Assembly (NCBI GenBank): GCA_030704615.1
Contig: CM060733.1
Location: forward strand, 186,001-250,000
Length of the DNA: 64,000 bases
Reading direction: 5' to 3'
DNA from: Takakia lepidozioides
Taxonomy: Eukaryota > Plantae > Bryophyta
Part shown: piece after piece, positions 1 to 64,000 of the stretch
How the letters are laid out: each line of letters starts with the position of its first letter
Numbering within the stretch: position 1 is the stretch's first letter
The notes under the pieces: generated by a model
What the model saw: the letters and a program-made list of their open reading frames with translations, nothing else
What the model was told of the DNA's origin: nothing
Databases searched by the model: none
Program-made: the position numbers and the translations under genes

Positions 1-1
1 A

Positions 2-199
2 AAGGACGAGAGCGATGCATTGCTGGGATTTCTGTTTGCGCATGCTACAAAGCCCGAATTCACAGTGAGATGGAGATGGCAAGCCAATGATGTGGCCTTC
101 TGGGACAACTGCATATTGCAGCACTACGGCGTGGCCGATTACCTTCCGCATCGCCGCATCATGAACCGCGCCACCATCCTGGGAGACAAGCCCTTCTGA
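2..199 (+). CDS. tauD: 3' end (partial) of a TauD-like Fe(II)/2-oxoglutarate taurine dioxygenase
   Basis: Manual frame-2 translation [65 protein letters not shown] closely matches the C-terminus of E. coli TauD, including equivalents of the third Fe ligand His255 and of Arg266/Arg270. TGA at 197-199. Confidence 0.88.
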
Positions 200-386
200 T
201 CATCAACGCCTTCCACACCACCCCTCCCATACACCATCTGCACTGCACTGACATACACAGAAATGTATGCAACTACTTAGAAAAAGATGGATGGATGGAT
301 GCCAGACCACTTCTAAACCACTTCTAAACTTAGCTGGAATAAGGAGCCAGGCATATAGCAATAAAGTAAGAAGCAAATGTAGATCA

Positions 387-540
387 ATTACACTCCCTTC
401 CATGTACCATAGTGTAACCCCCAGTGAAGTTACACTCCCCGCCGTATATCCTGGTGTAACCCCGAGTGGGTTTATGGTCTCCGCCGTGAAACCTGATGTA
501 GCCCTTAGTGGAGTTACACTCCTTTCGGTTCCATGTCACT
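387..540. repeat. Degenerate 42-bp-period repeat (~3.5 units) with palindromic GTGTAAC-N10-GTTACAC core
   Basis: (G)TTACAC at ~387, 429, 513 (degenerate at 471) and GTGTAAC at 412, 454 (degenerate at 496). Confidence 0.6.
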
Positions 541-2139
541 CAGAGAGAGGGTGGGGAAGATTTGACATGCCAAAAGGCAGCGTATGTCCTGTGCATTAAG
601 TTCTTACATTAATCCTAGTGTTCTCCCTTATATAATTGTCTAAGTTTTGGGTTATGGTGGTGTGGTGCTATGATAGCTGTTGGAGCCAAGGGTCGGGATC
701 AATATCACATGAGCAGAGCATGAGCATGCTCATGTGAGCACAACCCACATTCATGGGGGTTTTATGTTTTTAAACTGCGGTCACATGAGCTATATGTTTT
801 CAAAACGGAATAAAACCATTGGCGGATACTTCATAAACTTCATATACTTTGTGGTTCATAGTTGAGAATTGTTCTCTTCTCCTGTACAGAATACATATGT
901 ACTGCCCTATTGCGAGAGATGCTTGGGCCAAAGTTCTAAGTTTCTATGCTGCTTGTTTCCATGCAGCTTCAGTGCCTTATGGATTGTTCTTGTGAAGGCT
1001 ACTTGGTTCCTTGCCTAGTAGTTCATGTTCTTTCCTCATAGTTGGCATTCCTTGCCTCTCCTGCCTCAAACGTTTGGCATCTGCAAGAGAGTAAATGAAA
1101 ATCATGTTGTCTTCCTATCATGCTTCCTCCAGCACCCCCTTTTCAGCTGTATGAGCTATATTCTTTTATTATATGCTTTTAGTGAGTTGAATAGTTGTTG
1201 TAGTCCTTGTGCTGAGGCTGGTTTGCATTAGTCAGCCAAAAGAACTTCAATTGTGAACGTGTAACATCAAAAATGCTTGTAACAAGTAGTGAAAAGTAGC
1301 TGGTACAGCTTGAAAGTTACATGCAGGCCCTATCAACAAACGTCGCTAGGATGTGAGCACCATCCAACTATATTATACTCGTCTTCTAAAGTGGCGTTGC
1401 CCTTTAACAGCAGTGCCTGATCTGCGGCCAAATTGTGGGATTAGCAGCAGAAAATCAACCTTTGGAATGATTTCAATACCATCAACCAATAACATCCCCA
1501 CTGCCGAAAGGGTGCAAGCACTGTTACAGTTCCAATGTGGGTTGCAAAGTGCCTGGTGGAAGCATCTCCCCTTCGAATCCTCTTACAGGATCAAGTACGT
1601 AACATCAACTCTCCTCGACATTATTGCAGACCAGCAGAGTTATACAATTTCTGATACAATTTTATTTGCATCAGAGGCGACCCAGATCATATAGTCCCTG
1701 CACCTTTGTTCACCAACTTTCAAAATCTTGAGGTCTTAGTCTTGGCCCTGGTCATCAAGCCTTGGTCCTGTTGGGAACTGAACAATCCTAGTTGTGAACT
1801 GAAACTGGCACTCATGAGTTCAATCACTTTATCTGAGTTCGTACACACACTTCACAGCACAATGCCTTCATGAGATGCGGTATGACTGATGAATTTGGTG
1901 TGCCTACGGGGCCCTTACAAAGTTCAGTATTTATTTGAGAAGTGAGCCAATGGACTGGGCAAGCATCAACTTGTGTAGAAAGCTTAATAAGCATGAAGTG
2001 CTGATTGGATTATTGCTGGTGAGACACCGCCAGTATCCATGCTCAGACTGCATATTTCATGCATTGACATCATCACAAGCTAGTTTCACATTGGTATGTA
2101 GTGCTTGGTTGCTAGCGAAAGAAAAATTATTCCTCACAA

Positions 2140-3107
2140 AAACCTTGGCAGCACATTGATGGGATGTTCTCTGTCTCTATCCAACTGTGCAGAGGGATCA
2201 ACTTTGAAGTAAAAAAAACCATGCTTTGCCGCGTTATCAGGCCGGCCTTGGAGTATGCATCTGCTGTATGGGTTGATAACTCCAACCAGGCTAAGTCTCT
2301 TGAATCCATCCAAGTCGGGGTGCTCAAGGAGTGTTAGTCAGCATGCTCCAAAACAGCTAATGTGGCTGTTCGGGGTGGGTTTGGCATTCCTCCCTTAAGC
2401 TCCCGACACGATGAATTCAAAATCAGATGGTGGGGTCAGCTGCAACGTATGCTAATAGCAGATATCCTAAGTTAATCGACTCTATATCTTGGAAGTAGGA
2501 CCGCCCTGTCAAACAGGCTAAATCCTGGCGGAAAATGTCTGAAGAAAATGAAGTTAGGCAGAAAAATTCCCTCAACCTGTTTCCAGTCTGTGACATGGGT
2601 GAGGCCATCATGGATGACCTCAAGGGTCTACCCACCCTCGGCACTAGACTGAAATTCAAACTCAGGGCGGGTAGCCTACTTTTGAACAACAAACAGTCGC
2701 AGAGAGGAAAGGGGGATTGTAAGTGCCGGTTGTGTGGGCAACCTGAAGACAATATTCACTTCCTGATTCATTGTCCTGGGTACTCTCACCAAGGGGACAC
2801 CCTCTTCCATTCCATCAAGGAAATTGTGCCTGTACCTCTATTTAACAACTTCGAAAATCTTGAGGCTGAGCCAAAAGCCCAGGCCCTTTTGGGGTCTAGC
2901 TATTGGGCAAATCACACACATCAGATTGATGCTTGTGTGAAGGGATTTCTGGAGGATATATGGAAATCTCGGATCAACTGTTTATTCCAAGGTAAATCAT
3001 ACTACCTGCGTCAGCCCCTGACAAAGGTAGTTTCTGTCCCTTTATGTTCCGTTCAAACTGGGCGCGGGGTCAATGGCCACAAGGCTACGGCAAACAATGT
3101 CTTATGA
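2140..3107 (+). mobile_element. 5'-truncated, internally deleted non-LTR retrotransposon 3' fragment (RTE-X-like; same family as 22950-27555)
   Basis: RPALEYASAVW and ANVAVRGGFG motifs, plus the C-terminal CCHC finger CRLCGQPEDNIHFLIHCP in ORF 2535-3107. Clear nucleotide homology to the minus-strand array. Confidence 0.8.
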
Positions 3108-3114
3108 GTACAAT

Positions 3115-3526
3115 CCATCCAACTGTGCCACCTTTGGCAACTTGTTTTCTCACATTTTTGTTGTATATCAGCAACATCAACCGACCTCCCACGACATTGA
3201 TTCCAGCACTTTAATCAATGACACACCTTCAGTTGGCAGGGCCCTGATCCTATGCTCCCACATTTCGCATACATTGAAACAAGGGCAGTCTCCAGGATAG
3301 TACCTACCACGATTCCAGCTTTGACGATGTCAACATGGACCTCTTTGCCGTTTTCTAGAGCTGCCAGGCTGGCACAAGCACTGAGAATGCAACTGAGGGT
3401 GACCTCATTGGGCGTCACCCCTTCACACATCATTTGCTCATAGGTCTCCAAAGCCTCACTACGACACCCCTGCTGAGTGTATCCTACTATCATTGAATTC
3501 CATGAGACAACATTTCGTTCAGTCAT
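3115..3526 (-). pseudogene. PLS-class pentatricopeptide repeat (PPR) gene fragment
   Basis: RNVVSWNSMIVGY...PNEVTLSCILSACASLAALENGKEVH...TALVSMYAKCGS is a typical P-L-S triplet. The frame degenerates afterwards and abuts the LINE fragment. Confidence 0.8.
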
Positions 3527-4521
3527 ATGCCATCAGCCGGGTGGTCTGATCTGTGAAATGTTGGTGCTGACACGCAGCTGGCCTTCCACCTCCACATGCT
3601 CAATCACCGCCACCTCTTGGAGTAGGAGTTGTTGTAGGTTCTGTTCAGTCATTACCATCATTCCCAAGCCAGACCTTTTTGTACATGATTCTGAATAGAG
3701 TCTATCCCTGCAACCTCTTGCATCCTCATCAATCACTTTTTCTAGGTTCTTGTGCCATGCGAGAATGATGTTGTGTGCCCATCATACAGTCATTAAGGTT
3801 AAACTTTACTTTACATGCCTTGTGACTAGTGACCAGCTTGTACCCCCTTTTGATGGAGCAAGAAAGGGGCCTGAAGAGGAAGGCAGACTGGGGAGGAGAA
3901 GAACAGATTTGGAATTCATAACGTCCACGGAAAGCTCAAAGAGCTTATGAGAAAAGAGAAAGCATTAAACAAGAAAGAAATGAGCTTCCGAAGTGACCTG
4001 CAGGCACAGTCGAGGAGTTCCAAAATGACGAGCTCCCTCTTCCCTCTTCCCTGCAGGTTTCACAATCGAGGAGTGGAGGAGCTCCCTCTTCCCTGTTCAG
4101 AGTCGAGGTTGAGCTGACGAGCTCTAGACGGCCATAGCCGGTGGGGGGATGGTGCAAGACGGGCGGGCAGCCCGAACTATTATTTTTTTAGCGATCCAGT
4201 TAACAAACTGCGCGCGGCAGTTTGTAAGCGGGCAGGTGCGGCCGCCGCCCAATTTCCTGCCATAGCTGCTAGCTAGCAGGCACGGTAGCGTCGGCTACTG
4301 GCCCACTAGCTAACAGGCAGGTGCGGCCGGGGCCTTAAATAACTACATGTTCCCAATAAGTATGATGGGAACAAGCGAACAAAGCAGGATAGTCTGACCC
4401 AGGCAAATTAAGGAAGGAAGGAGGGCAGGGTAGCAACGGCAGTTCAAAGGCCTGCACTTCTTCTTCTCGTTTGTGCGGGGCTGCAGCCAGCAAACTTCTG
4501 TGAGGGAGCTGTTGAGCAGGC

Positions 4522-8372
<3,851 letters not shown>

Positions 8373-9012
8373 TTGAGACGAAAAATAATAATGAAAAAAC
8401 TTTGTATATGGCATTTATCCATTCCCAATGCTGCCTTGGTTTGGGTGGGCAGGGTGCTTTTACCTGTATGCCTTGTCCAGTTCTGTTTGTGCAACTCAGT
8501 CACTCAATCATTGAAGTTGGACACATCATAAAAGTGGACTTAAAACGCACGGGATATTGGTAGGTACACAAAGAAACTTTTCCTGGAAAAGCCATGGGGG
8601 ACCTCCAACTTCATGTTCCTTTCTATATAGTTGCCCCATGCCAAGATTCACATGAACTAACCACGAAATCCTGAGGCCATGTTGTTTGCCAACATTTGTC
8701 CACTGGCTTCACTTTCCATTCAATTCCAGTTTTGTCACTGCACCCTCAGACATTCTGCCTGGCTTTCCCAGTTTGCCATTGCATCATACACTTCACTTTG
8801 TCCATACTCTCCAAGCTCAAAACACACATTATCAGTGCTCCAAATGCATTCTGAGTAAAAGAGGCATCAATGAGTCTACTGAGGAAGCACTGACTCGGTT
8901 GTTTTGCCAGCAATATTTTCTATGGGATCCAGTGTGCTCTGTAGAGGTTAACAGTTAAGAGGTCCCCCTCAGAAGCAGGCTGAATGAATACAAAGCTGCT
9001 AATAGATGGGTA

Positions 9013-10061
9013 GGGAATTCCAAAAAGGCCTTGATGTGAAATGCATCGCAATTCACTTGATCACCCCCTAAAAGTGCACAATTCAATTGAATTGCAACGG
9101 GCAATTCAATTGAACTAACCCTCATTTGCAATTCAATTGAATTGTCAACTCGCAATTCAATTCAATTGTAATCTATAATTTTTAACTTATTTCTGTATAT
9201 TATATATATATATGTATATATTTAAATTATACATATATACATACACAGGTATAAGCTAAAAATATATGTTGCCCGTCTATTCTTGCTGTCCGTCTGTCAA
9301 TCCTTTGCCCGTGGTAAGGCTTGAGCCCAAGATAAGCCTAAGGGAGAGCGAGAGAGGGAGAGAGAGAGAGGGGAAGTCACGAAGCGCTTGTAAAAGCGGG
9401 ATTGTCTCTCTTTGTGGATGTTGGTGCCAATATACAGCTATGTACATATACCAAACATGATACCAATGTAAGAGTATCAACATGTAAGAGTTTGATATAT
9501 TAAACTTATATAGAACACACATCCCAACTTCAACATGATACCTTTGTAAGGGTATCGAAATTTTTGATAATTCTCAAGATGAACATATTTTTTGTTTTCT
9601 TTATCCTGGGTCAGATACTAGTGTTAGGGGACTACATGGTGATGCAGGGGAAGCCTTTCATCAATTGTCAGGTTTGATTTTGTCTGTTTCTTTCAGAGCC
9701 AGCCATGTTTCTTTTGCCAGTGAATCACAAGAAGCTGCTGATCTGTCTCCGTCTCTGGCTCTCCCTATCTCGCTGAGGCTGAGACAACTCCACAATTTCC
9801 TCAAGGGCACAAGAAAGAGGGCCAGCAAGAATAGACGGGCAACATGTATTTTTAGCTTATACTCTTATATGTGTATAAATATAATTTGAATATATACATG
9901 TACATATATATTATATATTGTATACAAAAATAAGTTAAAAATTATAGATTACAATTGAATTGAATTGCAAATTAGGGTTAGTTCAATTGAATTGTGCACT
10001 TTTAGGGGGTGATCAAGCGAATTGCGATGCATTTCACATCAAGGCCTTTTTTGGAATTCCC
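9013..10061. mobile_element. Non-autonomous foldback DNA transposon with long (~250-280 bp) terminal inverted repeats and TA flanks
   Basis: TA|GGGAATTCCAAAAAGGCCTTGATGTGAAATGCATCGCAATT... mirrors ...AATTGCGATGCATTTCACATCAAGGCCTTTTTTGGAATTCCC|TA. Inverted homology continues inward to ~9290/9830 (GTTGCCCGTCTATTCTTGCTG vs CAGCAAGAATAGACGGGCAAC). Confidence 0.85.
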
Positions 10062-10296
10062 TAGTCGGACTATAGACTCGCTCAGGGCGAGAAAGATGAT
10101 TGAGAACACTGCATGCATCGTCAGGCCTCACCTAAGCCCCAGTTTCCATTGGACTAATGAATCTTTGTAATCTCTGCAGATTCCAGGGTAGGTATCTCCT
10201 TCCCTGAGTGCTTAGGACTCACAGGTGGAGTTGGGTGGCGCTTTTAGTTAGTTAGTTAGTCTGGGGTTGTTTGAGCATCCGAAATCACTTCCTCGG

Positions 10297-12560
10297 ATGA
10301 TGGCGTGCGTACCAGGAAGGCGGGGTGTGGTGTTGTGTGTGATCGGCTTTCTTGTGCTACATTTAGCTGGTGGGTATCTCCCCTTCGTTTTGATTCTCTT
10401 CAATTATCTCCTTCCTTCCTGTACTGGCAGCGAGATTGTTTGTGTCTCTCTGTCTCTCTGTAGTTGCAGAAACTGTCGCCAATCAATTGATGCCTTACAG
10501 GCCTTCAATTGGTTTGCAATGGTTACATTTCGTTGCTTATGGTGGTGGGTTAAGCAATTTCAAATGCGATGGTCATGGCGCCGGCACACGAGTGCGTGCC
10601 GAATTGCAAGCTCACAAACTTTTGGGGGTTCACGAAGCAAAGACTGACCAATGAGGGCCCGAAGTGCGCCTGATCTTCCGCTGTTCCAAACTTGGTTTTC
10701 ACTCAATTTCTCTTGTAGACATTCTTCAACACCAGGTCACACATAGTGCGGGGCTACGATTATCGCTGCTGCTCACAGATAGTTACGTTACATGGCGGAC
10801 ACAGACCTAGTTTTGAGACCACTTTGTCCAAATTCGGGCCATTTCTGTGAGTTCTGCTCATTGATCAGCGCAGACGTCGTGCATCGTCTCTTGCGGGGAT
10901 GAGTTTACTGTGCGAATCTGCTGTAGTTGTAGGGCACCTGAAAGCACGTCAATAACGCCCCAATGAAGGCAATCGATCCTGCCTGCGTTCAGGCACTCAG
11001 TCTGTCAAAATTGCAACTACAGGTCGTCTTCTTCTCTAAGTCATACCTTGTACTTAATGTCCTTGTTGTCCCTCACTTGCCGAGAAGGGTGATAACGTGG
11101 GACCAATGCACGTCATGGAGGGATACAGGAAGGGATACGGTCAAACTTGTTTATTTGGTGGGATGTGTTTGGCTGGGGCCGGGTTCTGTTTGCCTCAAAT
11201 TACTGGTCAGCTCTGCTTTAGATCCACAATCTTTAATCGAATGTTCCACCCCTTGAGCAGAGTGCCCATTGAAAACAGGCTGACAGCAGAACCTAACCCG
11301 ATAACCCAATATAAGGCAATACTTGGTGATGGTGGAACTGGAGGTGATGCTTGCATCTCACTGTCCATTGCTTGGATGGGATTGGTTCTTGCCACCTCTG
11401 TTTTAACATTTTTGTGGGGTCTCAACACCATACATCTAACCAGCATCTGATTTTCATCTAACCCATTGCAGCACAGCAATCACGACAATTTTTGGGCAAA
11501 GAATTAGCCTCAAAAACTGGAGAATTCTCCTGTGGCGACTGCTTTGACCTTGGATTTGGATCAATGGCCTGCTTGGGAAAAGCTGGAGGTAAGCTATTCA
11601 CTTACAACATACGAGCAAGCATTGTTGCGAGAGCAAAGAACCAGGCTTATAACATGGCCTACCAGTCTGCCCTGTCAGAAGGTCTTGCTGTGAATGAAGT
11701 GGGGATACAGGCGCAAAAAGCAGCCGAAATAGCTGCAAAAGCAACTTCAAAGAAAGCACAGCGTATATTTGGTCCCCTACTTGCAGCTGCCTGGGACGCA
11801 TTTGAAGTGATGTATAGTGGGGGCACTATTGTGGAGGTATCTATGCGATCAACAGGCACACTCTGTGGAGCATGGATGGGGGGATTGCAGGTACTCCACT
11901 GCAACTGCATACTAGTTCGTTTGTCAGTGTGTGCACATCTCTCGCACCTAAGTGCAGATATCCACAAGAAATTTGCACAAGTATAGTTGTGTGTGCATCC
12001 TGTGGAGACCATGAAGATTTGAATCTCTCAGGCTGATGGGCTGAAAGCCCAGTGCCGGCTCATAGGGACTGAGAACTGCTTGAATGTGGGTATCTGGCCA
12101 CGAAGGATATGCTCTATGATATGCTCCCTCCTTTCTACCGGAACGCCCTTAGAACAGTCTAGTTTGTAGAAAGAGTAACTGTTGAAGTAGCTTTTTTATT
12201 GCACACCAGCAATTTTCAAAACAGTCAGTGTCCTCATTGCAGGGTGAGAAGCAGATGGGACGAGCAGGCTACCTCGTGGGAAGCAAAGTTGGGGACTGGG
12301 TAGGAAGCAGGCTGGGACTTATGTTGTATGATATTGCCATGGCAGTGCAATTGCTTATGTCAGGGGCTCCAGAGGTCATGGGGATGGTTGACATTCATGG
12401 CAAAGAGATAGCCAGGGATTTGGTTTTGACAGAGGGAGAGGAGGTTGAAAGTGGGGAAGAAGAGATGGTCGAGGGGTTTGATAGCAGAGGTGGAGAGGAG
12501 AACATTAGCGGCTTGGACGAGCGTCAGGAAGAAGAAGAAATGTTCAAAGACGAGTTTTGA
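10297..12560 (+). CDS. Conserved plant protein of unknown function with an N-terminal signal/TM segment; exons 10297-10369, 10464-10511, 11472-11890, 12243-12560
   Basis: Phase-compatible GT-AG splicing gives MMACVPGRRGVVLCVIGFLVLHLA-VAETVANQLMPYRPSI-AQQSRQFLGKE...CGDCFDLGFGSMAC...KLFTYNIRA...GTLCGAWMGGLQ-GEKQMGRAGYLVGSKVGDWVGSRLGLMLYD, with an acidic tail. Confidence 0.75.
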
Positions 12561-15500
12561 GGGTCTCCAGGTCCTTGTAGGTCATTGAAATTGTGGAGTT
12601 TCCCTTTCCGTTTTTGTGGTGACCTTGCAAGGCATCACCTCATGGCTCCATCTGAGTTCAAACATATAGTGTTTATCATCGACCTCAGAAGTGGTTGGCA
12701 GTACAGGGACCGACAGGAGAAGAACAACCAACAGAGAGTTTAAGTCGGCAAGGAGCTTGAACTCTGACTGTGCCCTGGCTACCGGCTTTCTCTGCATTTC
12801 TTTAGTAGACTTAACCCAATTCCGCATGTGTATGCACTCAACCTGAGCATTTCAACAGTCAAAGATGTCGGAAAATCCACATTGAAATTCAAACTCCCAC
12901 ATCCAAGATGTACAACACACAGTTGATCCACACGGATTGCACACGAGACTGCTATCATGGTCTTGCTGTTGTACGACTTATTGGAGGCAGAACAGAGTCT
13001 GTGACCATCTTGCCATTGCTTGGTTCCTTGAGCACACTTTAGATTGTCTTTACTCAAAATCCAGTTTGGACAGGCTGCTCACCATGCCTCTCCTATTTTT
13101 TGCAATAGCAAGACTGAAGTCTTTGGGGCAATTGACCATCTGAGAAGGCTCACCAACGTCTTGTTGATGTTTTAGGAGCACCTGAGGTGATATCTCTTTG
13201 GCTCCAGATCTTCAACGTTTCTCCATCACCCTGGAGAAATATTGAAAGAATCTATGTGTCTCAAGTAACATCCTTGTTGGGTGGAGGGTGGTTAAAGTTT
13301 GTGGATGTACAGCTCTTTATGCTTCTTTTTAAATAGAGTACATTGCCTTGTTCATTAATTTTTTGGCCCGCCAGAGGGTCAAATCAACTACATCATGTCG
13401 GGTGTTGGTAAGTAGCCCTTTTCCCATGTGAGCTATGGTTGGGAAACCTGGAAAGTTGGTGCTCTGCTGTATATCTCATATGGTCTTCAGGCTCCCCATA
13501 GAAAGATTATATGAGGCCAGAGGCTCACGTATGGTTCAGAAGCCAAGCACGCATCTGAGATCAGTATTTTATCATGTTTTGCTTACAGTACTACTATTTT
13601 CTATGGTTGCTTGCTACAGCCATTCATGTAAGGAATATGGTCCACTAATAAGCACTAGAAAGAGAAACAGCCCAACTGGACTACCTATGCAACAAATCAT
13701 TACATGACTCACTCATAGTCCATAGTCTCAATTATTGGGAAGCAAAGACAGTAGACATTGGGTTGAGAGGGATTGGGAATAAGCACTCTTGAGCAAGGTA
13801 CAAGTTGAATGCATTTCAATTTCCTGCTCATGGAGTGTTGAAATTTGGCCATGTCTACCCAGGCAACGCTCCTGCAGCACGGCTAGTCTATTATCCCTAC
13901 TCTCTTTTGCCAGCATCAACTTATTTTCTCATAACAATCCACTATGAGGTTTTGGTATCTTGAGCATGTCAAATGAACCTCACCAGATTCGTACACCATC
14001 TGGAACAACTTCGTCGGCCTCCATCACCCTCATTGCTTGGTGATCTCCATCCCTTAAGCAACCTAGAACATTCTGTTCAGGTCTTTGTCACCTTATGTCT
14101 AGTCAGAAGGAGCACGAGCTCCTGGCTTGTTGTCTGATGTTCTTGTGTAACAAAGCATCAAGACAAGTTTGTATCTTATGCCTGAGAATCAACGACTCTC
14201 CAATGGTCACAAAGCCTGCAAAGACATGGCTTCCCTGAGCTGCACTGGAGAGCAAGCATATAGTCAGCCTTTGGGAGGCTTTCACACAGCCCTCACAACG
14301 CAACTTCTCTTGAGATATGAAAAGTGGCTCTCACTTTTTTCTAGGGCATCAAGACCTTCACCCTATAGGAGGAGTCGGGGGTCTAGAGAAAGGATACATA
14401 CTATTTCATATGAAAGAAACAGTACATGTCATCAAGGGAAGGAAATGTGATTCACAAGTAAGATGAGCAGTAATGAGAGGAGAGAAACCTCCTTGAAGTT
14501 CAACATGGCTGCTGCTGCACCTTTCCGAAGCCTCTCCCATTCTATTCACCTTTAGACCTGCTTCCCAACTAGTCAACTCTTTAGGTAATGACAGTCTGTA
14601 GCTGACAACTGTGTCTGTGTAGCCATCTTCCTCACTCTGCCTGTGCCTCTGGGTCCCATCATCATGATGCTTAGTACCCATGACTGTCCCAAACTGAGGC
14701 TGCCTTGGGTCAAGGAGAGCAACCCAGATTACCTGTGTGGGGTGCTTAGTAGCGATATCAACATATTTCCACTAGCACTCAGCATGTTAAGCTGACCAAG
14801 CATCCTACAGTCGAGTTCCCGCAAGAATAAGAAAGGATAACAATTAGAGAAAAAGAGTCAGACACTAAAAGAAATCGACCTGAGAAAACTCTCTTAAAGT
14901 TAGACAGGGAAGGAGTTGAAGAGACACCATTGCAGCTCTTGCCAAGGGGAATCAAGAAGGAAGTCGTACCAGCAATTGAGGAAATTCGACCTGGACAATG
15001 TGTGAAAACACACAAGGAAAAACTTGAAGAGACACCGTTGCAATTTCCCCAGTCAGGAAGGCATAAGAAATATATGCCCTCGAAGAGTCTTAACCCAAAC
15101 ACCAGTTTACAGAGTGGATCGTGCAGGCAATTTTGAAGAGACACCCGGCATAAATAAGAAAAACTCGAAGGCAAAGAAATACCATGACCTGGACAATGCT
15201 TGTGAACTGGGGTCGAGGAATCTGAAGGGACTCTGTCTGTCCAGCTGATAGGAAGGAAAAACTAGAAAAGACATGCGAACTGTTAAAAGCCAGAAATCAA
15301 AGAAACTGAACAAGTTTCTCCAAATTCTGTGTAGTCGATGAGAACGAACTTGAAGGTCACCGATGTGGTGTGCGCCCCCACCTGAACTACTTCAGAAGGC
15401 CTCAAAAGCAAAGAGAAGCCAACAGTTGGAAAAAATTCTAGATAAGGTATCTGAAGTAGACGAGGATGAAAATCAAGTGAAACAGTGGCGGTATAAGCCC

Positions 15501-16360
15501 TTGCCAAAACTAAACGAGACTGACTCACAAGTGAAGAAAACCAAGGAATTGGAAGGATCAATGCAAGTCATATTGAAATATTGAAGGCCAACATTCAGGA
15601 TAGTGAAGGAGGACCTCGCTGCAGAGATACAAGTTCACTCGGAAAACCTAAATCATCATAAGGGGCAGATTGGGATAGTGAACAATTCAAAAATTGTCTC
15701 AAGGGTTGAAACCCTTGTGAAAAGAAGTGAAACTGATAAGCACAATGCAGTTCATCTCAACTCCAATATTTCTATGACTAATACAAAATATTCAGTAAGA
15801 GGTTGCATATCAACTATAGTATATTCACCCTGTCCTTTCTTGCAGATGTCTTTCACTTGAATTATGCACCTGAAGCTGACTCTGACCAAGATTGATCACA
15901 CAATTTTTAACAGAGGGAGGGATAGTGAGCCAAAAACATGGTTGGGAATGGCAGGCGGGACAGAGAAAGAACCATAGGTCCGAGGGGTTTCTTGCTGTGA
16001 ATTACAGTGCAAACTGCACTGTTGTAGCAATTCAGTACCAAACTCATTACTGCTTCATGTACGGACCTTGGGCAAGTGCTTCACATTCTGCTGAGCGGTT
16101 AACTGTTAAAGATAAGGAAAGCGCATATCATTTGGTTGATTGAGGGGGCGAGAAAGGAAACATGCACCTGCGAGGAGTTGCTGCAGTCGACATGGTAAGA
16201 TCGTAAGAACCTTTCATGATCTGTCCCTTTGTCTGCAGGCCCCAGGGTTTAAGAGCTCATGAACGATTTGCTCTACCTGTCAACTGCAAGTTTGCAGCTT
16301 CAAAAGAACAGATGGCATGCTCTTTACTACACTCACTGAGGCATCTGCACCCACACCACC

Positions 16361-17707
16361 TCAGTCAAGGTCTTCACTTGTACTGCTGTCTGTCTGATCA
16401 TCCTGGCTATCTTGATAGCTTTTAAGTTCACTTTCAACTGACTGTGCAGAAGCTTTCACTCCCAGAAGCTGAGCAAACCGCTCCTTGGCCACTACTAATG
16501 CATGCTTCTGTAGAAGCTTACGCCCCTGGTACGCCTCCCGCAAAAATATTGTATCCATGTTTCCAATTGATGATACATAGAAGAGATGGGGGTGCCTGGA
16601 CACCAAGGCCTTTATCTTATATGAAAAAGTAAACTCTTCACTGAAATTTAAGAGATGATCCACAATTATTCTCTTTTCTAGCGTGAGATTCAAAAGCTCC
16701 TCGATCCCAGCAACCGCATGTCTTTCAAATCTGATTTCCAGAGAGTCGAGGTCACGGGGGTCCTGATAGGGTGACATGAATGGCGTCCTTCGAAATCTAC
16801 ACAACATCTTCTTGTGTCTCTTTGACAGCTTGTAGTCCTTCGCCAAATAGATATTTTCCCTTGGAACCCCCTCACCTGCGGTAGAGTCAGAAATACCAGG
16901 TTGTGTGAAAAAACAACATACTTGCACAGGGGAGTGCGAATCAGCATGCGGGTCTGTTTGGAGGGTTCAAAAAGTTTGTCTGTGAAGACATGGACACTGA
17001 CCGGAGCTTTCAAGTCGAGATTGTTGGAGGTCCTTCATCTCCGCTACACTGACCGCCAAACGCGAGTCCCACGAAGTAAGCACCAGCCATGGAACGCCCT
17101 CCTCAATCTCCACATCAAAATATTGAGGATACCCAAAAACCAACGCACACTGGAAATCATCTGGCAGGCCCAAATCAGTTGCCAGATGCCCTAATGGTTC
17201 AAGAGGAAGTCGCCTGCGGATGGACAACATTAACACTTTTCTTAGCACCTTGACGGATCTATCCTCATTCTCTCGTTTTAGGTTTATCTCCTCTTGGTAT
17301 AGTCTTTCAGCCTCGGGTGTGAGTCGAAAGCCGTTTGAATGTGCGCCCTTTTTCACCACTTCAAAGACAGTCGGGTACTTCCTTAGATATTCGGACAGGC
17401 TCTTCTCCTCCCTCATCCCAATGAACTCGCAGTTTCCTTCCAGATCCTGAATCTCCATATACCACCCAGGCCTCCTCACTAGAAGGTCTCTAACGCGCAA
17501 GATAGTTCTGAGCTGTTTCTCTCTCTCTAGCAACATATCGAATGGGATCTCTTTCCCATTCTTAAATCCGGGCTCTGTCGATGGGACAAGATAAACATGC
17601 CTGGATTTGGGCCATTCTTGTGTTTTCAATCCTTGCGTTCGAAGTATACCCGGGTGATGTCGCAGAAAGGCTGCTGTTATTGCAGCCCAGGCCCTCGTTG
17701 CAGCCAT
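16361..17707 (-). CDS. PORR (plant organelle RNA recognition) domain protein; exons 17707-17002 and 16875-16361
   Basis: PORR motifs LRKYPTVFEV, LRKVLMLS..RRLPL, DLGLPDDF, YPQYF, PFMSPY, ELLNLTLEK, HPHLFYVS, FLREAY. A 126-bp GT-AG intron joins the two ORFs in frame; transit-peptide-like N-terminus. Confidence 0.88.
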
Positions 17708-19089
17708 CGCTGCATCAAAACCAATGTGGAGGTAGAATGTAGACAGACACAATAATGTGAGCCGAAAAGCAAGACAACCAACACTTGGTCACTGTAGCCT
17801 CTCTCGCCGCCCTATGCAAATCATGTGTGTGCAGGTTTGGTAGACCCCGGTTTTTCGGTGTTCAAATCCTGCTACCTTGTGTGTGTGGTTTGGTTCTGGT
17901 GCCAGTGCCACTGATAGACTATAAACACTATCTACTCAGTTCGCATAAGCATTCTCCGCTGCTTCTTTTGGCTGTACTGTAGTCCTCAGATATCAGCGGG
18001 CTTCGTGATCTGCATCTTCTTCATGCACTTGGACCCAAGTTTCTTAGACTCCTGGAAAAGCTTTGATTTGCCTCCTGCAGTTTCCCCAACTGCAGATAAT
18101 TTGATACAGGGTTTGCCTCCTGCGTCGTGACGACTTCGGAATTGCGGTTACTGGTTTCAATGTGCAGGATAACAGCTGGATGGCGACCATTTACACACTG
18201 ATAAGTTGGCCGGAGGCTGATCAGTGTTACGTGCAAGCATCCATCTTGTAGTTTGTAGAGTTTAGCGTGCGAGAAGCTGGTGCTGAAAGCTTCATGTTTT
18301 GACATTAGAGAAAGAGAGCAACAAGTCTGTGACCCCATTTGCAGACGAAGCAAAGACATGACATGTTGGTGACTTGCATTTTGGGGTGTGAGCACAAATC
18401 TACGCTACCGTCCCTGGACAACCGTTTAGGCATTATTGCGCCTAATAATAAAATCAATCAATCAGAAAATTAGGCATGTTTTGAAAACAATTTCTCAAAT
18501 TAGGCATCTTCATGCTATAATTTTTTAGAATTAGGCACATGAGAAGAGAAAACATTTATTTTCCTAAGAATACAATTACAAAATAGACACCCAATGCCCA
18601 TGGGCCCTTCCAGGCTCCTGCTACCTTTCATTTCTTTTGAAACCCTAAAAATGCCCCTCTTTGTGCGGTGCTCCAAGGCTCAAGCTGGTATAGGCAAGCT
18701 CTCCCTTCGCTCTCACACTTTAGGTGAGTTCAATATTGATACTCCACACTAGTGTAGGCACGTTGGTGCAGGGTTTGGTACATTGGTCATTGGGTAGGCA
18801 CGCTGGTTCAGGGCTTTGATACATTGGTCATTGGGTACACCGGTTTTCATATTGGTATGCTGGTGCATGGTGAAACCTCTTACATAATGGTACTCTTGAG
18901 TTGTGGTAGGCTGGTAGGCTAGTTGTTTCCGCATGCATATATGTATTGATTTTTGTTCAAAGAAATTTTGATCTTATTACAAACAACATGAGAATGTTGG
19001 CAGATTGCAAATAGAGTTTTGAAGGTTGGGCATTTTCTGAACTTCAAGAGGCTATTCTTTGCAGATGCTGCCCCATTGGGGTTATTGAG

Positions 19090-19390
19090 TCTTTGGAACA
19101 CTGCCTTATTTTCTGTAGAGGGCCGTCATCCATCTGGCCCTTGGTATTGTCACTTTACAGGGTCTGGTCAGACACCGCTCAGGACCCCATAGCCCTCTTG
19201 CTTAATTACAACCAAACAACCAAGTCCAAGGTGTCCACATGCCCAGTATTCGAGGCTCTCCGCTCGGCAACGCTGTGGCAAATTTGGAAGGCTCGGTGCA
19301 GATGGACATTAAACAATGCCTCCTCCTCCTGTACATAAATCCTTGTTTGTGTTTTCTATGATGTTACTATTGCAGCTAAGTTGACCTAGC
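19090..19390 (+). mobile_element. L1-type LINE 3' remnant (zf-RVT region)
   Basis: EHCLIFC...IW and LRSATLWQIWKARC motifs typical of plant L1 ORF2 C-termini. Confidence 0.55.
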
Positions 19391-19395
19391 AAAAA

Positions 19396-22356
19396 CTATG
19401 TGCACGCCTCCTTCAGAGCATCTTGGGGAAGAGGAGGAATCATTTGTTGCAGCAATGATACGGGTGCAGCTGGGGGGTTCAACATTGGTCCAAGAACAGG
19501 AGGGGTTGTCGCTAAGGCATGAGGTACATATACTACCATAGGTAATGGAGAACCACCATCAAATTGAGCTGGAACTGCGGGAATGGATATTGGCGGAGCA
19601 ACAAGGGAGGTAGCAACTGGTGGAGTGACATGAAATATAGGATCTGAAACTTGTGAGGGGCCTCCACCTATGGTACTGTGCAACACAACTGTATCAGAAT
19701 CAGACTGGGAGTCGGCCCCGCATCAGTTTCAAATCCCTGTGACCCCAATTCTGAGTCTGATGAGAGGGTTGCCACATGTCCAGTATTTTGGGCACCATCT
19801 CTTTCAACCTTCACATCCACATAAGGAGGAACAACAGTGGATGGGATTGTCAAGTCCACAACATCTTCATGTGTACTTTGTAGCGTATGTGTCGTGACAA
19901 TCTCTGGAACAAATGCAGCCTGCAGTGGAGATCCAGGAATCTTCTTTGGTGGAGAACCAGGAATGAGGAACTTCTTGACATAACCCTTTCCTGAAGCTGA
20001 AACCTCTTGCATGATGGTATCAGGTGTGACATCAACCTCAGGGTTCAACGGATCACCAACAATTGGTGCAACGATCCCCGGCCGCGACAGCCCCACAGGT
20101 GACATTTGAAGAGTTGATGAGCTTGGAGTTCGAGGGAAGTTTTGGTTCACAGCACTACCACCATGTCCACTTTGGCCTCCACTATAGTTGGTGGTGAATG
20201 CGCTATAGTTGATGGTGGCCTCAGATGGAGGTCCTGGTCTTCGTTTGTTGGCATCAATGAAGCCATCATCTGCTATCACACCTACACCATTACAACTGGT
20301 TTGAGAAGGCTGAATTATCACTTGGTGCCTAGTGTCTACCAATACAACATTAACTGTAATTTGAGTCCAGACAAGTCATTGTAGTCCTTACCATTGGCCG
20401 AAGTCCCAACAGTTGGACTACAATAATTATGTGTAGAGTGCACAGTCCATCATAATGGACTTTTTGTCCCCCATATTAGACTTCCAAGTTCTATGCAGCT
20501 GATGATGGGACTACAAGCAAGATTCACACTCCCTAATTAGGACTCACACTCCATCTGGGCCACGACTCAGATTCCAAGTTGAGAAGCAAGCTCCTCAATA
20601 AGGACTCGCATTCCATATCCATTATTTTGCAGTTGGACTCACACTCCACATGATTAAGCACATGATATGACCCTCCACAGGACTCTGATTCCAAACTGGA
20701 AATCAGTGGAAATCATTAAGGACTCATACTCCCAGTAATTAGTCAGCAAGTGGACTCACACTCCCCATGACTAAACACATCGACTCATACTCCACATGAG
20801 TCAGCACTTGGACTCACACTCCACATGACTGAAGACTCAGAATTCTACTTAAGAATGACACTCCTCAATAAGGACTCCCCAGTAAGGATTCACTCCACTA
20901 AAAGGACAAATAATAACATTTGCAGTCCCACATTCAGACTCATAGTGAGTTGAAGGGGTTGAAGATCCAATCTTGGGACTACAGTCCTAAGGATTGGACA
21001 TGAAGAGGTACAGCCTTGGACCACACAAGTTTTCTGAAGAAGAAAACATGGAAATGTTGCAATCAATCTTACCTGGAACTTGGGTGTTTCTAACCCTGGC
21101 TTCGTGAAGTTGTTTTGTCATCCACCTTTGGCGCATTTCAACCACTCTCAGCTTTTCCGCAAGTGCATGCACCTCTGGGTCAAGAATCCTAAACCCAAAA
21201 CTAGAACACCAATCAGGATGCATGATCTCTGAACAGCTGAAGTCCCTACACCTTTGACGTCTTCATATGGGATGCCATACAAGCAGGATGGTAAGTGTGC
21301 TTACAAGATGCCACCACCATGTCCCAACAGTGGAAACCTTTGTGGCAAAACAGGGCAAGGAGAGACCTTCAGGAAATCCTTGATGGACGTACTATCTTTG
21401 ATCACTTGAGGATGACATATAGGCATAGGATAGATGGCGAGTCATTTGTCCCCATTTGTCAAGGCCTCAATCTGATCTTGGATAAGACTCCTCTCTGTGT
21501 CAGCAACATCGACCACATTCTCTGCCACTCTAATGTCCCTATCTTTTTGGTCCCCTGCATCACACAAAGCATTGAACTCTTTTTCGGTCTTATCAGCATT
21601 GAGCCAAAATTCTGCTTCAATTGATTTCTTCTGGTCAAGTTCCCTTTGCATCTCAGACTGTCTTCCCTTTCCACAATTCAGTAACCCAACACTCTCTTCC
21701 CCTTTTTGCATTAAGGTCTCTTCCCCGGCTCGGATTGTGGCACCCTCGTGGGAGAGTTTGGCCTCTAGGTCTGCAATCTTGTTCCGACACTCTGCAAGAC
21801 ACCATTGTCCGTCTTCCATTTGCACCCGAACAGTCCGCGTCTTCTCCATCAAGTCCAACTTCCCTTTCTTTAACCTCTCCAACTCTTCCTTTGCCCCACA
21901 CATCTCCTCATACTTCAAATCATGTAGTTCATGAAGACTCGCTAGGGCAGTTGCCACATACTCTTGCTCATGTTTTTTCCTTTCCATCTCTGCAATCACT
22001 TGCTCAGGCGTTTGTTTCAGTCCTTCTTTGCCTCTACTTGGGGTTTTGCGTAGCCTGTCTTTCACCTCACACACTCCTAGCTTTGGCTTACTGTCTGTGC
22101 TGCCAGGGTCCTTTGCTTCTCGATGCTCCTTCATTCTTTCTTGTTGCTTAGCTGTCCATGCCGCGTATGCTGCCCAATTGAGTTTTTGTCCAGTCCTTTT
22201 TTCATAGACAATGCCCTTTGCCATCAAGTTTGCAATGATACCACCGGTTGGCTTACAATCATACCCATGAACCCCCGGGGGGTGCACTCCAGCCAATATG
22301 TACCAGCCACGTGCGTGCACAGGAGGGGGTATTTTAAACCCCTCCATGTACAACAT
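19396..22356 (-). pseudogene. Decayed TE-associated gene: coiled-coil + RING-H2 finger + low-complexity Pro/Ser tail
   Basis: ORF 21442-22356 (LNWAAYAAW then a long heptad region) continues past a stop and frameshifts into CPVC-HKGFHCWDMVVAS-CKHTYHPAC-...-RCRDFSC-SEIMHPDW (21200-21365). Assigning the downstream ORFs 19396-20342 to the same gene is inferred. Confidence 0.55.
20510..20945. repeat. Degenerate tandem repeats of GGACTCACACTCC
   Basis: More than ten copies of ggactcacactcc / gactcatactcc / gactcagattcc variants. Confidence 0.8.
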
Positions 22357-22949
22357 TATACATATAGAGGGGGGTTTATATCACCTTAAATATAATCTTA
22401 CAGGAGGGGGTTACTAAGTTTTAGGAGTAGTCTAGTGGTAAGGGCGTAGAATGTGGCGTGACACATCGCGGGATCAAATCGCGATGCAATGTTTTTTTGC
22501 TTTTCTTTTTTTTCTTTTCTCCCCGCGATCTGTCTCCCGCGGGCTCTCTTTTCCCTCCTCCCCCGCACCCCTTCCGTGTCAGCATGGTCTTAGCATGCCA
22601 TGAGCTTTGTGACCCCCTCTCTTTCTTGTTTCTTTTTTCCTCTTATCCCATAAGATCTTTGAGCTTCCTGCAGCCATTGTGAAGTACAATCGCATTCTAC
22701 CAAGATTTGGCGTTTGCGGAATAGTGGCACCTTTCCATGGCCTAAGCATACTCAACAAGGCCTGGCTCCGGAGGCTGAGACAGAAGCTTCAGTTCATCTT
22801 GTGGCTCCTGAGAAACCTGGTCGCTATCTCTCATTGGCGTCTGGTAGCACCTGCTGGTCCTAAGTTTGGTCATCGGGTTTGGGTTTTGATTCAGGTATGT
22901 CCAAACTGATTGCTTTTCTTTCGTTCTGTTCCTCTGCGCCTCTCCACCT

Positions 22950-25900
22950 ATCCTCAGCCTCAAGACTTTCAAAGTTGGTAAACAAGGGTATAGGCACAAT
23001 TCCCTTGATAGAATTGAAGAGAGCGTCTCTTTGGTGAGAGAACCCCGGACAGTGTATCAGAAAACGAATATTGTCTTTAGGTTCCCCACACAACGGACAA
23101 TTGCACTCTCCCTTTCCTCTCTGCTTCTGTTTGATGTTCAAAGGTAGGCTTCCTGCCCTGAGTTTAAATTTCAGTCTGGTGCCGAGGGTGGGTAGACCCT
23201 TGAGGTCATCCAAGATGTCCACCCCCATGTCACTAACTGGAACAAGTTCAGGGAAGTTCTCTACCTAACTTCATTTTCATCAGACAATCTCATGGCAACA
23301 GACATGGCTTCAGACACTACAACCTCTAAGTCAGATTTATCCAGCAGGGTCAAGACTTGAGGATCCAGGTCAAGGTCCTTGAGAATCTTTTCTACTCTCT
23401 TCTGCCAGGACTTTGCATGTTTGACAGGGTTTAGGGTTTCCAAGATATAGAGTCGATTAACTTAGGATATCTGGTGTTGGGCATATGTTGCAGCTGACCC
23501 CACCATCTGACCTTGATTTCATCTCGTCGGGAGCTTAAGGATGGAGTGCCAAACTCACCCCGAACAGCCACATTGGCTGTTTTGGAGCATGCTGACATAC
23601 ACTCCTTAAGCGCCTCCACTTGAATGGATTCTAGAGACTTAGCCTGCCTGGAGTTATCAACCCATATAGCAGATCCGTACTCCAAGGCAGGTCTACTAAC
23701 GCGAGAAAGCATGGTTTTCTTAACCTCAGAGTTGACCTCTGTGCAGTGGAAAAATTTAGTGAGCCCCAGAGCTTTGCCCACTGAGCTTTGCCCCAGAGCT
23801 TTGCCCATTCGGTGAGAGAACCCCGGACAGTGTATCAGAAAATGAATATTGTCTTCAGATTGCCCACACAATGGGAAGTGCACTCCCCCTTTCTTCTCTG
23901 CTTCTGTTTGTTGTTCAAAGGTAGGCTTCTTGCCCTGAGTTTAAATTTCAGTCTAGTGTCGAGAGTGGGTGGACCCTTGAGGTCATCCAAGATGTCCACC
24001 CCCATGTCACTAACTGGAACAAGTTCAGGGAAGTTCTCTACCTAACTTCATTTTCATCAGACAATCTCATGGCAACAGACATGGCTTCAGACACTACAGC
24101 TTCTAAGTCAAATTTATCCAGCAGGGTCAAGACTTGCGGATCCAGGTCAAGGTCCTTGAGAATCTTTTCTACTCTCTTCTGCCAGGACTTCGCCTGTTTG
24201 ACAGGGTTTAGGGTTTCCAAGATATAGAGTCGATTAACTTAGGATATCTGGTGTTGGGCATATGTTGCAGCTGACCCCACCATCTGACCTTGATTTCATC
24301 TCGTCGGGAGCTTAATGATGGAATGCCAAACTCACCCCGAACAGCCACATTGGCTGTTTTGGAGCATGCTGACATACACTCCTTAGGCGCCCCCACTTGA
24401 ATGGATTCTAGAGACTTAGCCTGCCTGGAGTTATCAACCCATATAGCAGATCCGTACTCCAAGGCAGGTCTACTAACGCGAGAAAGCATGGTTTTCTTAA
24501 CCTCAGAGTTGACCCCTGTGCAGTGGAAAAATTTAGTGAGCCCCAGAGCTTTGCCCATTTGGTGAGAGAACCCCAGACAGTGTATCAGAAAATGAATATT
24601 GTCTTCAGATTGCCCACACAATGGGCAGTGCACTCCCCCTTTCCTCTCTGCTTCTGTTTGTTGTTCAAAGGTAGGCTTCCTGCCCTGAGTTTAAATTTCA
24701 GTCTAGTGCCGAGAGTGGGTGGACCCTTGAGGTCATCCAAGATGTCCACCCCCATGTCACTAACTGGAACAAGTTCAGGGAAGTTCTCTACCTAACTTTA
24801 TTTTCATCAGACAATCTCATGGCAACAGACATGGCTTCAGACACTACAGCCTCTAAGTCAAATTTATCCAGCAGGGTCAAGACTTGCGGATCCAGGTCAA
24901 GGTCCTTGAGAATCTTTTCTACTCTCTTCTGCCAGGACTTCGCCTGTTTGACAGGGTTTAGGGTTTCCAAGATATAGAGTCGATTAACTTAGGATATCTG
25001 GTGTTGGGCATATGTTGCAGCTGACCCCACCATCTGACCTTGATTTCATCTTGTCGGGAGCTTAATGATGGAATGCCAAACTCACCCCGAACAGCCACAT
25101 TGGCTGTTTTGGAGCATGCTGACATACACTCCTTAGGCGCCCCCACTTGAATGGATTCTAGAGACTTAGCCTGCCTGGAGTTATCAACCCATATAGCAGA
25201 TCCGTACTCCAAGGCAGGTCTACTAACGCGAGAAAGCATGGTTTTCTTAACCTCAGAGTTGACCCCTGTGCAGTGGAAAAATTTAGTGAGCCCCAGAGCT
25301 TTGCCCATTTGGTGAGAGAACCCCAGACAGTGTATCAGAAAATGAATATTGTCTTCAGATTGCCCACACAATGGGCAGTGCACTCCCCCTTTCCTCTCTG
25401 CTTCTGTTTGTTGTTCAAAGGTAGGCTTCCTGCCCTGAGTTTAAATTTCAGTCTAGTGCCGAGAGTGGGTGGACCCTTGAGGTCATCCAAGATGTCCACC
25501 CCCATGTCACTAACTGGAACAAGTTCAGGGAAGTTCTCTACCTAACTTTTTTTTTCATCAGACAATCTCATGGCAACATACATGGCTTCAGACACTACAG
25601 CCTCTAAGTCAAATTTATCCAGCAGGGTCAAGACTTGCGGATCCAGGTCAAGGTCCTTGAGAATCTTTTCTACTCTCTTCTGCCAGGACTTCGCCTGTTT
25701 GACAGGGTTTAGGGTTTCCAAGATATAGAGTCGATTAACTTAGGATATCTGGTGTTGGGCATATGTTGCAGCTGACCCCACCATCTGACCTTGATTTCAT
25801 CTCGTCGGGAGCTTAAGGATGGAATGCCAAACTCACCCTGAACAGCCACATTGGCTGTTTTGGAGCATGCTGACATACACTCCTTAAGCGCCCCCACTTG

Positions 25901-27555
25901 AATGGATTCTAGAGACTTAGCCTGGTTGGAGTTATCAACCCATATAGCAGATCCGTACTCCAAGGCAGGTCTACTAACGCGAGAAAGCATGGTTTTTGTT
26001 AACCTCAGAGTTGACCCCTGTGCAGTGGAAAAATTTAGTGAGCCCCAGAGCTTTGCCCACTGAGCTTTGCCCCAGAGCTTTGCCCATTTGATGAGAGAAC
26101 CCCGGACAGTGTATCAGAAAATGAATATTGTCTTCACATTGCCCACACAATGGGAAGTGCACTCCCCCTTTCCTCTCTGCTTCTGTTTGTTGTTCAAAGG
26201 TAGGCTTCCTGCCCTGAGTTTAAATTTCAGTCTAGTGCCGAGAGTGGGTGGACCCTTGAGGTCATCCAAGATGTCCACCCCCATGTCACTAACTGGAACA
26301 AGTTCAGGGAAGTTCTCTACCTAACTTCATTTTCATCAGACAATCTCATGGCAACAGACATGGCTTCAGACACTACAGCCTCTAAGTCAGATTTATCTAG
26401 CAGGGTCAAGACTTGCGGATCCAGGTCAAGGTCCTTGAGAATCTATTCTACTCTCTTCTGCCAGGACTTCGCCTGTTTGACAGGGTTTAGGGTTTCCAAG
26501 ATATAGAGTCGATTAACTTAGGATATCTGGTGTTGGGCATATGTTGCAGCTGACCCCACCATCTGACCTTGATTTCATCTCGTCGGGAGCTTAATGATGG
26601 AATGCCAAACTCACCCCGAACAGCCCATTGGCTGTTTTGGAGCATGCTGACATACACTCCTTAAGCGCCCCCACTTGAATGGATTCTAGAGACTTAGCCT
26701 GGTTGGAGTTATCAACCCATATAGCAGATCCGTACTCCAAGGCAGGTCTAATAACGCGAGAAAGCATGGTTTTCTTAACCTCAGAGTTGACCCCTGTGCA
26801 GTGGAAAAATTTAGTGAGCCCCAGAGCTTTGCCCATTTGGTGAGAGAACCCCAGACAGTGTATCAGAAAATGAATATTGTCTTCAGATTGCCCACACAAT
26901 GGGAAGTGCACTCCCCCTTTCCTCTCTGCTTCTGTTTGTTGTTCAAAGGTAGGCTTCCTTCCCTCAGTTTAAATTTTAGTCTAGTGCCGAGAGTGGGTGG
27001 ACCCTTGAGGTCATCCAAGATGTCCTCCCCCATGTCACTGACTAGAAACAAGTTCAGGGAAGTTTTCTGCCTAACTTCATTTTCATCAGACAATCTCATG
27101 GCAACAGACATGGCTTTGGACACTACAGCCTCTAAGTCGGATTTATCCAGCAGGGTCAAGACTTGCGGATCCAGGTCGAGGTCCTTGAGAATCACTTCTA
27201 CTCTGGTGTTGGGAAAACACCTTTTGATCTCAGTCCAAACCAGGAAGTGGTCAGAGGTACCAATATCAGTTCTGTCGATCATCGAAGAGAAACACTCGGG
27301 GAACAAATTTTTGTCCATTATGATATAGTCCACAATGGAACGTTCCCCAGTTTGGGATTTCTCACGAGTCCACTGCACTTGGTCACCTCTTGTCTTGTTA
27401 TTCAAGGTCAAAAGCTGAAGCTCTTCCAGACTGTTAATTAACCGTCTGCCATTAGAATTCAGCTCGTCCTCACCAGAAGACCCAATGATATCGTCCTGAT
27501 GGAGCCCTTTGCCCACTTGCGCATTGAAGTCACCTTGCAATAGCACCACAAACAT
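22950..27555 (-). mobile_element. Deleted LINE (RTE-X-like): APE endonuclease fused to the 3' region, followed by a tandem array of 3' modules
   Basis: Endonuclease motifs GDFNA, N.NG..L, SIVDYII, SDH in ORF 26863-27555 join directly to RVEVILKDLD; no RT catalytic core is visible. Repeated RPALEYGSAIW, AVRGEFG and CCHC motifs follow. Confidence 0.85.
23030..27200 (-). repeat. Tandem array, ~5.5 units of ~750/~779 bp derived from a LINE 3' end
   Basis: Unit junctions (FSH|QMGKALG) near 23808, 24558, 25308, 26088 and 26836. ORFs recur at exact 750-bp offsets (24208/24958). Long units carry an extra GAGCTTTGCCC duplication. Confidence 0.95.
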
Positions 27556-28369
27556 GAAGAGAAGCTTTGGAATCTGACACTTTTCTCCCCCCAGTCAATG
27601 GTGGGACAATGTGGGTGGATGGTCAACTGGAAACTGCAGCGGCAACAGCGCAATTGATAGAGCAAGGCATTGCTGATGAAGGTACCTTCTTCAACACATT
27701 TCAGCCCAAGGTCCTTCTGGTTTGACGTGTTTCAGCCGGTTTTTCCTCTCATCCTCCTCAGCCCTGAAGCATATGTATTGAATTCTGTAAGTTAGCTCGT
27801 TGGGTGGATTTGCGGTGCGTTGGAGTGACTTTGCAAGTTTAGGGCCGAGGTGGCAGCATGACAGGGAGGGGTAGCTGTTGATGCAGGGAGAGGATCGTGG
27901 GTGCAAAATCATCCAAGAGGGCCAGATTTGGAGCAAGGAACAGCGCTGGCAGGAGTTCTATAAATATGATCCACAACGGTGGGACAATATTGTCAACAAG
28001 GTGAGCTTTCTTCATGCAACATCGTAGGGAGTTTGACAGAACTTTGTATTTAAATATGTTAGTGTGGAGGGAGGGGTAGCCGCTGATGCAAGGATGGACT
28101 GTGGGTTCAGGATCACCCAAGAGGGCTACCAGCAGTGGAAGTAGCAGCATTTGGTCAATAGCAGTAGCAAGAATTAGCAACGTCAAACTCATCAATCAGG
28201 TACTTGCTTCTGTATACATTTCATCCTCTTATCAACGTAGTCCCTGCTTGGACAGCCTATAGGGTTGTATAAAACAAAACTTTGGAACCTTCCAACCCAG
28301 GTGCTTTGTTATTGGTCTATCAAGGTCTGATTTGAAATGTTTTCATTGCATTTTGCAGGTGAACTCATC

Positions 28370-31300
28370 ATGGAAGAAGAGTTGGACGTAAAAGTCCTGC
28401 TCGTTGGAGGAGATGCATCACCAAACAGGCTTGGTTCTGTGTTCACTATGCGAGGTGTCACATACAAATGCATCCGAGCAGAAATTATAGGTGATGAGCT
28501 TGTCTCAGCAAAATTTCATTTCATTTCCATGGGGGGTAGTGTCCTTTCAGCCAAGCAAGAAGAGAGGATGGTTCTGAAAGGGGATACTGTACACATTAAG
28601 ATTTCAGACCAAAACGATGGGGACCAAGGATTGAAAAGACCTCTATCTTCCAGTGGTTCTACGATCTTGCATGAGGACAGACCAGGCGAGGACCCGGCAC
28701 CAGTGTCTACCAAGATGAGGATGGACCCTGATACACCCTTTGCTGGCGATGGTAGAAATGAAGACCATGCACATGAGCATGCACTTCAGCAGAGATCTGG
28801 TAGATTGTGCAGCACGTTGGCTACATCCAACGATATTCAAAAATGGCAGAAAGATATTAGAGCCGTTGAAAGGAAAATCTCTGCAGAAGGACGATGTGAC
28901 AAGTTTGAGCTAATGACAAAGGATCAACAAGGACAAGCAATGTTCCACATATGGTGTGTTGAGTGTGAGGATGTTTATGCACGGTCTGGGAAAAACAAAC
29001 CATATGATGCATGTGCAAACTTTATGAGATCTCATTTGAGGAGTGAGAGGCATCGCATAGCCTATGAGAGGCGTCATGGGAAGGGTTCATCACAATGTGT
29101 CATCAGCCCTGTAAATGCAGATGAAGCATTAGACGCAAAGAAGAACAGGGTGAAGGAGGCATTAGAGGAAGTCGCTCGGTTTTGTGAGGACAATCCTGGA
29201 AACAGATTTGAGATTGTGGAAGCCACAATTGGAGACTATTCGCAGTTGGGTTCCATAAGGATTAGGTGCCCACTTGATTCGAAGTGGCTACTCTTGTTTC
29301 CAAGGACAGGTTCGTTGCAATCTTCTTTGACAGAGCATGTGAAAGGAAAAACTCATGTCGATGCAGAGATTTGCCAGAAGGTTGAAAGTAGTGAAGGACC
29401 TTACAAAAAGAGAGAAAGGCCTCCAAAGCCTATGATTGCCAAAGATGTAAAGCAATGGGATCTAAGCTCTTTCTTGGTCAGTCAACCTGTGTTGCCGTCC
29501 CCACCACTTGACAATCCAATTGTGGCATCAACAATGGGAGGATCCTCGTCACAAACTCCATACGCTTGTGTTGACGCTGCCCAACGGGGAGATCTGATCG
29601 AGGATTGACAATTACAGCAAAGGTCCCAATGCAACAAAGGAAGACACAGTTTGTGTTGGGGCCTATGGGATGAATGGTGGAAGTACAACCATTCCTTCAA
29701 GATAGCAAGGGAGGAAAGAAGTGGTATGTCGAGCCGTTGACAAATGCAACCATCACTCTAAACAATCAAGAGCATAAGGTTGTTGGTACGTTTCGGCACG
29801 CGGATTGTTTTAGAGTGTCATTGGATGGGGAGCCATTTCCAAACTTGAGATGTTCAGCATGTTCTTCCATTCCCTTGGAAAATGACTTCAGAATGAGGGT
29901 ATATAGAGAAAGAGGTGTCATGGAATGTAGAGGGGAGAGAGATACTGGCAAGGGAAGAAGGTTGTCATATCTTGGAAATCCGGAGATTGTCAAACAAGTT
30001 TACAAAAACAGACAGGAGTTGAGGCAGTTGAGGTTCAAATTGTGGGAGGCCAGGACCAAAGTGGCATCCTTGTCTGTGCGATGTAGGAGTTTGAAGGAGT
30101 CTGGGATTGAGGCAATTGAAAGAGGAGATGTTCTCAAATTTTGTCGTGATATTGTTGATGCACATAGGAGGGGGGATTTTGAAGGAAAAGAAAGTTTGTG
30201 GGATTTTCTTGTTGATATGGGCAAGAATATTGACAGGTCTCCACAAGGGAAGAGGTATGGTACTAGCACAAAAACAATGTTTGAGACTGTGCAACTTTGG
30301 GGGGGTCCGAGATTGCATCATTTTTTGGCTTCAAATGTGGGGGGTCCTTCTATTGATACTACAAGACGGTCTTTGAGGAAAGGTTTGAAGTATAGAGCGG
30401 GAGAAACGGATGATATATTTCAGCATGTGGCTGGAATTTACAGAGATGTGATGGAAGATGCAAATATTCCATTGGGAAGCATCCCAGTGATGGTGGCCGA
30501 AGATGAAACTGTTGTGAAGCAATTGGTACGTTGGATTGCTAGGGATGACACCCTTCTCGGGTTTTGTGGGCTTCAAGACAACCATGTATGTATTTCAAAT
30601 TTTGTGGTGCAAGTGGGAGAAGGGGAATCAGGGTACAAACATATTGTGGAGGCATTCAAAAACAATGTGGTTGCCCATTATGCTAGAGTGTTGATAGCAA
30701 ATCCTCTACATGTACGGTTACCTCGATTGGTATTGGTAATCCAGCTCACTTGCAATAGATTTGACAACAATTTTGTGAGATCACAATGGGAAGTGGTGAG
30801 ACAGTTGTGGGACAAATATGTGAGGGACGTGGTTGGGCCTATAATTGGGCATGCTTCAGACGGAGATAGTAGGAGGAGAAAAGTGATGTTAGAAGATTAT
30901 GCCAATGGGGCTGGAAGTAGATTTTGCATCCCTTGGGAAGGATGGTTGTTTACAGGTCGAGTGTGCAACGGGGGAGATATATACGGACTCCATGATCAGG
31001 ACTTCATCCACAATGGGAAAAAATTGGTAAATCCCTTGGACAGTGCATCACGGACTTTGGTGTTGGGTGATGAGGTTGCTACATTGAATCATGTGTTATT
31101 GGTCTACCATTCATTTTCAGTGGACAAGCATGGACTTCAGGAATGTGATATCAAAAGAGAAGATCGACAGAATTGGGCAGCAGCTGAACAACTGGCATCT
31201 CGGAAGGTGCAAGCTTGTTTGAGGGAGTTACAATCAACTGTGAATCATCGAAGAGAGAGGACCAAAGGTACTGAAATTTACCTATACATCATTTCATGCT

Positions 31301-32762
31301 ACATCGACATTTTTTTGTCTCCTCACATGTCATTGTGTGAGAGGGTACAATCTGCTGCGAATGTATCATTTTTTTTTTCAGATTGTGGAAGTTGTGGCTA
31401 TTCCACCACGAGGTGTATAATCTGAAATCCTTCTTCATTAGCAGGGAAGCATACTTGGATTTACAAATTTCATGCCACTACGTGGTTCTACTTATCAAAT
31501 TGTTCAAGGATAAGTTTAATCATGTGTAAGTTCTTTTGAGCCTTGTTGGTTCAGATGTGTGTGAAATATTCTTCAGCAAAGTGGGAGGTATTTTACGGAA
31601 TGAGAGGACATATGACGGGTGTGATTTGATTGAGAGTGCGGGAGCATTAACACGCATATCCGAGTTCGAGGCGAATCCAAAAGGACCCAAGTTCTCAAGA
31701 GCTCACAAGAAACAAAAACACATATGGTCTTCTTTGGAGAAGAAGCCAGGTATCCCCCTTGCTGATTTGTCCGACTTTTCTACTGTCCAGTCGGATGATT
31801 GCATTGTGGAGGCTTTGAAAACTGGATTTCTAGAAGCGCAACTTTTATGCCATAAACTTGGGATGAAACCAAACAAAGCAACAAACTTGGATTGGTGGAA
31901 TGAGCCATGGACAATTGAGAGACAAATGGAGGCGGAGCAATTCAAAAGCATGGAAGAGGAGGGTGATGATGTCGATGCCATAGATTCTATTTGTCCTCTT
32001 AATGCAGACACACATATTCAAAATGAGGTCGTGGAAGATGAATTGGTGTGCGGGCCTTCGAATTCAATGGAGGATGTTTTGAGCCAACCTTTGGATGATC
32101 ATGCGGAAGAGGTACTTGTTCAAAGTGAATTGAGACATACTCTGGATGCTGTCATTGATGAGTTTGAACAAGAGAAAGATGGATCGAAGGCAGTGGTTCC
32201 ATTTGTCAAAGTAGACGGGAAGACCATATTCAAAAGCACTTTGGTTAGCCAACTCAATGGCAACCCTACTCTATCCAAGGATAGATTGACACGAGTAAGA
32301 AGTGCATCGATGTTGTTTTGCCGAGAAAACAAACCAACTACCAACAACAAAGCCACGAGCTTGGGATTGGGTTCGGATTGTGCTGTATTTTTTGTTGATG
32401 GGGAGACTGCGATCCAAATTACAAACAGGAAAGGAAGACCAGGGAAAACCTGCAGAGGAGCAACCAAAGGCACTTGGTATTTGGGCAGGGTTCAAAGAAT
32501 GCGGAAGAAAATCAATAAGCGGTTTGTAGAATGTAGGGATTTTGTTGATTTATTGGAGCGTCCTTCTCATATGGAGATTGGGTTAGCATGGTACCAAAAA
32601 ATTCGAGGAGGGGTTTATACGTACGATTTGACGGATAATATGATGGTTGATTTGGATTCCATTATCGCGTTAGCATGTTTAAAGTACAATCTCAAGTCAA
32701 ACACATATGTTCTTGATGCAAATGACCGAAAAGTCTTTGACAACTTTATCAAAGGCAAATAA
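28370..32762 (+). mobile_element. P-element/THAP9-like DDE transposase gene, disrupted (stop 29606, frameshifts ~29670 and at the poly-T ~31370, stop ~31527)
   Basis: Ordered motifs VAEDETVVK, HASDGDSRRR, DQDFIHNGKKLVNPL (DxxHxxKxxN), DRQNWAAAEQLAS and VGSDVCEIFFSKVGG match the P-superfamily catalytic layout. N-terminal C2H2-like motifs (CVEC...HLRSERH); intron upstream of the ATG at ~28200-28358. Confidence 0.7.
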
Positions 32763-32874
32763 TTTTTTTAATTAATATGTTAGATTTTATTATGTTTTAA
32801 ATGAATAAATTCGATATAATATAAAAACATACATATACATATTGGAGGGTTATTTTTAATGATGAAAAATGAGA

Positions 32875-33017
32875 ATATACATACAGAAGGGGGTACTTTC
32901 CAAAAATTATAAATTTTTGTATATTTACAGGAGGGGATTTTATAATCTTCAAAAAGTATGTACAGAGGGGGTATAAATTATCCAAGGACCCGTATACAGG
33001 GGTTTTTTTATTAGGCG
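32875..33017 (+). mobile_element. Probable right end of the P-like element: subterminal ACAG(G)AGGGG repeats ending in TTTTTTATTAGGCG
   Basis: Three to four motif copies, then an abrupt switch to unrelated coding sequence at 33018. The reverse complement CGCCTAATAA occurs at 18439. Confidence 0.5.
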
Positions 33018-33018
33018 A

Positions 33019-33400
33019 CGAACGCACGTGATACGCACAGTTTATAAAGAGTGCACCCCCCGGGCAGCTGCAGCCCTTGTCAGTCCACATGTTCAGGCAA
33101 CAGGGAAGCATAAACGAGAACAAAAGAGATCTCGCAAGGCATTGAGTGCAGAGTATGCAAAGAAGCCCACCACTAGGGCGGATTCCAAGGTATCAATTGA
33201 CAAGGATATGGACAAGTGCCCAGGTGAAAGTACCCCCTCATCAAAGAGAGTTGTCGTGCACAAGCCCTTGGATACGAGTGAAGACAACGATCTGAGCCAC
33301 CATGATAAGAGTAACTCAATCCCAGGGGACGGTGTTGTGAAGGCCGCTCGGGGCCCTGTTGTGAAGTCACTGAACACCGTGAAGACTCCTCCCAACTTGA
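33019..33400 (+). pseudogene. 5' piece of unidentified gene A, ending in PVVKSLNTVKTPPNL
   Basis: Open frame ...DGVVKAARG-PVVKSLNTVKTPPNL; its apparent continuation (KMDADSSGAGPKKKKRK) lies on the opposite strand at 35975. Confidence 0.55.
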
Positions 33401-33946
33401 CTGCATTGTTTGGATCTTGATTGGGACAAGTGCATCAGTATTGCTCATGCACAAAAATGGAAGTTGCAAACCCTGCAACCTACAAATACAACTGCTGTCC
33501 GGAGGCAGATTGAAGAAGAAGGGGATGAAGAACAGGAGTTTGGGGGAGATGGGGAGGACTTGGCCTCCTGCTTGGATGCAGGGGACAATTTTGCCTGCAA
33601 TGCTGAAGCTGGAAACTCATAAGGGGTGGACTTCTACTTGCTCTGTTGTGAAAGGCCGGTTCACGTTGTTATGGAGACATTCACAGATGGGTGGGGAAGT
33701 ACTTTTGACCCTGGCGAGCATGTGGTTGCAGGGAGATATTACCAGTTGTGTGGAAGAAGAGATAAGGCTTACAAGTTCCTATCTGACCAGCCTTTGGCAT
33801 TTCTGTATTCGCATTTGGTGAGGGCTATCAAATTTGCTATGCCTCCAGCGACATATCGAGTCAAAGGCAAGGATGCAGTCTTCACCTTGTTTGCGGATGC
33901 ATTGGAAGGCATCAATGAAGCTCTGGCAGCAATGGAAGATCGCTAA
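33401..33946 (+). mobile_element. C-terminal piece of the Sola2-like transposase, inverted relative to its N-terminal part
   Basis: LHCLDLDWDKC...GDNFACNAE..*GVDFYLLCC...VVAGRYYQ...YSHLVRAIKF. It completes the CxCxxC-type motif begun by RDLACF at 36023 on the minus strand. Confidence 0.65.
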
Positions 33947-35079
33947 GATGGCATGTTGCAGGCCAATCCATGGTTGACGGGCAACTTCCCTTATCGGGAT
34001 GGGGTCCAATTCTCCCTTGGGTTATGTAACTCAAATATGTAGCAATGTGAATTACAAGTTGCTTGTGAGCTGAGAGATTGTTTTCGGAATTTGTATGTAT
34101 GTAGCTTTGTTATTTGGCCGCAGATTATAATTCATAATCTATAATCTATCTTGCAAGCTATGGCTGAAGAGGCTATGGCTGTGGCCAAATATGTTACAGT
34201 TCAATTGAATGTGCCTGGTGACTAGAATTCCCGCACTAGTGCTGTGGTGTATCACTTCACAAGGCGGGGAATTTCAATTTAATGTGTCTGGTTTTCTTTC
34301 TGTGATTGGTTTCTTGTTATTTGGAGTGTGTCTGCCTTCCACTCTGATCACACAATCTGTTGTCCTCCCCCTTCTCATACCAACTGGTTGGCAAAGGTGC
34401 CTGGCTATGAAGATATGGCAAAACCTCATCATAAACCCTACAACTTGTCATACTTCCTTGTCCTTTCAAAGTTCCACACCCTCGTTTTGGATAAGAAAGT
34501 GGAGAAGATCATAGCTGTAAAAATAAGGCACATGTTCCTCAAGGCACATGATCCTCAACACGCTGAAGCCGGGCGCCATTCTAGTCTGAGTTACTAACAG
34601 CCTTCCAAACACAGTGGGACAATCAAGTGGAACAGCAGCAGACCTGCTATCATACTGTCTTGATTCCCTCTTCAAAGTTAAGCCATCCTTGCATATTGAA
34701 CTGCATGCATTAAATCATACACACAAGTAATTTTTGGGCTTGGATGAAGTTGAGAGATACTATCAAACTCTCTGAAGACTTAGGCAGGCACAACTACAAA
34801 TCACATTTCTGTGCTCAATTGAGCGAAGGTAGATTGCTTAGAGCTGCTCATTACTGAGGTATATTCTGTTTAGTGAGTTGATTAGTGTCCTGACTTGGGG
34901 TACAGAACCAGCTTGTCTCTTGTAGAGAGGGGAATGATGGGAATGATGTCTGTTGGCCAGGCTTCGGTCCGCCATACCAGGGATCTTCACCAAGGAGCTA
35001 GACTAATTACTTGTATTGTTGGTGTCCGATTGCAGTTTTGTAAATGAACTATCAGAGTCAAGAAAAGGAGGATAGAGGT

Positions 35080-35975
35080 ACGCAACCGGATGTAGCCATA
35101 CCATCCACCAGTTAGTCAAATTTCAGGCGCAGACTCTGTTAAACCCACGCATGTTGGAGAATTGTAGCACAGGCAGGAAAAGCAACGGGCCTTTCAAAGC
35201 CATCTTTCTCACATAGAATGAATGACAGTAGACTGCCTGCCTGCAGGAAGGTATTCTAGCAATTCCTATCAGAAACAGATAGCAAAATAGAGTGCATTGT
35301 TTTCAAAAACCACTGTCATGATATTGCTGCCTTACTCAAACATGTACAGCATACCTATCAGCAGAAAATGAACAAAGAACAGTAATGTGCATGCCCTCAA
35401 TCCATGTCATGTGTCCATTGTGAGCTACTCGAGAAACCACAAGGGCAAATCCACATCACATGACTTGGCTGGGCACCTAATGATAACAACTAACACATCC
35501 TCTGCCAGTTTGAAACTGCTCAACATTGACATATTGTGGCACCAACCTCTACCCCATCGATGAAAGACTAGCCTTTGCTTGGTGCCTGCCTCCCAAAGTG
35601 GCCATGTCATAAATGAACAAGTACTGATGAAGAGACGAGACCTGTCCCCACAATGACAGCAGCGAGTGGTAAAGTCCTCATAGGGGCGGTCTGCTAATCA
35701 CATGCCCTGCATTGCCACCCACAATGCTCAAGATCTTACTATACTTCTGTCTTATAATTCAGCACTAGACGTATACCAGATGTATGTCCTATATATCATG
35801 CATAGAGGAGTTAAATTGCATCAGAAACTTGAGCATGAATTGGCAAAATAACAACCAAGAGTTATTCTAACATTAGTGATAAAAGCATAAGTGTACAGTA
35901 CTCAGCTTGTACCTAGTTGATATGTTTTCTTTTCTTCTTCTTAGGGCCTGCACCAGAAGAATCTGCATCCATCTT
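35080..35975 (-). pseudogene. 3' exons of unidentified gene A (decayed)
   Basis: Exons ~35975-35913, 35706-35573, 35477-35425, 35230-35081 give KMDADSSGAGPKKKKRKHIN* / GM*LADRPYEDFTTRCCHCGDRSRLFISTCSFMTWPLWEAGTKQ / RCPAKSCDVDLPLWFLE* / AGSLLSFILCEKDGFERPVAFPAC, with AG acceptors. Confidence 0.5.
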
Positions 35976-36020
35976 CAAGTTAGGTGGGGTCTTGACAGTA
36001 TTAAGGGACTTGACAACAGG

Positions 36021-38427
36021 CCAAAAACATGCTAAGTCTCGAACCATAAGTTTGGTTGGGTCTGACTTGTTCCTCCCAAGAATGGAATGTAAAGACCGAG
36101 TTCCAGGTACGGTCTTGCAATCCCACTCTTGAGTACGGTCAACATCTTTTGTACCAACAAGCCAAAAATGTCTTTTCACTGCTGTTCTAATCTTAGAGTA
36201 CGAAGAAGGAGGTCGGGTGGATAGGTTCTTGCGCAAAAAAACTACTGCCTCAGCAGCATTTTGCAGCTTCACACCATTTGAGTTTAACAGCTCTGCTCGT
36301 AAAGCCTTCTTGATCACAGCACCAGCCCCATCATGCTCACCTTTCCCGTGCCCTGATCCAAAAAAATTCCACCACATTGTGCAACCCCTTGTGATGTGGG
36401 GGTACCTACTAACAAAATATCAAGGACGAGCACCTTTAAACTGAGCAGCACAACCGTCACGCCATACCCAATGCGATTCAGATCTGAACCTTGCTTCAGC
36501 AAGGTAATTCCAATGAAACCGAAAGCAATGTTGTACGAACAGCGTGTCATGCTTGTTGTCATCAGAAATGTAAAAGTGTACATGATGATGGAGAGTGGAC
36601 ACCCCTCTCGGCAGTCCGCATGGTGTTGAACCCATCCTTCAACTCCGCCATTTCCACATGATATTTGCAGCAACAAACATTACGATCCTTCAGGCGTTTG
36701 ACAAAGAATGGCCTCAACAACTCAAACAATCGTTGACCCACTTTGACATTGGGATGGGCTGATTTGAAACGAAGAAAGAAAGCAGTTTGCATTGCCACCA
36801 CAACATGCACAAAGAGAATCCCATTTAGTGCATGCACTAAGAATACCTACTACTAGTCCTAGACCAGTCCTAGACCTAGTCTTAGTCATAGTCATTTCTC
36901 ATCATATGTCAAATTGTACAAGTACTAATCAGTCCTAGTAGTCCTAGACCCAGTCCTTCCTAGTCACAGTAAATGTATTAATTAGACCGAGTGTGAGTCC
37001 TTTCTAGTCACATATCAAGGAATGCATGTACTAACCAGTCCTAGTCCTAGTCACATACCAATGAATGCATGTCCTAATCAGTCCTAGTCCTACTTCTTTC
37101 TAGTCACATATCAAGGAATGCATGTCCAAATCGGTCCTAGTCCTAGACATTGTCCTTTTCTAGTCACATTTCAAGGAGTGCATGTACTAATGGAGTACAT
37201 GTACATCGACTTGTAGTCCCTCCAAATCAAATTACATGGAGTGCATGCTATTTTGTCCTATCTAGTCATAATATAAGGAGTGCATGCTAGTGAGTCGTAC
37301 TTCTAGTCCATCCCAGGCCTGTTTACAATGAGTACCAGTCCATGAACAAGAGGGACATCTTCAAGACACTCCAATTCAGGACATGAGTTGGATATAGTGT
37401 CCACAATTGAGTACAGTAATCTCAGTGCACTGGTAGGTTTACAGGTGACGATGTACCTTGTCTAGGGAAAATGTACGAGGCAACCCAAACAACACAATGG
37501 CAGTTGACAAACTCCAACATAGTCCAATACAGTTATGTACAGTAGTAAGTGTAGAAGGATTGTAAAGTACTGAGAGCCCACACAAACACTGTAAAGAGAG
37601 GGTTCGCTTACCTGAGTCTCAAGAAGATAGTGAACAGGTTGTGTATCATAGACTTTCCTCGATACGCGCTGCCTCACGACATCTTTCTTGTTGGGTGACA
37701 CTCGTGTCTCATTTACCCACCAAGCCAAAACGATCGTTCGGGTCGCATCTGGTACATGATCAGACCTTTTCTTTCTCCCACCCAAAGCCCACAAACCCTC
37801 ACCTTCTGACTCAATGACTCTTTGTCGTACAATTGCACGACTAATATTGCTATGATGAATATTAAGGATACGAGCCGTTGCCCTCACAGCAGTGGTATGG
37901 GTTCCACTAACAGACGCTGTTAAGAATGAGCATTTACTCGCAAGCTTATCTAAAGACTGCACACCCTTAACAAGTTGCATGGAGCTCTGCTGGTTCTTCA
38001 ACAGATTTGCATGCGCCTTGGCCTCCTTAGGCGGCAAGTAATAGGCAGGTAAGCTGAGTTTAATGAGATGGTGACCCAAAAATAACTCCATTACCTCTGT
38101 TTGTGAATGAAGTGTTGGGCATTCTCTCAATTGCTTGTAACAGAAGTCGGCCATTTTCAAAGCTATTCTCCTCTTGTCTCGTTCTCCAAACCCCACCCTG
38201 GCATCTTCCACAGAACCTTGCCCAGACGTTGTAGTAGCCGCATTAATCTCTGCCTCTTTTTGGGCTTGAAGTCTCTCCCTATACATTCTTTTCTGGTCAG
38301 CGTGGGTTTGTTTGCGTGTATCCTCGGTGGGCCTGGCTGCAGCCAACAAAGCCAGTTTTGCCCTTTTTTGGGGGCCTGGTCTTACCTCTCCATTTACCCT
38401 ATACTTGTTCTTCTTGTTCCCCATTGA
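36021..38427 (-). mobile_element. Sola2-like DDD transposase, N-terminal and catalytic part (decayed; intron ~37611-36787)
   Basis: Motifs RKKRSD, LRPFFVK, DRNVCCCKYH, HFYISDDNKHD, WVWRDGCAAQFK, WNFFGSGHGKGEHDGAGAVIK, VPGTRSLH. The DGCAAQFK + HGKGxxDG pair is characteristic of Sola2-type transposases. Confidence 0.72.
36845..37330. repeat. Degenerate minisatellite (TAGTCCTAG / CTAGTCACAT..AAGGAATGCATGT) inside the transposase intron
   Basis: Multiple ~45-60-bp imperfect units. Confidence 0.75.
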
Positions 38428-38724
38428 AAACTGATACAACTGTTAGCACAGTATAGAGATCGGAAACCAGACAACAGTTTGCTTAAGTGTACTCTCTCTC
38501 CCAATGGTTGTCCCAGTCCAATTCAGTTGTATGAAAACATGGCCTGCAAAACAACCCAAAGCAAATGTGAGAAGAATATCAACACTCTCGGTTTTGTTGC
38601 ACCAATTTACACCAAGTAGGAAAATCTGCAATGAATATGACAACAAATGGGAGAGCCCCCACCTTTACTTGTTATGTAATCAGCCACAAACCCAATGCTT
38701 CCACGATTTACTTCACCATTCCTA

Positions 38725-38933
38725 TTATTCTCTCGCCCTTGTCGTCCGGACTGTGGACAAAATCAAAATGTCGACTTCACGTCCTTGAAACCCATCCACA
38801 GTATTGAACTCAATATCACATGCTGCACCAAAACCTAATGCACGAATAAAGCGATTCTGAAGCAGTAATAGCTGCTGCTTGTACAGTGTAATTATTATCC
38901 CAAAGCGCCCTGGCCTCACCTCAGCTGAATACC
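38725..38933 (-). pseudogene. Isolated exon of a SEN1/senataxin-like (UPF1-family) helicase
   Basis: tttaccag|RYSAEVRPGRFGIIITLYKQQ...DIEFNTVDGFQGREVDILILSTVR carries helicase motifs IV-V. No other helicase exons seen nearby. Confidence 0.8.
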
Positions 38934-40809
38934 TGGTAAAATTCCACCAAACGCAGCAGCAACAAAGAACGCATATCATCAGCAGGAAAATCGCATATCA
39001 TCACAATACAACATCATTTTGAACCCCCAAGGATGCACCTTGAGAGGGACCCTGTATATAATCAAGTCTCCTGCTATGGGGCAGTCAATGCAATATGCCG
39101 GTAGGGGTTCCCACTCAAAAACGGGATGAGCACGATAAGGCATGAGATTGCTATGGTGGCGGGAGCCCTGGATAGAGAACCTATCCAAACTAACGCATAG
39201 TACATCCTCTGACTCATGTTCAACTTGAGGGAAGATTAACATTATTCTAGATGGAGGTAATGCGCAGGCTGTAAGTAGATGCGATTGAAGTGCACGCGAC
39301 CTACAAGTAAGATGGGGCTGATATGGTTCAGATTGTGACCCTCACAAACGCAAACACAATACCACTTACAGCTAGTTATCACTATACAAAGATTGCAACC
39401 TCCAAAACTCACACATGTATCACATAAATACTACACATGGCACTTTCTTGGAACTCAGGTGAGCAACATAGACAAATGAATGTGCGTGCGTAGTGAGTAC
39501 GACAAGAGCAAAACCAAACACCCGAATGCTGGAGGAAATGGCCAGGTTGCACGAAGATACGGAAATGGCGAGGTTGCACGCCAATACTGCCCGTGTCGCA
39601 CCCCGTATCCAACATGTTACAGGCTGTTGTGCGCTCTACTGCATTACATAACAACTGAAAGCATATCATGCATGGCTATCTCTGTACACTCAAAAATATG
39701 AGAAAGAAGATCGATAGCACGAATAGAACGTTAGGCCATTAGGGCAAAGGTGTATGGGCCACACTCGCAAACGCGCAGACATTTTGAAAATCTACGTTGA
39801 CAGACCACCCGACGACGGGTGACCCGCCGTCTCGCACACTCCATGCGCGAGACTGTTGTCTTGAAGCTTTTCATGCAACATCCATGGCGGACGCAGCCGC
39901 GCAGTCCATATCTCACGGTAGGCAGCTCGAACGACTTAGTTTTTTTCACCAAAATGGCATACGTAGCAACCTTTAGTGTCTCCTGCAACCCCTTTGCCCT
40001 TATGTGAATGTTACATTATTTTCTACATTTTCCAAAATATACACCAATGTAACTCTCTTCATGAAAAATCATCAAGCAGTTCATTCCTTCATAAAAACCT
40101 CCATATCATTGTAAAGTGCCTTAGGGAGTCTTGAAAGCTACACTTCTTATGAAAGGACCATAGCATGAAAATGAATAGAAGAAGGTCTAATGAATTAGGA
40201 TGTTCCAAGATAAAATGATAGATTTTGAAAATTTCTCACATATCTCATAAACTAATTCTTAGGGCTACACTGTGGTTTCCACGTATAACGGTGACCTTCC
40301 TACTGGACAATAAAATCCCTATGTGAATTGAAGTTTTCGACCACTCCAATTGATTCCATTTAGTCCACAACCTTACTTTGGACATCATACATACTTTTAC
40401 GTTTGGACTTCATTCAATGCTCAAATCTCCATGGATTCCAAAAAGAAAACCATTGTTGTTTTCAGCACAGAATAAGGATCAATGATTCATGTCTAAACTT
40501 TCAAAATGCACTTATATCCAACATCCATGTTAGTCCTTCTATGTGGCACTGCATTCACAGAGAGCTTGGGACGTCCATTTTGGGTGGACCGTAGCATGCT
40601 TTGACCCGCAATCAAATCCCAAGGACTAGAAGGGGGATTGATTTGGTGGCCAATGACTTGCAAGTTGAGTTGGACCACTCTTGGTTGTACATTGGGGTGG
40701 AAGAGAGCAAGAAGATGTCTCTTATCACCATCTAGAGACCATATTTTTGCTTGAGTAGAAGCATAGAAGTCAAGGACTTGCATTCTAGCTCTTTATTACA
40801 AACCCTAGT

Positions 40810-41170
40810 AGTGTATGCTCAGACTATACCTCTGTTAGTATACCAAACAAGAGTTTGTCCCTTGGACTATACCTTTGTTGAGGTATCAACATATATGAAC
40901 ATATATGAAACCTAATCTGAGATTATACCTCTGTTAGTATACCAAACATGAGCTTGTCTCTTTTACTATACCTCTGTTGAGGTATCACCATATGTAAACC
41001 CTAATCAGGTTAGACTTTACCTCTGTTAGTATACCAAACATGAGCTTGTCTTTTTTACTATACCTTTGTTGAGGTATCACCATATGTGAACCCTAATCAG
41101 CTCCGACTATACCTCTGTTAGTATACCAAACAGAACACTCATTCTCAGACTATACCTCTGTAAAGATATC
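40810..41170. repeat. Tandem ~95-105-bp repeats containing ACTATACCTCTGTTAGTATACCAAACA
   Basis: Motif recurs at ~40823, 40923, 41014, 41106, alternating with ACTATACCT.TGTTGAGGTATCA. Confidence 0.85.
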
Positions 41171-41189
41171 ATCAACATAAGGGATCATA

Positions 41190-44100
41190 GCAAGCTCCAA
41201 GGATCAACAATCCTTTGGAGGATTGTTTGGAAGTTATTTGAGGGCCCTTGGAGGATTGTTTGGAGGATCTTTGGGGTCCTTAGAGGATTGTTTGGATGAT
41301 CTTTGGGGTCCTTAGAAGAGTATTGGAGGACACTTCGAGGAGCTTTGGTGGACAATGTTGAAGAGCTCTTGAAGGATTGATCGAGGGATATTTGAAGGAT
41401 ATTTGCCACGGCCATCCAAGCGAGTGGGTAGAGACAGGAGGAAGAGTGGTGGGATGAGAGCATTCTGGGATTAGGAATTGCTTTAGTTTCTTCTCCCCGT
41501 AGTCTTTCACCCTCTCTGTAGGCCAAAACCTTTCCATAGGTGGAGGCAAGAGTCAGTCTGGGTTTGGGCTGGGGTATCTTGCAGGAGCGACACTGTGGAG
41601 TGTTTTTGGTGTGGGGGAGTTACTGTTTGATTCTTCTTGTGTTTGGATCCCCTCCACACCTGCATGCCTGACTGTGCGCCATGTTAGATTTGTGTGGGCG
41701 CTTGTTTTCATAGGAGGTTGGTCCGGATTTGATCACCGGCCAATCCTCGAGTATGTTGTCGGTGGTGAGGCTGGAGTGATGACCAGCAAGACCACCAGTG
41801 TTTCTTCTATGGTGAGGCTGGGTTGATGACCAGCAGACCATAGGAGTGCTTGCGGTGGATGTAGGTACAAGTGCAAGTTTATGTTACGAACCTAGCAGTC
41901 TAAGCCATAAGCCGCAACATGTTCTCTACTCGATTTATACCTTGTGGAAAGGGGGATTAGAGACATGTTCATGACCGGTTGAGTGCCAGTGTTTTATCAC
42001 GAAGGTGCCACTAGTTGCTGAGGGGAGTACCGGTACGAGCACTAGCAATACAAGTGGGTACATAAGACGAGGTGTGTGGTTTAGGCCACCTTCACCTTCA
42101 GTGTCTTCTGAGGAAGGTTCAGACTCTGAGTCAGGAGGACTCTCGCCGAGGGTGCAAGCCATTTCCGTGCCATTGTTGTGGGACACGATGGAGGAGATAT
42201 ATGGAGCTACCAAGGGGCCACGTAGATACTCTGGAGCTGTGGGCACCATCGAGCTTGATGACGTCATACAAGAGTTTAATAGTTGGTGTGATTTGCAGCA
42301 AATGCGCAATCCACAACTGTTTACGTCATTTATGGCATGGAAGGGGTTATTCCAGCACCTTGAGGGGCCGCCCATGGATGATTACCATGAATTTAGGCGG
42401 GGACATGCGGTGGAGATTGAGGAGTGACGAGAGTATTGGTCACCTAACTATGTCTTCATCACTAGAGGCACAAAGGCAGTGGCGACACCAGCAGCTACAC
42501 AAATATCTCCAACTGCAAGCACTAGTAGTGGGACAAGTGGTACAAGAGCTGGGAAATCCACTCCTGCTACAGCTTCAACACCCGTGCCTGCCTTTAACTG
42601 AGTTGTGGAGTTCTTCGAGGAGTTGAGGAGAAACTACCAAGGGATAAGGATAGAGAAGTTGCGAAGTTTGCAAGAGTTCCAACGAAGGCCTACTAAGAGT
42701 TTGAGGGAGGCTTACACTCGCATGAGGCGCTTGATAAACATAACCCAAGGGATTACAAAAGCTCAGGCAGTCCAGTTCTAGTATGGGATCCTGGACAAGG
42801 AGCTGAGAAGAAGGGTGTGGGATGCAACTCTCCTACAAGTAGCCCAACCCACCTTAGCAAATGTGTTTTTGCTGGAAGAGCGGATAGAACTCAATATGGT
42901 GGAGGAGCGGGTGGTTATGGTGGGATTTGGCAAGGAGACACAACAAAGTGGAGTTCCTAGCCAACAACAACCAACTCCCCAACGTGCTCAAGGCAACAAG
43001 GGGGCTCAGATGAAGCCTAGGGAAGGCCATAAAAGATCTCAGATTCAGAGGTCTCTCCCTTCATTCTCAGGCCAACAACAGACGAGTGTGTCATGTTGGG
43101 ATTGTGGAGGACCCCATGTCAAAAAGGATTGCCCGGAGAGAGACAAAGGGTCGGCATAGGCACAGCCTACACAACTACACTATGGGCATTGTGGAAAATA
43201 TGGGCATGAAGAGGCCATTGTTATGACTTGCATCCTAAGCTACGGCCAGGCCAATTCCAAGGGAACAATGGTGGCCGAGGACAAGGCAATGTAGTCCAGA
43301 GAGGTAGAGGAGGTAGAGGTCGTGGTAGAGTTCGTAACCAAAACCAAGGAGCACAGAGTTAGGGTCAAGGTCATGACCAAGGCATGGTGGATAGACTTGC
43401 CCAGCTAGAGCAACGTCTTGCTACCATGGCCACTACTCATGTTGCACCAGTTCCAAGGCCTGAGGTTCAAGCCCCACCTGCACAATCTCCTATGCCTAGG
43501 GAAGACCAGATTGGTATGGGCTTCATGTGTGGAGCCGCACTTGCAGGGCCATTGCATGTATTGGACTCTGCTGCAGCTGTCACTCGAGCAGCAACGCGTG
43601 CTCCTGAGCCAAGAGGAGCGGATGTGGATTTTGATCCACAAAGAGGGGAAACAAGTCGTCAGACAAGGCTTCCACAGTCCTTTACATTGGCTAAGATAGT
43701 GCCAACTACGCCATCGATGGAACCCGCTCGCCCAAGTGTGTCAGAGGTAGAGCCACGAGTGTCATTGGGGAGAGTAGGTGTGGCTCGGGAAATGCCAGTG
43801 GGTGGTGCTACAAAGCAAGGTGCAGCCAGTACATTGTTGGGGCCGGCTACGGCTGTTTGCCAAGCTCCATTATTTTCTGCAATGACCATTGCAATGCCGG
43901 GGATTCGGCCAGCTAATGCTATGTTTAAACTATCAGCTAGACTCTGTGAGAGTGGTGATGCATCGGCACTATCTGTGGAGATAACAGATAAGGTGCAGTC
44001 TATGGATGCTTTGGATTCGAGGGTGAAGTCAGCCACAACTGCGCCATGGCAAGCGGCAGCTACAAGGTTGCAGGAGTTGCCAGCTAGGCCAGCCATTGAG

Positions 44101-47010
44101 CGCAGCATGGTGACTCCTGGAGTAATCCTGGTGGACAATCAGGATGGAGTGTTGCAGTTGGGTGGTCCAACCGGGAGGAGATATAGGCCACTATGGGTCT
44201 TGTTGGACTCGGGAGCACAGCCTTTGATGTTGGGGAGAGCAACAATTGCAGGCTTGGGCCATACAAAGGTGGACTTGGAGCCTTGTTTTTTCCAAATTCA
44301 AACATCTTTGGGTGGTTCAGAGAAGGCGCGAGGGATTATACGCCATGAGCTCTTCATTCGATTGCAGCCGGATTATTCTATGGACGGCTCAGTCATGAGA
44401 GCTAAAGCCATTGTTACGGACGTGATGTCCTATAATGTGCTTGTTGGTGGGGCTGTGTTGTACCCCATGGGATTTACTCTGGATTTTTGGAAGGAAACGA
44501 CATCCTATAGGCTGGAGTGGCAGTCAGGGGATGGCCGACGTGCACTTCTCCCAGTGCGGTTTATTGGGAATGTAGCGGTGGATCATATGAACATGATGCC
44601 CACATTGGCTGCATTCTCAGGGGTTGTGGCTTGGGGTGGTGAGCTCTTGGAGGGCAATAGCCATGTAGATGATAAGCCACCATCTGATGAGGATAAACAA
44701 CTGGCATACAAGGCTGAGTTGCTTCCTCATGTGCATGTTCATATTCCATTGTGGGGTACGGTTGGGAATTTGCAGCGAGTAGCAGACGAGTGTATGCACC
44801 AAGCATGACATGAGGCCTTTCCATTGATGAACGAGGGGAGTTCAGTGACATCACCTGGACAAACTTGGAGTGAAGAGCAAACTGGAATATTGGCGCGAAC
44901 GTCAACAACAAGTGTGTTTTCAGGTTAGTGTGGGGGTGTTGCGTACGCAACGGCCTATAATTTGCATTATGAATTTTTATTATTTTGTGTTATGTCATTA
45001 TACGTTATTGCAATAAGGAAAATATAAAAATGGAAGAAAGAGCATCGTCGAACATATGGGTATAGCATGCGCAACACCCCTAGTCGAATGAAAAATTAAT
45101 AAGAGTATAAGAGTGATTATTATTTATTTATTTAAAAAAACCCAAAACGATTTTCTATACTGGCACATGGCGGTTCCACGCGAAGAGGGGCCGCTTGAAA
45201 AAAAAAAAAAAAAAAAAAAAAAACATGTGGCTGCGCCACGTTATTCTGTCACGTGGCGCAACGGGGACAAACGCCACCATACATATGAAAAAATCTTGGT
45301 TTGTGGATGGGACGTTGGCTGCGTCCGTAATGGTGCACACATGACATACCATTATGGTGCGTCCATTATGGTGCTCCATAATTGTGTTTTTTCTATAATT
45401 AATAGTGGTCATTCTTTTTTGGTTCCTATATAAGAGGGTCACCCCATATGCATGCTCATTTGCAACCGCCGTCCAAACTTGGAGAGCAAACTAGAGTAGA
45501 ACGTCAACAACAAGTGTGCTTTCAAGTTAGTGTGAGGGTGTTACGTACGCAACAACCTGCAGTTTGCATTGTGGATTTTTATTGTTTTGTGTTATGTCAT
45601 TGTATGTTATTGCAATAAGGAGAATATAAAAAGGGAAGAAAGAGCATTGTCGAACATATGGGTGTAACATACGCAACATCCAATTTAGGATCAAAATTCA
45701 TAGTTTCCGTTTGAAACTATGGAGACATTGTACCTGTTTATAATGTTTTGAATAAAAACATTAGGTTTTAAATGATATCAAATTTTCTCTCCCAAATTGT
45801 TTGTATATTTGTATTTCTGGTTTGACAAAACATGAATTGATGAAATTGAATAGACGTCATTTGTTTATTTTATCCCAATATTATTTATTATAATTATTTT
45901 ATATATTTGCGTGTATATGAGTATATATATGACATATATATACACACATGATACCATTACATTATTTTGATTGAATCCATTTCATATGTATATCTTTTTT
46001 ATGGTATGAAGATTAGATTTCATACAAGAAAATATTTTTAGTTGTACCTTTATTTCTGTTCATAGGCCTTCTAATATGCTCATGTCCACTTTTCTACCAT
46101 CATGTCCACTTTTTAACGAATACAGTGTTCAAGGAAATTTGCCTTGGTACCCTATAGAATTCATGGATGCTTGAGTGGATTAAGCATAGAGCCCCAAGGA
46201 ACACAAACCCTAGCTTGGTAAGGCTAAACCTCAAGGAAATAGAGGGGGAAGTGACTAAAGCTTAGGGAGAAATGGCTAAACCCTAGGGGGAAATGAACTA
46301 CTCATAAGGGAAATGGCTATTCCAAGGGGGAAATGGCTATTCCTAAGGAGAATACAAGGGGGAATGCAAGAAAAATACATATAGGCCCAGGAGAATACAG
46401 GGAGAATACTATAACATATTCTCAGGAATATTCTTAGGGAACTTATTGGGAACCTATTGGGAACTTGGGAACGCATTGGGAACATAATGACATATGAAGA
46501 GTCCTTGGAGGACTGTTTGGGGTCCTTGGAGGACAATTTGGAAGACCATTGGGAGTCCTTGGAGGACTGTTTGGAGTCCTTGGAGGTCTATTTGAAGGAC
46601 CATTGGGAGTCCTTGGAATACTGTTTGGGGTCCTTGGAGGCCAAGCTTTGATGACTTGTATGAGGGATTATTTGGGGTCTTGGAGGGCCAAGTTTTGGCA
46701 GGCTTTTGGGGCCTTGGTGTACTGTTTGGAGTCCCATTGTGCAAGCTTTGGGAGCCTTAGTGAGATTGTTGAAGAGACATCTTGAGGGCTCCTAGAGAGT
46801 TATTTGAGAGACCCTTGAAAGGTAGTCTTGTCTATTGTTCAAGCAAGAGAGTGTGGAGATAGGGTAGTGGGAAGAGCATGCTGGGATTAAGAATTGCTTT
46901 AGTCTCTCTTCCTTGTAGTCTTTCACCCTCTTTGCAGGCCAAAACCTTTCCGTAGGTGGAGGCAAGAGTCAGTCCGGGTTTGGGCTGGGGTGTCACTACA
47001 GGAGCGATAA
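41190..47010 (+). mobile_element. Decayed LTR retrotransposon (gag + aspartic protease; RT/IN deleted) with LTR-like direct repeats ~41190-41595 and ~46480-47010
   Basis: Gag region FNSWCDLQQMRNP...GLFQHLEGPP, zinc knuckle CWDCGGPHVKKDC and protease VLLDSGAQPLMLG. The two flanks share ...AGTCTTTCACCCTCT..GGCCAAAACCTTTCC.TAGGTGGAGGCAAGAGTCAGTC.GGGTTTGGGCTGGGGT. Confidence 0.8.
44868..45682 (+). mobile_element. Non-autonomous Helitron-like insertion with two ~210-bp direct copies of the 3' end
   Basis: 44868-45083 is similar to 45473-45682. The first copy ends in the hairpin GGGTATAGCATGCGCAACACCC followed by CTAG|T. Confidence 0.55.
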
Positions 47011-49104
47011 GTCAACTGGCAGACCCCTCTGCTGCAGCACACATTACCCCATGGGGCATTGAATTGGGTTTGAGATGGCTCTTGGACAGTGAATCGCATG
47101 AGCTCTTAGGTCAGTTGGTGGGAATTGATCTCTCTGATGATACCAGGTTTGTTGCTGTCGTTACAAAACTAAAAAGGAAGCTTGCACATTGGTGTTCCTT
47201 GCATCTGTCTCTCGTTGGTAGAGCTTTGATTGTTAACCAAGTGCTCTTGGCTTCACTCTGGTTTCCGGCTTCGGTTTGGTCACCGGGGTCTCTCATTATT
47301 AAAAAAGTGAAGTCCCTCATGATTTTTTTAATTTGGGGTGCTACTCCCTCAGCCTCCTCCAAAAGAGCTTTGGTAAGCTAGGACCAGCTGACACAAATAA
47401 AAAAAAAATGGGGGTTTGGGGGTGCTGGATCCCCAAATGCAGATCATAGAGTTACTTGCAAAGTGGGTTCCCCGTGCTCTTACACACCTTTCCAGCCCTT
47501 GGAGTCGGTTGGTTAGACAGAATTTTCTGGCTATGATACCTCGTTCTAGTGATAAATGGGCTCATTCATTGAGGTGGATCATGCAAGGTGGGAAGCTCAA
47601 TGAAAACCCTAGGTTGGATTCAAGGGCGTGGCAGTCAATCTGGATGGCATGGTGCAAATTGCATCCCTTCTTGGTTCAGCTAAGTCCCTCTTCATTCAGC
47701 CAGGTTTTGAGACAACCTCTCTTTGGGAATTACAACCGAGATAAAGAGGTTTTGATTCCTTGTTCAAAAGCGGTGGGCGGAATGGGAAGTTGCAGGTTTG
47801 GCCCACATCCTGCATTTCTGGGATGACAACTCTTCATCTCTTATCTCTCCTGAATTTGCAGCGCAGCAGCTATCGAAGCGAAGGGTTGATGCTGGCTGGA
47901 ATGTAGTTATGGGAGATCTCCCTGACAATTGGACAAGACTACTTGCTGAACCTCACCTGCAGCCTCTTCCCGACTGGTTAGGGTATTATGTGGACTCCCA
48001 ACCCAAGGCCATCTATGCAATTGCAAAGGATAACTCTTGTATACATGGTACTGGTTTTGAGGTTAGTCATGATGGTAACCTCCTCTATCCTAAGTCAGTG
48101 AGTATTTCTGAAAAAACACAGATCTTCAAAGATATCTGCCTTCCTGTGGAAGGTGGTTAACAGATTTTACCAGTGGCAGCCAATTTTGAAAATTCACCCT
48201 CGCAGTGTGTCTCTTGCAACCTGGCTGCTGATGAAGACATGAAACATGCCTTGGTGCTGTGCCCTTTTGCTAGGGCTATTTGAGACAAGGCCCTTCGTCT
48301 ATACTCCTTCTGGTCTTCCGACTTGGATTCCTCTCCCTCTGTCTTGTTACTCAACGTAAAGAATGGGAGAATGCACTGTTCTTGTCTAGTGTGGGAGTCT
48401 CTCTGCAGGGGGATTATCCTTTGGCAACTTTGGACAATGAGGTGTTGTGTGGTGTATCAGAAAGAGAGGCCGTGCGTGCAAAAAGTTCTTTATCTGGCTC
48501 ACTCAGACCTTAGGTCTAAGGCTCACAAAGCTTGGTGTCACAGGTAATCGAAGACCCCATCTCTTTGACAAGTTCGACAATTCTTGGGGGAAGGACTTTG
48601 TTTTCTGCAGGAGAATTGAAGACACAAGGATTGTGTGGGAAGACTCCTCCCCTGCCTGTTGGCAGCTCAACTAGCACTAAACAGACTCCACTGGAGAATG
48701 AAGATGTGGAAATAAATTGGAGACATAAGCGTAGTGGCCCTAGGAAGGCAAAATCAAAGGCTCAGCTTACTTATGAGGGTCCTAAAAGGAAAGGGGGCAA
48801 TATATAGGCTGTTCATGGCAGCCTTGGTCCTGCTCTCCTTTTTCTTGCAAGATAGAATTGACAGTTTGGTTTGGACATATCGGCTCTCTTCTAAATCCTC
48901 ACTTCTCCATGTTTTCGACTTAGCTAGGAAATTTTGATAATTCCTTCCTAGTCTTGATTCCTCTTCCCCTGTTTTTTGCTATGTTGGCTTTGAGTGGTAC
49001 CTCTGTAATCTGCCTTATGGCTCCCTGTAAGGTTATTTTTTCCTTACCTCTACTTTAATAAAATTTTCAGGGCTACAATCCCCTTGTTATGTAAAAAAAA
49101 AAAA
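47010..49104 (+). mobile_element. 5'-truncated L1-clade LINE with poly(A) tail
   Basis: W..LHLSLVGRALIVNQVL, GGLGVLDP, QPLFGN and zf-RVT CVSC....EDMKHALVLCPFA motifs. AATAAA at ~49057 and an A-run at 49093-49104. Confidence 0.85.
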
Positions 49105-51207
49105 GAACTATTCCGAATATAACCATATAACCCTAATACCGCAAATTAATGAGGCTAACATGATCACTGCTTACTGCAGTTTAGGGTTTCCATATCATAT
49201 GCCGACGAATTCTCTCGTTTGCAAAACCTATTTAGGAATTGAATGTATTTGTAAAATTTGACGATATCTCCGGCTAAACCTTTGTGGATAATAATTTTTA
49301 TAGTTTTTCTTTTGGCAAAACCAAAGATTGGTTCGCTGGTGAAACCACATGGAGAGTTCTAATATTGTGCTTATATACCCAAGATTTGGAGATTTAATGT
49401 AGATTTTGGCAAAACTCAAAGATGACCTCGCCGTGGCAAAACCAGTTTAAGAAACATTCCTATTATTATTGTCTTAACAAGGATATATAATTGAAATTAT
49501 ATATGATTTTTTAATTAAATTAAAAAGGAGCGGAGCCCAGTTAATCAAATTATAGGACGAGGAAAATATAACCTCGTGAGGGGCCATAAGACAATACAAT
49601 CGTGGGGCACCTCCCATAACACCTCAATGGGGAGCAAAAGAAACAAGCCATGGTTCACCAAAAAATCAGCTGCTAAGAACCAGACATATACATGATTGAT
49701 GTATTAAGTTAGCCTAACATGAAGAACGCGAAACCTCCAGCGTGTACTACATCCATCATGATACCACGGTGGATCAGCAAGTAATGAAACAGGTGGCAAT
49801 ACGAGTTCAGGGCCCAGCCACGGTTCCCAAAGACTCTTATATCATGCAAGGGAAACATTGCCCAAATTTGGGAAATTTCTTGGAAGGATTATTTTTGGGG
49901 CACATATTATAATCTTCTAATCTGGCAATTGGATAGGGCTGCAATTTTTTGAGGTCATAGTTTGGGTAGATGGCAGTAAATTCAACGGTCACTTTTACAG
50001 GGACTTAGAAATCTGGGAGATAAAAAAGATTTAGTGGGCCAGGGTCCTTTTTTCACAGCATGTCGTGAAAATGGCCCCGGACACTTAAGGATTAAAAAGA
50101 GGTTATTTTCTCCTCTCCCTGCAATTAACCCCTAAGCGCCGGGAGCCAAATTGAAAAACACCCCCAAAATGGGACCCACTATCATGAATAATCCCGTATC
50201 TGCCAACAGGGTTCATCTAGGGAATTGAACCGTACTAACTGGTTCTTACCTACTCCACGTAGGTGCTGACCAATTTTCAAAAGAAATGACCATCAATTTA
50301 GGGAATTATAATGAATTACCATGGTGGATCTATCAAGTCCAAGTAAATGTGGACAGGAAAAAATCATTTTGACCAAGAAAATTTACCATCACAATCTTTT
50401 TTGCTCAGTCCTAGACCACCAGAGACAGATTCCTTGCTTGGTTACAGGTCTCCTCCTGAAATTGGAGGACCAAATTCCCAAAAAATCTACTAGCTGGTTT
50501 GTATGTGCAATTAGGGGGGTGCACTTGGCAATGACATAGAAAATGCTGCATAGATCCTACACATTGTAACCAAATGCACTTTCCTTTGGTGCAATCCTGC
50601 AGTGCCCAAAGTTGAACAGGAATGTGATTTTTTTTTAGAAAAATCCAAAAGCACCAGTGTAGATGGGTGCACACAGTTACCTGCCATGTGGCAGGTCAAC
50701 GGCCCAGGCTATGGATTCCATGGCTTAGAAAATTCGTGGCGGCATGAGGTTTTGTCCAATGGGGGCGCATTAATTTCCCTCGTGCCCACCTCCACCCCGC
50801 GCTCACTTTTCCTTCAGGGACTTTTTTCATCCAAGTACATCCACGGAAGCTATCCATGGATGAAAACAGCTCCGACCCAATTCGGGTCGCGCCGGCCCTT
50901 TAGGGGTTAAGTCGCTGGGGCCGGGCATTTCCCTTTAAAAACTAAAATAAAATAAATGAATAGCTATAATTGATATCTAATCTAATGTTATTGTTAGTAA
51001 CTGAGGAGATCATCCAACAAGAGCTGGAAGCATTCATCCACGAAGGCTAGTTAGGAGGATTTTGAATGCAGCAGTCACAAAGGGGAAATGCCCCAAACCC
51101 TAAATCTGAACCCCCGAGATATGGCAGACACCTAATAAGCTTGCCGGAGCGATTATTCTTGGGTGTTGCATTGTCTCAGAATCCACCAGAGAGACGGACA
51201 GACAGAG

Positions 51208-54200
51208 ATGGAGGGGCCGGGGTCTAGGGGTACGCTTCTGGAAGCTTTGCAGGCACTCTATCATCATCCCGATCCTCAAATTCGGACGGCAGCTAATCGA
51301 TGGCTGGACGAATTTCAGCACACAATGGAAGCGTGGCAGGCATGGCTCACGAACTCACTTTCTCCTCGCTCTTAAGCTTGACTTTGGGCTCCTCCTTTGC
51401 ATTTGATCATCCTAATAATTAATTGAGTGAGGTGTTCAAGGCAACGATTAAGTGACTGGGAGACTATGAGATGACATCCACCATACGGAATTGTTGCAGG
51501 TTTCTGATAGCCTGCTTCATGATTCCAACGCTACCCTGGAAGCGCTCTATTTTTGTGCCCAGACACTTCGGACAAAGGTAACGGGTAGTTGCTCTTGCAC
51601 TTTCTGTGACTCTACAGTACCTAATGTCGACTTCTGCTGAAATAGCTTACATGCGGTTTCGATATAGAAAGATTAACAGTTGAGAATGTGCATTGTAGGT
51701 CCTTGTCCTGTATTTAAATGTGGAGCTGCAACTTTCCTTGCGTCTGGAAATGGCAAAGGTTTTTTTGCACCCACATTATCTTGTAGTCAATCTGCTCCGA
51801 TCACCATGTGATGTGGGATCATATGCAGGTGCAGCGCGACTTTGAGGACTTGCCACCGGGTGCCCCTCTTTCCTTGCGAAGCTCTCTCATGGTGACTTAG
51901 TCCGCCCCTACACCTCGTGACACATGATGTGACCTTCAATTAGAGAATAAGGTGGTAATCAGAACAGCTCACTCAGAGTATTTATCACATCTTTCTAACG
52001 TCCTAACTGTTTGAAACTAAAATGATTTTTGTTGAAATGCACATTTCAGAACACCTGTTTTGAAAATGTCCGGGTAGATGCCAGAAGTTTTCTGATTGAA
52101 GCAATCAGACGGGCACTGATAGTTGTAGATGGGTCAAGTCTGCAGATTTAAAGACAGAGTTCAGGTTGTCTCTACCAAAGGAGATGTAGACTTGGGGAAT
52201 TGTAGAGTTAACAGTTGAGGTCTTCATTATTGGTAGTGCCTTGTGGCAACTAATACCAGCACTTGTTCATAATTCGCTACACAAGCTGCCTGATCTTGTT
52301 GATAAGTGATATTCACCTAGGATTGCAGTGTATGATACTTCCTCTGAAGGCCTACATTGAGACTAGATACATCCATATACCTTTTGGATGTCCTGTCTGT
52401 GGTTCAGTGTTTTGGAGCTTTCATGGTAGTTTATGGTGTTGGGATGGGAAGACCTCACTCTTTGACCTTTTCTTCAACATTTTCAGACATTGCTTATGAA
52501 GTTTCGGCAAGGACCAGCCGCTGTCAGGACGCAGGTATCCTGCAGCACCCTTCCTTGCTCAGCTTAAGCAAATTCGGATCTGGTCTAAGCTTCACATGTG
52601 TGGCGATGCTTTCATCTAAGTTTCTGAATTTGCTTTGAGAGTTTTGTCACAGGCCAAACTGCAGGTCTCTTATGGTCCGAGATACTGTTTTATGGTGTAG
52701 ACCTTTCACTCTATACAGTTACACTGTTGTGTCCTGATGAATGAATGATTGATACACAACAAATGTGAGGGGATGGCTGCAGTTGTGCCTGGCAATGGCA
52801 GCACTTGCAGTGCAAATGTCACCTGAGGAGTGGGGCCAAGCTGGAGTGGTGCAATGGGTAGGCCAGGAGCTTGGATCGCAGCCTGAGGCTATCCCTGCAC
52901 TCCTTGAGTTGCTTGGAGTTTTTCCTCAGGTTATTTCAACTACCTTGTGTACTACAACATTTCGCCAAACATAGTCACAAAGGTGTTGCATGTAAAAACC
53001 CGGACAGTTACCAGGATTCTTCCATGTTGAAGGCAGAAAGTTTTTGAGGAATCCCATGCTGTTTCTGGGTTGGTGGCACAGTTGTTGAGAGCCACCTATT
53101 CTGTGAGAGCTGAGTTGGAAAGCAGATATGAGTGCAGCTCCAGCACACCCAGCGATCCAAGTTGTGAATATTCTGTGACTCTCAGCTTGACCATTCCCAC
53201 CCCCAAGCCCTGTCATTTACCCCTTTCACTTCTCTTGTGTATAGTCTCTTTCTGTGCAGTTCCAATTAGACGACTTTAGTTACATGAGACCCTTCATCAG
53301 ATTCCAAGCAGAAGCAACCGCTCAGTGCTACTGATGCTTCCTAGTGCTTTTAGCCTTGTGTGGCAAACGTGGGGATGAAGGAGTTAAGTTGTTGATGGGT
53401 TGGATCATCTTAAGTGAGCAATTTCCGCCTTGGTGCTTAGCATCTGCTAGAGAAAGTTTAACACCTAGTATTGATCATCTACCGAGCACATCATTGGGTC
53501 GTGATTTGTGTGTAGGCATGGATCTGTTGCAACTTCGGTGAGTCATGACTACGAATTGGTGTTGACATTTGAGGTTGATATGTTGGCAGGAATCAAACAG
53601 CTACAAAATTGCAGTGCGACCAGAACGACGTCGCCAATTCCATCGTGATTTAGTGGCTTCAGTGTGGGATGCATTCAACTTACTGAGTTCCTGCTTGAAT
53701 GAGGGCTCCCCACACCTTCGTGAGCAGGTGTGTTTGAGCTGTTGAGAAGAGCTGTTGAGTAGAGAAGTTTTGTAAGCTTGGCATCAACATATACTTATGC
53801 TTGAATGTCTCCTGTTTGGTGACTTCATGAAGAGATTTTGACACTTGGGGATACGTAAAGGGTTTCATTCCACAACTTATTTTCCTCTTTGAGTTTTGTT
53901 GGCAGATACTGCGTGCATTTTCAGCATGGATGCGACTTAGCTATGGGTAAATTTGGTTCCTTCTCCAAGTATGCTTGTTGGTTTGCTACAATGTCACTGT
54001 CTTGAGCTGTATTGGGCAGTAAAATTGGGAGGTAGTTCAACTCTGAATTGAAAGTATCAGCATCTTTTGTTTGAACCTTTTTCAGTGTGTCCTGGTTTGC
54101 CTGCTGTGTTGGTCTCCATTGTCCCGGGATCGTATGTGGCGGAGGGGGGCCATAATTGCAAGTACAATTTCTATTCCTTTTTTTTGGAAAAAATGCATCT

Positions 54201-57200
54201 GTAAGACCAGTGCCAGGTACGAAAGGCAGCTGATGTAGGTTGTGGACTGATTAAATGCAGAGTGTCAGCATCAACGCTGGCTTCACACCCTTTGGTAGGA
54301 GCAGCACTGGTTGGGCTTGACTCCGAGGATACATTCGATGCGGCAGTGGATGGTACGCTGCCCCTGTGAGTCCACCCTCACCGCCTGTCTTGCTGCAACA
54401 TCAGTTGTCTTTAAAGTCTCTCAAAATCCCTCGAGAAGCGACCCATATGTCGACCTCGAGCCTGAGTCTAATTCATGTCATGTCTTATAAGACAATTCTT
54501 ACAGCAGCTGAGTGGTTTTTCTTGTGTGGTTGGGTGCGTACAGCTGTCACAGAGCTGATTCGGTATACAGTGAGTGGGAACCCTGTAGACTTGGCCACAC
54601 ACATGCCTCTGGTACAGGTGTTGGTACCACGGGTCATGGCCTTGCGGCCTCGCTTTACTGCTACAGTGAAAGTAAGTTCAGTCTTTCTGTACCAAAAGAT
54701 TCAATTGTTAATCTAAGAATGGCGTATATGTTCATCTGGTTCTCAACATATTGTTAACTGGGACTTTACTTGGCTTGGCAAAGAGTGAATTTACAAGGCA
54801 TACAGTCTACTTATTCTCCATTTTATCAAACTTTGTTGACTTGAGCACGGGTATGTCTTTTGAAAGGGCTTAGTTGCAGTCTGAGCTGCATAGAGCTTGC
54901 GTAATCAGGAACTCTTGCATGGTTTGTTTGGATCTTAACTAACATTCTAAGTGAATTTTTTGCATCCAAGGAGGATCCTCCTGGCAGCTGGGATGCTCTG
55001 ATGTGAAGGGTAGTTATGGCCTAATGGATCAGGTTGACGTCATTAGTCATTACACATAAGCTTATGCCCCTTTTCTTCCTAACCACATACATGCTAGCAA
55101 AGAGTTGGCCCTCACTCTATGCCAGTAAGCCACCTGAAACGCTTCCAAGTTAGAAGTGTCATACGCTTTGTTGTTGTATTTCAGAATGTACTAAAGAGGC
55201 CGTGAGATTGTAATTCTTGGGAAAATAAGGATGGAGGTGGCACTGGGATTTTTGTTTTTCTATAAAAGCAATACAAACTGCAATTTCACTGTGTGTAAAG
55301 ATATGCTGGTGGTTCTGGGATTCTCCACATAATTGTATTAGTACTGTCTGTCTTTAGGCTGCCTTTGCTGAAAAACAAGCACAACAAGGGTTGGAAGTGG
55401 CTTCTAGCGAGTTGGGAACTTCAGAAGAGGTATTAGTTAACCACAAGGAAACACCTTGAACTCATTTGGTTTGTTCAACTATGTATAGGCGATGAATAAG
55501 GGAAATGAATGGTGATGATTGATTCAGAACCCTATTTTGCGGTGGATTGATGATTTGGACATGCTTTAGGCTGTCTTGCTGCAATGCTTCGTAGAGAGAT
55601 CTTGGTTTACAATACTACATCAGCTGCGCTGTTGACCAAGCTTGCTTTGCATCCCTGTGCATAGAGGATTATAGAATTGTAGACTTGGAGAATGCCTATG
55701 GCCATACAAACAGGGAGAGGACCTCATAAAGCTCACTGGCCCTTAGTGTATGCACATACACATAGAAAGAAGATCAAAGAGGCTGATTTATCAGTGAGAG
55801 AGAACAGAAATAAATAATGGAGAAGGCTATTTTGTGGGCTGATCATTCGCACTGTTCTTTTGCAGGATGAAGAAGTCACCAAAGGCATGGCGTACTTGTT
55901 TGCGGAGATGGGGGAGTCTTATGTTGACCTAATTGCCAGTGGTATGCTTATTGTATATTTTATGTTTTAAGTTTGTTTGGTCATGGCAGGCAAGCAATGA
56001 GGGTTGGGGTCTATTTTCTTCATAGACGCCTTGATCCAAAGACATAGGATTATGAATGAACTTTAGTTGCTCCTTTTCTAATTGTATCATTTACAAGAGG
56101 TCTCAGAGGGTAAGGCCCGGGGGAGGGGGGCCTAGGGGAAGTGTATGTTTAAACTGCACTTGTGTCGGATGGGGTGCAGGGTCAAGTGAAGCTCTACTGA
56201 TAGTTGAAGCATTGGCGGAGGTTACCTCCCACCCGGATGACAACATTGCAGCCATTACTTTCAATTTTTGGCACCGCCTTAGCCGCACCCTGACCAACCG
56301 GTGCCTCCCTCTCAGCTTTGGCTCTATCTGGATTATCAGGATTAGCTTGAGTGGCTTAGAAAAACGCCAGGCTTAAGAGACAAGGTGGGAGGTTCAGTTA
56401 CTGAAGCTTGGTAACTTCAAATCATGCAGGTCTAGATCAGAGGGCAGGGTCTCGCCTCTCTATATGAGGGCATGGTCTCGCCTCTTTTGCATCCTCTATT
56501 GATTGTCAAAACAGGAAGGAGAATCTCGCTGCCACATATGTTGAAGAGCTACATATTTCACTTTGTTCTTGAACACTGCAGGGACAATTTCTGACCCTCT
56601 CAAAAAATCTTTGCCTTGGACATTGTGCATCTCATCTGATTCCAAAGTTCACTGAGCTGATTCTCAGGGAAAAGTTGGCGCAACATGTGTCATTGGAAGG
56701 GGAGGCTGCAATTGATGCAGAGAAAGACAGGAGGCTGGCAATATTTCGACCAACTTTTGAATTGCTAGTTTCTTTGGTGAGCTATCATCTTGTTGAATTT
56801 TGTCATCTTTGTTTTACATGTAGTGTCAGATGTAGTCTCATCATCTGGAAATCTAGTTTTCATCTCACTTTCTGGCAGCTGAAGGAGCTTTTGAACCTCT
56901 ATACATATACTAGAGCCCACTGAAAAAGAGATGAGGGACTAGGTGGCAAGTCTGTCACTTAGTAACATGAGATACTGTGATTTATGGTTGGGGTAATAAA
57001 ATGGTGTTCTCCTGGTGTGTCTTTGCTCGGAAGGGTTACTGCCGTCTTTTTGGAAGGTGGATACCTTCTAAGGCGGCAACAATGTTTAAGGACTCCAGGT
57101 ACACACATATTAGGCATATTAGGTGACCGATGGACCCAATGACACCCTTATATCACTGGTGCATCTGCTGGATGCTTAATGGTTGGCCCTGTGATACCCT

Positions 57201-60200
57201 TTGTTTCTCAATCATTACTGGAGAGACTTGTCAGCAAGCTGCAGGCTGGTCCTACATTGTTGCAATTAGAAGGCATGTTTTTTATTCGGAACTTAAGTGT
57301 TGTGGCTGTCTCTTTTCCTGAGCAGGTGAGCTTCCGTGTAACATATCCACCAGGATTTCAGAACTGGAGGAAAGATGAGTTGGCAGATTTCAAGTCCACA
57401 CGATATGGTATATATGCAAGGGTGAAGAGTTTTAGTTGTTGTCTTCTTCTCTTTGAAATTAAGAGTGTACTCATATTACTCTGTCAATCCTGCTGGGCTC
57501 TTTTGAATAAGGGAAGATCCTCTATTGGTCGGATCCAGCCTTTGGCCAAGCTGGGTGGAGTGGAGTTTCCTGTTTTCCACTGTTAAACAATTTTTGGTTC
57601 ACTGTGTCCTTTTCATGAGGGTAAATAACATGTATTTGGGTCACAGACATTAGTTGTGATTTTCAACTCGAGAGATAGCTTTTCCTGCAGATGGGTAGAC
57701 TTTCTGTGGGACTAATTGAGCAGCATCAGGGAAATGGGGAGAAAAGTTGGGAGCTACCCATGTACTTTCAAGAAGGCTGTTCTAAGAAAGGGGCATGTGA
57801 AAATTTGTGCAGTAACAAGTTTGATGTGTTATGTTTTCAGCCGTAGCAGATATGCTTATGGATGCAGCAGCTGTGTTAGGAGGACAGGAGACTCTTCGAC
57901 TTCTTTCCCAACCTTTGCTGCAGGTATGCAACATTGACTCATTTTACATGACATTCGCCAGACATTTTGTGTATATAGTGCACTGCAAATTACGGCATCT
58001 GCTGTATGACTTGATCTCTGAGGTCGCTGCTAATATGCTGATCTTTGCCACTCAAATCAAAAGCATCCCATCAAGAAAGGCAGACATCGTAGGAGGAGGG
58101 TTGTGAGAAACTAATTACACTTTGTTTAGTATAGCTGATGGTGGAGTGGGCCATTGCAGATTGCAACAGGTGCTGGAAGTGGAGGGGCATGGGAGTGGCG
58201 CTCTGCCGAGGCTTCACTCTACTGCATCCGGGCCATTGCTAAGGCTGTACCGTCTTCTGAGGATGTTTTGATGCCTCAGGTTGTTTGCACAATAATCAGA
58301 CCAACATTAGGTGCCACGAGTCGATTGTGAATTTTGGATTGGTTTATTTGGTTGTTTCTCTGTACTGAATGAGTAGGTCCTCTGGAACGAGTGGGAAGAT
58401 CGCTGCCTATTGGATATTCAATGCTAGATCAGCAGATGTGCTTCAACTGTTGATAGCACAATCAACTGCAAGCTTCTCATGGGGTTTGTACATTAGGTTT
58501 TGTCAGCATATGCAAATGACTGAAATCAATGGTCTGTGCATCTATCAGGTGATGGCCCTGTTGCCCCAGCTACCTCCTCAGCCTCAGCTTACTTATACCT
58601 GTACGTTCCAATCCTACAATGTGGCGAAACTTCAGATTATGTTTTTTGGTTTGTTTCAAAGAGAGATAATGAGCTGAAAGAGTTGTTCAAGATGTTAATT
58701 GGATGGTAGCAAGGTGTACAGTCTTTTTTAGAAATAACAGATAGTGCCATGATAACAGAGTGTAAGGAGGCAGAGGTGGTTATCGTGGGTGCAGCATCAT
58801 TGACTATCGCAGCATTTTCCGATTGGCTGGGAGGTGCTGCCAGTGCACCTGGCCTTCTACCATTGTTGCTGCAGTTGCTCACCAATGCACTTTCTGCTCC
58901 GGAGGATGCCTGTGCTGCTGCTGCATTAGCTTTGAAGCATGTTTGTGATGGTATGTGAGCTATTACCACTACGCAACCCCACAGTCTCTTCACCGAGTAG
59001 GCTATCACTGGTATGCTGGGTTTGTATAGTACAGGATTACTTTGGGACATAATGTATCGCTCTTGCTCATCATTGTGTCTCTTGTGTTTGCAACTAGCTA
59101 TGTTAAGCTGGATTTTGATTGTTTGCTTTTACTTCTCAATAGGAACTTGCATTGCCCTTCCTCACATAAGTTTGTACACATCTTTTCAGCTCCTTTACAG
59201 GTTATAGCTCTCTCTGATCAGGCCTTCCAGTGTGGCGTGGCATCAGCCTGCAGGAAGCAACTGTCAGGGTCGGCTGATGCGCTGCTTGGTGTGTACCAGC
59301 AAGTGATGAGTAGTCAGGGAAATTTCCAGCTCTCTGCTGACGATGAGCTCCAACTTGTTGAGGGTCTCAGGTAGAGCTGTACTTATCTAATATAAGCCTT
59401 GTGTTCCAGAGTAGTGTTCCAGTAGTGGCTGGAAGATATAAGGCCTGCTTGCCTCATAGCTCTGTGATTACTATGTCATGCATGTCACCCAAAAGTTGAA
59501 TATCATCTGAACTTTGTGGCTATATTCTTGTGGAGTGGTGTGCAGCATGGTTGTTAGTGCATTGCCTTCAGATCGACTCCGGCCAGCTCTTGATGCTCTC
59601 TGTATACCTATTCTTGCGCCACTGCAGGTTGGTTGTTTTTACTGGACTGAATGGGTGATTTTCTATTTTTCTCTGGCAGTGAGGATTGAATTTGGAGGTT
59701 TCATATGTTAATGTGACTGGTAGCTCAGGTAGTAGAAAGCATCATCTGTGGAACATGTGTGCTTTCCACTTTAGGAAAGGGATGATATATAGTGATGAAA
59801 TCTGGTGCAGCTTGAAGGTCCACTCCTTCCTGACTTGGTACTTGCCATGTGCAGCAATTGGTCACAGCAGCACAGCAAGCAGGTTCAGCCCAGCAGCTCA
59901 CTGCAAGCCAGTACACAGTGCACATTGATCGCATTGCCAACATCTTCAGGTGTATAATAACATCACTTGATGTATCTTCCTCGTTAATGGTGGAAATAGC
60001 CCCATTCAATGTTGCTGGATGAAAGCCATACTTTTGGGTCTGTGTAGAGTATTTGGGGCTCCTATGCCTTCGTTTTGAAACCTGCTCTTTCACATATGTT
60101 GACTGAATGTGTCTACTTGTGTCGCAGATATGGCAGCCAGCCAGAGCCCTTGGCAGATGTGTTTCAAAGAATGTGGCCAATCCTTAAAGTTGTATTTTCA

Positions 60201-62697
60201 CAGTGAGTGTTCTTTAACTTGCCATGTGGGCATGCTGGTCACCTTGGTAATCTTACATGTTATTCCTATCTTTGCTGCAAATATCAAGTCTGCTTAGTGT
60301 GGGAAAGTAAACGCATGTCTGAAATCATAGTTAGAGACCATCAAAAGTTCGAGTCACTAAGCATTATAGCATCAGCACACGTACTGTATTTAAGAAACAA
60401 ACCCAGTTGGCGTGGAAAGACCTTGCAGTATGGCCATGAAGAATTGCAGACAGTGAAGGTTCTGGCAGGTTAAGTGGACATGCACTTACCCTTGGTCCCA
60501 TTCCATCATTGGAAATGTTTAGATCTGGATCAGATGATTGATTTTGTTTGTCCAGGAGGGCTGGGGATGTGAGAACAATGGAGAGGTTGTGCCGGGCCTG
60601 CAAGTATGCTGTGAGATCCTCTCTCATTCCCGTTAGATGATGTATATATGTTCCCACCAGTAATTGACTAATGAGCATTACGACTGTGAGTCCAATGATG
60701 ACTTCCATTTTGAGTCCTCTGTCTTCTCTCTTTCCAAATTTCAGAGGTTTTATGGCCACTTGTTTACAGTCAGCATGGACTTATCTCTTTTCTCAGGTAC
60801 GAAACTGTGGAAGGGCACTTGGAAGTGTGATGGGTCCACTATTGGAGGAGGTACAGGTGCAGTATCAGCAGCATCATCATTCCTGCCTTCTTTACCTTGC
60901 CAGTGAAGTTATTAAGGTTTGATACTCCACTTTTTAACCTATTATAAATGTTTTCTCTCTGCATTGAGTTGTGCGACTATTTCCTTTGGCTGAAGGATGG
61001 ATGTAAGCCACACCAAGCTTACGGGACTCCCAAGTTCAACCAGAATGTTCACAGTAGAGAGATTGATGTCCTTCATGTGTAATATAACACCAGTTTCTAA
61101 AATTGGGAGTGGTGTGGGGAACTCCAGGTGTTTGGTGGTGATACTGCTTGTGCAGGCTACCTGGGAACATTGATTTCTGTCCTCTTTGGACAAACCATTA
61201 TTCTGCTAACAACTATTCAGGTAGTACATGCTTCTTAGCATTGCATGTACCCCAATCGCCACTGTTTGCAGCAAGCTGTTTCCGTTATCATTGCTTAAAG
61301 ATCCTCAATTATCTTTCACCAGAAGTCTAAATCTGGCAAGATCATCAAGGCTTCTGCTCTAGTGCTTGCATGTCTGATATTCTATCCAGAAACTGGCATG
61401 TATTGAGGCCATACGTTTCACTCTAATTTTATTGATTTCTTATGTACGCAACCAGCAAGTGACAAAGTTCTCTGGTTATAACAAGTGCAGGATTTCACTT
61501 CACAACCGGATGTAGCTGATGACTGTTTTTTGTTGGCATCACGGTGCATCCGTTACTGCCCCCAGTTGCTGGTGCCCACAACTATGTTACCTCCGCTCTT
61601 AGATTGTGCCATGACTGGCATCACTATCCAACACAGGTCTTTTGTCCTTCCATATTGCACCATTCTTAAACAGGGTGACAGTCATTAAATCTGCCTGGTC
61701 AGGATACCTGCTTCTGATGGGGTCGCCTCTTGTAGCATTGCTCCTTAAACCTCAGCAACCTTGTCTAAACTATTCTTGCTGGGTTGTGAGGGCGCTCTGA
61801 GTTTTCCTTGCTTTTGTTGCTCTTCTGTAGTTCACTTTCTCCCCAACATGTTAGCATTGATGAATATTGCTACCTCCAATTTCATTTTCTCTTTTAATTG
61901 ACAATCTGGTGCTGCTGTGTTCATTGAGGTTGTTGTTTTTATACATGGTTTGCAGGGAAGCATGCCGGTCCATCTTGACATTTTTCCAGGATATTTTTGA
62001 ATTGCCAACTTCACATACAGGAAAGCAGTATCGGGCAGCTGTTGATGCAGCTTTGTTACCTCGAGGAGCAACCTTGACTAGAGTTCTTATCGCTGCTTTG
62101 GTTGGAGCACTTCCGGAGTCACGATTGGATGAGGTTTTAGTACTTTCTATCCTTGCCTTGTTTTAATTTATGGTTGATGTCCTTCTCATTATATGAAGGT
62201 TGTTCTGTCAGGAAGAGACAGGTGTCAGTGGTGAAATATCACAACTACTCTCTTGTTACCAGCGCACAAGAATAATCATCAATTATGGGTGGTTAGTATG
62301 TTTCTTTTTGTTGGTTGCTCTTGTGTTCCCCTAGGCAGGATTCCTGAGCTCAGTTGGTTAGCATTTTCAGTCGTAGATTACAAGCAACTAACTCTTTCGG
62401 TTGATAATTTTTGGGCAGGTCATATGCGTGTTGTTGTCACTGGCAAGACTATATGGTCCACAGGTGGCGCGTTGGGCACAGGAAGCCGCAGGGCGGATAC
62501 CCTCAAGTGTAGTAACAGACGGAGAGCGGATGAGTTTTTTGCAGGCCATCTCATCAGCTGCTTCAGGGGCAGACTCACCGGCACTCACCAGCTCCATGGA
62601 GGAGATTTCAGACGTTTGTCGCCGAAACAAAAAGGTTCTGGAAGCTGTCCAGAGTGCTTTGCAGCCCTTGTACCTCACTTTATCACCTGCTGGCTAG
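51208..62697 (+). CDS. MOS14: Transportin-SR / transportin-3 (importin-beta family), multi-exon
   Basis: LLEALQALYHHPD...ANRWLDEFQHTMEAWQ|VSDSLLHD...FCAQTLRTK|VQRDFEDLP, FAEMGESYVDLI, ITFNFWHRL, WRSAEASLYCIR, HHHSCLLYLASEVIK, PDVADDCFLLASRCIRYCP, EEISDVCRRN. More than 20 in-phase exons, stop at 62695-62697. Confidence 0.93.
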
Positions 62698-63712
62698 TCT
62701 GGGTACACTGGTGCAATGAAAGGCTGTCTTTTCAATTTCCCTAGAAGTTATTACAGGGTTGTGTAGAAGATGGAGGAAGAAGTGATTGTATCATAGTCTG
62801 TGCTTGCTATGCATATGCATGCCTCCAAAGTTGTTGAGAGTTTAGTTACGTTGCAATATGTGCTGTGGATTTCATAAGGGACCCGAGATTCCTGCATGGT
62901 TTCGTGGTGTGACCATTCAAGTGAGATTCAGATGCTACTGTGTTGGGCTTCCTCATGTGAGGCACTGGTTGATAAAATTCTATATGCTGGAAACACAAAC
63001 AGGAAGTATCCCTGTTGCATTGCAATCTTATAACTTGGCCATGAGCACAAACGTATTCCTTACTATTTGACATTAGAACATAGCAATATTGTTTATGCAA
63101 ATTGGAGGGGTGATCCTCCCTAGATCTCTATCTCCAGTTTAGTTTGCTTGATGCAGCAAAACTGGACTGACACTAGGCCAATTTAGGATTGACATGAAGG
63201 CCTCTCTGTTTTTCGCTTTCATCATGACTTTCTCTCCAGGGTCACGAGCCCCCAACAGGTAGTAGCTGCAGCTTGACCTCAGATAAGCAGTCTTGTGGGA
63301 ATTGCAAGGGTGATCTTTCAGATTTCTTGCCTCTTCAGTACTACCTGGTCTTTTTGGCTCAGAATGAGCATGCTACACACTTGTGTATCCGGATAAAGTC
63401 CATGTAGTATTTGTGTCTAGGTGACAAACATCATGGATCATTACGCATGGGTCATCCAAACAGATGTGTCAATTCAGAGATTTCCCTTTTCCATTCCCTT
63501 TATCTAACTCAAGTAATGTATAGTAATGTGTTGTCCGCATGGATCGTGCACACCCAACACCACAGGAATTTGCCTCAGCATCCACATCCAGAACTCACAT
63601 AGCCTCGCAAGCAAAGCGCTATCACTCCACCTTCGGAGAATGTCAAGCTCCACATCGTGTGCAACGTCAATCTACTGCACACGTTCGTAGGACGAAGAGT
63701 TGTGAGCCTCGA

Positions 63713-63726
63713 CCCTAAACCCTAAA
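63713..63726. promoter_or_regulatory. Telo-box / interstitial telomeric motif (CCCTAAA)x2
   Basis: ccctaaaccctaaa near the window end; possibly the 5' region of a neighbouring gene. Confidence 0.35.
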
Positions 63727-64000
63727 CTGGACCTCTCCTTCCCTTTTGAGAGATGAGCACTCCAGGGATGGGGATGGAAGAAGAAGAAGATCAGCCGGTT
63801 GCAGGTCAACGACCCAGTGACGACTGGCTGCAAAGGGTTTAGTACGGGGTTTCCTAATTTGGCGGCGTTCTAATTTAGAGGCAATTTTGGTGGGACTGCG
63901 GTCTGGTCTCGCAGGAAGGAAGAAGTCGCTCGTTCGCAAGAACTTGCGGAGGAAGACGACGATACACCGTGGGCGAGGGTTTGATCACGCCACGACATTA

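Follow-up and report, generated by a model that had tools for sequence, protein, structure and literature searches.

Synonymously diverged 46-bp inverted repeats in Takakia lepidozioides as probable tandem units of one gene, separated by a 2.6-kb inversion

Introduction

The window analysed here is a stretch of 64,000 nucleotides of Takakia lepidozioides (GCA_030704615.1, contig CM060733.1, positions 186,001 to 250,000 of the forward strand), in which two 46-bp sequences face each other across roughly 2.6 kb and encode one peptide in different codons. As pointed out in the original prediction, a simple staggered-break inversion would leave two identical copies that decay at random. The question raised by this locus was how inverted copies at the two ends of a segment came to differ at synonymous positions only, and whether a plant shufflon or another special mechanism is needed for it. 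Our reading, to which we give a probability of about 0.88, is that the 46-bp repeats are the tandem units of a single gene (gene A), split and turned face to face by an ordinary 2.6-kb two-break inversion, and that the arrangement has no function.

Results

The inverted repeat pair

By script comparison, plus-strand positions 33355-33400 and the reverse complement of positions 35975-36020 were identical at 37 of 46 bases, and the peptide encoded by both copies (33355-33400, plus strand; 36020-35975, minus strand) was PVVKSLNTVKTPPNL. All nine differences were located at third codon positions, all nine were synonymous and five were transversions, which reproduces the repeat pair as originally described. 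The longest perfect run common to both copies was 8 nt, for which reason the pair was missed by the repeat finder, and no similarity was detected across the 60 nt flanking the copies on either side. In a neutral simulation with nine random substitutions on the 45 coding bases, the peptide stayed intact in about 5 × 10^-6 of the trials; the synonymous-only differences are thus not a product of chance, and call for selection on the peptide or another non-neutral origin, the former being one of the options in the original prediction.

An intact copy of gene A

One phmmer match to the minus-strand ORF 36377-35916, the protein P0051, covered its last 36 residues only (89% identity). The C-terminus of P0051 reads ...AARG-PVVKSLNTVKTPPNL-TTRG-PVVKSLNTVKTPPNL-KMDAGSSGAGPKKKKRKHIN, and its DNA source is contig L001 of SRR15431198, an Illumina shotgun metagenome of Takakia lepidozioides prepared from washed plants collected on Haida Gwaii (PMC9021317). 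In L001, gene A is unbroken (...AARG-P1-TTRG-P2-KMDA...KKKKRK, then the stop), with both codon versions adjacent and in direct order. P1 (L001 1195-1239) is base-identical to window positions 33355-33399 on the plus strand, and P2 (L001 1252-1296) to the reverse complement of window positions 35976-36020; the linker between them is 12 nt long (acc act cgg ggg), and P2 is followed by aag atg. The original suggestion to look for an intact gene A and for the source of each codon version was thereby answered with both versions in one gene. The same contig disposes of several explanations offered at the time: an element carrying a recoded replacement of its target site and an engineered sequence, since both codon versions already stand in tandem in L001, and repair templated from a paralogue, since P1 and P2 lie within one intact gene.

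L001 and the window are 98-99% identical overall (1-1.5% apart), and L001 may be a paralogue instead of the orthologous locus. Using blastn, L001 1-908 was aligned to window 20373-19467 (minus strand, 98.6% identity), L001 903-1239 to window 33065-33401 (plus strand, 97.9%) and L001 1248-2257 to window 36022-35009 (minus strand, 98.9%). Solely L001 1240-1247 (8 nt) is absent between the second and third of these pieces, and two bases of the linker survive at each junction, the first two (ac...) at the plus and the last two (...gg) at the minus one. An origin of L001 by k-mer misjoining of the two units was ruled out, no common run exceeding 8 nt.

The pieces of the locus were assigned as follows.

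33402-36022: inverted segment of 2,621 bp, with an uncertainty of 1-2 nt at its boundaries (blastn with L001, three-way alignment, tblastn of homologues); contains the transposase-like 3' part, a spacer of about 1.06 kb, the gene A 3' flank and the last 36 codons of gene A
19467-20373, minus strand: gene A piece 1, the 5' part, found 12.7 kb upstream of piece 2 in inverted orientation; a 1-nt deletion at the base corresponding to L001 position 655 shifts its reading frame
33065-33401, plus strand: gene A piece 2 (middle), 337 bp, terminating in repeat unit 1
33343-33399, plus strand: repeat unit 1 (AARG + P1), 19 codons, with P1 at 33355-33399
35009-36022, minus strand: gene A piece 3, matched by blastn to L001 1248-2257
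36022-36021, minus strand: linker remnant of piece 3, 2 nt
36020-35976, minus strand: repeat unit P2 of piece 3, followed by the C-terminus KMDADSSGAGPKKKKRKHIN
35915-35913, minus strand: stop codon of piece 3, followed by about 900 bp of 3' flank
36023-38439, minus strand: transposase-like 5' part (T5), a pseudogene, ending ...RDLACF-W at the junction
36866-37290: intron-like stretch of T5 with 43-106-nt tandem repeats
33402-33946, plus strand: transposase-like 3' part (T3), (L)HCLDLDWDKC ... GDNFA ... DFYLLCC (BLASTP, tblastn)
33944-33946, plus strand: natural stop codon of T3
33947-35008: spacer between the gene A and transposase-like genes, which would have been convergent before the inversion
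~34337-34550, plus strand: decayed phosphatidylinositol-transfer-protein-like exon fragment (borderline Pfam PF02121, 21.8 bits against a cutoff of 21.3)

No recombinase was found in the spacer 33947-35008 (ORF list, Pfam), and Rfam gave zero matches over 19-39 kb. The only in-frame fusion in the rearranged order is that of T5, P2 and the gene A tail on the minus strand; the gene A reading on the plus strand meets a stop 6 codons past P1, and T3 lies in the +1 frame.

The transposase-like gene

In a phmmer search against 1.84 billion representatives, 535 relatives of the minus-strand ORF 36377-35916 were obtained, nearly all of which cease to align at query residue ~119 (...RDLACF-W), just before P2. 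Longer relatives (P0005, P0016, P0050, P0081) proceed with CFCxxCxxxxWxxC ... GDNFA ... DFY..C, and the plus-strand reading directly after P1 (LHCLDLDWDKC ... GDNFACNA ... DFYLLCC) corresponds to this continuation with equal Cys/Trp spacing. By BLASTP, residues 1-119 of P0005 were matched by the minus-strand ORF and residues 122-195 and 199-295 by the plus-strand pieces. By tblastn, P0016 was placed with residues 60-246 on 36581-36024 (minus strand) and residues 250-429 on 33407-33940 (plus strand), and residues 341-454 of P0081 also matched T3. In an alignment of 11 sequences, the junction W occupies the third Cys position of the CFCxxC motif that is present in every homologue. Judging from these alignments, T5 and T3 are halves of one gene, abutting to the codon. 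The reciprocal exchange of flanks that had been read from the letters is thus confirmed on both sides, by L001 for gene A and by P0005 and P0016 for the transposase-like halves.

Relative to its homologues, T5 carries a TGA at 36422-36420 in place of W, T3 an in-frame TAA at 33620-33622 in place of D/E, and about 200 codons including the DFxENY motif have been lost between 36667 and 36569; because of these three lesions, the transposase-like gene is dead. No close (>55%) intact copy was recovered, none of the matches in the homologue searches exceeding ~53% identity.

The family had no Pfam match, and the Atlas lead was DUF7869 (0.85-0.86); members were found in Klebsormidium, Riccia and molluscs. 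Invariant D residues were seen in DFxEN, SDDxxHD and sDG/HGKGxxDG of the 11-sequence alignment. For the AlphaFold model (pLDDT 80), all PDB matches by Foldseek were RNase-H-like (NurA, PIWI, retroviral integrase, IstA transposase, RNase H) and weak, with TM 0.2-0.26 and a best E-value of 6.5e-4. Searching for terminal repeats and target duplications identified none. On these signs, the label 'transposase-like', with a putative RNase-H fold and no assignment to a named superfamily, appears reasonable.

Proposed history of the inversion

Both reciprocal junctions are present in the window, and each broken partner is contiguous elsewhere, gene A in L001 and the transposase-like halves in P0005, P0016 and P0081. 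The inverted segment of about 2.6 kb with reciprocal junctions, as first proposed, could accordingly be mapped to 33402-36022 against L001 and the homologues. The neighbourhood before the inversion is a reconstruction, because L001 ends short of the transposase-like gene.

At the start, gene A (plus strand) and the transposase-like gene (minus strand) would have been convergent and about 2 kb apart, the transposase-like copy either being degenerate already or becoming so afterwards. One double-strand break would have fallen into the 12-nt linker between P1 and P2, and a second into TGY, the third Cys codon of the CFCxxC motif in the transposase-like gene. Positions 33402-36022 (2,621 bp) would then have been religated in reverse and repaired by end joining, at a cost of 8 nt in gene A and some 1-2 nt in the transposase-like gene and with 0-2 nt of microhomology, the assignment at the junctions being ambiguous by 1-2 nt. 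Unit 1 would thereby have remained on the plus strand and unit 2 have been moved to the minus strand, without any duplication. On comparative grounds, the intact order is probably the ancestral one, end joining the probable route of repair, and the inversion probably a feature of the plant as well as of its assembly.

It had been anticipated that flipping the segment would rebuild gene A and put the transposase halves in order, still split by the 46 bp. Flipping 33402-36022 would instead rejoin the transposase-like halves directly, the 46-bp insert being absent. Gene A is dead in the window, owing to the frameshift and to its displaced, inverted 5' part.

A second break beside the inversion

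The displaced 5' part would be explained most simply if 19467-33064 had also been inverted, in a second event next to the first and with the 337-bp middle piece of gene A as its pivot. The same 8 nt, CAGCTGCA, are found at both gene A junctions of this break (19467 and 33065), which suggests a staggered cut that was filled in. The other breakpoint lies within AT-rich sequence that contains TACAG(A/G)GG motifs, a short way downstream of the gene at 28337-32762, and one further motif of this type is located just past the far junction. The 28337-32762 gene is P-element/THAP9-like by Atlas feature matches alone (0.95-0.97 to clusters with PF21787), and neither a Pfam match nor a PDB sequence match was obtained for it. 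A search for terminal inverted repeats of a P-like element across the putative second inversion gave nothing above 11-mers.

Divergence of the repeat units in gene A

Proline, serine, threonine and valine abound in the product of gene A, an orphan ORF whose C-terminus bears a basic KKKKRK tail. The C-terminal region contains an in-frame tandem repeat of two 19-codon units, each composed of AA or TT followed by RGPVVKSLNTVKTPPNL. Twelve differences separate the units, two at first positions of the two leading codons and ten synonymous ones within the 17-residue core, and the four-fold sites, 9 of 12 of which differ, are saturated. Of mixed type and spread over the whole unit, the differences comprise 6 transitions and 6 transversions, by which a RIP-like or other mutational bias behind their period of three was ruled out.

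Between the window and L001, zero differences were found in P1, the linker and P2; the divergence of P1 from P2 is therefore older than the inversion and older than the split between window and L001. From the codon pattern, we infer that the synonymous-only divergence is the footprint of past purifying selection on the gene A peptide, following an old in-frame duplication; alternatively, one repeat unit may have been imported from a diverged copy by unequal exchange.

Gene A as a whole differed between window and L001 by 13 nonsynonymous and 7 synonymous changes, and the longer reading frame of gene A in L001 has a TAG; by these signs, the gene looks weakly constrained at present. Since it also lacks other homologues, the selection that shaped the repeat is read from the repeat itself. 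A protein homologue search with the middle part of gene A and with P0051 returned only P0051, and neither a metagenome scan for gene A nor a search of its C-terminal 66 aa against the PDB gave a match; within the window, no further copies of the repeat peptide, of gene A or of the transposase-like gene were found (tblastn, self-blastn). An old gene confined to Takakia would fit the orphan status, given that the genus lacks sequenced close relatives.

Alternative explanations

The account of the 'recoded repeats' as tandem units of gene A stands whether the inversion is real or an artefact of assembly. An artefact, in which the 2.6-kb segment, possibly together with its 13.6-kb neighbour, is mis-oriented and the plant has the order of L001, is in our view improbable. 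It would agree with the normal order of L001, the sole independent sequence, and with exact look-ups, by which the two chimeric junction ORFs were without record in any public assembly (nor was there one for the P-like transposase ORF, the 21.4-22.4 kb ORF or the T3 ORF). Taken by themselves, these look-ups neither back nor contradict the junctions independently. Against it, both reciprocal junctions are resolved to the base, with losses of 8 nt and 1-2 nt that resemble repair and not a flipped graph path; no Ns are present at the junctions; and the breakpoints before the inversion offer no inverted repeat to mislead an assembler, P1 and P2 being direct, 46 bp in length and 80% identical.

Very improbable, and far behind an artefact, is a staggered-break inversion by which a single-copy 46-bp sequence P was duplicated, with subsequent conversion by a paralogue or with both fusion genes under selection. 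A staggered break at P would be expected to give the topology A-P-T3 ... B'-P'-T5', but L001 is already tandem, with the same codon versions and with a linker of which a part survives at each junction, and both fusion genes are dead, so that no selection on the peptide would have operated after the event.

Least probable of all, to the point of being negligible, is the shufflon-like programmed switch of the original prediction, recombining at P and P' to exchange C-termini: inverted repeats at the segment ends and one in-frame fusion (T5-P2-gene A tail) would suit it, but copies that are 80% identical overall, with no perfect run above 8 nt, provide no identical crossover core, no recombinase was found in or beside the segment (Pfam, all ORFs of at least 50 aa, 28-38.4 kb), recombination between P and P' would leave a 46-nt frameshifting insert in the transposase-like gene and gene A minus one unit, and both genes are independently disabled pseudogenes, with the 5' part of gene A inverted and 12.7 kb away.

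Discussion

Given the intact copy, the paradox of synonymous-only inverted repeats vanishes, and no new mechanism, plant shufflon or engineering is needed. A caution follows for the reading of similar loci: a break between diverged tandem coding units can pass for recoded terminal repeats. Of minor interest is the former role of gene A's 17-residue motif, whose conservation is perfect.

Under a wider reading, which we regard as speculative and rather doubtful, the Takakia genome would carry far more clean, small two-break inversions (0.4-36 kb) than is usual, and this locus would be one example, with two of them adjacent (8 nt lost in one, 8 nt duplicated in the other). Such inversions would arise from a lineage-specific, inversion-prone repair of clustered double-strand breaks such as might be caused by UV or other radiation at high altitude; separately, the 19-codon repeat would represent a short linear motif under strong selection in a nuclear protein that is old and restricted to Takakia. 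Abundant small inversions in the Takakia assembly, if real, would be a notable trait of the evolution of this genome. No publication on inversions in the Takakia nuclear genome was found in a literature search covering work other than the Takakia genome paper.

Comparison with known systems

The Hin/Gin, Rci shufflon and fim systems resemble the present structure in having inverted repeats around an invertible segment that alters the C-terminus of a protein. Here, in contrast, there is no recombinase and no conserved crossover core, the genes are dead and the context is a eukaryotic nucleus; the structure in the window does not belong to the site-specific invertible switches, nor is it functionally analogous to them.

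Inversions by staggered breaks, with an inverted duplication at each breakpoint, have been described for Drosophila, and inverted copies of one short sequence at both ends of the segment are likewise found here. In the Drosophila model, however, the ancestor has a single copy and the duplicates are identical at the start, whereas in gene A a tandem pair existed beforehand and had already diverged. The model may suit the neighbouring gene A break (19467 / 33065), with its 8 nt on both sides.

Tandem units of the polyubiquitin type encode the same peptide with synonymous differences, since selection acts on the protein. Neighbouring repeat units of gene A likewise encode one peptide and differ synonymously; unlike polyubiquitin, they are two short units of 19 codons in an orphan, seemingly lineage-specific ORF that now looks weakly constrained.

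The closest counterparts are the simple two-break micro-inversions by end joining that have been catalogued in plants, Drosophila, primates and irradiated plant mutants. Shared with these are the two breakpoints with reciprocal junctions, the loss of a few bases, the microhomology of 0-2 nt, the want of repeats or transposon ends at the breakpoints, and the inactivation of both broken genes. The sole peculiarity at this locus is that one break fell between tandem coding units, by which terminal inverted repeats are mimicked; the rearrangement itself is of an already known kind, an ordinary gene-breaking micro-inversion.

Second break and reading frame of gene A

The 5′ 908 bp of gene A, the orphan ORF, lie inverted at 19467-20373 (minus strand), 12.7 kb upstream of the middle part of the gene, whose junction falls within 33040-33070 (plus strand), marking a second break in this gene. 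Another inversion, next to the first and spanning 19467-33064, could account for the displaced 5′ part. The 8 nt sequence CAGCTGCA is common to both gene A junctions of this break. A CCCGGG palindrome was also observed at one of these two junctions.

Contig L001, which carries gene A from Canadian Takakia, reads TAG at positions 452-454 within the longer upstream frame of the gene; the equivalent codon in the window is CAG. This could mean that decay of gene A is under way in both accessions, or that the gene truly starts downstream of this codon.

Neighboring repeats and coding regions

The repeats and further coding regions annotated in the window were as follows.

2188-2870, near the window start: partial copy, 85% identical, in opposite orientation to the array at 23030-27204
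21445-22356, minus strand: coiled-coil ORF of 304 aa
23030-27204: tandem array of ~5.4 units of ~750-780 bp, units 93-97% alike
28337-32762, plus strand: a run of three long ORFs of 423, 583 and 408 aa, with short gaps between them
32763-33060, downstream of these ORFs: AT-rich TACAG(A/G)GG repeats, subterminal-like
about 34337-34550, plus strand: decayed exon-like fragment within the inverted spacer, borderline match to PF02121
36866-37290: short tandem repeats with units of 43-106 nt, occupying the intron-like gap in the transposase-like gene

The exon-like fragment matched PF02121 (phosphatidylinositol transfer protein) at 21.8 bits, with a cutoff of 21.3. For the coiled-coil ORF, a weak likeness was detected between its N-terminus and that of the Riccia protein P0081 (E 7e-4, 44 aa), the C-terminus of which is a member of the transposase-like family; the ORF and the transposase-like gene may travel together within one element.

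The three consecutive ORFs look like one large gene, possibly intact. Sequence searches of the middle ORF against Pfam and PDB returned no match, and its Atlas neighbors were P-element/THAP9-like transposases, at 0.95-0.97.
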